A DNA stretch of 57,560 bases, counting the filler, from Circinaria calcarea (Eukaryota): assembly GCA_051942165.1 (NCBI GenBank). It is 8 parts of 8 records of this genome, joined end to end, with 100 filler letters (N's around TTAATTAATTAA, not from the genome) between each part and the next. Parts side by side here need not be neighbours in the genome. Positions count along the whole stretch, not along the records: positions 14,446 to 21,560 come from JAVECS010001406.1; 7 more parts are not named here. One strand, 5' to 3'. The notes beneath the pieces are model-generated. The model made no database searches. It was given only the letters and a program-made list of their open reading frames with translations, and was not told the DNA's origin. Of the stretch, positions 1-57,560 are shown in pieces. Each line of letters begins with the position of its first letter. The first letter of the stretch is position 1. A program made the position numbers and the translations under genes.

Positions 1-1664
1 ACAACCAGAGCTTGGGAGTCGAGTACATTGCCGCTATCTTCCCAGCCACCAAGAATGATACGCTTGTCCACAGGCTGCTGGAAATCGGGAAGACATTCAA
101 CCTTCCCAGGCGACTCTGAGCAGTACAGAAGCTTTTCCTGCCATTGGTCGGGGTGCACATTTGCAAAGGATCCACCAAAATAGGCTGTCAGGGATTGCAC
201 CACACATGCATCTCCTGTTGGTTTGAAACAGATGTCGTCAAATGTGATACTAGTGTTGAGTACTTGATGCCTTCGTATTTGGCTCTCTACATCGAACCAC
301 CATGCTAGTGTCTCATAACTTAGCACCGGACCCGGCCCCGAAGGAAGAGTGTCATTGACCAAGAAAACTTGCTCCGTTCGATAGAATGGTCCGAAGTTGT
401 CATCAAAAAAGGTCTTTTCTTGTGCAGCGGCCGAGGATGGGCTGACCCATAACCGGACTGGATCGGTCTCAATTTCAAAACTCATCCAGCCTAGACTTAA
501 CAGAGCAACAATGATGATACTAATGCCGATGGTGGTAAAGGGGAATCTAGCACATAAACCTCCTAACTTGCTGAAAGCTCCGTCAAAGAAAGAGTTCAGG
601 CGGTAGCGCTTCTGTGGGCGATCCAGGTACCCAGCATTGTGCACCACGTCTCCTTCATCTTCATCGTCACTGGGCGCTGCATCCTGTAATAGCTGCAGCC
701 TTTCACTTTGGCGCTGGCTGTGCCTTTGATACGCAATATGGCCTGATACCATTGTAACGAATAGAAGAAGAAATACACCATAGATCAGAATTACTGAAAA
801 GGAGAGACATGGCAATTTACCAACATGGCAGCTTTCTTGGTTTACCAACTCTGGAAGTTCTGGGCAGGCTGCAGGGCAGTCAACGCAAGCGCACCGGTAT
901 GAAGCATCCGAATCATTGCAGGATCTGGATATCGGATCTGCAGCACTCATCCCATCTATTTCTAGACCCGCAGGCCTTGGGAAGTTGATCTGAAAGGGAC
1001 TTCCGAGGAACTTTTTATCGCCTAGGAATTTGAGGAAAGATGTATAGTTCTTAGCCCCTCCGCCAATGAAGGCCATTGCCGTTCCACCAGTCGCACCAAA
1101 CTTGACGTCTTTGCAACTGTCATAGAATCTTTTCCCGTAATTATCTGACCACAGGTTATCCAGTTCTGTAACGATAGGCTTTTTGGTTGTGGATTCGGCT
1201 GTAGCCGTTACGTTGACGAACAACGACTGGTCTGGCGAACATGTGAAGGTACAGAACAGGTTGAAAAAGTTCTCTTTACACGCCGGGCAGGCAGAGATAA
1301 AGGATTCGGCGGCCTTCAGGTTGCTACCCAAGGCTTCTACCTGTAACTCATCAGCTCATGCGCCGGCAAAGGTAGATTTGCTCAACCCGACCTGTTCACC
1401 ATCACAGCATGTAGGCCCTTCACTCCATTTGTCCCCACATATTCCTATGAGCTTCTTCCTCGTTGCCTCGGATGGATCTTGCGCGAGCCCGTTATCTAGG
1501 CATGGAAGAGGCTTACCGAAGAAGCCTTGTTTCCCACACTCGCCACGGATAGCGCATCTGCCTTTTTCGTGTTTTGGTGTTGTTACGTCAAGTTGCGCTG
1601 TAGTAAGTAGTCCCCAGAAAGTTATGAGCGCAAGCAAGAGCTCCAGCAGTCGAAAGTTCGCCAT
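1..1664 (-). CDS. NCR1: Niemann-Pick C1-like sterol transport protein, 5' part (3' end lies outside the window)
   Basis: ATG at 1664 gives signal peptide MANFRLLELLLALITFWG, then the Cys-rich NPC1 N-terminal domain (GRCAIRGECGKQGFFGKPLPC, CPACKENFFNLFCTFTCSPDQSLFVNVT). GT-AG intron 1341-1391. Downstream FFDDNFGPFYRTEQVF motif. Confidence 0.92.
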
Positions 1665-2514
1665 CAGCTTACAAGCCAAGGCCTATGGGCTGTGTTGATT
1701 ATATCCGAGAACGAGATTAATAGGGGAAAAGTGCACCTGTTATTTTTGGTGATAGTGATCATGCGATGGTTGAGAATGGTAGCGTGTGGGAGGTGCTGTT
1801 ACCGGGTGTGACCCGGGCAAAGAAAGGGTTGTGTAATGACCAGAAGGATCTGTTTCATCAACTGAAGCTAAGCTATACTTGTTAGGTACTGTTGTATATG
1901 GCGGCTGTGATGCTAGTATATATGTATTGATGCAAATGAGTGTTTCTTCTGATCTTATACAATGTCATGAGATTCCTCTCATTGATGGCCGCTCTGACGC
2001 GCGGGTCCTTTTAAAAAGGCTCTGACGTGTGTTTATCCCGGAGTGGCTAAGGTAAGTAGCCTAGCTCATCTGGGGAAACGCCACAGCTTAGGTACTTGCA
2101 CGCTGAGCAGAGCCCCAAGCGTATGCACATGTATTCATGGTTTATTACGAAACAAGCGAATCAAGATATGTCACGGGAGCTGATGTTCTGAGACTTTTAT
2201 TGCAAGATATTCACCAGCAATTGCTTTTCAATTGACCAGATAGAATACATGGGAATCCCTTTCAAATACACAAAGTGCAATCCCAGCCAAATGACCATCT
2301 GTCTGCCCTCGATGATCAGAACAGCTGAGCTGTGCATGTAACAGATGCAAAGCCTTGCCAAGCCCGTGTCAACCTCCATGGGCTTCACCATGGCGACACT
2401 CCATGCGTAAATCAGCAGCGCTTAGTCTAACTCTAGTTGTGCAAATGAGAAAACGGACAAGACATGGGAAAGCCCGCGGCGGTCCACTCATTTCATTCCG
2501 CATGGGCCAAGGAT

Positions 2515-5098
2515 CTAAGACGCCTCGACGCCTGTACTAGCGGCTGCAGTAGAAGTAGCGGGCGCTGATGCCGCTGGGGTGGAGTTTTCTTCCCCTCCTG
2601 ATGCCGTCTTGTTGTTGAAGCTGCCTCTCCCGGCTCCACGACCTCCTCGTCCCCCACGCTCGTTCCCTCTGCCACGTCCACGCCCGGTGAAACCTCCGCG
2701 TCCACGCCCACCTTCGCTGTCACTAGCACCACTCTGATAGCCACCTCTTTGACCTGGTCCAGCGCCTCCTCGATTGCTCGCTTGCCATGCGCCAGCGCCT
2801 TGACCGCTCTGACCGTCACGTGGCTGGAAGTTGGTGCGTTGGCCGCCTCGATCATCATACCACTTCACATTAGGCTTCCGCGGCTGTCCAGCTGCAGGCG
2901 GCCCAGAACCACGCTTGTGCTCGATTGGTTGACGATCTAGAGCGGCTCGTGCTTGCTCATAAGAGTTAAAATGAACGACATGGTTTGATTTACCATGCTT
3001 TTCAATGCGTACAATGTTTGTCTTATCTTCGTCGGAGAAAATATCGCGTACCGCAGCCTCATTCTCGAGATTATGAATGAACAAACCAGTGCTAGGTTTC
3101 TTTTCCGCAGCGGGAGAAGCTGGTTTGTTAGCAGGTGGTGCATTTGCTTTATCAGGTGCAGTCCCATTTCGCACTTCTGTAGCTTGCGCAGGTGCAGCTG
3201 GCTTATCAGTCGCGGCTAGAGGAGGCATATTAACCGCGGTACCTGATGGTTGTGGCGTGGCAGGCTTGACTTGAGCTGGAACTGCGGCCGGCGCCGGCGA
3301 AGGCGCAGATCGAGAAGGTCCAGTCGGAGGCTTGTTCTGCTGCTGTAATTGAGGGGCTGTTTGCTGTTGGCTTCGTGTGTGCTGGTTTGGCTGTTGGCCC
3401 TGATTCTGATTCTGATTTTGATTCTGGCTCTGGCTCTGGCTTGGGCTCTGGTTAATTTGCTGACTTGACTGGGTAGACGGGGCGACTGGTTGGCGACTCT
3501 GAGCAGGGCCAGTTGGTGCTGTAGGAGGGGTCATGCTTGTACCTCCTTGCATAATAGCATTAGTTGGGCCAGGTTGCGCCGGAGTTTGTACTGGTTGAGT
3601 GACTTGCTTGCCGCTAGCGCCTCGGTGAGCGAAGTTGAAGCCCTGAGCTCTCATTTCTGTGCCAATCCGTCCACCTTCAACCTCTAGTACGAGATAACCA
3701 AATGCAGCGTCAGCAAGGTTGAAATTCCACATATTCTTAAATGCACTTTCATCTACTTGCCCACCAGCATTTTGTCCAGGTACAGATCCACCAAATGGAT
3801 TACCGCCGTTAGCTACAGTTGGCATCTTCTGAACAATGTCGAGGGCGTTGCTCAATAATTGCTGCTGAGCTTCATTTTGAGAAACCGCTGGCTCCACCTC
3901 ACTCTTGACAGTTTCCCAAACATCATTAAACGATGCTTTAGATGCCGCCAGCTTGCCGCGATAGTGATCCAATGTGGGATTGACACTGAATTCGTTGTAT
4001 GAGCTACCATACCGGAAATGAAGCCCGGCAGAAATGGAAAAATCCGCTTTTAAGGTTACAGAAAGCTGGTTCAGAAGCCCTTCTCGCGCAGGCGAAGCAT
4101 GAGTAATGAAAACACGTGTCTCTGTGGGATCGTAGACTCGATTGGCGGTGTCGACTAATTCGCCCATCTGAAGCAGAGTGGTCCACATGGTGCCTTGACC
4201 ACCGGCAATCGTCGTCCTGCCCTCACCATTGTCAAATAGCTTATGCATGACAACAGCACCTCCTAAGCCTAGTAGCCGAAGCTTGATCCCACCAACATCT
4301 AAAAGTCTTGAGCTGGCCTCATCGATGATGTGAAGGTTATTGACTTTATAATCTCCAGATCGAAACTTTTCTAAGACACGCACATCTTCGCAGGCGCCCC
4401 AGACGGTATAAACAGGTACATCTAACTTCAGCTGCCCACTTAAATAGAGGGGTAATTCCGAAAGAGGCAACTGATCAGGTGGAAATCGTTGTTTCAGGCT
4501 GGATTGCTGAGGAGTGAAGCTTTGTATTTGCCGCTTAATGGTTTCAGTGAGAAGTGGCGAGTACTGTGCGACATGCTTTAAAGTTCTAACAGCCCACGTT
4601 CAGTGTCCCATACTGCTGGAAGTCTCAATGCGACTGAGTCCACTCACTTTTCGGCGATACGCTCTAATGAGCTCTCGTCGTAGAATCCGAAATCACCAGT
4701 GTGTATGATGTGGTCGGCCCGCGCTTGCTTTGCCAATTCATTCAAGGATTTCAGGTTGCCTGGAGTACGCAAAACGGTCGATGGTTAACCCCAGCTGTGC
4801 CATTTCGAGTAAGTCGAATGGTAGTATGAACTGACCTCGAACGTCTGCCACGCAGAGGATCCTGACAGCGCCATTCTGAATCACGCGACCGTTATTCGGA
4901 AGGAGGGGTGAAGCTGTGGAACCAGCTGGAGCGCCACCTTGAGGACCGCTCGCGCCATTCGGAAGGTAGCTTTGGTTGTTGAAAGGATGCGGGCGTGGCT
5001 GGACTGACGTGTTAGCCAAACCAGTCATAGTTCAAGTGTGCAGTAGTCAAATCGTGTTCGATCTGAGCATCATGAAGATCTAGACTTACGGAGGCCAT
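2515..5098 (-). CDS. Calcineurin-like metallophosphoesterase-fold protein with Q/N-rich linker, RRM-like domain and C-terminal RGG tract (probably the fungal DUF2433-type family)
   Basis: Micro-exon ATGGCCTCC (5098-5090) followed by a GTAAGT intron. Motifs RILCVADVRG, IIHTGDFGFYD, VYTVWGACED, FITHASP, ISAGLH. RRM-like GLFIHNL...NHVVHFNSYEQARAAL. RGG repeats at 2640-2750. Confidence 0.8.
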
Positions 5099-7124
5099 GA
5101 GTTCGATTATTAATTGAAGATTGGATGATGGCAACGGTCGGAGTTGAGCTGAGGCAATGCGCGCTTCTGAAGATGTCGTAAAATTGGTTGTAACACAATG
5201 TGGAAGGTACAAGAGTACGTGATGATGGAAGAGAGGGTGAGTATCAGGGTGAGAGCGATTGAAGTCCTGCAGAGAGTTTGAATGATGTATGGCTACGGGG
5301 TTTTTTCTAAACTTTTCGGTTGCGCGCTAAACAAGCCGCGCTAATAGCGCCAAGAAGCGAGGACTTTCACCATCAAGGTGAACTCTCGACTCGAACTTTT
5401 GCTGTGAAGGTTCGGTTACTTGATGATTGAGGGCTTTCTGTCAATGGCACGGCTGGCATCGGAGGGCTCGTGGCTCTCTTACTCTGTTACAGTGTCCGCC
5501 AAATTCCTTCCTTAACTACATTGCAATTGCTTCTTGATCGGAGAGCTGCACAGCATCCGTATGTGGATGTCAGCGAGTTCTTAAGCCTGTCTCAACAGTA
5601 ACATGTCGCAAGATGTCATGGTCTTGTTCTTAGATCTTATTAAAGCTAGGGCAATGCCCATTCACCCCGTAATCCGAAGTTACATTTTGTGGTACTACCT
5701 AGGGTTATACCAGCTTCATATATCTGCATGTGAGCAGGCTCAATGGTGACCTTTACTATTTTTGTTACGCTATTTCTCTGTCTGTTGAACTTGATGTATA
5801 ATGGGAAGGGAACAGAGCCAGCCGTTACCTTTCTGAAAAGTACATAGGCGTTTGTGTCATGTTGCCGATAAACTGCCCCGGATGATTATTCTATTGATTG
5901 AATGCATCTTTGACTTTTTTTTATCCCTCCAAAACGTCTTCCAACACACCTTGATGCTTATCAGTCAAAATCATGGAGTCCCATGTACTGCTCTTGTGAG
6001 AGGGGGATCATGGAAGTCTGCTCTTATATCTTCGTAGAAGACAGCTCTTTTATAGAGGCGGCGGCAGAAAAAAATCCTAGATATACAGTAAGATCTTACC
6101 CAGCAGTAAGCAGCATCTTTCAATTCCACGTATGATACCAAATGAGAACCAAACTATAAGATCCTTTATAGAAGTACTCACGCCCGAGCACGAACAGCGT
6201 ACTGCCTACTATTCTTCCTCTACATAGTTGTATATTGACCACAATCCCCAAGAGCTTAGGTATCACAAATTCTTACGGCGGTATCAGTTGCTTTGAAGCA
6301 TTTCAAAAATCTACCGATTTATACGTTAGCCGGCCTCTGGATGGCTGTGGTTCAATGCGTTCTCTAGTTTCCTTGTGTTGACATCGAAGTCTCTGGACCA
6401 GATATTTTCGCAGGTCGTGGTTTTCAAGATAATGAGACTTCCTGGTGCACGGTTTCTTTGGACAAAATGTTTCTCGTCTCTTTGTTCTTGTATGAGATTG
6501 GACCCCAACTGTGAGCTCCTCACAGCCTGTCACATCCTAGCATCCGCTTACGGAGGATGTTCCCGGACCACACATCCTTAGTCTGTAGCTTCTCCCGTGG
6601 ATAGGCAACATACTCGAGTAGAGATATGCTAACGAGGAAGGCGATGATTTTCGAACACTCCTACGCGAGGTGTTTTCAGGAAATCTATGCTCCCATTGGA
6701 TAGTGGCAATGTTAGGTAATGTGTCAGCTACCGGCAGTTTAATTCATCCAGCAATGCTATTCACTGTACCTGTGTCATGCCATGGAGGACTACTTAGGAG
6801 CCAGTTCTACTGCTGAGTCTTTCTTCCTTCTCCTTCATCCACCACCAATTCTATCTCAAGTACAGTACTCTTCCATCACTACGGTCTCATCCAACTTCCT
6901 GTTCCTCCTCAGAAGTTTACACTGCTCAAGAGTATCAGGCATCAAACTTGATCCTAATCTCAACCTCTTGTCGAAGGCAGAAGCCATTCAGTATGCCGCC
7001 CTTTGGTAGGCCTGCGATAAGCAGTCATCCCCTGGATGACGCTTTCAAGAGAATCAAGATGCTCAACCAAAACGGTTGTAATAACGGCGGCGTATTTGTC
7101 GTCATTCATCGAAGCTCCGGCCGG

Positions 7125-7224
7125 NNNNNNNNNNNNNNNNNNNNNNNNNNNNNNNNNNNNNNNNNNNNTTAATTAATTAANNNNNNNNNNNNNNNNNNNN
7201 NNNNNNNNNNNNNNNNNNNNNNNN
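7125..7224. other. Artificial contig linker (44 N + TTAATTAATTAA + 44 N)
   Basis: Identical 100-bp spacer with stop codons in all six frames, repeated 7 times in the window. Confidence 0.98.
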
Positions 7225-7252
7225 CACCCAGTACAGTGGGATCGCCATTGAA

Positions 7253-9500
7253 ATGTCTTCTGCAACAACGGTGTTACCTGTGGGAATTGGATACGGTGTC
7301 GTAGTGGGCATTGGCTTTTTCTTCGCAGCTGTCATGGTCGGAATCTCTTTCATCCAGGCAAGTCAATCGATTCCGGTCTTAAGGTGAAACAGCTAATGGC
7401 CTAGAATCGATATACTATGTACTCAACTAAGATGAGCGAAGAGTTCAACACTGCAAGTCGAAGTGTCCGGCCTGGTTTGATCGCCAGTGGGATCGTATCA
7501 GCATGGACCTGGGCAGCTACGCTTCTTCAGAGCAGTACGGTTGCCTATCAATATGGTATCGCCGGTCCATTTTGGGTGAGAGCACTTGCTTGTTCGGCGA
7601 AACCCCCAGGCTAATACGGTCTTTGGCAGTATGCGGCTGGTGCCACTGTGCAGATTCTCCTGTTCTCGGTCCTTGCATGCAAGGTAAAGCAAAATGCTCC
7701 CAGATGCCATACATATTTGGAGATTATCTACGCGCGTTATGGTGCTGTAGCACATTGGGTCTTCATATTCTTCGCACTCTTAACCAATGTTTTGGTCGGT
7801 AGTCAGCTACTGCTGGGAGGCAGCGCAGTTGTTACTTCACTGACAGGCATGAACGTTTATGCGGCGATTTTCCTAATTCCGCTTGGAGTCTGTAAGTTGT
7901 CTATCGTAATCTATCTTTTATAATCTAGAAGCTAATGTGACTGGCATGCAGGCGTTTACGTGGTCCTTGGTGGTCTTCGTGCTACATTCCTATGTATGTG
8001 GCTGTCCCCTGCCTCGAACTACATTGACGCTATTGAGCTCATCGCTGCGCTACAGGTGACTATTCTCACACCCTAATCCTCATGGTGATCATTCTCTATT
8101 TCATGTTCTCTACTTATAGCACAAATCCCCTTATCGGTTCTCCCTCGGCCATGTACGAGCTCCTTAAGGAAGCGACCGTCAAACGTCCCGTAGCCGGAAA
8201 TCAAGGAGGCTCTTATGTTACCATGAAGTCAAACTATGCTCTTGTATTCGGGGTGATTCAACTATGTTCCGGAAGCGGTACGGTCTTCCTCGACCAAGCG
8301 TACTGGCAGAGAGCGATTGCCAGTCGTCCTACAACTGCCGTTCGGGCATATATCCTCGGAGGATTGGCGTGGTTTGCTATTCCTTTTGGATTTGCCACCA
8401 CGCTAGGATTAGCTGCGGTTGCTCTCACAGATAATCCTAGTTTTCCAACTTACCCGAATGTCATGTCTCAAGCAGAAGTCACGGCGGGATTGGCCTCCCC
8501 TTTTGCCGCCGCAGCTCTGTTGGGAAAAGGTGGTGCCGTGGCCCTCCTTATTGTTCTTTTTATGGCAGTAACGTCCTGTGCTTCCGCGGAGCTTATAGCT
8601 GTGTCCTCGGTTCTCACATTCGATATTTACAAGACCTACGTTAAACCAAGGGCGACACCGGCGCAACTCATCTTCATCTCTCACGTCATGATCTGTGTTT
8701 TTGGCTTAACCATGGCTATCTTTGCCTGTATCTGGAACGCGATTGGCATCAATCTCGGCTGGCTCTTCTTAGTCATGGGTCTGCTTATCGGCGGTGCCGT
8801 ATTCCCTGCGGCTTTCGCAATTACCTGGAGAGGACAGACCAGAGCCGGGGCCATTGCTGGCGCTACTACTGGGTTGTTTGCTGGACTTATTTCGTGGCTT
8901 GTTACGGCGAAGCTATACTACGGGGCTTTGACAGTTTCCACAACCGGAATGGAATACCCTACGTTGGCTGGCAATCTTGCTGCGATAATAACAGGCCTGA
9001 TTGTCTCTGTTGCCGTCTCGCTGAGCAGACCCATCCCCTTTGACTGGGAAACCACGCGCTCAATTAACGCTCTTAGTACTAGTACTAGTACTATACAGGA
9101 CGCGTCTACCAATCAACATCTTCCAAACATGCAAGACAAAGAGAAGGAAAGGCAAGAATCCAACCATGGGAATCTTCCGACTATACGAGACGAAGAGAAG
9201 CAAATGCAAGAGGATGAGGCTGGCCTAGAAGAACCATCTAAGCTGAAGAGCGCATTCAAGGTGGCAGTCATAGCTTCGGTTTCACTTACATTTATCATGG
9301 ATTTTCTAATCCCCATACCCATGTTCTTGTCCCATTATATCTTTTCGCGAGGATTTTTCACTGCCTGGGTAGTCATCTCGTTTATCTGGGTATTCTGTTC
9401 GGCAGCGATATCCATAGTCCTCCCGATTGTGGAGGCGTTAGGATTCTTTAGGGGACTAGTAGAGGACATACGCCGAGGAAAGAAAGGTGGTTACAGATGA
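7253..9500 (+). CDS. DUR3: Urea/polyamine active transporter (sodium:solute symporter family)
   Basis: [58 protein letters not shown] and [18 protein letters not shown] are DUR3-family motifs. Multi-exon; the first intron 7358-7404 is GC-AG. Confidence 0.93.
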
Positions 9501-9858
9501 ATATCCCATGCCACATCCAAAGAAGTCGGCCGACGTCCTAGAGAAAGTCATAGAGTATACATAGAACCAGACTCAGCCGGCTAGAAAATGGAATGTATAC
9601 GTAGACTATATCACATCTATCTGAAATCGTAGATGATCAGCTAGATACTGCAAAGCTACCGGTATAAGGAGAACGAGGTCATGAAGTGCCTACACAAATG
9701 AAGAGAAACAGTCACATGATATGAAATCAGGACAAATGGGGTGAGCCTTGTCGGCGGCGCGGTTGAATATTAGTCCGCTCGGAATGGCTTCAGTAGGCCT
9801 GAGATGTGAAAACCTACCTACAATTCTCACGTAACAAAACCTTTACTCGTACGGCAAC

Positions 9859-11804
9859 ATGTCTACTCTAGCTGATGAGCTACTGAACGACTTTGAAGAT
9901 TCTGGCTCAGAAGGTGAAGGTGATCAGCAAAATGGGTTTCTTCAAGATCAGTCAATGCCCGCTACGAACGGCTTGAAGGAGCAGCAGGATGTCTTCACCG
10001 AGATGGACGTTGATGAAGAGGAGGAGGATGAAGATGAAGAGATGCGAAACCGAGATACGGGGCAGATCAACGCATTAGCAGATGCCGATGACGAGGAAGA
10101 AGCGAAGGCCAAGGTCGAGAAGATGCAGCTTGGTGGTGTCAATGATGTGAGGAGTGTAGCCGGTCTTATGAAGACCTTGGAACCAGTATTAGAGGTTTGT
10201 CTCCCATTCCATCCTCTACCTCCTTGCTAGTCTTTCGAAGTCCGAGGTTTACATCAGTTTGTGGACATAGCCCTGACGTCCTGCGTCGCCTCCAGAAAAT
10301 CGCACACTATCAATCATTGCCATCAGGGAAGCAAACTATTAACGTCGGATCCATCGAGGATAACCCTGAATATCATCTTCTCACCCAATCCAATACGCTG
10401 TCAACGTCAATAGATAACGAGATTATCCTCGTACATAAGTTTATTCGAGATCACTACTCTGTCCGCTTCCCAGAACTGGAAACGCTCGTCACAAACCCCC
10501 TTGAGTACGCTAAAGCGGTCGCCATCATTGGGAATGGTCCTATGGATAATATCAAGGAAATAGCGCAAAAGACGGATAACATGGTTGGCGTAGCTTTGAA
10601 GTCTATTCTCGTCCCTGCTACATTAATGGTGGTGACTGTAGAAGGCACGACGACGAGAGGACGAGACATGACACCATCTGAGTTACAGACCGTTATGACT
10701 GCATGTGAAATGAGTTTGGCCCTCGACCGGGCAAAAAGTATTTTGACCGAATACGTCCAGTCTCGTATGAATGTTTTCGCGCCAAATTTGACCGCTCTCA
10801 TCGGATCTCTCACCGCCGCTCAACTCCTAAACTTTGCTGGAGGCTTGACGGGTCTAGCCAAAACTCCAGCCTGCAACATTCCACCTCTCGGGTCTAAAAA
10901 ACAGTCTCAGACAGGTTTTGCTACTAACGTTGGCGTTCGTCATCAAGGCTTCCTATACCACTCTCCTATCATCCGCGGCATACCGAATGACTACAAACGA
11001 CAGGCAATGCGTATTGTTTCTGCCAAGGTGGTCCTGGCCGCACGGGTGGATCGAGTACATAGCAGCCTTGATGGCGCAACTGGTGAAGAGCTCAAGCAGG
11101 ACTGTTTAGATAGATTGGAGAAACTGACAGAACCTCCGCCGAATAAAGGGGCGCGTGCATTACCTGCACCAGATGACAAACCATCTCGCAAGCGTGGTGG
11201 ACGAAGGGCTCGTAAAGCCAAGGAGGCCACAGCAATGACAGATCTTCGTAAAGCACAGAATAGGATGGCATTTGGCAGGGAGGAAAAAGAAGTTGGTTAC
11301 GGTACTGGTGAGGGTACGAAGGGTCTGGGTATGATTGGACAAGCCAATGAAGGCCGGATTCGAAGCCTTCAGATCGACCAGCGTACGAAAGCAAAACTCA
11401 GTAAATCGAACAAAGGCTGGGGTGGAGCTACACCAACTGGTGGGACCGCTTCATCTCTTCGTGGCTTTGGGCAAGGTGCAGGAAACTCGACAGTCTTACG
11501 TGCTCATGGATTGAGATCTTCAGGGGTTGGGTCGACAGCTGGAGCAGGTGCGGGTACGGCAAGTTCATTAGCATTTACTCCTGTCCAAGGTTTGGAGTTG
11601 GTGGATCCTAAGGCGCAATTGGAGTTGAAGAGAAAGAGAGATGCCGAAGATGACAGATGGTTCAAAGGCGGGACATTTACACAAGTCGGAAACCAGAGTG
11701 TAATGAACGGAGAAGGTAGCAATGGAGGATTCAAGGTTCCACAGCTTCCCGCTAGGGGAAAGGTGAATGGAAGTATGGGACCGCCGCCGCCAAAAAAGGA
11801 ATGA
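9859..11804 (+). CDS. PRP31: U4/U6.U5 tri-snRNP splicing factor Prp31 (NOSIC/Nop domain)
   Basis: MSTLADELLNDFED, HKFIRDHYSVRFPELETLV, APNLTALIGS, KRGGRRARKAKE, RKAQNRMAFG, GTASSLAFTPVQGLELVDP. Intron 10195-10295 joins the two ORFs in frame. Confidence 0.96.
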
Positions 11805-12663
11805 GCGGTAGGTGTTATAGGGTCTTTGCACAGCACTGGCGCCTTGGGATGAAGGAAAAATTTGCTGGCGTTGAGGGGAATACCCTAACTTTGACTTCGC
11901 ACCGGCTACATGCGAAGAACATAGCTGTGAGTGGACGGTAAGCGAACTCGTTTACTTCGGTCCTGAAATGTGATTATTGTGTCGAAATCTACACAGCTAA
12001 AGAATAATCCAACACTCGCCGCTTGCCCAGAGCTTCTTCGTTGACACAGCACAAGTATAACCTGTTATCGCATGGCCCAACACTCAAAGATATGTGTATC
12101 TCCTCTGGTGTACATAGCGCGAGAGCCTTTGAAGCTATTTGCTCCTGTTCCTTACCTCGCAAGATAAGCCATTGCGAGCTCTTCTATTCCACTTGACATC
12201 CGTGATTCAGGTCCTGTCTGTTCTTGAGATAATCTACTGTCTTACCATACTGGTGGATGGTTCTAACATACTTCATATCCTCAACTATCATGTTGATTGG
12301 GGTTGTGTGTTGTCTTCGTTCAACAACTGCAGAACTGCATTCAACCGAGTCTCTACTTTGCAAAAGGCGCCATCCGAGTACATCTACACCAAGTACCTCT
12401 CAACGCAGTTCTCATCCATTTAACGTTATCAACAACACAAAGTTCTTCCTGCCAAGTTTCGTATGTTTTGACACCGGCAGGAGACACTTCAAAAGCTCTG
12501 CTAATTTTTTCCAGATCCTAACCCACTGCCCCGTTCTTTCTGCTCGTATTAGCATTTGGTCTCGAGTCTGGATGGATAGCTTGCGGACAGTGCATCTACA
12601 CTAAACTCCCTGAGAGTTACACAGATACTAAGGCCGTCACCTAGCTGCTGGTTAGCCGCCAAA

Positions 12664-13962
12664 ATGCAACACTTTCATACTCATCGAGTGACACCGGAGA
12701 TCATGGCCCAGCAAAAGTTGGGGGTATTCCGTAGTGCACAGCAGGATCTTATCAGCCAACCAATTACGCAAAAATCCGTTACAGATCGTCTTCCGAATGA
12801 GATACTGGCAATGATACTCGCCCGACTGCCGAAAAGCTCAATGAAAACAGTTAGATTGACATGCAAGCTTTATGCAGTACTGGCAGTGCCTTCCCTCTTC
12901 GATCTTGCTGTCATATCACCGAGTGCAGAGAATCTGGATGTTTTCAACGCTCTCGCTCGCTCTCCCCTCAGCAAATACGTAAAGCAGATCGACTTCGATA
13001 CTACCATGTTCAGGAAAGAATGCGATCTGGATACTTACAGAATAGGAGTCAAGTACCAGCAGCAAGTATCGCATAGCGAAGAATCGATTACAGAGGCTGA
13101 TATCACCAACGGGTTCGAAGCTTATCGAGCTCACGCCGAAGAACAGCAAAGGCTCCTCGAGAGCGGAGAGTTTCTCGCGAGCTTTTGCTTAGGCTTGAGC
13201 GAGTTCAAGCAATTAAGATCAATCACCCTGAACGGTAGCTGGACGAGGGATCGCCAGGCTATAGAGATGAACCGCCGTGGCGCACTACGTCGTAATTGGA
13301 ATCCCCGATACCTGCGAGCATGTCCTTGTGCGGGCCAAGAACATGACACCTCGAGTCGCCTCAACGCAAGGGCCTTTACAGACATCTTGCGCGGGCTCTC
13401 AATGTTCGGTGTCAAGCTAGAAAGCTTTTGCGGCAAAACCGCTATACTGGTCCCCGCGTATCATTTCGGCAGCATGAGCGCTTTAGCTCTTTCCCATGGT
13501 ATAGGCGCTTTCTGCCATCTTCGAACCTTGTCGTTCGCCTTCACCCACAATACCACCACTGCCGCATCGACGGCCCTCTTCGGCATGATTCGGTCTGCTC
13601 ACCATCTGAGAGACCTGGTTCTACTCTTTTACCCTGCCATGACTATTTGTATCGACGATCTTATCAAGTCTCACACCTGGCCGCACCTGGAAACCCTGAG
13701 GCTTCACGGTGTCCAAGTGAACCAAGATGAACTCCTGGCCATGGTAGATCGCCACGCAGGCAGTCTGCGAAGACTATCAATCAACACCTCCCGTTTAGTA
13801 TGTGGGACCTGGCTCCATGTCGCCAAGGTGGTTATACGGCTTCATTTCGCGGAGAATTGCTCCTTTATTAATGTTTGTGATGATACTGGGGATTTTCTTC
13901 GCAGTTGGACCTCGTCGCTGTCACCCCCGAAAATCATCCCAAGGGATTTATCACAATTCTGA
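12664..13962 (+). CDS. F-box domain protein with LRR-like C-terminus
   Basis: 432-aa ORF with F-box motif LPNEILAMILARLPKSSMKTVRLTCK and repeated LxxLxL segments (LRTLSF, LRDLVL, WPHLETLRL, LRRLSI). Confidence 0.75.
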   Translation: MQHFHTHRVTPEIMAQQKLGVFRSAQQDLISQPITQKSVTDRLPNEILAMILARLPKSSMKTVRLTCKLYAVLAVPSLFDLAVISPSAENLDVFNALARSPLSKYVKQIDFDTTMFRKECDLDTYRIGVKYQQQVSHSEESITEADITNGFEAYRAHAEEQQRLLESGEFLASFCLGLSEFKQLRSITLNGSWTRDRQAIEMNRRGALRRNWNPRYLRACPCAGQEHDTSSRLNARAFTDILRGLSMFGVKLESFCGKTAILVPAYHFGSMSALALSHGIGAFCHLRTLSFAFTHNTTTAASTALFGMIRSAHHLRDLVLLFYPAMTICIDDLIKSHTWPHLETLRLHGVQVNQDELLAMVDRHAGSLRRLSINTSRLVCGTWLHVAKVVIRLHFAENCSFINVCDDTGDFLRSWTSSLSPPKIIPRDLSQF

Positions 13963-14345
13963 GAGCCATGCAAGCAAACCGGTGAGAGAAATAGCATGGA
14001 GAACTTTCGGATCACGCCGTCTGTAAGTTCTTACCACCTATGACTATTCAAATCACCCATTCGGTTCCTAATCACAACCTTTAGAAGAACTATCGACAGG
14101 GAAGCCTTCTCCCATTTTCTTTCTGATATCTATACTAGAACACGGCAATAGAGGTAGCGGTAATGGATGTGCAATGGGGTTAAAGTTTAAGCCTAACTCC
14201 ATAGAAATGTCCCCTTTAAAGGGGAAATACCATTGGTTTTGAAGGTACATATGCCGGAGTAAACACGTGTCATGATCTGTTCTGCTCGAAAGTGCTCGTC
14301 ACTTTATAAAAATCCCCCTAAATCCCATCCCCCCCTCCTTCTATC

Positions 14346-14445
14346 NNNNNNNNNNNNNNNNNNNNNNNNNNNNNNNNNNNNNNNNNNNNTTAATTAATTA
14401 ANNNNNNNNNNNNNNNNNNNNNNNNNNNNNNNNNNNNNNNNNNNN
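14346..14445. other. Artificial contig linker
   Basis: 44 N + TTAATTAATTAA + 44 N. Confidence 0.98.
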
Positions 14446-14518
14446 CAAGGATGTCAGATTCTTCTCGGCGACTGCTACTAGTTCGGGATTTCATGTTCGA
14501 TCTCACAGAGCTACGAAG

Positions 14519-14863
14519 GTGGATCAGGAGGTCTGGATCGAGGAGGATTACCCACTCGGTTTTAAGTTTGAGGAGATCTTTACGACCCATGACGGGTACA
14601 CTCGAACAAAGGTCACCGGAATTGTCCAGAACATCTTCTTCGAATATGGTATTAAGAAACTTCTACCAGCACTGAAACAGGCTGTAATGGCCGTTTTCAG
14701 GTCATTTCAAGAAGACGCCCTTTTGCTCAACTCTCTTGGCAAACGGCCTGCAGAAGACACAATAGATACTCAGGAGTCTTCGGGCAGTCGAAGACGAACG
14801 TTTGACGATTGTCACTTCGATGAAAGCCAAGAGTCCTTGTTCGGTCAGCCGGTCTTGGCTTGA
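14519..14863 (+). CDS. Hypothetical protein, probable 3' part of a gene truncated by the contig start
   Basis: Open frame near the contig edge with protein-like composition; no recognisable motif. Confidence 0.35.
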   Translation: MDQEVWIEEDYPLGFKFEEIFTTHDGYTRTKVTGIVQNIFFEYGIKKLLPALKQAVMAVFRSFQEDALLLNSLGKRPAEDTIDTQESSGSRRRTFDDCHFDESQESLFGQPVLA

Positions 14864-15339
14864 GTACGCCTAGGTGCACAGCGTCTGGCTAGTTGGAAGT
14901 ATTGGTCTATGATGACAGATGGAGATATATGTTCCTAAGGTAGGGAGTTAGATGACTAAAGAAAACAGGAAGAAGGCATCATATTAAAGGAAGCATTTCA
15001 ACCCCGATGGCGGATAAGCTGGTGTGAAACTAAGGTTTCGACATTACCATGGTAAGCTTGCTACTGAGGAGTGGCATATGGAGAACGATCTTTACAAATC
15101 CTAGCGATATAGGAAATACTCGAGACGAGGTGGGAGAGCTCTCTACACTGAATGTGATACCCTCCGAATGGGCTATTCTGACCAATAATCTAGCAACGAG
15201 ACATTCAACACCATTATAGTGAGCTCCCCCTTAATCAAATTAGCTCAGAACAGCACAACCACCACCTCCCAAGCCACCTCCGATCCAGCTCTCCCCTCTA
15301 ATCAATAAAGGTGACCTTATCGGACCTTCAAACAGCTCA

Positions 15340-16010
15340 AGCCTCCGAGATAAAACTATTCTGGTCACCTGGGAGCGTCCGGCTGAGGTGCGGCCATCGC
15401 TAGGAATTTCGCCAAACTGGGGTAAAGCCAGCATCCCCTTGCTCTGAAAATGCAAGACTGTGGCCTGAATATCGCACAGAGCCCGAATGGCAGTCGCAGA
15501 AAACCAGAAAGAGCTGGGCAATCAGTATACAGGGAACTACGCGGCCTAGGATATCGGTGCGTTTTATCCTCTCCGGATGTTTGGACATCCTGTCCCCCTT
15601 AACATATTTTCATTTTTCCCAATCATCATCATACTAATGTACTTGTAGAGTTACAAATTCCCCCATAGATGTAACGTCTTACCTATCGCTCTTTTCCGCC
15701 TTCAAACCGCCATCGCCATCGCCACCCCTCTCCCAATCCACCCTCGACATCGTCGTCGCCTCCGCCAGCTTCGAGGAACCACCTTCTCCCTTCGCTTAGA
15801 AACCCCATTCACCCTCCCCTCTCTCACCGCAGACCCGCCTGCCCCTCCCACGTCCGGTCTGATAGAGGCAAAGCTCACCGGCCTCTATTTAACCGCTTAC
15901 AACGCCTCCAAAAGGGGTGTCCGCCGCCTCTTCCGTACTATCCATGATCCTTGGCAGAGTCTGGTATCAAGGCCAATCTGATCGCGCGGGGATGCTGGAC
16001 ACACCCACGT
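15340..16010 (+). pseudogene. Degraded short-chain dehydrogenase/reductase (SDR)
   Basis: Ordered SDR motifs broken by frameshifts and stops: KTILVT/GASG*GAAIARNFAKLG (15352-15421), DVTSYLSL, LDIVVASA, LTGLYLTA, YNASKRGVRRLFRT (15898-15940), GIKANLIA. Confidence 0.65.
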
Positions 16011-17333
16011 TGAGGGAGTGGGCGGCCATGATGCGAGAGAAGGGAAATATCTTGCCCATCGCTAGACTATTACATGTTCACCCAACAACCAGGCCATCTC
16101 GGGTGCAAGCTCCGACCACTACTTCACCATACACTTATAGAAACGCCTCAATCATGCACACGACTGCATTGACTTCATTAAAATCCTTCGGGAGGACAAT
16201 ATCTATGAACATTCTTCCAAAGTCTTGAGCTAGCGACAGGAGATGCAATGATTCCTAATCTATGACGAACAGCTTCACCGAGTCCAGCCTTGAGTAATAT
16301 TTGTGGGAAATAGGGGCCTTGCGAAGCAGTACATTATCTCGCTTTCCTTCGACGACTTTTCATATACACACACCACAAACGGGAGGTAAAGATGACATAT
16401 ACTTCCCCGCCCAAGGATTCCCGTTAATCGTCCCCATGTCGCCTCCTAGCCCTCTCCTTACTCCCGACAAAGTTTCAGTAACCTCCTTGCCATAACTCAG
16501 AATATCCGGAGAATAATTTACTTTCGATGCCAAATTATTCTCTCGCATAACGATGCGGAAATCGACTAGTACCACTACTAAGATGGTCAGCTGAGTGCGG
16601 TGCCTATACTGTACTGGTCTTAGCAGTACGAGTCACTGCACTCTGCAGATATTATCGGCGCAGCACAGCAGGTCTGCACCCTGCCAGAAGTACAACATAG
16701 AGCCAAACCATTTCCAGCGCCTCAAGTATGGAACTCACGCGCCTGAGTTCCTAAAGCAGCACGCTGCTGTGGTGGTTGGAAAGGGGGATAGGGAGGTAGA
16801 TTGGCGGTTAGATGTATAAAGCATGGGGGGGGTCTTAGATCATATATCTGCCAGAGTGGTTGAATTGGAGGAGGAATGTGCGAAGACCTGCCAGAGCTGT
16901 TTGCTCGAATTGTGTATTGGGCGTTGAATTCGGTTATCTGTAGATAAGGACTTCTGCAGTACAGAAAAGGACCAGCAACTTAACCCATCCAATCAAGACC
17001 TTCCCACATATCCCACCCTATTGACTACATGCGCACCCCCACCCTCCGCCGTCTTCCCCGTTTTTGGCCCCCCTCCTCTTTATGTCTTTCTTGAAGGGGA
17101 TGTCTCTCGTCCACCTCCAATCCCGCTCCCGCACCTACCCTATCTAGTCTCAATACCGAGCCCTAGGTACGAAACAGCTGTTGTAGCTTAGTAATATTTG
17201 GGCGAGGCTGATGCTGCTACGCCACGGAGGGTGAAGACCCGCGGTGCTCACCTCTACTAATTATAACAAGGCTACCCTCCCGATGATTGAGTACTATGAA
17301 GCCACCACCACTTCCACTAATACATGAGCGCAC

Positions 17334-19030
17334 ATGGCGACATTAGATATACATATTGACGTTCCGGCTCATCACCATCGTCAGAACTCAAGAACCGCTT
17401 TCGATAGACAAAAGGATCACGCTCGTTTTATCTTCAACAAGACAATCGCAGGACATTATCGTCATGGAAGGACGGAATACACTCGAGTTGGCGTGCTACT
17501 CATCACCTGGGATCAGGACGATATGAATCTTAAAAAGTCAGAAGTAGGTTATACGTTTCTGGCCTCAACTCTGCTTTAACATCCCACACAGGTTAGTCGA
17601 CTGCAGACGATTTTCAAAGATAGACTCCGATATGAGACCCAGGACTTTCAAATCCCCTCGACCAAATCCGAGACGTCCTTCCACCACGCCGTGTCGAGTT
17701 TCGTCAATGCGTACAACAGCCCCGATAACCTTATGATTGTATATTACGGCGGGCATGGATATAAGGGTACGGAAACGAATCAATTCAAACTCGCTGCGTT
17801 AGTCTAGACATCTCCTCCTTTACAGTGAGCATATACTCATATATTACGGGTAGTAAGGAAGAGGCGGATGGTGACGGAGACCCCAACGCGTTTTTCAACG
17901 ATATGTTCGGCTGCCTCCGACTTCCCACTACCGATATCCTCTTCATCGTCGACTGCTGCTACGCCGCTCGTGCCTTCGCTTTGGAAGGAATAGGCAGGCG
18001 GAAATTTGAGTTGATGGCATCGGCACCCCCAGACGGGTTTGTGCCATCAGCAAAAAACAAAGACTCTTTCACCCAGCGGTTGTGTGATACATTAGAAGAA
18101 ATGCTAGATACCGAAAGACATGCCAAAGGATTTCCAACTTCAGAATTGTACCGACGAATATATCACCAGACGAAACCAGATATCAAGCCGTTTCTTTTTG
18201 ATCAGTCATCATTTGATTATGGCAAGATCTGGCTTCGTCCCCATCACCAGCCGGCCGGGCCTACGAGCTCTGTAAAAAGGCCAAAGGTAACGATTGACTT
18301 GACTCTACACATGACAGATGCCCCCTCGCCTGCCGAAATGAATGATCTAGCCAGGGCGCTCCAATATATTCCGCACGTCGACAAGATAACCCTTGAGGAA
18401 TTGCATGCCCCTGCGCTGGAGCTTCAAGAATTCTTCTACGGGATGAAGAAAGCAATGCATGTCAAGAAAATAATCCACGAACTACGCCAACGCATCAACG
18501 CGAAGAAAACGGAGCAAGGATCGAACCCCAGTGGCCACGTGATAGAACCTCACTCAAGTATTCGGGTCCCCGATGTGAGTGATCAGGGCCAAGCATACGA
18601 CTGGAGCAAGGCCGAAGCATTTCTCATACCTGGAACCAAGTCGCCAGTTATCATGGCTACCGGCAAGAAAGCGGTTGGCAGTCCCCACGTTAAACACTCA
18701 ACCGAAGAGCCACCTGCGTACGAGGTGCATTATCTTTATAAATACTTCGCATTTGCATGGTCATTGGACCTAAGTGGCATCAAAGACCGCATTTCCGATA
18801 TCCGATATAAATATCCATCAGTGCTAAGTTCCCGTCATCGCGAGAGTGGTGCATCAGAAGAGATGCCGAAGGAGCTAGATGCACGAGGCCAAGGACGCAA
18901 TTTTCCTTCTGTAGTCTTTGCAGCTATGGCTGATCACGAAAAGCGGATGCAGACGCTAGACACGTTCATGTGGCTCTCGACGATTCTTGTTGGCTACGTT
19001 ATCCTTTCCCATGTCTTGGCAGAGAAGTGA
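17334..19030 (+). CDS. Caspase-like (peptidase C14/CHF fold) protein with a C-terminal hydrophobic anchor
   Basis: Exons 17334-17543, 17592-17797 and 17854-19030 splice in frame. YTRVGVLLITW; LMIVYYGGHG (His codon 17754-17756); DILFIVDCCYAA (Cys codon 17954-17956); FELMASA; SFTQRL. C-terminal FMWLSTILVGYVILSHVL. Confidence 0.82.
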
Positions 19031-19578
19031 CCTAATTTGACTCCCTATAGTACAGAACATGATACCGTGATGAGGAAGGAGCTTAGGCATTTATAGTCAA
19101 ATGCAATGAGACAAAATAGAGATTTCTCGATCATAAGAGTATAAATAACGGGATCAGGTTATGCCTAAAATTGGGAGAAATTGTATTTCGTGTAGAGGAT
19201 GCAATCATACTAACGGCGCATTATTTCTATATCGTGTTTATTTCCTATCATGGTACTGAAATGTGGGTTGGATTCCTAATGCACGATTTCAGTATTGAAT
19301 TGCAGTTCGCCCTGCAATTACCATAACGCTGGAATCTTGATCATGAAGAGTCCAGCCGCAGCCAGCCTATTGGTCTACGCCGCACACTGCCCTCTCGAGA
19401 GTGCCGTACGATTCAGCCTCGCGCGAATGCTCGACTCACATTATGGGGCCAAACTAGATAAGTATTAGATGTATAACTTGCTCCCAACGCCCAGTTCTGG
19501 TTTCGAAGACTTTCTCCACCCAAGCAGTCAAGGCACAAACCACGATCAGCCGACCAGAAGTTATCTCGAACCACTACC

Positions 19579-20010
19579 ATGATGGATCAGAGCCACCAGG
19601 TAATCGCGCCTGAGGCCCTACAGCCGCACATTACTTTCGAAGATAGCTTACGCTACACAGAGCCTCAACTCATTGGAGGCGGACCAGACGGTGATGTCCG
19701 AATCCGCAATTGAGTCCGTACAGAGCGATTCGGCAGGCCCTGACTACCGTTCACATGTTGGCCGTGGTAAAGGAGCGATGGTAGGAACGCTTTCACATCC
19801 ACTATTAAACGAAGTGATCACACTGATCGAATCATCCAGGTTCTCAATGTCTACGAGACAGGACAACAAGTCTACGTGAAGGGTGCCAGGGCTCTCAGCG
19901 GCCCATACATCATTAGGAAAGTGAATCGGGACGGAACGTACCAACTTGGGGATGCGGGCGGGAGAATTTACCGGGACAACGCAAGGGAAAGGGATTTGCA
20001 GCCTTTATGA
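19579..20010 (+). CDS. Small 103-aa protein with a C-terminal SH3/Tudor-like beta-barrel (3 exons; only exon 2 appears in the ORF track)
   Basis: Exons 19579-19599, 19661-19780 and 19840-20010 with GT-AG phase-0 introns of 61 and 59 nt. C-terminus VLNVYETGQQVYVKGARALSGPYIIRKVNRDGTYQLGDAGGRIYRDNARERDLQPL*. Confidence 0.7.
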
Positions 20011-20605
20011 GCGTGGTGCTATCTATATTCTTCGGGGAAACATGGCAGCGTATATTCGATGAATCTTGTGCTTTAATGGAAGGGGATTGGTTTCGTATCG
20101 ACTGGTAATGGCAAGGCTATTATCGCAATAGACCAATGAGATGACCATGAGGCTGCTATCCACACGTCCTCGAAACCAAGGTAAACAGCCTCGGAGACCC
20201 TCGAAACCGAAGAGGACATGATGTAGAGCGAGATCTAGCCAGGCGCCTTTAAAATTTTCGAGTCGCAAGTTAAAGATCAAGAAAATCAATGACTGGGGCG
20301 AACTGCAGCACAAATCAGACCCAGATGGATGATGAATCAATGTTGCTTTCGTGTTGTGGCTGTGAAGAGTGTAGAAATGCCTTATGGTACCGGCTGAGTC
20401 CGCCTCGGCTGAGTCTGGAACCTTGCAGTACGGAGGTATGCCCCGTATCGTCGTGCGGTTCAGCTCGACAAGGCATTTGCAATCCCCCTTCTTCATGTAT
20501 AACAAGCCTTACTCCTATCCAGTACCGTCTACGTAAGCTTGAAGAGCTCTCGGATTTTCAACTTGGCCCCCACTGAAGGGGTCTAAGTCGCGTTCCAACA
20601 CGAGG

Positions 20606-21560
20606 ATGGAGGGCCGGCCGCAGACACCTCAATCTTACCCACAAACAAGCATGCACGAGATCGATCTGGAAAAGCAAGCTGTTAATGATGGAGACGAATC
20701 TTCATCACCCGGCGGCACAACGGTTGTTAATGACTTACCTGAACCCCTCAGTAAGCAGCTCTGCTGTTTTCCCGGATTCTGGCTGAACTCTAACCCTCAA
20801 AGGTCCGTCAAAACCTGGTATAGGCCGCTCCATAACGGACTATCTTCGCAAGGTTACTCCGCCAGAAAAGTTTTCAAAGCCATGGCTGCCGCCGCAGCCG
20901 GAGGCCCCATATGATGAAGTACAACGCATAAAACGCATCGACAATCATCCCGAGGGCTATCCGCAGCTGGCAGCTCTCCTAAATACCGATGAAAACTTCC
21001 TCATGTGTCGCCGCTTTGGATTTCTCCAGCAGCGTGTGTTACTCTATCGACAGGACGAGTTACGGGACCTAGAAGACCAACTGATAAGGCTGGACGATGA
21101 GGACCGGGACGAGAATCCGAAGGCACTGAAATCGAGGAAACTTGATGATGCACGTGAAGGGAGCTACAGAATGGGATTAATACAACACATCGATGATAAG
21201 CTCGAGGAATACGGTAGAATATTCCCCACCTTCACGTCCCAGTTATGAATATCCTACTAACACACATACTCTTGAGCAGCCAAAACCATACAACGAATTC
21301 GCTATTTCTCAACCTCGAAAAGAGCCAACACTCGCAACCACAACTCTGTGAGCAACTGGCTGCACAACAATGCTCCCTTAAGCAGGGAAGAAACTGAATT
21401 TATCCACCACAAATCTGATCTTATCATGCTCTCCGATGTTGAAGAGACTGGCTGGTTTGACGGGTTTGTAGAAGACCTTCTTTCCAAGGTTCCCAATCGT
21501 TTTACCCGCCTTCTCTTCAGTACCCGAGAGCAACGGCACACGACGGACGATGCCTATGTC
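20606..21560 (+). CDS. DUF6594-type protein, truncated at contig end
   Basis: Introns 20751-20802 and ~21214-21278. IDNHPEGYPQLAALLNTDENFLMCRRFGFLQQRVLLYRQDELRDLEDQLIRLDDED, SVSNWLHNNAPL and EFIHHKSDLI match the DUF6594 N-terminal pattern. The TM helices expected for the family would lie beyond the contig end. Confidence 0.8.
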
Positions 21561-21660
21561 NNNNNNNNNNNNNNNNNNNNNNNNNNNNNNNNNNNNNNNN
21601 NNNNTTAATTAATTAANNNNNNNNNNNNNNNNNNNNNNNNNNNNNNNNNNNNNNNNNNNN
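21561..21660. other. Artificial contig linker
   Basis: 44 N + TTAATTAATTAA + 44 N. Confidence 0.98.
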
Positions 21661-21754
21661 AAATGGTGAAATGGTGAAATGGTGAAATGGTGAAATGGTG
21701 AAATGGTGAAATGGTGAAATGGTGAAATGGTGAAATGGTGAAATGGTGAAATGG
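21661..21754. repeat. Tandem 8-bp repeat (AAATGGTG) x11 plus a partial unit
   Basis: Perfect repeat read directly at the contig start. Confidence 0.95.
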
Positions 21755-22250
21755 AGAGCCCGTGGGAGTTTTTATTTGATTAGATGGTAGAAAGGGAGGG
21801 GGGGGGGGGAGAGAGGGAGAAGGGAGAACTGAGAGAGGAGATAGGGGGGGTGAGGAGGGGAGGAACTGGGAGAAGCTGGATAGGGGCTAGCGATAACACA
21901 CTGGCTTGAGAAGGGCTGAGATAGATTAGATAGGGTAGGATACGGTACTCGTACCGAGGAGAAATGGAGAATTTCTCTAAGCAGTCTCTCATGGCTTAGC
22001 TAGAATAATGTGATTGAACTTTCTTCGCCATCCCAGCGAAAAAAATGAGCAAAGCAAAAATGAGCAAGGGGAGGAAAGAAATGGCCACCAGAAAAAAACA
22101 AAAACAGAAAAAAACACAAAGCACAAAATGTAATCGTAGGATGGAAGATACCCAGGGCTAACCACCAACGCTTCCTATGCCTTTGCAGAAAATAAGCCAA
22201 GATAAGCGTTCAATCCTATAATCACTTCAAGCAATTATCCCAATACGTAC

Positions 22251-25106
22251 TCAAACACCCTCCCAAGATGCACTCCCGTATCCGCTACTCCGTTCCGCCT
22301 CTTCGAGCGCCACATTCCTCCATCCGGTCCCGACTCCCAGCACTTTACTCCTCTTCCGTGCCAGACTCAACTCTTTCCTCACCTTCCCTTCCTCCCTTTC
22401 CTCAAAACTCCGGAATCTTCTCACGGCCAATCCCCCTTCGCTTGTAAACGGATCGCTCCCGTCGCCCAAATTACCATCATCGCTATACTCGAATTCATCG
22501 AATCCCAGCCCCGAAGTACTTTTCATCAGCCGGGGTCCCTGCTGTCCCTCGCTTCCAGCTCTTCCTCTTCCGCCGATTTCCCCTGACTGGTTCTCTTTTT
22601 CCTCTTCACCACTGTACAAGCTTTGTCTGGCTCGCTCTCCACCTTTCCACCTTGCCATCTTCCGAGGGCTCCCTTCTAATCTTTTTTCTAAATCATCCAC
22701 CTCACTTTTTGTGATCGTCCCGTGGACAAATCTTTCGATGCTCCGTTTCCGCGCTGCCGCAAAAGCTTGGCCTTGACTATAACGGTAGGGTGTACCGATG
22801 GTTCCCCCAAAGGAGGACTGGGTATGACGGTGCTTGCTGGATGAAGAATGCATACGACGGTGCTCGATTGCCGAGGCAACTTGGGCGACGGAATTGGGGG
22901 GAATGTCCAAGGAGTTCTAGTGAGATTAGTAACAAGGGATAGGTGAGGAAGAATGCAGTCGTACCGGGTGAATGATTGTTAATGGTATCTGCACCGTTAG
23001 GGGTTTTCTAACAGACCCATCGCTTAGTATGGTCTAAGCCCTGGGAAAAGTGATTAAAGGTACTGACGAGCAGGATGAATGAGCGCGAATGGAGAGAAAG
23101 AAGCGAACACCGAAGAAGCGACCTGCATTGCCAGGTCTGTTAGCTTATACTCGTCGAGCAAAATACCTGGCGGCCACATATTGGATAGGTCTCTGCTTCG
23201 CTATTCAAGCACGAAGAGTCAAATTTACCTGCATCAACAGTGACAAGACCAGTAGGTATCTGTAAACGAAAGGTCCTGACCTCTTGCGAGTGAGGAGGTA
23301 CACCCGACCATCCATGACGAGCTTTCTTTAGAATGCTTCTTGCAACGACTTCTCTATCAGTCAAGTCCGGAAGTCTGAGATGATCCGCCGTTTCAACTTT
23401 AGTGAAAGCTGCGCTATGATTGAAAAAGGTGGTCACTTTCAACAACTGAAGCTCGATTTTCTTCACGATGATATCGCTACTATTGAAAACATGGACATCT
23501 GCAAACATGGCGATGCCGCTCACCCAAGTCTGGCGGTGAACCCCGGCTGTCAACTTGATTGCCTTGTGAGAACCAAAGGAGAAAAGGAGCTCATCCTCAG
23601 CTGTAAGGGGATTTGGTAGATTTACCAGTGCTTTCTCCGCTATGATTAGTCAGTAGAGAACGCATGGTTTGTATCCAGTAGTCGAGAACATACGATCGTG
23701 GATAGTTAGTACTGGTATTTCTTGCGACCTCCGTACTTGATACTGCTTTCCAAGTATCCTCAATGTCATAGTCGCGCATAATATGTATTTGATAGATACC
23801 GGCTTCGACGAATAGGGTGGAGGACCCATGTTTACCGGTAAATCCAACCGAAAAGGCAGTACCGAGACGGATGGCATTACATCCCAGTAAGCATCTGATA
23901 ATGCCCGAGGTGCGGCAACCATTGTAGCAGGTGGCGGGTGCGTTTCATCGATAAGTTCATTCGCTAGAGTTCGAAAAATGAATTTCTTTCCTTGTAAGCT
24001 CTCAACCCCTAGAATATCGACAGAAATTCTCCCCATCGATATTATGGGTTTGGGCTTCTGTCGGCTCTTGAAACGGCCGCCATCGACTGTAACGTAGAGT
24101 TGGCCTTCCACCGTACCGCCACCGACGAAAAGCGGTGCTGGAACCCGCATCTCCAATGATACGCGCGCGTGGCCGATCTCAGGCATATCCAGAATATCAA
24201 CGGGTCTGACGGATCGAACAAAGGTCCTTGAAGGTATCCGGCGCATTCCCGACGATACTGGATTCAGCCTTGCTGCCGCATCTCGCACGGGTGAAGTCGA
24301 TTGGCCCCGAGGAGAAATAGTCTGCCGTTGCGAGGTGGGAGTCGGGGGTGCCCGATCAGTCGCATCACTCGACGCTCTGGAGACACGGGACATTCGATGT
24401 CTGAGTTGGCTCCTGGACGACCTCCTCTCGGGTACCCGTGATACGGGTAACCGGTTAGCACTAGTGCCATCAAACTGATTCCAGCGCAGCGATGTTTTGT
24501 CCAAATACCCCTTACTCCGAGTCCTAATCTCCGGTGAGGCGGTTGTGTCGTTGTCGGCAGTGTCAGAACCTAACAGGGATGCTTCAAGGATGTCTGAGAG
24601 TGGTCGAGGTGTACTGTAACTAGCGAAAGCGGATTCTGGTCGTGGGGGTCCAGAAATAAAATGGGGGTCCCGGGGACCCGGTTGAACGAATGTGATTTGG
24701 TCGTAGGAAGCCCGTCGAAATACGTGGAGGCGCTCTTCAGTAGGGCATGTCAGCAGACGGTCAATCAGGGTGCAGGTAGTGCTGCCTGCAGAGTATCTGC
24801 CTGGCTTTTGTTCACTAAACCATTTACCTACCGGGCCTGGCCATTGGTTGACAATCCTTTCCCCAAACTAGCATCGAACAATGATTGGCCCTGTTGCTCA
24901 AATACCGCTGCTGTCACTGAACGGAAGCATTTTAACGGTCCCCTTTGTTTGGACAACCAGATGGTCATGACTTCCACGATACTCCGATCGTCATTGCACT
25001 TACGGCAAGTCCAGGGCCTGAGAAGACTGCTTGCTCCTGCCTCTCGGAGAATTTCTGCAGCTGTGAGCTGACCACCTGAAGCACCGGGAGATCTCCTCCT
25101 TTCCAT
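22251..25106 (-). CDS. Arrestin-fold domain protein (multi-exon; start codon uncertain)
   Basis: HARVSLEMRVPAPLFVGGGTVEGQL, ISVDILGVE, LPFRLDLPVNMGPPPY, IKYILCAT (arrestin-N-like) and HRQTWVSG...DVHVFNSSDIIVKKIELQL (arrestin-C-like). The frame is open upstream of 24504 to about 24736. Confidence 0.7.
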
Positions 25107-26425
25107 GATCGCCGGCTGACACCTTGTGTAAGACAGGCGGTATTCAAGGTAGAGCCATACTTACTCTGGTATATACATCCCGATCAAGACTGTTGATCCA
25201 AGGAGAAGGATCCTCGTTATTTTAAAGCTTGAAGCCGATATGATTGGCATCATTGATAGGAGCTTCCTTCTTGGGGGTGCCTGTGTAACACTGCATGGTA
25301 GTCGATGCCAAACGGTACCTGACGATCATCTGGGCGGTGAGTGCCAATACTGTACGCAAAAAGGTTAATCGAACCTTCAATGCGCGTCGTCGAACCGTTC
25401 TAGAAGGTGTGTTCAAGTACCTCCGGTCGCACGAGGCTCACCCGCGCGCTTGTAGTGCCTTCTTACCCCATGAAGCCATGATCTGTCGTCCCAAGTCCGC
25501 GGAGAAGGGAACTGGGAAAATCTTAAAAAGACGCCTCCAACGTCAAGACGGACCACCCATTCTTCCCCGCCGTTTCTCACTATTCCCGAAATAGACAAAG
25601 AATCCAGCCCCTTCGACTGCTGCCGCCAAATGTCGTATGAGCCGCCAAGATAAAGATGGTCACCCACACGACACCCAAGCATATACGCCATCGTCACGTA
25701 CCACCACCCCGTATGCCATCCCAACCTCCCACATGGACTCGGTCGTGTCCGCTTCCCCCAGTCTAGCTAATCATCGACGCTCCCAGGTCTCCATGCTGAC
25801 TATCCGTGACTGCCTACGGTGAGCGACGGTGCTGGGTCCGTTAATATCGATAGGGCTACATGCGCCGGGTGCATCGTGATCGTTGCAAATTTTCCTCCCT
25901 ATGGTACCGGAACCCCTCGAAACCTTCGCGTCCCAAGACGATGAGTGAAATGATCAATCCTGATTCCTCCAGACACCCGTCCTCTAATCTAAGCCACTGA
26001 CCCTTCGTACCCGGCGAACGGCCTAGTCAGACCCCACAAAATGTCACCAAGCCCGGTGCCCTGGTTGGGCCTTCCATCACCCTTCCTTTTCATCCGGTCC
26101 TTTTCTCAACAGTAAGGCTAAGGCTAAGGCTGCAGCAAATCCACGCGGATCTGCTTCGACAGTCTGGGCCGGCAATGCCCGCTTTCCCCTCACCGCCGGG
26201 ACTCCGTAAAGCACCTATTATCTAACGCTTTGCCTGTCTCGTGTTCTTTCCTCCATTCTCTTACACATCTTATCAAATCTCCAGGTAGCCGTCGCCCTTC
26301 ACTTAGTTCTCTGCTTCGTGCGTTAGGGTTGTCAAGCGCGTCGCTTGACACACTGCACGACCCTGGCGCCGTTTTTGGACAGCAACCTTAGTGGTACCTT
26401 TGAAGGTGGTCAGATAATAGTGGAC

Positions 26426-27847
26426 ATGTCAAATGTCGAAGATGTACCGGCCGTACCTAAAACAGAGCCTTCACGGGAAGGATCCTTCTCGTCTCAAGCC
26501 TCATCACCAGAGCTCGAGCTGGATGAGCACACATCCATTACGGAAAATGTTCAGGTACAGAAGCGGAAGGGCGGGCGAAAACCTGTGTGTACCATGGTGG
26601 GAGCGTTTCAATACAAGCTGTGCTGACCATGGGGAAGATCTATGCCACCTCCGAGGAGCGTAAGCAAAGGAACCGCCAGGCTCAAGCGGCATTCCGAGAA
26701 CGTCGAACAGAGTATATAAAGCAACTGGAAACAAACATCAAGCATCAAGACGAAACGCTGCAGAGTCTACAGCAGAGTCATCGTGCGGCTGCGGATGAAT
26801 GTCTGATGTTACGATATAAGAACTCTTTACTTGAGCGTATACTTCTCGAGAAAGGTAAAGGTTCAAATCGCCAAATGTCACACCATCGCTCATGAGAAAG
26901 GTAGGCATTGACGTTCAAGAAGAGCTCAAAACTATTGCAGCTCCAGTAGCCGACAGACCAGGTCCCTCTGCTCCCAAACCAACGACTGTACAGCGTGCGA
27001 TCATAAACCAGCACCATAATGCTCGACGCTCGACTTCTGGTCCTACTCATCGACTCCTACAAGCTCAAAAGCCGAGCGCCAATATGGTTCCTAGCCAATC
27101 TCCGCAGATACAGCCTACGGTCCCTTCCGTAACTTCCTCGCCCGTCACGTCCAAATCTCCTTGTTTTACAGTCCAAGGTGGGATGATTTCACCTCATTTA
27201 GGTGTACCAGCTCAGCAGCAACTTCAACAGCCACAGCAGCAACAGCAGCCGCCGCCGCCTAGAGGCAGTACCTACCCACCGCTACGCCCCATCCCCGGTC
27301 CAGGCTTACCCATGTCAAATCCAAATTTGCAAGGTGCTACACCGAATATGATAGGAGGGCAGAGAAGTGATGGAAGGAATGGTGCACTGGGGACCCGGTC
27401 AACCCCATGGCCATCTCCTTATCAGACTCATATAGAGCAACTCGGCAAGCTGACCCGCTCCCTCCTTCCCCTTTTCATTTGAATAGAGCTATGTTCGTCC
27501 TAGACTTAAAATTTTCTGTAGAACAGGAATATACCAACACGCATGCGGACATGGTCGACGACCAAGACCCCAGTGACCACTCGGCTGGTCCAGGTCCCTA
27601 CCCCCAAACCTTTCACGAGCAGCCCTTCCCTCCGGGGCAACGGTCTCAGACGAGTAGCCAGGATCAGTCGATGATGCAAACCCCGACAATGCTCCAACCC
27701 GGAGACCCTAGGGCGCAGATGTTTGGTACTGTGAACCAGATGTTTGACCCATTTGATCCCATGCTCGATGCCGATCCTTTCGGCCTCACAGCAAGTATGC
27801 AGTTTCCAACTCAATTCTCATTCCAAGAAAGTGCTATGAGAAAATAA
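26426..27847 (+). CDS. bZIP transcription factor (AP-1/Yap-like basic region; resembles the Neurospora ada-1 family)
   Basis: Introns 26585-26637, 26855-26904 and 27445-27521 (GC-AG). KRKGGRKPIYATSEERKQRNRQAQAAFRERRTEYIKQLE, ADECLMLRYKNSLLERILLEKGIDV, C-terminal FDPFDPMLDADPFGLTASMQFPTQF. Confidence 0.9.
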
Positions 27848-28427
27848 GTTATCTTTCAAAGGATCGAGGGCTATCCCTGGGATGGCAAGGTGTAAGAATA
27901 GGAGAGATTTACTTGGCGTTAAAATGGATGGAGGACTACTCTAGGCTTTGACCATGTTATCCTGACTGGCTGAAAAGTATTTAGGCGTTGGGGGGCATCT
28001 GTGGCGTGATACCCTACAAAACTTGCTGGCAAGCTTAAGTTGTATTGGTACCGAAAATATCTCTCAGCGTCGAGTGTACGCTATAATTGGCAGAGCACCA
28101 GAAGTAGTGTTATCACTACTGAATAATAAATTATAGCAAACTTGATCTTAGCCATGCTTTTGAGGTGAATAGCTAGTAGCTGTTTAAGAAATTACACTCC
28201 GTAGCTGTCGAGAATTCAGGTCTATGCGGTCCAAGGCGTTTCGCTTCGCTAAAAGGAGAATTCCGCACACATTCGACCTTGCCGTCGATCCACATATCCT
28301 GCGATTATCAGAAAGAGAGACAAGGTCCTGCAAAAGGGTCTCGTCACTCTTTTTACTATCATTAGTAGCACATAGTGTTGCGAGCTCAAGGTAAGCCTTC
28401 ATAGGAAGGCAGAGGGAGTCGGACGTC

Positions 28428-28771
28428 ATGGTGGACGTCAAGTCAAAGGTGAGCGCAATACACTGCACCATTCCTTTCCGTACATTTCTTCACGGTATAC
28501 GTTTGAAAGGATCCCCGATAGCCAGCTACTAACAGTCATATCATAGAACCTTTACGAGCTCCTCGGTATACCTTAAGGGTTAACACTCGACTACGCTCCT
28601 CTACTAATTGAGAATCGACAGGGAATGATCACGATGAGGACTCGGACAAGGAGCCTGAGCCACCGGTCAAAGTAGCCGATAAGCCGATACCGCGAAGCTC
28701 GAAGCGCAACACTCCTGATGTCGCACCAAGCGGTGGGCATGAACGAGGAGCTGTAGGGGATAGGGGGGGTG
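28428..28771 (+). CDS. STM1: Stm1 ribosome-hibernation/nucleic-acid-binding protein, 5' part (truncated)
   Basis: Exons 28428-28448, 28547-28565 and 28622 onward give MVDVKSKNLYELLGNDHDEDSDKEPEPPVKVADKPIPRSSKR, the Stm1 N-terminal motif. Not in the ORF track. Confidence 0.8.
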
Positions 28772-28871
28772 NNNNNNNNNNNNNNNNNNNNNNNNNNNNN
28801 NNNNNNNNNNNNNNNTTAATTAATTAANNNNNNNNNNNNNNNNNNNNNNNNNNNNNNNNNNNNNNNNNNNN
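28772..28871. other. Artificial contig linker
   Basis: 44 N + TTAATTAATTAA + 44 N. Confidence 0.98.
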
Positions 28872-28928
28872 CATAAATCCATACTACACAAGTGCTTGTC
28901 ACACAACCAACCCCACCTTCCCACCAGA

Positions 28929-29303
28929 ATGTCCTCACAAACTCCCGAGCCCCCAACCAACAACATGGGCCTCCTCATCTCCACCCACACCCTCGGCCCC
29001 TCCATCATCGCCCGCCACAACACCCCTGCCGCTATCCTCGACGCGTCCGAGCTCTCCCTCCTGCGCTCCTTCTGCCTCGACCCGTCCCGGAAAGACACCG
29101 TCCTCCGCGAACACGACGTGGTTGACGACCAAGGCCAGGGAGTAGGCATCAAGGCACAGCGGGGAGTTAGTTTGGCGGGCTATGTCATTGGAAGACATGG
29201 TACTGAGCAGCCGGCGCTGAGTGAGGAGGAGGTGAGGATGTTGAGGAACTGGTTTGAGAGTGGGGGGAGGGGGCGGGCGACGGAAGCGGGTTGTGAGTCG
29301 TGA
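28929..29303 (+). CDS. Small hypothetical protein
   Basis: GC3-rich ORF MSSQTPEPP...LRSFCLDPSRKDTVL...SLAGYVIG...LSEEEVRMLRNWFESGG; no family recognised. Confidence 0.55.
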   Translation: MSSQTPEPPTNNMGLLISTHTLGPSIIARHNTPAAILDASELSLLRSFCLDPSRKDTVLREHDVVDDQGQGVGIKAQRGVSLAGYVIGRHGTEQPALSEEEVRMLRNWFESGGRGRATEAGCES

Positions 29304-29707
29304 GTTGGGGGGTGGTGGCACTTAGGCATGCTGGTCCGACAAGGCTTCTTGAGAGATTTGTGCTGCATGACCATAGGCTAGGTAGAGTTATCGGATCCAA
29401 TATGACGGATTGTGTGACGCTGCTTGCTGTACATCATTCGAAGTAAACCTTCTGAGTATTAGCATGGAAGAGTGCTTCTTTCCCAATGCGTCCGTCGAGC
29501 TGGCTAGACTCTTTAGGTTTCGCTGCTGGGTAGCTTCCTTTCTGCTAGAATGCCACAATGAAGCGACCTAGCTGTGCCAGGATGAGAAGGCTATTTACCT
29601 CGACGTGCCAAGTCATGAAGACACGATCGCTGTTGCCAAGCTTGTCTGCCCGGATCTCGAAGGCTCGGAGTAAGGCTGAATGGTAGGTTCTACAGACACC
29701 CGTGACC

Positions 29708-30484
29708 TCATCCTTTGTTTAAATTTGCGATAAAGGCAGTACGCTGTTTCGGAGGGTTGGCAGCAATGATTTCATCATAGCAATCCTGCAGTTCGTCCTG
29801 CTTGCGTTGCAGAAGCTTGTCCTCCATGAATGCCATTCGAAGCTCTGTTGGAGAAGAATACGCTGTAGCAGCTTCGAGGAACTGGTTGAACAGACATTGA
29901 AATTTGCTTGATAGCTTGCCTTCACTCTGCAAAGACGCGTGGAACCCAGAAATCTCGACGCAACCAGGAATGTCTTTCCATTCCTGCATGGTCCCGGGTG
30001 CAATTCCGTATAAATCCTTGTAGATGTCCTGGTCGGATACCTGATGGGTCTCGTAGAGCCAAGCATCCACAACTGGTTTCCCGCGGTGGGCGGCGCGATC
30101 TCCAGATTTGATGCGGTCGTAGCCAGCTTTGCCAATGGGTTTCCCCATCTTTTGGCGGTGACGCTCGAGATAGCGGATCCTGACTTCTTTCCCGACATTC
30201 TTGACGGGAGTATCTCGTAGGCTCTTTTGTTCTAAATCTTGCATCTTCGATATCAGTTTCCCGAGCTCTTCTTGGCAAGATCGAGCCTCGGCCTTTAGGG
30301 CACATATCTCGTCCCGCTGCAGTTCTTTCTCTAATTCTACCTTCTTCAGCTCCTGGTCCAGCTTGGCTATCTGGTCCTGTAAGTCTTTTACTAATTGGTC
30401 TTGAGCCGGCAGTGCTTGCTGGCCAGCATGAGATTCTGACCGTAAAGAGAGATTCTCGAAACGAGGTCTCAGCCCCGACATCAT
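29708..30484 (-). CDS. Hypothetical coiled-coil protein
   Basis: 258-aa single ORF with an N-terminal heptad coiled coil, then GDRAAHRG...DAWLY...D..IYKDLYG. Confidence 0.6.
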   Translation of the reverse strand: MMSGLRPRFENLSLRSESHAGQQALPAQDQLVKDLQDQIAKLDQELKKVELEKELQRDEICALKAEARSCQEELGKLISKMQDLEQKSLRDTPVKNVGKEVRIRYLERHRQKMGKPIGKAGYDRIKSGDRAAHRGKPVVDAWLYETHQVSDQDIYKDLYGIAPGTMQEWKDIPGCVEISGFHASLQSEGKLSSKFQCLFNQFLEAATAYSSPTELRMAFMEDKLLQRKQDELQDCYDEIIAANPPKQRTAFIANLNKG

Positions 30485-31134
30485 ACAATTACTAGACGAT
30501 CAACTGTTGTAGAGGAGCAAGGTCTTTATCTCAATACTAGGGCCTGCGAGTAATTTGGCCTTATGACATTAACCACGTTAGGGTCGTCTAAGGGAGATAC
30601 TGCAGTTTAGCGTTTCGTCGTTGAGAATGGTGCGCAATATAATGTTGGGAGCCCACCAACAGTAAAAAGCTCTTCCTTAGATTTGTGATTGGTAATTGCT
30701 GGTGTCAGCACGGTATCGTAACACCGGTGACTTCGCAACCCAACGTACTGCTACCTTGCTGAGCGTGCAGCAGCCCTTACCACGCCACTACCGTGCATCC
30801 GGATGCACTTACGAAAAACGATCTGCGATATGGGGAATGATATGGATCGAGGCCTGCGTGCTTACGCCTTCGATCCCTCGCCGCAGTTAATATTCGCGCA
30901 CTGTCCTTGCCTCTCTCGCGGGTGACAGGGAAAAGGCGACGCCCACCGTATTTACATGCCAAAGTATAGGCCCCAAATTTGTGAGGACCCCTTCTAACAC
31001 TAGGGATCCTCGGGCGTAAATTAGTGGGTGTGCCTACAGAGTACGGCGGGGTGAATTTTGCTGTCGCATTTTTCTCTGGACCTAATTCTTGAAATTTCAA
31101 GAACGATCTTCAGCTGTTAGACCAGTTAAAAGCT

Positions 31135-31310
31135 ATAACTCCAAGTAGGATAGTAGAACTCACGTCTGTAATTCAGACAAACACCTCCAAAGTCGACCAC
31201 TACCTCTCTTCCGTGGTTACGCCAACTCCTTCTTTCGATATCGAAGCTCCGTTGGGATTCATACTCCCAGCGGAGATCGCAGCCTGTCGAGAGGCCATAC
31301 CAGAGACCCC
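31135..31310 (+). pseudogene. Relic of an O-methyltransferase N-terminus
   Basis: (ATA)TPSRIVELTSVIQTNTSKVDHYLSSVVTPTPSFDIEAP aligns by eye with MASRSRILELASIIQQHTAELDSYLSSQGLPSPSFGIDAP at 32440. No ATG; followed by AT-rich sequence. Confidence 0.65.
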
Positions 31311-32439
31311 TAAGCTATGCCGCATCCGGTTAAATGCCGTAGTATGTTCCCCCCCCTTATTTTCAATAATTGATTATTACAAAACAACAAGAGCAATTGG
31401 CGCTGTAAAATTAAGATATATTATAGATTAAATGAATACGAATAATAATTGATTATTAATGAATTAATTATCTAAATGCTTAGGCCGATAAACAAGCCTT
31501 CCATGTTGTAAGAGTCTCTACTCGAGAACCCTTACGAACCCTACGGGTGAACTATATACCGAGGTCACGAGGTATTAGCTTAGCGAGAAGGGTTTTCCTT
31601 GCGAAGCGTTACACCAGAATTCTTTAGCAATAATTCATACGCTATGCGAACCAATGCACATTATCACACAGTTTACCGACCCTTATTCGTAAGATCATTA
31701 TACTATTCGTAAAGGATCCTTACATTACACGTCGATTTATGCCACCTTATTAAAAAAAAGGATAATGGGCTGCTGGCGCGAAAGTACTTGGGATAACGTA
31801 TTAGTTTCCCCTCCATTTATAGCCCCGTAAATTAGGACGTGCATTCGCCTTAGAATAATTAATCAGGGAGGATATAGCACTCCTTTTCGGACCGTATCCA
31901 GCCAGCATTGGCTGGTTGACACCAACTGTTTCTTATGGGATCTCCCGTTCATACGTGCATAACCATAGGTTCCATTCGAGGGACTGGGTTTCCAAGTTTC
32001 CGCGATGCCTCTGCGCCGTATTCTATTGGGAAATAACTGTCAGCAACACCCTACCATGCATAATTGCCTCTTTTCACCCACCGATCAGCTGCATAGGTTG
32101 GCAGTCGCACAGTGCGTTCAGACGGCACAGTTGCCATAATGTCGATGAAGTTCGAGAGGAAGGTTCCACCACTTCGGATCACCAATTGCGGATCTGGTTA
32201 CGACCTCCAGGCGTTAGCTGGTACCTAGGGTGTTATTATTTTGGCCGAAATATCTGCAAAGCGGTTGACGAGATTACATCCTTTCTCTTAAGATGAGGCT
32301 TTACGCTCACATAACGACAGTGAATATATGAAAAACTCCCCCCTCGGTGATTATTTTAAAAAAATCATCCGAATTAGGTACTAAACCTCTTCTACCTTTA
32401 TAAATTTGTTTCAAGACTTGGAACGAGTTAAGAGCTAGG

Positions 32440-33776
32440 ATGGCATCACGGAGCAGAATTTTAGAGCTTGCGTCTATCATCCAACAACATACTGCAGAAT
32501 TGGATAGCTATTTATCAAGCCAAGGACTACCGTCACCTTCGTTCGGCATAGACGCACCTCCTATCATTCCACTCCCAGAGAAGCAGTCCGCTATCCAAGA
32601 AGCTATTCTCGATGCTACCGGTGAATTGCAAGCTCTAGTTGCAGGACCGCTGAACACGGTTATCCGGATCACCAGCCCCACAGTAAGCGTATCGACGGCA
32701 TATCTCAACTTCGACCAGACACTAATTACATCCTACAGGTTAACATTCTAATGGGCCTCCAAGCAATTCACCGTTTCAAAATCGCTCACAGCCTCGGCCT
32801 CAACGAACAAGTATCCTTTGCAGAGCTTGGACAGAGATGTGGTCTCAGTACTTCCGACACTCGCAGGTTTCTTCGCTGCGCCATCGTCAACCGTATATTT
32901 CAAGAGCCTCAGAAAGATATCGTGGCCCACAACGGACTGTCAAAGTTGCTTATTCAAGTTCCGTTGCTCAACGAGTGGATTGGCCTTGTCTGCGATGAGA
33001 TGTGGCCATCAGGAACACGTGCGGTCGAGGCAATGGTCAAGTGGCCAGGATCCGAAGAACCGCAGCACACTGGCTTTACGCTTGCAAAGGGAATAAATGG
33101 CTCATTCTTTGACCTGATGAAACAAGATCCCCAGCAAGCCCAAAAGTTTGCAGCAGCCATGCAATTTCTCCAGATGGCTCCGGAACTTAGCGTTTCTCAC
33201 CTGATCAACGGTCTTGGCTGGGACAGTGAGAATTGTCCTGCGCTTATGGTTGATATCGGTGGCTCACATGGGTCTATATGCATGGAATTGCTGAAGAAAT
33301 ATCCATCCTTGAAGTGCATCGTCCAGGACTTTCCAGAAGTCATTGCCGACGCGAAGGCTCCAGCTGACCTTGCGGATCGTCTGAGCTTTCAAGGACATAA
33401 TTTCTTCAGCGAACAAACTGTTCAAGGGGCAGATGTTTATTTCCTGAGATCAGTTCTACATGACTGGTCGGACAAGTATGCCATCATGATCCTGAAAAAC
33501 ATCGTTCCTGCTCTGAAGCACGGAGCGAAGATCATCATGAACGAAGTATGTTTACCGCCGCCTGGGATTTTGTCGTACTATAAGGAGCAGCTTCTGAGAG
33601 GCTATGACTTGTCAATGAAGCAGCAGCTCAACTCGAAGGAGCGCGAGGGTGAAGAATGGGCTGGGCTGCTTCAACAGGTGGATCCGAAGCTTAAGCTTAT
33701 TGCCATCAAGAACTCGCCACAATCCCTTCTTTCCATCATTAAGACACAATGGGAAGGCGAAACCTCTTACCAATAG
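32440..33776 (+). CDS. SAM-dependent O-methyltransferase (Methyltransf_2, secondary-metabolism type)
   Basis: Intron 32683-32738. MVDIGGSHG SAM motif, IVQDFPEV, GHNFF, ADVYFLRSVLHDWSDKYAIMILKNIVPALK, KERE. Confidence 0.93.
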
Positions 33777-35053
33777 GCAGCCGAGCGATACTATAGGGCC
33801 TGTCTTCTTTTATTAGGGATCTCGATTTCACTCATTAGCAATATTGAGACACAAGGAGCATATGATCTGGATGTCCCTGGCTCACGAACGAGAGGATGAA
33901 ACAGATGCCCTTAATCCCCACGCCCGCATACCTTCTCAAGTGATTGTGAGAGATTGCTAGAGTAATCCTTCCTGAGCTTCCATTCGCCCAATCCCCTCCA
34001 ATCGAGATGCCGTCTTGAACTCCTTGTGGTAGAATCTGCGCCTTAATGCTGCAGGGTCCGAACTTACCTAGTAAGCTATTCTACCACCTATTTTGCCGTC
34101 CAGCCTAGTGTGACAGCCCTACCTCCGTACAGACAACCTAGTCTTCCCCCACGCGGAAATATGGGGTCAATTCCATTTACCCCATACGCCGTACATAGAC
34201 CTGGACTCTCAACGCGACGCTATGCCATGCAGTGTCAGGTCTGGGGCGGCAAGTACTTTGTAGCCCCGTGGCATCTGGACTTTTGCACTTGGGAGGCACG
34301 GCACGCATCCATTGTAATATAAACTATCCGTACAGAGTACGGAGTACAGGATCTTGACACCTCCAAAAAAAAAGAGAGAACAGGGAAATGGGCCTTGCGG
34401 GGTTGGTCCAGCTTATCCCTGGTTAAGGCTGAAACTATGGTGCTGTGCCAACCCAGCTACTATGTGCTGATTGCTCGGCATCCATCACCTCGTTGGCGCC
34501 ATCACGGGAATTGCGCCATTAAACTCGTCCAAGCAAAATTTCACAATCACCCTCCATTATGCTTGCGACTCTGTTCCGCAGCCTTACTCGCAGCAAAGTT
34601 GGGGAGGGACCCTTGATGGTAGAATTTGGTAGCTGACTCTACGTTTCTATGTCCAAGTCTTGGCCATCAATGGCAGCCTTCCGGAGGATTTCAAAGGTTA
34701 CCATACATCTCCTCGAATAAGCAGTCAATCTGCTCCCTCACCCAGAGCTACTACAAAAAAGCCGTCATTCTCCGCGCTTTTCCAGGGCGGCAATCATTGG
34801 GAGAAAGCAACCAAGGCTGAAATCACAGAGTATTTGAGAATTCGTCTCAATGTTGCGTTGCAGTGTCCCGATTCCGTGCGATGTAATTACCCTATTAGAT
34901 CGAGTACTTCCATAAGGGGGGTTACTTTCAGTTTGGAGAAAATGTTTTTACAAGTGAAGCATTCAGCTCCTGCACGTTCGAAAGTAAAGGAGCCTCTTTC
35001 CTTCTTCGCATCCCTCCTCTTTCTCTTGACCTCTCTCTTCTCTCAAAGGCCAA

Positions 35054-35976
35054 ATGGAATCTCTCCCCCCGCCTCCTCCTGGTGGCGATCGGAACAGAGC
35101 AGATGCACTCCTTGTTATTTTCTGGGTACCATTCCCAATAGTCGTCTTAATAATTTCCCTTAGGTTCTATGTCAGAATCTCCATAAAAAGTGTAGGGCTG
35201 GATGATTATCTTATGCTCGTTACGGGGGTAGGGAAAAGCAACTCAATCAAGCAATATCGTGGACTAACGCCTTGAAAGATACTGTTCATATTCGTCCTCG
35301 CAATACTAACCCTAGAAATTATGAGCGGGGGTGTGCGGCACATATATTATCTCAATCCTGTCCAGCTCGAAATTATCCTCAGGTACATTGCGATCAACCT
35401 GCCCTTTGCGATCATGTCCAGCGCCTTCGGCAAAGCATCGGTGGCTATCCTGATTTTAAGAATCATTGGGCCCAACACCTTCTGGCGAAAATGGTTTTTG
35501 TATATCAATCTCGGACTCTACATACTTACCAGTGCATTGAACTCCATTCTCGCTTTTTTCCGGTGCAGTCCAGTGGGAGCGTTGTGGGATGTGCGATTAC
35601 TCCCGACGGCGAAATGCTGGGACACTGCAGCCTGGATCGGTTTTTCTATATTCCAGTCTTGTAAGATATTCCTAGGACGGGAAACTACCCAAACTGATCA
35701 GAGAAACAGCCTATGGCGCTTTCATGGATTTTGCTCTCGCCCTACTCCCCATCACGATTGTCTGGAACTTAAAGCTAGACATGAAGAAGAAGGCTGGACT
35801 CTGTTTGCTTCTTGGAACAGGAGTATTGTGAAAGCCCTTTTTGAATCCGTCTTGACGCATAGACACTAACTGCTATATAGCACGGGTATCTGTGCCGCCA
35901 TTAAGACAGCGCTGCTCAATGACTTTACCTCCCAAACCGATGTGACCTGTAAGTTTCGCATCTATCATAAGTATAG
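35054..35976 (+). CDS. PTH11-like (fungal rhodopsin-domain) integral membrane protein, truncated at contig end
   Basis: LRFYVRISIKSVGLDDYLML, GGVRHIYYL, GKASVAILILRII, FFRCSPVGALWD, DFALALLPITIVWNLKLDMKKKAGLCLLLGTG. Confidence 0.85.
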
Positions 35977-36076
35977 NNNNNNNNNNNNNNNNNNNNNNNN
36001 NNNNNNNNNNNNNNNNNNNNTTAATTAATTAANNNNNNNNNNNNNNNNNNNNNNNNNNNNNNNNNNNNNNNNNNNN
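35977..36076. other. Artificial contig linker
   Basis: 44 N + TTAATTAATTAA + 44 N. Confidence 0.98.
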
Positions 36077-36084
36077 CGAACTCA

Positions 36085-36840
36085 TTGCCTAGGCACCAAG
36101 AAGGGCAAACCACGCTGCCGGGCAGGAGTGTCAGAGAATCGACTCCTCGTACTAGGCGTCAGTCAACTCAAGAAGATAGTGCGAATATAGATGGGGGCGC
36201 GTTGGTAAGAACACCGAGAAGACGGACAAATCCACCATCCTGGTACATGCCAGAGTCTCATGCAGAAACTCATGGGGAAGGGGTTTGGCATCTCCATACA
36301 GTATCCTCACACTTAGCTGTGTTGGACGGCATGACGCCGAATCTTTCCCAGATTCCCGCATCAAGAGTTCCGCACCCGCAGCGGGTTGAAATGTCTAGAC
36401 AGCCAGTTGCAAGAAGGTATCAGTTACCACAACTCCTGGCCGAAGCAACTTTAAACTTCGCAGATGATGGCGAAATACAATGGCCTAGCGCTGCTGACCG
36501 GTTGAGATTGACCGAAACATACGGAGGGGTCGGCGCCGGAGGTAGCAGAGAGAATAATTCACAGTCAAATTTTCAAGACATTGTACGCAGCCAGAGCGCG
36601 CGTCAAAGAGCAGTGCAAAGAGATGCCTCCTTACAACGGACAGGTGCGCAGCAGACACGGAATAGTAGTGCTTGTACCTCTGACAAAGGTAATCTTGAAG
36701 AGGCGTACAAAAGGGCCTATCGGCGTTTGGACCAAAGCTGTTGTGCGGGTTTGAACAGGTTAGAAATGCAAGCGAACCTTCAGCGCGCAATCGATAGGAT
36801 GAATCTCGAAGAAGACAAGAAAAGACTAGGCATATGGTGA
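36085..36840 (+). CDS. Hypothetical protein, probable 3' part truncated by the contig start
   Basis: 251-codon open frame from the contig edge, convergent with cysteine synthase; no motif recognised. Confidence 0.45.
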   Translation: MPRHQEGQTTLPGRSVRESTPRTRRQSTQEDSANIDGGALVRTPRRRTNPPSWYMPESHAETHGEGVWHLHTVSSHLAVLDGMTPNLSQIPASRVPHPQRVEMSRQPVARRYQLPQLLAEATLNFADDGEIQWPSAADRLRLTETYGGVGAGGSRENNSQSNFQDIVRSQSARQRAVQRDASLQRTGAQQTRNSSACTSDKGNLEEAYKRAYRRLDQSCCAGLNRLEMQANLQRAIDRMNLEEDKKRLGIW

Positions 36841-36955
36841 TCAAAGGATGGACGTTAAAATCTCATTAATAACGGAGAAAGAGCATGTGTGATTAGATAT
36901 GTAGAAGAAATTGGATAGAAGTGGGCGCATAGACATGTGCTCTTGATTGGAATAG

Positions 36956-38148
36956 CTAAGGCAAAACAATGTATCGCTCTAGATGCGGAGGTATTGCTTG
37001 CAGGAGTTTCTTTTCTCGAAGCCATTTCCGGGAGAAGAGTCTGTCCGCGTAACGATAGGCACCGTCGCATAGGACCGTAACCACTGTGTGCCCCTTTCCC
37101 AGCTTCTCCGCTACCTCTTTGGCAGCGACAACGTTCAGACATGAGCTGGCGCCGAGGTATAGGCCCTCTTCGTCTAAACATCGGTATACCATCTCTATAG
37201 TCTTCTCGTCACTGATATGAAGTGCACCGTCAACAAGCTCTATATCAGGTTTTAAGTTATCTGTTATTCGACCCTGACCAATTCCTTCTGTGATACTTGA
37301 TCCTGATCTTTCGTTTAATTTGCCCCCGCTCACTATGTACGAGTGAAGCACACTTCCTGGGGGATCTGCAAGGTAGGTCTTCACTCGACCGTTGGATACG
37401 GTCTTGAGATACCTGGTGACCCCTGCCAGGGTGCCGCCAGTTCCCGTGGCGCAGGTAAATGCATCCACTTTTCCATCGGTCTGATACCAAATCTCAGGCC
37501 CCGTAGTTTCGATGTGAGCTCGCCTGTTCGCAATGTTGTCAAACTGGTTTGTCCAAACTGCGTTTTCCAAGCTATCTGCATGCCTCTTAGCTTGGTGGTT
37601 GTAGTTCTCTGGGTTTTCAAATGCCACGGCCGGTACCGGGAAGACCTTTGCACCAAGTAACCGTAACAAATCGACCTTTCCCTGTGATTGCGTGTTCGGC
37701 ATGTATATTACCAGTTGATAACCTTTCGACCGACAGACATGGGCTAGGCCAATGCCAGTGTTGCCAGCTGTCCCTTCGACGACCGTACCTCCTGACCTTA
37801 GGAGACCACTTTCCTCGGCATCTTTGACTACGTATAGTGCTGCTCTATCCTTTACACTGCCACCGGGGTTTTGAAATTCAGCTTTGCCCAAAACTTCGCA
37901 TCCAGTCTCTTCCGAGAGTCGATTGAGGCGAATAAGAGGGGTGTTGCCAATCGCTACGCAAGAGTTTTCCGTCAGTAACGCCCTTGGTACGAGCGGTACG
38001 AATGAGACCCACCTCCCACAAATCCATTTACATGCCCTTGTGCCTTTGCTACCTGAATTCCATATGGATTGGGGCCTTCCATCTGGGCGAGAGTTTCTGC
38101 TGTACGATAAGCTGTCGTGGCGAAGCGGCGAACATTCCGCGCCAACAT
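36956..38148 (-). CDS. cysB: Cysteine synthase (PLP-dependent O-acetylserine sulfhydrylase family) with a mitochondrial-type presequence
   Basis: ATG 38148 gives [15 protein letters not shown]...[17 protein letters not shown]. Intron 37954-38012 joins it to [26 protein letters not shown] (PLP Lys), [13 protein letters not shown]. Confidence 0.93.
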
Positions 38149-38441
38149 GACTTGTCAATAATAAAGCCACAGGACAATCCACACACCTATGGCGAGATGT
38201 TGCGTGGTTAGAAAGGAGATTAGAGAACTTCATCACCAAAATGTCGAGGCCTTCCAACGGCAGAAAACGCATGATGGCGCCATACCGCTACAGCTACGGA
38301 ATAACTTTTTAGCGTGTACTCGCTTGGCTCCGGATCTCCCTTTGTTTATTTTGGGGTTTTGACATGTTGACCTGGAGCGTAGAATATGTATTCATATCGA
38401 GCATCAGCAACTCGTATTAATATCCAAAACACCTGTGGAAA

Positions 38442-41400
38442 ATGCCAGGTCGGGTCTCTGCGCGCAATTCGACCGCCCCTCGAGTCTCGCGCAAATCATC
38501 TGTTCCAAGCCTAAACTCGCGCGCATCGACTACATCACGTATATCTACGCCGACAATTGTTGTGCCTGACGAAGGCCCGTCTACTGCCTTGAGAACCCGC
38601 ATCTGCCATATATTTGCGGACGCGCAAAAGACTACTGCTGGCCACCGAAAACTTGTCGTCAACCTGAGAAAGATACAAGAAGCTTGTTGTTACGAGCCTT
38701 CAAAGCCTGGTCGGAACGAGCGTGATTCTCTCGACGAAGACGATTTTAATGTCGAACTAGCGCGATGCGTCATCAGGCTGGTCGGAGTCAAGAAGAGTGA
38801 GGGTGTGGGAGATCGTCTAGTCCGGTTTATTGGGTTGTTCTTGCGACATGCAAGTGACAAAGGTATGGTAGAATAGACCGCCGTCTACGCGGTAGGGAAC
38901 AACTTATGGCTCACGAAATACAGACGCAGCACTTGTGCCAGAAGGCGAAGTCGACGAGACCTCCTCTTTTCCAGAGACTCCTAGTACAAGATTGACATCC
39001 CATATTCTATCGGTGCTCTTGCCTTTACTGGCTTCGAAGGAGAAGACTGTCCGTTACCGCTCGACACAGCTTGTCTCTCATATCATTAATTCGCTTGATT
39101 CAATCGACGATGAATATTATCAGTTATTGCGAGGGGGTTTACTAAAGCGAATAAGAGACAAGGAGCCAATGGTTAGAGTACAGGCTGTTCTAGGGCTAGG
39201 TAGACTGGCTGGTAATGAAGGCGACGATGATGAAGACAATGAAGAAAGCGAGAGTGATGAAGTTAGTGGTCTGCTTCAAAAGCTTTTGGAGGTTTTGCAG
39301 AATGACCCAAGCGCGGATGTCCGTCGCTCGCTGTTGCTCAATCTGCCATTGACTCCTATCACGTTGCCTTATCTTCTAGAGCGTGCTAGAGATATTGATC
39401 CGGCGACCCGGAGAGCCCTATATTCAAGACTGTTGCCGGCATTGGGCGACTTCCGCCATCTTTCACTGTCGATGCGGGAGAAGTTACTACGGTGGGGCTT
39501 ACGCGATCGAGACGAGCACGTTCGTAAAGCCACCGCAAGATTGTTCAGAGAGCGGTGGATAGAAGACTGTGCAGGGCCTAAGGCTGTAGCCGAAGAAGGC
39601 GGAACTAGAGATGATCTACGCCCAAGTACTAATGCCTTACTTGAACTACTGGAGCGTATTGATGTAATGAACTCTGGCGTCGAAAACGGGGTGGCGTTGG
39701 AAGCTTTAAGGGAGTTTTGGGATGGACGACCAGACTACCGAGATGCTGTTTGTTTTGATGATCCTTACTGGGATCACCTGTCTGCCGAGAGCGTGTTCCT
39801 AGCCAGGAGCTTCAATGATTTCTGCAAAGAAGCTGGCGGAAAGAGTTACGAGGCTCTTCTGGAGGAGAAGATGCCGGAGGTGACAAAGTTTGCCTTTTTT
39901 CTACAGCGATACACCAAAGACTTAGTTGAAAAACTTCGAACGACGAAGGCGACAAACGAAGGCGACGAGGAAGACACCGTAGAGCAAGAGTTCATTGTCG
40001 AACAGCTCCTACACATGGCACAAACTCTCGACTACACGGATGAAGTGGGGCGAAGGAAGATGTTCGCTTTGCTTCGCGAAGTTTTGGCTATTGCGGAGCT
40101 GCCAGACGAGATAACGAAACTTGTCGTGGACGTCTTACGTTGTGTTTGTGGCAGCGAGAGGGCAGGAGAAAGAGAGTTCTGTGGTGTGGTTCTAGAAGCT
40201 ATTGCTGAGGTACACGATGTGATAGCCATCGATGAGCCAGTACTTGACGAAGGTGATGAAAGCTTCCACTCGGCTCGCTCGGAGGTTACCGATGTTACTC
40301 CAACCCAGGATAAGCGGAGTAAAAGGTCGGCGGTTGAAGATCCAGAACAAGACGAGATCAAAGCCATCAGAGAAATCGTGGTGAACATGAAGTGCCTTCA
40401 TATCGCGCAATGCATGTTGCAGAACGTAGGAGAAAATCTGCAAGAGAACGTTCACCTTGTCACAATGCTTAACAACCTTGTGGTACCAGCCGTGAGAAGC
40501 CATGAGGCTCCAATTCGAGAACGAGGCCTCCTCTGTCTTGGGCTCTGCTGTCTTTTAGATAAGGTAGAAATCCTCAACTATGTCTCTGAATGGTCTATAC
40601 TAATCATTTCCTAGAACCTCGCCGAAGAAAACCTTGTACTTTTTCTTCACTGCTTTTCGAAAGGCCACGACAGTCTTCAAACAAATGCCATCCATATTCT
40701 ATGCGACATTCTGACTACACATCCCACCCTGTTATCTACTCAGAACTCTGATGCAACTTTACAAAAGTCCGTTTTCAAAGTCTTCTCGAAGGGCATAAAA
40801 GCTGCTCACAACCCTGACGTCCAGTCCGCTGCCACAATTGCCGTTTGCAAGCTCATGCTTACCACTATCATCGAAGACGAGGATCTTCTCAAACAGCTTG
40901 TCGTGTGCTATTTTGAGCCGGGTACCAAGGAGAACGCCGGGGTAAGGCAAGCCCTCAGCTACTTTCTCCCCGTATACTGTCACAGTCGACGAGAAAACAT
41001 GGAAAGGATGGGTAATGTAGCATTGAGTGTGCTTCATAACCTTATCAACTTGGGAGAGGAAATGGACGAAGAGGAAGAGATGGTAGGAATGGGCGTGATA
41101 GTGAACATGCTAGTTGACTGGACCGACGCCAGGAAATTAGTGGTTCATGACGATGCAAACGTGAGCTGGGATGAGGCAGGAAAGAAGGAAATGAAAGCTG
41201 TCAATGGAGACATCCATCTCGAGTTAGCAAGTAACTTACTTGAGAAGGCGATGGGTCACGGCTGTCCAAGTAAGAAATAAGATAGGAACTTGATTGACCA
41301 CTGCTAACATGTTGAACAGAAGAAGAGAAGAAGGTCCTGATCCCTATGCTGGCCAAGCTGTATATCACCCCAAATTCCAATCCCGAAAAAATCCAAACGG

Positions 41401-41753
41401 CATTCGACCTCGCGGCTGAGGCCATCGACCTCAAGATCGCCGGTGATGCTCTATCTCGCAACGCCTTGACAAAGATTCATTCCAGCATGGCGAAGGTCAT
41501 CGGCGAAAATCAAGTCAGCAAGCAGAAGGAGTCGAGTGAAGGCGTGACGGTCCGGGAAAATGAGACGGTCATGGCAATGGAAGACGAAGCGGAGGATGAA
41601 GAGGAGGATGAAAAGAAGAATGTAGAATCCCCAGCACTGGGTTCGGAAGAGGAAACGAAGATGGAGATGGTGGCAGATGAGGGACCCACTCAGGTAAAGG
41701 ACTCTATCCTAGACGAGTTACTCGACGACGAGGAAGAGGAAGAGGAGGCGTAG
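38442..41753 (+). CDS. YCG1: Condensin complex subunit G (HEAT repeats; Cnd3/Ycg1)
   Basis: IFADAQKTTAGHRKLVVNLRKIQ, RIRDKEPMVRVQAV, LQNDPSADVRR, LLERARDIDPATRR, LDYTDEVGRRKMFALLR, LSYFLPVYCHSR. Multi-exon. Confidence 0.93.
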
Positions 41754-42219
41754 TCTGCGCTGAGTCTGGTCACACGGATATTGGGTGTTCCGGGCATGAA
41801 TACGAATTTCTGGGATCCAAGAACTTTACGAATGTGCATATTGCGGCCATCTGTACTGAGTAACGGAGGAAGAACAGCAGTATTTTCATGGCTATTGATC
41901 CTTGTGGTACTATCGGAAGTGCATCTAGCATATGTACTAGTACCGTTGGAATCCACCCGCCCTTAATTGCAAGTATTTAAGGTGCCCATCCCCGGCGAGG
42001 TAACCTGTATGCCTGGGAAATCCGGGGTGAGATGGGGTGTAATTTCAGGCTTCGCCACAGCAACCAATCGCCCTTGTCCACCATATTCATCAACAGACAT
42101 TGGCAAGTTAGAGACTCGTGTAATATATGCTTCGAGACCCGAGGGCAGCAAAAACAAAAACATACAACAGCTGGTATTCGCTGGTGGTCACCCACCCAAT
42201 TACTAATCAGCCGATCTCA

Positions 42220-43039
42220 AGCTTATATATAGCAGAGCGGACGGGATACCCAGATATTTATATATCTTATAAAAAAGAATCTATTTTTAGAAAATAGGAC
42301 GCTGCTTTAGGCTCTTTAATATCTTTTTCGGATATTTTTAAATATTTATCCTCCGGCTGTTTTAATTATGCGTTGCCTTATAAATATAATTATTATAAAA
42401 TTATCCTAGCGACGAGAAATATAATTAAAATATAAAAAATAATATATTTACGGTATATAATTTAAAACGGCCTAATCCTCTTAAATCCATAATCGTATAT
42501 GATAAAAGAAAACCACGTTTATTTTTTTGATAAATATTTTTATTCCGATCCTCAGCGTTTAAATCGTCGTTATTTTTTCTTTATTTTTCTTTTTCTTTTC
42601 CTTTTCCCCCGTATTCGGCGTGCTGATCCGGGTGTGATCGGGCGATATATTATTCGGTGTTATATTTATCGCGCAGGAAACGAAAATAAAAATTAATATA
42701 TAAAATTTAAAAATAAAAAATTACGAAAAAAATTTAAATTAATAAATTTAATTTAATAAATACGAAGGGAATGAATTCTAAATATAATTTAAATACGTAT
42801 AAATTATAAATAATATAATTAAAATGCGTGCGCCGATGAATTATTTCTTATATAATTATAATATAAAAAATATTTTAAATTTAAAAATTAAAACGGTTAT
42901 TTATTATAGCGCTAAATTATATTTATATAAGAAATCGCGCTAGGCTCGGGATTTCGGCCACCGGTTATAAAATATAAGAAGTATAAGAAATATAAAAATA
43001 TTTACGGTATTCCGGTATTATATTCTTATACTTCTTAAA
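42220..43039. mobile_element. AT-rich, RIP-like degenerated repeat/transposon relic
   Basis: Abrupt shift to very AT-rich, TpA-rich sequence with few CpA/TpG but retained CpG (gcgtgcgccg, atcgcgc); no convincing protein-coding ORF. Confidence 0.6.
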
Positions 43040-43179
43040 TGTTATGGCGCCACGCCATACCAGTTACGCTAAACCCCAAGAAGCCTACCGTCGGGGCGGA
43101 GGAACCCGACACCGGTGCTCAGAGTGCTCAGGAGCACTTGGCACCAGAGCCATCTGAGCATAGCAGGCAGCATGCTCAG

Positions 43180-43279
43180 NNNNNNNNNNNNNNNNNNNNN
43201 NNNNNNNNNNNNNNNNNNNNNNNTTAATTAATTAANNNNNNNNNNNNNNNNNNNNNNNNNNNNNNNNNNNNNNNNNNNN
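43180..43279. other. Artificial contig linker
   Basis: 44 N + TTAATTAATTAA + 44 N. Confidence 0.98.
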
Positions 43280-43753
43280 GAGCATGACTTTCCCTTGGAC
43301 GATCACAACCTTAGTTGTCGGCAAGACAGACATATTAGGCCGATCGCTTCGCCACGCCATCGGCGACGACGTCTCCATCCTGGGCCACTGCCACAACATC
43401 GTCATCGGGCAGGTGACCTCGACGATTACCGTGAGTATTCCGAATCTGAGCGCGAATCCGACTACATGATCGATGATGAGGCCGACTTCGAAAGCTCATC
43501 GACCACCAGCCTAGGTAGCTATGTGCGTCGACGCCCTCGGTTCCACGACAGCGTCTGGGGTGATCCTCAACACCATAAGCAACCAAACCATCGTCATGGT
43601 TATGAGTACGATGATAACAACATATGGGATGACGATACTATCTACGAAAGAGGAATCGACCGTGTGCCTGGACATGTTCCTAGGGACCGATACCGGACTG
43701 AGCACAGGGACAGGTACTCCATAGGTTCGTCGGATAGTCTCTACACTTGGTGA
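43280..43753 (+). CDS. Hypothetical R/D/H-rich protein, 3' part
   Basis: Open frame from the contig edge to TGA at 43753; low-complexity charged sequence. Confidence 0.35.
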   Translation, partial: EHDFPLDDHNLSCRQDRHIRPIASPRHRRRRLHPGPLPQHRHRAGDLDDYREYSESERESDYMIDDEADFESSSTTSLGSYVRRRPRFHDSVWGDPQHHKQPNHRHGYEYDDNNIWDDDTIYERGIDRVPGHVPRDRYRTEHRDRYSIGSSDSLYTW

Positions 43754-44501
43754 TGCAGTTGATGGGTTGGTGCTACAGGTCCTTAATATCGTGGATATTT
43801 TAGGCAGAGTGTTTTCAATCGGGCTTTGGTTTGGTTTGGGTTTCCTACAACTTATTTAGCTTACCGAGCGGTATGTTTCTGGTGTGCAGAACAGGGCCTT
43901 TGATGTTGTTGGGTAGAGCATTAGACTGTTTGGCTTTTCAACGATCCTCCGACAAGCAGTGTATGCTCCGATGAGAAAGCGGAACCGACTGCCGTGTATA
44001 TTTCAGACGTTGGAAGTGCCACGTATATTGGCTCGTCTCGGGATGAGAAGAGTCTCAGTGATTGTGACATTATGTTGATTGGTTGCTAAATAATACGAAT
44101 TTCTCTTCCTCAATCGGTGAAATTCCTCACCAATGCCGTACGTCTTAAATCAATAAACATCCAAAGTAGAACACTATAGACCCCAGAACGTCCAGCTTAG
44201 CCTAAGGTAATGTGGCCAGGGACCTGTCAAGATCTGAAGATATCTTCCCTCGATTGAGGAGGCCGACTAAAATTTCAGCAACAGGACTAGCGTCAAGGAG
44301 TCTTCGTGCTTATCCCTTTTAAGGTTAGCGTACTTTCTCGCGCGAACCTCGCATCCTCGTTCCTGAACACCACGACATGAAAATCTTCCTGATCATTCAA
44401 TCGCCAACCACGCCGAAGTAGCGAATAAATTTCCCTCCACAGTAACCTACACACTCAGCAACTATCAGTAACCGCTTCTGCAACGTGCAATCTCCGACAA
44501 A

Positions 44502-47500
44502 ATGCCGGCTCAATTACCAGCAAGTTTTGCTTCGGCCGCAAATGGTGTGAATGATGAAGGGAGAAGCTCTGCGCGAGGTGAGGGCAGCGGAGACTGGTAG
44601 GTTACCCGATGTACTTACAGCGTTGGCTGGAACCTTCTCCTTGCCACATCTACTTTTGCTGCCTTTGGACGTACTACCTGTTCGCATGCGCTGCGCATCC
44701 TCACGTACTACAACTGGGCGACGGCGTAGATGCTGATTCACTTAATTTACAGGTCGAGACCCCGTACAAACGGTGCCGCAACGCAAACATTTCGCCGTTC
44801 CTCACTTGCGACGACATTGTCACACAACAGAGACAATAGCCAGTCGAATGCGGCTACTTCTAGTACCGGCGTCTACGTACCCCCTCATCTGAACTCAAAC
44901 TACCAACCTCTCTACCCCCGCAACTCCTCGATCATGGATAGCCGATACTCAAGGGATCAGTTGCTGGATCTGTTTCGGACTCATGGAGAAACCGGGCAAT
45001 TGAATAAGAATGTATCAGAACTTTTGATGGGCGGATGGAACCCTGGAGTTGCAAATGCCAGCACCAATGGCACATGGAACAGGAATGATGAGCACAAGGA
45101 TAGCATTAACGGCCCTGAAGTCTGCTGGGACTTTGAAGGGTCAGTCCAGCCTCTGGGCCTCATAGACATGGCGGATGATGAAAGAGAGGTATGGTCTTCC
45201 AGCTTGATATCCCTCTCGAACTGCGAAGAGCTGACTTATCAAAGCTATTCTCCACTTCTGTAAATTCCCCTCTTAAAGCACCACCCCAGACCAATAACAA
45301 AGATGCGACACCAACGGGTGGCATCAATGGCCGAAAGGGCTCAATCTCGCAAGGTGCAACTGGGGGTTCAAGCCAAGGCGTGGGAACGTCATCCAGCCGA
45401 CCCGGAATTCGACGCCGAGAAACCAGCGATTCTTTCTCATCAATGAATACTTTAACATCTCCACTCAGTTCTATGAAGCAATCGAGAGACGAAGCACAAA
45501 TATCCACACCTCCTCCATCGCTACTGCGACGAAGAACAGATTTTAAGGACAGTAGCTTCGGACCTGTTCTTAGTGATAGGACCAGGGAAAATAATCGTCC
45601 CGATGATATCGATGCAAACTCCCCTTTTGGGTCCTTTAGACGTACTAGCACTGGGCCTTTAAGTGCTGGCGTAAATGGGCCATCTTCCCCATGGTCGACT
45701 GCCCCACAGTCTGCTGGGTTCCCACCGATGGGCGCCTTTGGTAATTTTTCTTTAGGCGGTGGATCAGGGCATCCACAAACACCCGGAGAAAAGAAGCTTG
45801 GATTTGGGGGCCAACGGGCAGAGAGTCGATTCAAAGGTTTCATGGGCAAGGAAAACACAGAAGAAATGTCTTCGAAACTTAAAGACAAGTCTTCCATAAG
45901 CAGTCTGGAAAAGCTTATGGAGACAGAAAACGAGCGAAATACTTTAATCTGGGATTCAGCTCGTTCAACACGTCCTTACAACTCTGAAGCACAATCCGTG
46001 GGCGAGACGGACCCTCGAACGGGGAGCGCGGCGTTAGGAGGAGATGATCCTAGCCCACCTCCCCAGCATTCTTCCTTGCCCTACACTTTAGATCGCCAAG
46101 CTCCTCATGACGATATTGGGTTTTCCACGTTTGGAACATCTTCTGATATGCCGCCTTTCCGTGAGATGATGCAGCGCCGGGAATACGCCCAGCAACAAAC
46201 CCCACAAACACGCCAATACGCAGGTCACGCGAACGAGCCAATGAGTCCCACGAACACAAATCCGTATCAAAGCCCCGAGGATGAAAAGGCGACACCTGAC
46301 GACGTCGACACTGATAGTTCTGATATTCCAAACGCTCATCAACCAGGCTCTGGTATGTCCACCCATGCTTCGAGGCCATTTAATTCAAATTACGAAGGCA
46401 CTGCAAGTGATAGGAGTCAGACGTCAAGCACCGGTCCTATGCGAACTTTTCCGAACCTGAATAACCTAGGGGGCTTGGGCGGGCTGGGCACCATTGGAAG
46501 TTGGTCTACGGCACCTGGTGCAGTGGGAACCCCTAGTAGGGTACATCCGGGATATGGTAGTGGGTTTGGAGATTCCATATTTGGGTCACTCGGGGATATC
46601 CAGTCACACGGTCAATCAGGAAATGGTCTTTTTGGCGCACAGAACCCGTCTAATCTTGGCAATGTTGGGACTATCGGACGGGGAAGTAAAATGGGCTCCT
46701 TGTTCCCAACTGCAATGCAGGACCAAATGCGCAGTGGAGAATTCTCGAAACTCGAGCAAGCACTAGAAGATCCTCGAGACCTTCAGTACAATAATGGGAG
46801 AGGTCCGGCTAACCTAAATGCACCCGGATTTGGAGCCCCTTCAAGGGACACAGATAGTCCTTCACGTCATGGGCGTGGCATGCTTGACGACCTATTTGGG
46901 AACCTTGACAATCGAGGCCGTGGCTTTCAGGTGATGAATCCGATGTTCGGGGCAACTGAGGTCCAAACGAGCGCATCTAGTCAAGTACCACTATCATCAT
47001 CTTTACCGCCACCGTTCTCAGTGGTTTCGACAGTGGGGCTAAACCCTTCGATTTCTACAACATCCAGCAACTTTTTCGCGCGTACACAGGACCAAGAACC
47101 ATCGAGCGGGATATCTAACCAAATCCCAGCCGCTCAACAGCGACAAATGGTGATGCCTGATCGAATGCGCTGGATTTACCGAGATCCGCAGGGAAACATT
47201 CAGGGGCCATGGTCGGGTCTTGAGATGCATGACTGGTACAAGGCCGGCTTCTTCTCACCTGAACTACAGGTCAAGAAATTGGAAGATGCGGACTACGAGC
47301 CTCTAGCTCAACTCATTCGACGTATTGGAAACTCACGTGAACCATTCTTGGTTCCGCAGATAGGCATACCGCATGGCTCGGCGAATGTTCCACCTAGTAG
47401 CAATATCCCGTCTTTGGGTAGCATCCCGGCTACGAGTCCTAGTGTTCAATCTGGCTCGGCTCAACCGCCATTTGCCAGTAGTTTTCCGAGCTTTGGCACC

Positions 47501-49648
47501 ACATTGACCGCCGAGCAGCAGAATGCTTTGGAGAGGCGCAAGCAGGAAGAGCAGTATCTAATGGCCAGGCAGAAGGAGCACTTGGCCCAACAGCAAGTTA
47601 TGATTAAGCAGATGCACATGCAGGGTGGTCCACTCAGCCTACATGCACAGCAACTGCATCACCATTCAAGTGCCCATAGCCTCCAGAGCCAGCCAAGCTA
47701 TGGTAGCATTACTTCACCTACCGGCTATCAGCCTTCCCCGGCTCAGGCTCCGATTCAGCCACCAGGAGCAGTCGCCGGATTTTTCGATGCTCAGCCAAGA
47801 AACGCCGGGCCTCCCCTAAGCTCATTGGGTCTTGGTCCAGAACTCACAGGTTCCGTGAGGGATGCCGATATGGCTTCTCATCTCGATCGTCTCAGTATTG
47901 GTCGTGCTCCTCAGACATTGTTTGCAGGGCCTGGCCAGCACACAAATCATCAAGAAGGTCTCAGCCATCCACAACAGGTTGCAGCAATGCTCCAAGATAG
48001 AGCTCGACTACAGCGTGAGCAAGATCATTTTGACCTGATGCGTCGAGGAAGCTTGGATGAATCTCAAGGAGGTATGGATCGATTTGCGCAGTTTCACCAA
48101 TTAAGGGACCACGACGGTAATCAGATTCAGCTCTCCCAAGGTGAAATAATTGAGCATCTGGTTTCCGAGCCTATCTCAGAGGTGCAGGAACCAGCTCAAG
48201 GTTATGCTTTGGATTACAACGCAGGACTTCCGCCTGTCCAAGAGCAGACAGTACCAACAAAGGCTAAACCCACAGAGTCCTTATCCCTGACAGAACAAGT
48301 TCAAAAGGCGGCATCTGCCAGGCATTCCCCGACCATCCAGCCGCAGTCACCTTGGGCGAAGATTGAGACTGGACTTCCACCGCAATTTCCACCTCCGAAG
48401 ACGATATCTCCTTTACCAGCTCCTTCAGCTCAGAGAACCAGGCAGAATGTTGCGGATACATTAGCGGCTGAGTCAAGATCACGTTCGCAAACCCCCTCGG
48501 TAGAGACGCCTAGTGCTACAGTCGCTCCATGGGCGAGGGATAGCAACGAGGCCTCCAAAGGTCCATCACTCAAAGAGATCCAAGAGGCAGAAGCGCGTAA
48601 GACAGCGCAACAGGAAGAGGTTGCCGCAGCTGCGAGGCGAGCCATAGCCGAACAAGAGCGCCAAAATCAAGTCCAGCCCACTTCTCCTGCACCAGGTCTC
48701 CCTTCTACATCGAATTGGGCGAGCAGTGGATCCCCAGCCACTCCTACGTCGACAGGGCCCTCGGCGTGGGCCAAGCCTTTGGCAGGGAAGACAGCTGTAC
48801 CAACACCTGCTGCAGGAGCAAAGAAGACATTGGCCCAAATTCAGAAGGAGGAGGAAAGCCGGAAGCAGCGCCTAGCAGCAGCGGCCGCGGCTAATGCAGT
48901 CAACACTCTCTCCGGTGTCCCAGTACTACCAGGTGGCAAACGATATGCTGATCTCGCTAGTAAAGTGGCCTCGCCCGCTAGTCCCGCACCCGGTGGGGCT
49001 TGGACGACCGTCGGTGCCGGTGGGAAGCTCAAAACACCTTTGGCAACTCCGATTCCGACAGCTTCAGCGGCGCCAAGAGCTGCTGGGGGTAGTGCTGCGA
49101 TGAATGCTGTCAGCGCTGCCAAGGCCAAAGCAATAGTCTTGTCAGTCAAGAGTAGTAGCGCGGGTGGATCGCTTGCCGGGCAAAACGCAAACGAGGAATT
49201 CCAGAAATGGGTCAAGAGTGCTCTGAGCAAAGGACTCAATTCCAACATCAACGGTACGTTGTCATAAGGCACAATCCTCTGAAGTTTCCGAGTCAATTAC
49301 CCCCTAACAAAGATATGAACAGTGGACGTCTTTGTCAAAGACCTCCTCCAGCTTCCGCCCGACGCCGATATCCTCTCCGAGGCCATTTATGCCAGTTCCC
49401 AAACCCTCGACAGTCGCCGCTTCGCCGAGGAATTCATCCGTCGCCGCAAGTTAGCGGATAAGGGTATCGTGCCTGAGACGCCTGCCAGTGGTGTCGCGAG
49501 TTTCTCGTCTACGAATGGGGGGGAGGGGAAGAGTGCGGGAGGATGGAGCGAGGTGGCCAAGAAGGGTCCTGGCGGGGGTACCGGGGCAAAGGAGGAGCCG
49601 AATTCGGCGTTTAAGGTTGTGGCGGCGAAGAAGAAGGGCAAGAGGTAG
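44502..49648 (+). CDS. GYF-domain protein (Smy2/Syh1/GIGYF-like)
   Basis: ATG 44502 gives MPAQLPASFASAA. GVYVPPHL, RYSRDQLLDLF; GYF domain WIYRDPQGNIQGPWSGLEMHDWYKAGFFSPELQVK; PSLKEIQEAE; C-terminal LDSRRFAEEFIRRRK and KKKGKR. Confidence 0.9.
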
Positions 49649-50376
49649 GTGGCGAGGGTGAGGGTGAGGAAGGGAATGCGGAGGAGGAGGGGCTTGAGAG
49701 GGAAGGAGGTGGTTGTGATTGTACATAGACTTGGTTGGGGGCATGCGAGAACTGAGAAAGGACGGCTCGCTAGAAATGAAATAAAGATGATGAAGATACA
49801 TTCTTTGTATCACAAGGTAGTTTGTTGAACGGGACAATATTGATCTGGAAGTTGTGACCGTGACTGTGACCATGACCATGACCATGACCATAAAAATGGT
49901 CGCTGGGGTTTGGTAAATGGAGACATACATCTGATGATAAGAATAATATAACAGTGAAGTTCAGTTAGTTGGCTGGTGTACCTACATACCTACCTACCCA
50001 CCCCACTCGTCTATGCTCATATCTTCTCTCTCTCCCTTTCCACTTTTCCCAATCACCCACCCTCCCTCTCTCTCCTTTCCACTATCTCATAATCTATTCC
50101 CTAAGATTTTAGAAATAATACTCATACTCAAGTCTCGAGCAGATGCTGGAATCTACAAGGATATTCCAGCAAAAAAAAAGAAAGAAAAGAAAGAAAAGGA
50201 AGAGAAACAGGTTAATTAGATAGATAACCTACCATATGTAAGTAAGGTAAAGTAGGTTAGGGTAGGGTAGGTTAGGTCGTACCCCCCGGCTACTACTCGA
50301 CCTGCCCAATCTGCCCAATCTGCCAAATCTCGTACTATGTATGTATAAAAGCCAACGGGCCCCCATGCTACATAGG

Positions 50377-50476
50377 NNNNNNNNNNNNNNNNNNNNNNNN
50401 NNNNNNNNNNNNNNNNNNNNTTAATTAATTAANNNNNNNNNNNNNNNNNNNNNNNNNNNNNNNNNNNNNNNNNNNN
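50377..50476. other. Artificial contig linker
   Basis: 44 N + TTAATTAATTAA + 44 N. Confidence 0.98.
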
Positions 50477-50738
50477 GCCCCCCCTCCCGCGCTCCGCCTT
50501 CACCGGCCTCGAAGTCCTCGAGAGCGTTCTCTTCCGCCTGACCTGCTTCCAGACCTTCACTGGCACCAAGTTCCTGCTCTTCACCGAGCCCCAGCAGCCC
50601 AACGTCGAGGTCATCATGCGCCGCATCTACGAGCTCTACGCCGATTACGTCATGAAGAATCCCTTCTATCAGGCCGAGATGCCCATCCGGTGTGAGGCCT
50701 TTGAGCGGCACTTGGGGGCATATGTGAGGGCGCGGTAG
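50477..50738 (+). CDS. TRS23: TRAPP complex subunit Trs23 (sybindin-like), 3' end
   Basis: TGLEVLESVLFRLTCFQTFTGTKFLLFTEPQQPNVEVIMRRIYELYADYVMKNPFYQAEMPIRCEAFERHL. Not in the ORF track in this frame. Confidence 0.88.
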
Positions 50739-51071
50739 ACGAGGATGAGGGAGTTAAAAGGGGCTGGGGCGTGCTTGGAGAAAGGGTCGGGAGGAGTGTG
50801 CAAATTTGGTTGGGAGGATTCCTCTCATATAAGGAGGTCGTGAATGAATATTGATTCACCATGACAGTGGGATTATGTAGAACTTTTGATTCCATGTCTA
50901 ATTCTATTCCCAAAGGGTTTGAAGCTAGATATTTGGAAACAAGCCTCTAGCAATTGGCTCCATGTAAGCTGTGCCGTGGCCTTGGGGAGCCTCTAATTTA
51001 GATGATGCAAGACTCCTGCAAGTACCAATCTCAGAACAGTAACCCCGTTGAGCAGGGTGAAGCAGAGAGAC

Positions 51072-54000
51072 CTAGTAATTGAGCTCTCCGCTTCCGCCTC
51101 CGGCAACAGCGTCAAGATCTTCATAGCTCTTCAAGCTTCTCCCTTGAACAGCCTCCCTTGGTCCAACAGTCTGGGCACCTGCGCCATCTCCCCACTTTCC
51201 GCCACCGCGACCTAAGCCTCCCATTTGCATTCCTCCACGTGGAGGACTTAATCGACCGTTGTTACCTCCATATCTAGGTTGACGACGGTCATACGGCCCA
51301 GGACGCGTGTTTGGAAATCGCCCGCCACCTCGACGGACTGGACCTGGCTGATGCATCATCTCACCATCCATAATCATTGGAGGGCCGCCGGTAGCCCAAC
51401 CGCCAGGGACTTGAACGGTATGATTACCAAAGTTTGGGAAAGAAGGGAATCCAGCCGGAGGCACAAACCCAGGAGGAAGCCCATTCATGACAGGCATATT
51501 GGCCAGGTTGAAACCTCGCGGCGTGCCAGCTGCCACGCTGTGGTTGTTAATAGGGAAGTGGCCGTTACTGTTCGCATCTGAACGAGATGGTGCAATGTGA
51601 GATGGATCCAGGACATATGTGTTGACAAGATTTAGCTAAAGGGAATTAGTATTGAGATACTCGAAGCATACGCAACTCTGTTGCACTTACGTCTTGTTTG
51701 ATGCTCTCAAACCATTCCGGATGACGCTTTTCAACATGTTTTCTCCAAAAGTTTTCACCCTTGAACAGCTTCGTGCACTCCGGTACCTTACATCTAAATT
51801 TTGCCTCATCCTCCTGCTTCACAAACTTCTTAAGTTCCTCATCTAAACCTTCTTCGACCGGTTTCCCACCCAGCTTCTTTACATCGACATTTTCGGGCTC
51901 TAAAATCTGCAGGATCTTTTCCTCAAATGTTTTGACCCAATTGAAGGCTCGATGTAGTTGTTGATCGTTTTTGGACCCATTACGAAAGAACTTTTTTTCT
52001 TCAGTGGGTGAGCTACTCTGCCCTTCGTCTATAGTCGAGTCACGACGCTTGAGGGGGAAAGGCTGTCCGGATGCGCTTGCTTTTGCAGCATCCTTAGCTG
52101 CAGAACTTAAGCTGGCCCTAGGACGTCGAAGATGGCCACCAGGACATTTTCGGATCAGTTCGTGGACGGAGTCGCTTTCGAATACACAAAAAAAGCAGAA
52201 GTTGTAAACGCGACGGAGATACTCAACCAGGAGATCAAGAGTTTTCTTATTCACCAATAGACTCTCGTCATCGACTTCCTCATCAAAGGCACCCTCTTCG
52301 TCTTCCTCGCTCTCTTCCGAACTTTTGTCGCCATCTAGGTCTTCCATTTCATTGTCTTCCAACTCAAGCACTTTTTGGCTGTTCTTTGACTTCTTGGCAC
52401 TGTTAACTCCATTGGTTGCACTCTGCAACAAGCCTTTGCTGCGAAGTTCTTCCACGCGCTGCTCAATTCTGCCAACACCGTCAGTACCATCGCCGAAGCC
52501 CTGGTCAAACTTAGAAACGAGACGCTTTGCGAGTTCTAGATCTCTTTCGATGCGCTCAGGTGCAGAGAAAAGATCCCATAAAGCTTTCTTCCTTGGCTCT
52601 CTAGGAGGTACATGAACGCCAACATGGCATGTGAAATCACCTCTTGTCTCATCGTAGATGGTCTTACCATTGATGGCGTCAAGCGCTTTCTCGGAGGTAG
52701 TGAGAAGGTCCTTCGTTGGATTTCCGGTGGTGTCCTCATCTCTTCCATCCTCGTCTTCACGCCCATCGCTTCGTTCAACCGGATTAGCAACTTCGGGACT
52801 TGGATGAAGCATGATCCATCCTATGCGATGGCACTTCTTCAATGGGTTCGGATCACTTAAACTAAGCCACTTGAATCCACCGTCTTGCTCCCCGAGATGC
52901 TCCACACAGAATGATTCGATCTTGACACGGCTAACCATAGGCGCGAGAGTCTTGATAAGCAAAGCTGGTTGTAATGCTGATTCATCTCGTATATCTCCGC
53001 CACGACTAGGGACAAGATCGCCAACACCCAGAACTTCAGCGGCGGCAACGGTTTCGCCTTCCTCTCGCTCCACGATACCCCCCGCGCCGTTACTCTCGGC
53101 CTTGTAGATCCCTTCCAGTGTAAACTCATCAAAGACGCCTGATTCCATATCGCTATTCCATTGACTGAGAGCACCGCGTCGAAATTCTGTCAGCCTTCGA
53201 TAGAAGGCATCATGAATTTCTGGGACATATCGTTCCCTAAACCATTCCTCGGATTTGTGCTGCTGAACAAAAGTCTTAGCCATCTTCACTTGCAGCTCTT
53301 CCTTGTATGAATCGTAAGCCGCTTGGATCTGTGCTCTCTCCTTGTCCCGTTCTTCTCGAGACTCGCGTTCGCCTTTCATCATCCTATCGGAAGGTCTACG
53401 ACCGCCATTGCGTTGGCGCTCCTTGTCCTCCTTTATTGATTGCTCGATACGCCACCATTCAGCAAACCAGTTGAAACCGACCTGAAAGTCCAGCGTAAGA
53501 GGGTTGGGCAAAGGATTGGTACGAATCTGAGGAACTGCTGGCTCTTGACCTGGAACATACCGATCAATGTTTCCGTTTGGTGATGGGGCTCGACGACGGT
53601 CCTCTCGATCACGCTGCGCATATTCTCGAGAATGGACATAGAAATCGTCCCTTGCGGGTCGTTCGCCGGGTTGATAACGATCAATTACGACGGGGGAGCG
53701 AGAACGAGCTCGAGAACCACGAGGACCACCACGACGATCATGGAACCCTAATTTGGAAAATGATAAGCTGACAATATCCATTGACATGTTGGGTATTCAG
53801 AACCAGGTAGTAATGTGAGTATCTGGAAGAGAATATAGGAAGAATCGTGGTCGGCCCAACTTCACCTTGGATAGGAAGGTAAAATATTGAGAACGAGACA
53901 CAGCAGGAGCACACACGGAACTCGTAGACCACATGACGGGATCTCATTAGCATTGCTCCGGAAAAGGTCTCCGCAAAATCGCAAGTAGTTATGAGAAGAG

Positions 54001-54184
54001 CCAGAGACATAATAGACGAATAGAGGTACACACCCCCCATAAACAACACAATAGCGGAAAGCTTACCAGGCGATCTTCTTCGGTAGCTGTCGTTAGGAGG
54101 CAGACGTTCGCCGGTTTCGTCACGGATGGGCCATCTGGGTTCGGCTTTGAGCGAGGGAGATCGATACGCCTCGTATGTATCCAT
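51072..54184 (-). CDS. ARS2/SERRATE-like RNA effector protein (Pir2 family)
   Basis: ATG 54184, intron 53748-54066. FVQQHKSEEWFRERY, LDLLVEYLRRVYNFCFFC, C2H2 zinc finger CKVPECTKLFKGENFWRKHVEKRH, C-terminal GRSLKSYEDLD...ELNY. Confidence 0.9.
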
Positions 54185-55571
54185 GTTGCGTACTATGGCA
54201 GAAGTTCGGCTAAGCGGCGGTTTTGTGCTCTTGCAGAATAGCTTTGCTATTTGTGTGGGCGCGGATCTCTCAGGTGATTGCTGGAGAGTACAGCCGCGCG
54301 GGTTGTGGGAGGGGGCTGTTTGTCGACATGATCTCGTGTTAGAGTAGGTACTGAATGTGTGAAATAGTATGGGAGGATATAGAAGGTGTCGATACGACAA
54401 GAGAAGGTTCAATGGTCACAGAGACCTGAAGAGAGGGGAGGGGGACTGAAAGGTGGAGAAGGAGGGAGGGTAAGCTCGGGCGAGAAGCCAGAAGCATTGA
54501 GCATGACGATTGGTGGTGGTGGGTGATGATGACAAACAAGCTATAATTCGACTCAAGCCGTGACAAAAGACTCACGTTTATGCTGCCTTCCTGCACACTA
54601 CGCCAATGCTGTTGATGCAGCGTAGGTGGCTGGTGGGAGGAAGAGAAGAGGGTGGGCCGTTGTCTTTTGCAGTCGAAAGCTCAGCCCGAAACTGAACCGA
54701 GCAATTGCAGCTAAGCCACAATGAGCGTAGGCCATAACAAAGTAAAATACGGTAGCACAATAGGAATACACAGTCATCAGAGGGAACACCAACGACGTTC
54801 GAGAGAAGAGCTCAATTGTAGACTACGGCTCCTTGAAAACAACTCACCTATTCTCAAAAAGAATTACTCTCCGAGTACATCACCAACAAGAGGGAAGGTT
54901 AACTGGATTGTCCCAAGGTAAGCATGCTTCTACTATTCTTGCCGCATGTTCATGGTTTGCTGTTGTTGTTGGGATGCGAAGAGAGATGGAAGCCAGATCA
55001 TTGGGAGTCCAGACTTCATACTGGAGGATGACATTGATTCACAGCCTCTCGGGTATTCATCTCCAAATTCATCCCAGGTACCATTCCCCGGTCCCAGTAA
55101 ATGGGAATCGGTCCGCTCTCGTGTCAAAAACCTCGAGGGTGGTACGAGAAAATCACTTGGGAATCTTCCCTGTCCTTACAGGGCTACAAGTGGTGTATCT
55201 TTTATGCTAGGCTAGCAAATGTACCATCACAGGCAAGCCCGTATGTGTGAAAAGGCTTCTTCTCGCCCCCATTTGGCAAGTCGACTGGGCTATCAAACTT
55301 GAATCTCCTGCTTGTTCTGGACTTTACTACATTTCTTGGCCTCCTTGAATATTTAGGCTGCATGGGGAGGCTGCGCGCTGATAATGCCTACTTGCCTGTC
55401 GCACTAATGCTGTTGAGACGCGAGTCTGGAGCAAAGGAAAGTTTTCATATGTTACCGAATATTGACGATGATTCGTCTAGCAGTGGAGAGTAAAGAATGC
55501 TCATGAGTGGCGAACGCTAGACGACCTGGGCTAATTTTTACTCATAACCTTCATAGACTTCTTAGCCAGCT

Positions 55572-56351
55572 ATGACTACCTATATGCCTTCAATTACTCT
55601 ACCTGAGCAGATTTTTGCCCAGCCCGCGGCCTCAATCTTCCTTCCAATTATTCTTGGTAACGCAGTGGCCTTCATAGTCTGTACGTCACGCTATACGTAT
55701 GAGCATGCTCAACTTCAATCGACTGACTGTGCATCAGCCAAGAGCACCCCGGAGCGTACCTACCTTGCTCTCAAGCAACCGCCTGTTTCTCCGCCGCCTC
55801 AGGTGTTTGGGCCAGTTTGGGCCGTTCTCTACGGATTGATGGGATACTCTGCGTATCGAGCATGGACGACTGGCATGGCCTCCTTTAATCCCACCACCCG
55901 GGAACTGACAAAGGTAGATACCGAAGACGAACCTGGCACGTAACATACTAATAGTATTTCTTACCATTAGCAAGGGGCTACACTCTATACAGTCCAACTT
56001 GTACTTAATCTTATATGGACGCCGCTTTTCTTCTACTTCAAACGCCCTGTCGAATCTACCGTCGATATAGCACTATTGACAGGCGTGACTGGATATCTTA
56101 CGTATATTTGGGGTCAGGTCGATGTTGTTGCTGGTTGGGCACTGGCTCCGTATTTGGCTTGGTTAAGCTTTGCATCGTATCTGACCGTAGGGACCCAGCT
56201 GCTGTTTAAGAACTAAGCTGAACGCTTTTAGGTTGGCATTTGTCACCTCAACAACTGGAACCTCGCCGACAAGGAGCGCCCGGCTGGTCCTTCTGACGAA
56301 AGCGACCCCACCAAGTACGTGAACGAGGCTACGGACAAGAAATCGACTTGA
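55572..56351 (+). CDS. TspO/MBR translocator protein
   Basis: Four exons: TYLALKQPPVSPPPQVFGPVWAVLYGLMGYSAYRAW, LYTVQLVLNLIWTPLFF, AGWALAPYLAWLSFASYL, GICHLNNW; stop at 56349-56351. Confidence 0.9.
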
Positions 56352-57560
56352 TTGCACTAAGCAGGAGCTTGCTATTTACCCCTCTGGGAGGAACCTTTCT
56401 GCTTGACGCTCCCTCAACATTAGGCTTATGTGGTTTCAACTCTCTTGGAGCGATTTTTCCATTGTATTACTAAGGTGGATTGGGGCCGTTAAAGGACAAA
56501 GCTAGGTACGTAATGGGGAGATTGCAGGTAGCTATGAAAATAATTCTACGTATCACTATTGATCTAACTTGTCCCCATGGCCTTGGTCCGCTGATGAGAG
56601 AGTGAAACGCAAATCCAATCGATAAGCTATACCCACCCATCGAAGCCTTTCAAACTCCACCCGGTCGCTGAAGCATTTTTACTTGACCTTTTGGCAGTTG
56701 TACCTATCACAAAACATGTGCTGATTCCTGATCCAAAAGAGAAGCAGTAAGGCCCGTTCAACTTTCGAGATTCGTTCCGAGATCCCAATCCCAGAAAACT
56801 AATCAATAATGAAATTGGCAAATCCCCCTTAGGATCGAACCCCAACCCGAAGAAAATGGGCACAGTAACCAAACAATAAAGCCAGCAGAAGAGAACACGA
56901 ACCTATTGTCATGAAGGGGTTTTACACCTCGGGGAAACCTTGGCCCGATCGGTATCCCGGGGGGGTTTTTTAATTCGTCGTTCTTGGTTACGTGCCCCCT
57001 TTTGCACTTTGATAAATTTGGAGCTGTAGTAACGTTCTAACCATCTTACCCAGAGCGCCCCTCGATCAATCTTTTCCGTTGTTGGTTTCGATACTAAATA
57101 TCCAAAGATTCGAACTGCTTCCCTCACGGAAAAATGGTATAGTAAACCTGGGGATTTATCTTCCCACCGTGTGAAAGAAAGTGGGGGCTTGCGGAATTTC
57201 ACTAGGTGTAGTAGGTAGCGGTATCTTTTCTATTGTGTCTTGTCAAGCCTTATTTTTATAATGGATCTTTGCTGTGGGTGCTGTCATTTAATCCCCCGGG
57301 AGGCCCCTTTAATGACTCCTGCCCCCCACATTCTCCCTATACAAGTAAGCTGTCCAATCCAAACATCTACTCATTTCCCACTTCCCGCTTTACACAAAAA
57401 CCACAACTTCACCAAAAGAACAATCCACTCCCCACTTCCCACTTCCCATATCCTATATTCTAGGAACATTTCTTCTGACCCAAAAAGGGGCTTCGATACT
57501 GTGGAATGGGAGCACTCTCTTCTTCTTCCTTCCTCTTCTTCCCCCCCCCCCTTTCCCCCC

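What the first reader, a model, noticed from the sequence alone, without database searches (positions are those of the whole stretch)
17334..21560. Three-gene cluster: caspase-like protease, small SH3/Tudor-like protein and DUF6594 protein; candidate fungal protease-gated cell-death or immune module
Seen in sequence: three co-oriented genes spaced about 550-600 bp apart on one contig, next to an SDR pseudogene in otherwise gene-poor DNA. They are a C14-fold protease with an intact His-Gly/Asp-Cys dyad, a tiny beta-barrel protein and a DUF6594-type protein. Established: fungal gasdermins are clustered with, and activated by, adjacent proteases (e.g. Podospora het-Q), and DUF6594 has no known function. 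Inference: this may be an analogous protease + adaptor/sensor + membrane-effector cassette for allorecognition or regulated cell death, using a non-gasdermin effector.
Basis: partly seen in the sequence, partly recalled or inferred. Interest (0 to 1): 0.82.

Follow-up and report, generated by a model that had tools for sequence, protein, structure and literature searches.

The report
Conserved fungal caspase-Tudor-DUF6594 gene trio
In a lichen fungus, a caspase-like protease, a tiny Tudor-like protein and a membrane protein of unknown function sit side by side, and the same trio recurs and co-diverges in distant fungi, so it is probably one unstudied working unit whose role in cell death is still unproven.

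Summary
Window 17334-21560 carries three co-oriented, intron-bearing genes. They are a Peptidase_C14-type protease with intact His-Gly and Asp-Cys-Cys motifs and a C-terminal membrane anchor, an 85-102 aa protein ending in a Tudor/SH3-like barrel, and a DUF6594 protein cut by the contig end.

- The same order appears in a chimeric Varicellaria gene model.
- In Trapelia the caspase and DUF6594 orthologues lie two locus tags apart.
- Of 17 deduplicated metagenome locus groups with at least 3 kb of flank, 7 hold DUF6594 and 6 hold the small protein near the caspase-like gene. Orientations and outer flanks vary.
- Caspase and DUF6594 divergences track each other (Mantel r 0.91) and their trees nearly match.

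The function remains inference. The genes are well conserved, and the window-clade loci have housekeeping flanks and no NLR or HET neighbours. This argues against allorecognition. Three distant clusters add a kinase-ankyrin gene, which fits a sensor role.

My best reading is a co-inherited proteolytic switch acting on a membrane protein. No paper found names DUF6594. I rate it a new variant of the fungal protease-linked cluster theme, interest 0.68.

The parts
17334..19030 (+). Caspase-like (Peptidase_C14) gene. Exons 17334-17543, 17592-17797 and 17854-19030 encode 530 aa.
   Evidence: Gene model. It is 100% identical to P0001 over exon 3. Pfam PF00656 scores 25.2 bits against a cut-off of 21.4. 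My intron-1 acceptor gives 'KKSEVSRLQ', matching the orthologues P0008 and P0010, whereas the database model P0001 gives 'KNRLQ'.
17754..17756 (+). Codon of the putative catalytic His in YYGGHG.
   Evidence: Read from the sequence. H121 is at least 90% conserved in alignment A1.
17951..17959 (+). Asp-Cys-Cys codons (VDCCYAA). One of the two Cys is the putative nucleophile.
   Evidence: Read from the sequence. D168, C169 and C170 are invariant in 18 of 18 sequences and kept in every locus core aligned that covers this stretch.
18965..19021 (+). C-terminal hydrophobic segment FMWLSTILVGYVILSHVLA, a predicted tail anchor.
   Evidence: Kyte-Doolittle mean 1.85 over 19 residues. A similar terminal segment occurs in 7 of 12 homologues examined.
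19582..20010 (+). Small Tudor/SH3-like protein gene. The database model has exons 19582-19599, 19661-19780 and 19840-20010 (102 aa). A minimal model starts at ATG 19694 (85 aa). The barrel is encoded by 19840-20007.
   Evidence: Gene models. There are 33 relatives at E up to 1e-3. The AlphaFold2 barrel has pLDDT above 90. Tudor, PWWP and chromo domains head the fold matches. Pfam gives no hit.
20606..21560 (+). DUF6594 gene, 5' part (279 codons). Exons 20606-20750, 20803-21213 and 21280-21560. Truncated by the contig end.
   Evidence: Gene model. Pfam PF20237 gives E 4e-19 and 1.3e-9. The full-length relative P0050 (90% identical, 334 aa) ends in two hydrophobic helices.
17267..17273 (+). CAAGGCT element 67 bp upstream of the caspase ATG.
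   Evidence: This is an exploratory motif; see Noticed in passing.
20112..20118 (+). CAAGGCT element (within GCAAGGCT) 494 bp upstream of the DUF6594 ATG.
21561..21660 (.). Artificial spacer (N44-TTAATTAATTAA-N44) marking the end of the contig.

Best explanation
The three genes form one co-inherited functional module of filamentous ascomycetes. Its core is a clan-CD, caspase-like cysteine protease that is tail-anchored to a membrane in this lineage. Its constant companions are a single-domain Tudor/SH3-like protein and a DUF6594 protein, which has a cytosolic helical domain held by two C-terminal membrane helices.

Shown:
- The genes and their family assignments.
- Linkage across distant fungi despite changes in orientation and flanks.
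- Congruent divergence of the protease and DUF6594.

Inferred:
- The protease is active and cuts after Arg or Lys, because Asp lies two residues before the second Cys, as I recall for metacaspases and the paracaspase.
- Its substrate is the disordered, basic N-terminal stretch of DUF6594 (conserved G-I/V-K/R-R-S-I-T-D-Y-L-R), the similar basic motif of the small protein (P-D-Y-R-S-H-V-x-R-x-K-G), or both.
- The small barrel acts as adaptor or regulator.
- Cleavage switches the state of the membrane protein.

The output of the switch (cell death, signalling or organelle control) is not known.
For: Same order in other fungi:
- P0061 (Varicellaria, 565 aa) is a chimeric gene model containing, in order, the caspase N-terminus, a caspase C-terminal part, the small protein and DUF6594.
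- In Trapelia the caspase orthologue is MMC30_006702 and the DUF6594 orthologue MMC30_006704. Both are listed with contig length 201701.

Metagenome scan with the caspase alignment:
- It returned 54 loci, which collapse to 25 groups at 90% identity or more.
- DUF6594 HMM hits occur in 7 of 25 groups and small-protein hits in 6 of 25. One or both occur in 8 of 25.
- Among the 17 groups with at least 3 kb on one side, the counts are 7, 6 and 8.
- Every small-protein hit with i-E below 5 in all 54 fetched loci lies next to a caspase-like gene.
- No marginal DUF6594 hits occur elsewhere.
- In the window's own clade, 3 of 6 groups have downstream DNA. The small gene is present in 3 of those 3 and DUF6594 in 2 of 3, in the window's order. 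Outer flanks are unrelated between loci: ERG6-like, STL11/RRM, ADH and transketolase in one, rhodopsin, PNPOx and OPT in another.
- Distant versions are rearranged: divergent in L043-45 and L050, and with intervening genes in L013/21 and L033/34.

Co-divergence:
- Over 9 linked pairs, caspase and DUF6594 identities correlate with Mantel r 0.91 (5000 permutations, p 4e-4).
- The two trees share the groupings (window, Trapelia), these with L007 and L010, (L021, L044) and (L012, L034).

Protein features:
- The catalytic motifs are conserved.
- A terminal hydrophobic segment occurs in 7 of 12 caspase homologues and in L010.
- DUF6594 has two terminal helices.

Weak support for co-regulation:
- CAAGGCT occurs in 10 of 17 independent caspase promoter windows against 4 of 20 control windows (Fisher p 0.018).
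- It also occurs upstream of 8 of 15 partner genes.
Against: - No result here shows cleavage, binding, expression or any phenotype.
- Linkage is not universal. L005/6 has the small gene but no DUF6594 within 10 kb. L033/34 and L050 show DUF6594 but no detectable small gene.
- 9 of the 17 informative groups have neither partner. These include a clade whose caspase-like domain is fused to a Myb domain.
- The protease tail varies: hydrophobic in the window and L010, basic (KRQR-type) in L005 and L007. A shared membrane is therefore not general.
- The internal distance control is modest. All 7 DUF6594 genes lie within 6 kb of the caspase gene, with P 0.024, or 0.078 using the loci alone.
- No measured genome-wide DUF6594 density was available.
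- If each locus is the single orthologue of a different species, the correlated distances and matching trees would follow from the species tree alone.
- The caspase fold rests on a Pfam score just above the cut-off plus motifs. No structure of it was predicted, and PDB sequence search found nothing.
- The DUF6594 model is poor (pLDDT 53.5).
- The Arg/Lys specificity rule is recalled, not tested.
Confidence: 0.45

Rival explanations
1. The trio is a regulated cell-death or immune cassette. The caspase-like protease, once triggered, cleaves DUF6594, which then damages the membrane as a non-gasdermin executioner. The small barrel acts as adaptor or sensor. It may serve allorecognition.
For: - Published precedent (PMC8851545, passages): of 1884 fungal gasdermin genes, 63% lie within 10 kb of an S8 protease gene and 19% within 10 kb of a caspase-related CHAT protease gene, and cleavage activates them.
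- Here a kinase plus ankyrin-repeat gene lies inside the cluster in 3 distant groups: L011/12, L013/21 and L033/34.
- DUF6594 is membrane-anchored.
- Linkage is conserved.
Against: - No gasdermin, HeLo, HET, NACHT or NB-ARC domain was found in the Pfam scan of 85 flank ORFs from 8 partner-bearing loci.
- The window-clade loci have housekeeping flanks.
- DUF6594 is strongly conserved (75-77% identity to other orders over the core exon). That is unlike fast-evolving recognition genes.
- PADLOC gave no hit apart from a weak caspase match on one of eight proteins.
- No population data were available, so polymorphism is untested.
- No toxicity data exist.
Confidence: 0.2
2. The module is a signalling or nuclear switch rather than a death device. 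The protease releases the cytosolic helical domain of membrane-tethered DUF6594, or processes a chromatin-linked target. The Tudor-like protein reads a methylated or other mark. This would resemble regulated release of membrane-bound regulators.
For: - The small protein's barrel matches Tudor, chromo and PWWP readers by fold.
- By sequence it matches repeats of multi-Agenet/Tudor proteins: four of the five long hits scanned (P0066, P0067, P0073, P0076) carry them, while the fifth, P0071, is a jacalin lectin protein.
- A sister subfamily fuses the same caspase-like domain to a Myb DNA-binding domain (L030, L037, L047).
- The caspases of L005 and L007 end in basic KRQR-type tails instead of a membrane anchor.
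- High conservation and housekeeping surroundings fit a cellular rather than a conflict role.
Against: - No Pfam Tudor or Agenet hit on the small protein itself.
- The barrel is a very common fold, with best Z only 6.5.
- An aromatic cage was not examined.
- No DNA-binding or activation domain is recognisable in DUF6594.
- The nuclear reading of the basic tails is a guess.
Confidence: 0.15
3. The adjacency is inherited gene order without functional coupling. Three unrelated genes have simply not been separated, and their correlated divergence reflects the species tree.
For: - The closest cases (Circinaria, Varicellaria, Trapelia) all carry names of lichen-forming fungi, which I recall as one class.
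- It is unknown whether the distant loci are paralogues or orthologues, so the Mantel and tree congruence could follow from species history.
- 9 of 17 informative groups lack both partners.
Against: - The trio persists while its outer flanks differ between L005, L007, L010 and the window.
- Linkage survives inversions and insertions in loci whose caspases are only 25-40% identical.
- The small family is rare (33 representatives at E up to 1e-3 among 1.84 billion), yet it sits beside the caspase gene in 6 groups and nowhere else in the fetched DNA.
- A shared promoter element is suggested.
Confidence: 0.15

Closest known systems
Fungal gasdermin/protease clusters (het-Q1/het-Q2 of Podospora anserina and het-Q2-like S8 or CHAT protease neighbours; PMC8851545, passages read)
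   Same: A protease gene, in some cases caspase-related, is kept next to a gene for a membrane-acting protein in filamentous fungi. The clusters have two or three genes, and some carry repeat or kinase-like sensor parts.
   Different: The partner here is DUF6594, an all-helical protein with two C-terminal membrane helices, not a gasdermin. The protease matches Pfam Peptidase_C14, not CHAT or S8, and carries no repeats or NOD domain. A third gene for a Tudor-like protein is part of the unit. The genes are well conserved, and the window-clade loci lie among housekeeping genes. Neither cleavage nor death has been shown.
Metacaspases and paracaspase (clan CD, family C14)
   Same: The His-Gly and Cys motifs come in the same order. 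An Asp lies two residues before the Cys (D-C-C), as I recall for Arg/Lys-specific members. The Pfam Peptidase_C14 match is above the cut-off.
   Different: No sequence match to any solved metacaspase, caspase or paracaspase at E up to 1. The family adds a conserved middle domain of about 80 residues (consensus MNELARALQYLPHV...LHAP) and, in this lineage, a C-terminal membrane anchor. No metacaspase-type prodomain was seen.
Royal-family readers (Tudor, Agenet, chromo, PWWP) and other SH3-like small barrels
   Same: The small protein has a five-stranded barrel of about 50 residues. The best Foldseek hits are the PHF20 Tudor domain (TM 0.74 normalised by the target) and a PWWP domain. Its sequence matches the repeats of multi-Agenet/Tudor proteins.
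   Different: No Pfam Tudor or Agenet hit. It is a free-standing protein of 85-113 residues with its own conserved basic N-terminal motif. VIA Z-scores of about 6 also fit KOW, R67 DHFR and NdhS barrels.
Pfam DUF6594 (PF20237)
   Same: Clear member: E 4e-19 on the window exon and 203.6 bits for the close relative P0050.
   Different: Nothing is known about the family. No paper in the searched library contains 'DUF6594', 'PF20237' or 'IPR046529'. Linkage to a caspase-like gene appears to be undescribed there.

Membership tests
Peptidase_C14 (caspase domain, clan CD) | Profile match above the curated cut-off | tested here: met
   PF00656 scores 25.2 bits against a cut-off of 21.4 on P0001. P0010 scores 25.4, P0030 24.5 and P0037 34.7. 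P0006 scores 19.4, below the cut-off. Exon 2 alone scores 20.3.
Peptidase_C14 (caspase domain, clan CD) | Catalytic His then Cys, conserved | tested here: met
   YYGGHG and DCC are present. D168, C169 and C170 are invariant in 18 of 18 sequences and H121 is at least 90% conserved. The motifs are kept in the locus cores.
Peptidase_C14 (caspase domain, clan CD) | Caspase/haemoglobinase fold seen in a structure or model | not tested
PDB sequence search with A1 found no protease.
Peptidase_C14 (caspase domain, clan CD) | Proteolytic activity dependent on the Cys | not testable with these tools
   Needs a bench assay.
CHAT (caspase HetF associated with TPRs) | Pfam CHAT profile match | tested here: not met
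   None of the 5 caspase homologues scanned gave a CHAT hit at E up to 1.
DUF6594 (PF20237) | Profile match above the cut-off | tested here: met
   69.9 and 38.7 bits on the two window exons against a cut-off of 30. P0050 scores 203.6 bits.
DUF6594 (PF20237) | C-terminal membrane helices | tested here: inconclusive
   They are missing from the window because the contig ends at 21560. They are present in the 90%-identical P0050, as helices 266-294 and 299-321 with hydropathy peaks.
Tudor/Agenet (Royal family) | Five-stranded SH3-like barrel | tested here: met
   The model has pLDDT above 90 over residues 52-102 and five strands. Tudor, PWWP and chromo domains head the Foldseek list. VIA best Z is 6.5.
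Tudor/Agenet (Royal family) | Profile match to a Tudor or Agenet family | tested here: not met
   No Pfam family at E up to 1 for the window exon, P0064, P0068 or P0072. The only indirect evidence is phmmer hits to the repeats of four multi-Agenet/Tudor proteins.
Tudor/Agenet (Royal family) | Aromatic cage for methylated Lys or Arg | not tested
   Conserved aromatic residues exist (Y80 invariant, GPY, VY/VW), but their geometry was not examined.
Fungal gasdermin-protease (het-Q-like) cluster | Gasdermin-family effector next to the protease | tested here: not met
   The neighbour is DUF6594. The Pfam scans of the window genes and of 85 flank ORFs list no gasdermin family.
Fungal gasdermin-protease (het-Q-like) cluster | Recurrent genomic clustering of protease and membrane protein | tested here: met
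   DUF6594 occurs in 7 of the 17 informative locus groups, plus Varicellaria, Trapelia and the window.
Fungal gasdermin-protease (het-Q-like) cluster | Protease-dependent cleavage that triggers death | not testable with these tools
   Needs co-expression and cleavage assays.

The most novel reading that the evidence does not exclude
DUF6594 is a previously unrecognised family of membrane executioners or membrane switches. An ancient caspase-like protease controls it through a dedicated Tudor-like adaptor, and some lineages add a kinase-ankyrin sensor. This would be a second, gasdermin-independent, protease-gated cell-death or immunity pathway of filamentous fungi, kept as a gene cluster over deep evolutionary time.
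Probability: 0.2. Interest if true: 0.85.

Novelty: new variant of a known kind. Interest (0 to 1): 0.68.

Why it matters
Conserved clusters of non-metabolic genes are rare in fungi. The best-known ones turned out to encode cell-death and immune pathways.

DUF6594 had no mention in the searched literature and no functional lead. A stable partnership with a caspase-like protease and a Tudor-like protein gives it a concrete, testable hypothesis: is it cleaved, and what happens then? It also gives three genes to delete or co-express.

The finding also defines an uncharacterised caspase-like family that has its own middle domain and several architectures: membrane-anchored, Myb-fused or free. If the module controls death or signalling, it would widen the range of protease-gated switches in eukaryotes. 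If not, it is still a clean case of selection for gene linkage.

Tried and rejected
- Whole genome of the window: none is held. The large metagenome records behind the loci are not held either. As a result, no genome-wide DUF6594 density could be measured.
- The listing of cluster members, which would have given locus tags for the Xylographa and Lambiella partners and for the Trapelia middle gene: the database was switched off.
- Word-index search for the small protein at 30-98 aa: no candidate. The full HMMER search then found the family.
- Earlier notes of this scan by sequence, words and place: nothing relevant. There were only bacterial caspase systems.
- ESM Atlas for the small protein and DUF6594: no usable hit. 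The best score was 0.86, and an R67-DHFR cluster scored 0.85, which is a lead only.
- AlphaFold2 of DUF6594 with 11 sequences: mean pLDDT 53.5, too poor for a fold search.
- PDB sequence search with the caspase alignment: only a chance-level hit at E 1.
- PADLOC on 8 proteins: only a weak 'caspase' hit on P0037, E 0.0073.
- Public sequencing runs for 17334-21560: none was listed and no RNA holder was listed.
- Complex prediction of caspase residues 1-345 with the small protein: the verdict was 'no answer' (score 0.01, mark 0.34, alignments not used). This is neither support nor evidence against binding.
- One-gene reading suggested by the chimeric model P0061: rejected. Each window gene ends in a stop codon with about 550-660 bp gaps, and the genes lie on opposite strands in L011/12, L013/21 and L043-45.
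- SDR pseudogene upstream: not supported by Pfam.
- Relatedness of the kinases in L012, L021 and L034: only 25-31% identity, which is generic kinase level. A common origin of the fourth gene therefore rests on architecture and position alone.


Full report
**What the window is.** The 57,560 bases are not one stretch. Fourteen runs of 44 N flank seven TTAATTAATTAA linkers and split the window into eight pieces of about 7.1 kb. The pieces share no similarity with one another. The finding lies on piece 3, window 14446-21560 (7115 bp). The best database hit to its largest exon is a 526-aa protein on a single contig of 7115 bp. Its source names it a hypothetical protein of a MAG of the lichen fungus Circinaria calcarea. 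No whole genome is held for the window.

**The observation.** Reading the DNA and joining exons by script gives three co-oriented genes with GT-AG introns of 48-66 bases.
- Gene 1 has exons 17334-17543, 17592-17797 and 17854-19030 and encodes 530 aa. The database model P0001 uses another intron-1 acceptor. Mine reads KKSEVSRLQ, as the orthologues P0008 and P0010 do.
- Gene 2 is 85 aa from ATG 19694, or 102 aa in the database model P0064, which starts at 19582.
- Gene 3 has exons 20606-20750, 20803-21213 and 21280-21560. It runs into the contig end after 279 codons.
- A 90%-identical full-length relative, P0050 (334 aa), shows what is missing: two hydrophobic helices and a conserved KARRHEVFAATAA end.
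- The gaps between the genes are 551 bp (663 bp with my later start) and 595 bp.

**Family assignments.**
- Peptidase_C14 scores 25.2 bits against a cut-off of 21.4 on P0001. It scores 24.5-34.7 on three of four other homologues, and the fourth, P0006, scores 19.4.
- In an alignment of 18 homologues, D168, C169 and C170 are invariant and H121 is at least 90% conserved.
- DUF6594 gives E 4e-19 and 1.3e-9 on the two exons.
- The small protein has no Pfam family.
- The 'SDR pseudogene' upstream is not supported: nine ORFs gave no SDR hit at E up to 1. That stretch does lack long ORFs.

**The small protein is a real family.** A word-index search found nothing. HMMER against 1.84 billion representatives found 33 proteins at E up to 1e-3.
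- The 20 shorter hits fetched, 40-204 aa, share the C-terminal pattern V-Y/W-x-K-x-A-R-x-L-x-G-P-Y-x-I-x-x-V-N-x-D-G-T-Y-x-L...E-R-D-L. Many also share an N-terminal P-D/E-Y/F-R-S/A-H motif.
- I scanned five of the long hits. Four are multi-Agenet/Tudor repeat proteins (P0066, P0067, P0073, P0076). The fifth, P0071, is a jacalin lectin protein.
- An AlphaFold2 model on 17 sequences gives a five-stranded barrel with pLDDT above 90 over residues 52-102.
- Foldseek lists Tudor, PWWP and chromo domains first. The best is the PHF20 Tudor domain at E 5.5e-3, TM 0.74 by target, and none reaches 1e-3.
- A Foldseek-independent search gives Z of at most 6.5 to many kinds of small barrel.
- 'Tudor/SH3-like' is therefore right as a fold, but no more specific than that.

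**Recurrence in named genomes.**
- The caspase search returned 49 proteins. They carry names from Trapelia, Lambiella, four Xylographa species (52-54% identity) and three further genera (Meristemomyces, Lecanosticta, Diplodia).
- The DUF6594 search, set to longer proteins, returned 14.
- In Trapelia coarctata the caspase orthologue is MMC30_006702 and the DUF6594 orthologue MMC30_006704. Both are listed with contig length 201701.
- P0061 of Varicellaria rhodocarpa (565 aa) is a chimeric model. It strings together the caspase N-terminus, a caspase C-terminal piece, the small protein and DUF6594 in that order. It is an annotation artefact, but it shows the same order on that contig.

**Recurrence in metagenome contigs.** One scan with the caspase alignment gave 54 loci, which form 25 groups at 90% identity or more. 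I ran profiles of the three families over six-frame ORFs.
- Same order as the window: L007/8 and L009/10.
- Caspase and small gene only: L005/6.
- Rearranged trios: L011/12, L013/21 and L043-45.
- Caspase and DUF6594 without a detectable small gene: L033/34 and L050.
- That makes 7 of 25 groups with DUF6594 and 6 of 25 with the small gene.
- Of the 17 groups with at least 3 kb on one side, 7 have DUF6594, 6 have the small gene and 8 have either.
- Nine informative groups have neither partner.
- Every small-family hit with i-E below 5 in the fetched DNA lies beside a caspase-like gene. No marginal DUF6594 hits occur elsewhere.
- All 7 DUF6594 genes lie within 6 kb of the caspase gene. The internal control for this is modest: P 0.024, or 0.078 with the loci alone.
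- A measured genome-wide density was not obtainable.

**Linkage beyond general synteny.** The Pfam scan of 85 flank ORFs from 8 partner-bearing loci gives three results.
- The window-clade loci sit among unrelated housekeeping genes that differ from locus to locus.
- Three distant groups (L011/12, L013/21, L033/34) carry a protein-kinase plus ankyrin-repeat gene inside or at the edge of the cluster. These kinases are only 25-31% identical to each other.
- No NLR, HET or gasdermin domain was seen.

**Where the partners fall on the trees.**
- On a tree of caspase cores, partner-bearing loci fall on several deep branches.
- A partner-less clade carries a C-terminal Myb domain instead.
- Over nine linked pairs, caspase and DUF6594 identities correlate with Mantel r 0.91, p 4e-4.
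- The two trees share nearly all groupings.
- This shows co-inheritance. It would also arise if every locus were a single orthologue following the species tree.

**Protein features bearing on mechanism.**
- Seven of 12 caspase homologues, and L010, end in one hydrophobic segment. L005 and L007 end in basic tails.
- DUF6594 is predicted to be all-helical with two terminal membrane helices, but the model is poor (pLDDT 53.5). I did not run a fold search on it.
- Upstream of the Pfam domain, the DUF6594 orthologues share a basic stretch, G-I/V-K/R-R-S-I-T-D-Y-L-R.
- The Asp two residues before the second Cys is the arrangement I recall from Arg/Lys-specific metacaspases and the paracaspase. Caspases have Gln there. 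This is recalled, not tested.

**Interpretation.** The best-supported reading is a co-inherited module centred on the protease, with DUF6594 and the small barrel as substrate, adaptor or regulator (confidence 0.45). The mechanism itself is inference.
It draws on the published gasdermin-protease clusters (PMC8851545 and PMC12881547, passages only) and on the kinase-ankyrin neighbours. High conservation and ordinary flanks weigh against allorecognition.
- A signalling or nuclear switch (0.15). It fits the Tudor-like partner, the Myb-fused sister subfamily and the basic tails.
- Gene order without shared function (0.15). It is hard to square with the changed flanks, the rearrangements and the rarity of the small family.

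**Novelty.** No paper in the searched library contains 'DUF6594', 'PF20237' or 'IPR046529'. A paper on fungal NLR effector domains has no mention of caspase, C14, Tudor or transmembrane (PMC9815663, term search only). Supplements were not examined and could list such clusters. I rate this a new variant of the fungal protease-linked cluster theme.

Noticed in passing
window 17267-17273 and 20112-20118; loci L010, L015, L021, L030, L038, L047, L050, L051, L053 and others: A short element, CAAGGCT (often GCAAGGCT or CAAGGCTG), lies upstream of caspase-like genes of this family and of partner genes. In 17 promoter windows not used to find it, CAAGGCTG was the most widespread 8-mer (9 of 17). The 7-mer occurs in 10 of 17 promoter windows against 4 of 20 control windows (Fisher p 0.018), and upstream of 8 of 15 partner genes. 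It may be a shared regulatory site. The Myb-clade promoters may be related by descent.
   Followed up: partly
L012:8003-12050(-), L021:5123-9172(+), L034:2055-6017(-): A protein-kinase plus ankyrin-repeat gene sits inside or at the edge of the caspase/small/DUF6594 cluster in three distant locus groups. The kinases are only 25-31% identical.
   Followed up: partly
L030:10385-12043, L037:9091-10143, L047:3006-4418: A sister subfamily has the same caspase-like domain (YYGGH, LDCCFAA) followed by a Myb DNA-binding domain. It has no DUF6594 or small-gene neighbour. L025 instead carries DUF7580.
   Followed up: partly
P0061 (database protein, Varicellaria rhodocarpa by its source name): This is a chimeric gene model that fuses pieces of all three cassette genes into one 565-aa protein. 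It is an annotation error that reveals the gene order.
   Followed up: yes
L010:10650-10662, L007:9350-9362: The stop codon ending the DUF6594 reading frame lies inside a consensus splice donor (GTAAGT, GTGAGT). All close database models stop at ...AATAA, while P0063 continues with a third hydrophobic stretch. A short last exon may be missing from the models.
   Followed up: partly
window 17537-17606: The database model P0001 (526 aa) uses a different intron-1 donor and acceptor from the one supported by orthologues. It loses four residues, reading KNRLQ instead of KKSEVSRLQ.
   Followed up: yes
whole window; spacers at 7125-7224, 14346-14445, 21561-21660, 28772-28871, 35977-36076, 43180-43279, 50377-50476: The window is eight unrelated contigs of about 7.1 kb joined by artificial N/TTAATTAATTAA spacers. 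Features must not be read across them.
   Followed up: yes
window 21661-21754: A perfect tandem repeat, (AAATGGTG) x 11.8, lies at the very start of the next contig. It is followed by a purine-rich stretch.
   Followed up: no
window 42001-43000: The end of contig 6 drops to 29.7% G+C against about 45-55% elsewhere.
   Followed up: no
P0001 residues about 270-345 (window about 18260-18480): A conserved domain of about 80 residues follows the caspase core (consensus IDLxLxM...MNELARALQYLPHVxEIKFxxLHAPAEELQEFF). It has no Pfam or PDB match.
   Followed up: partly
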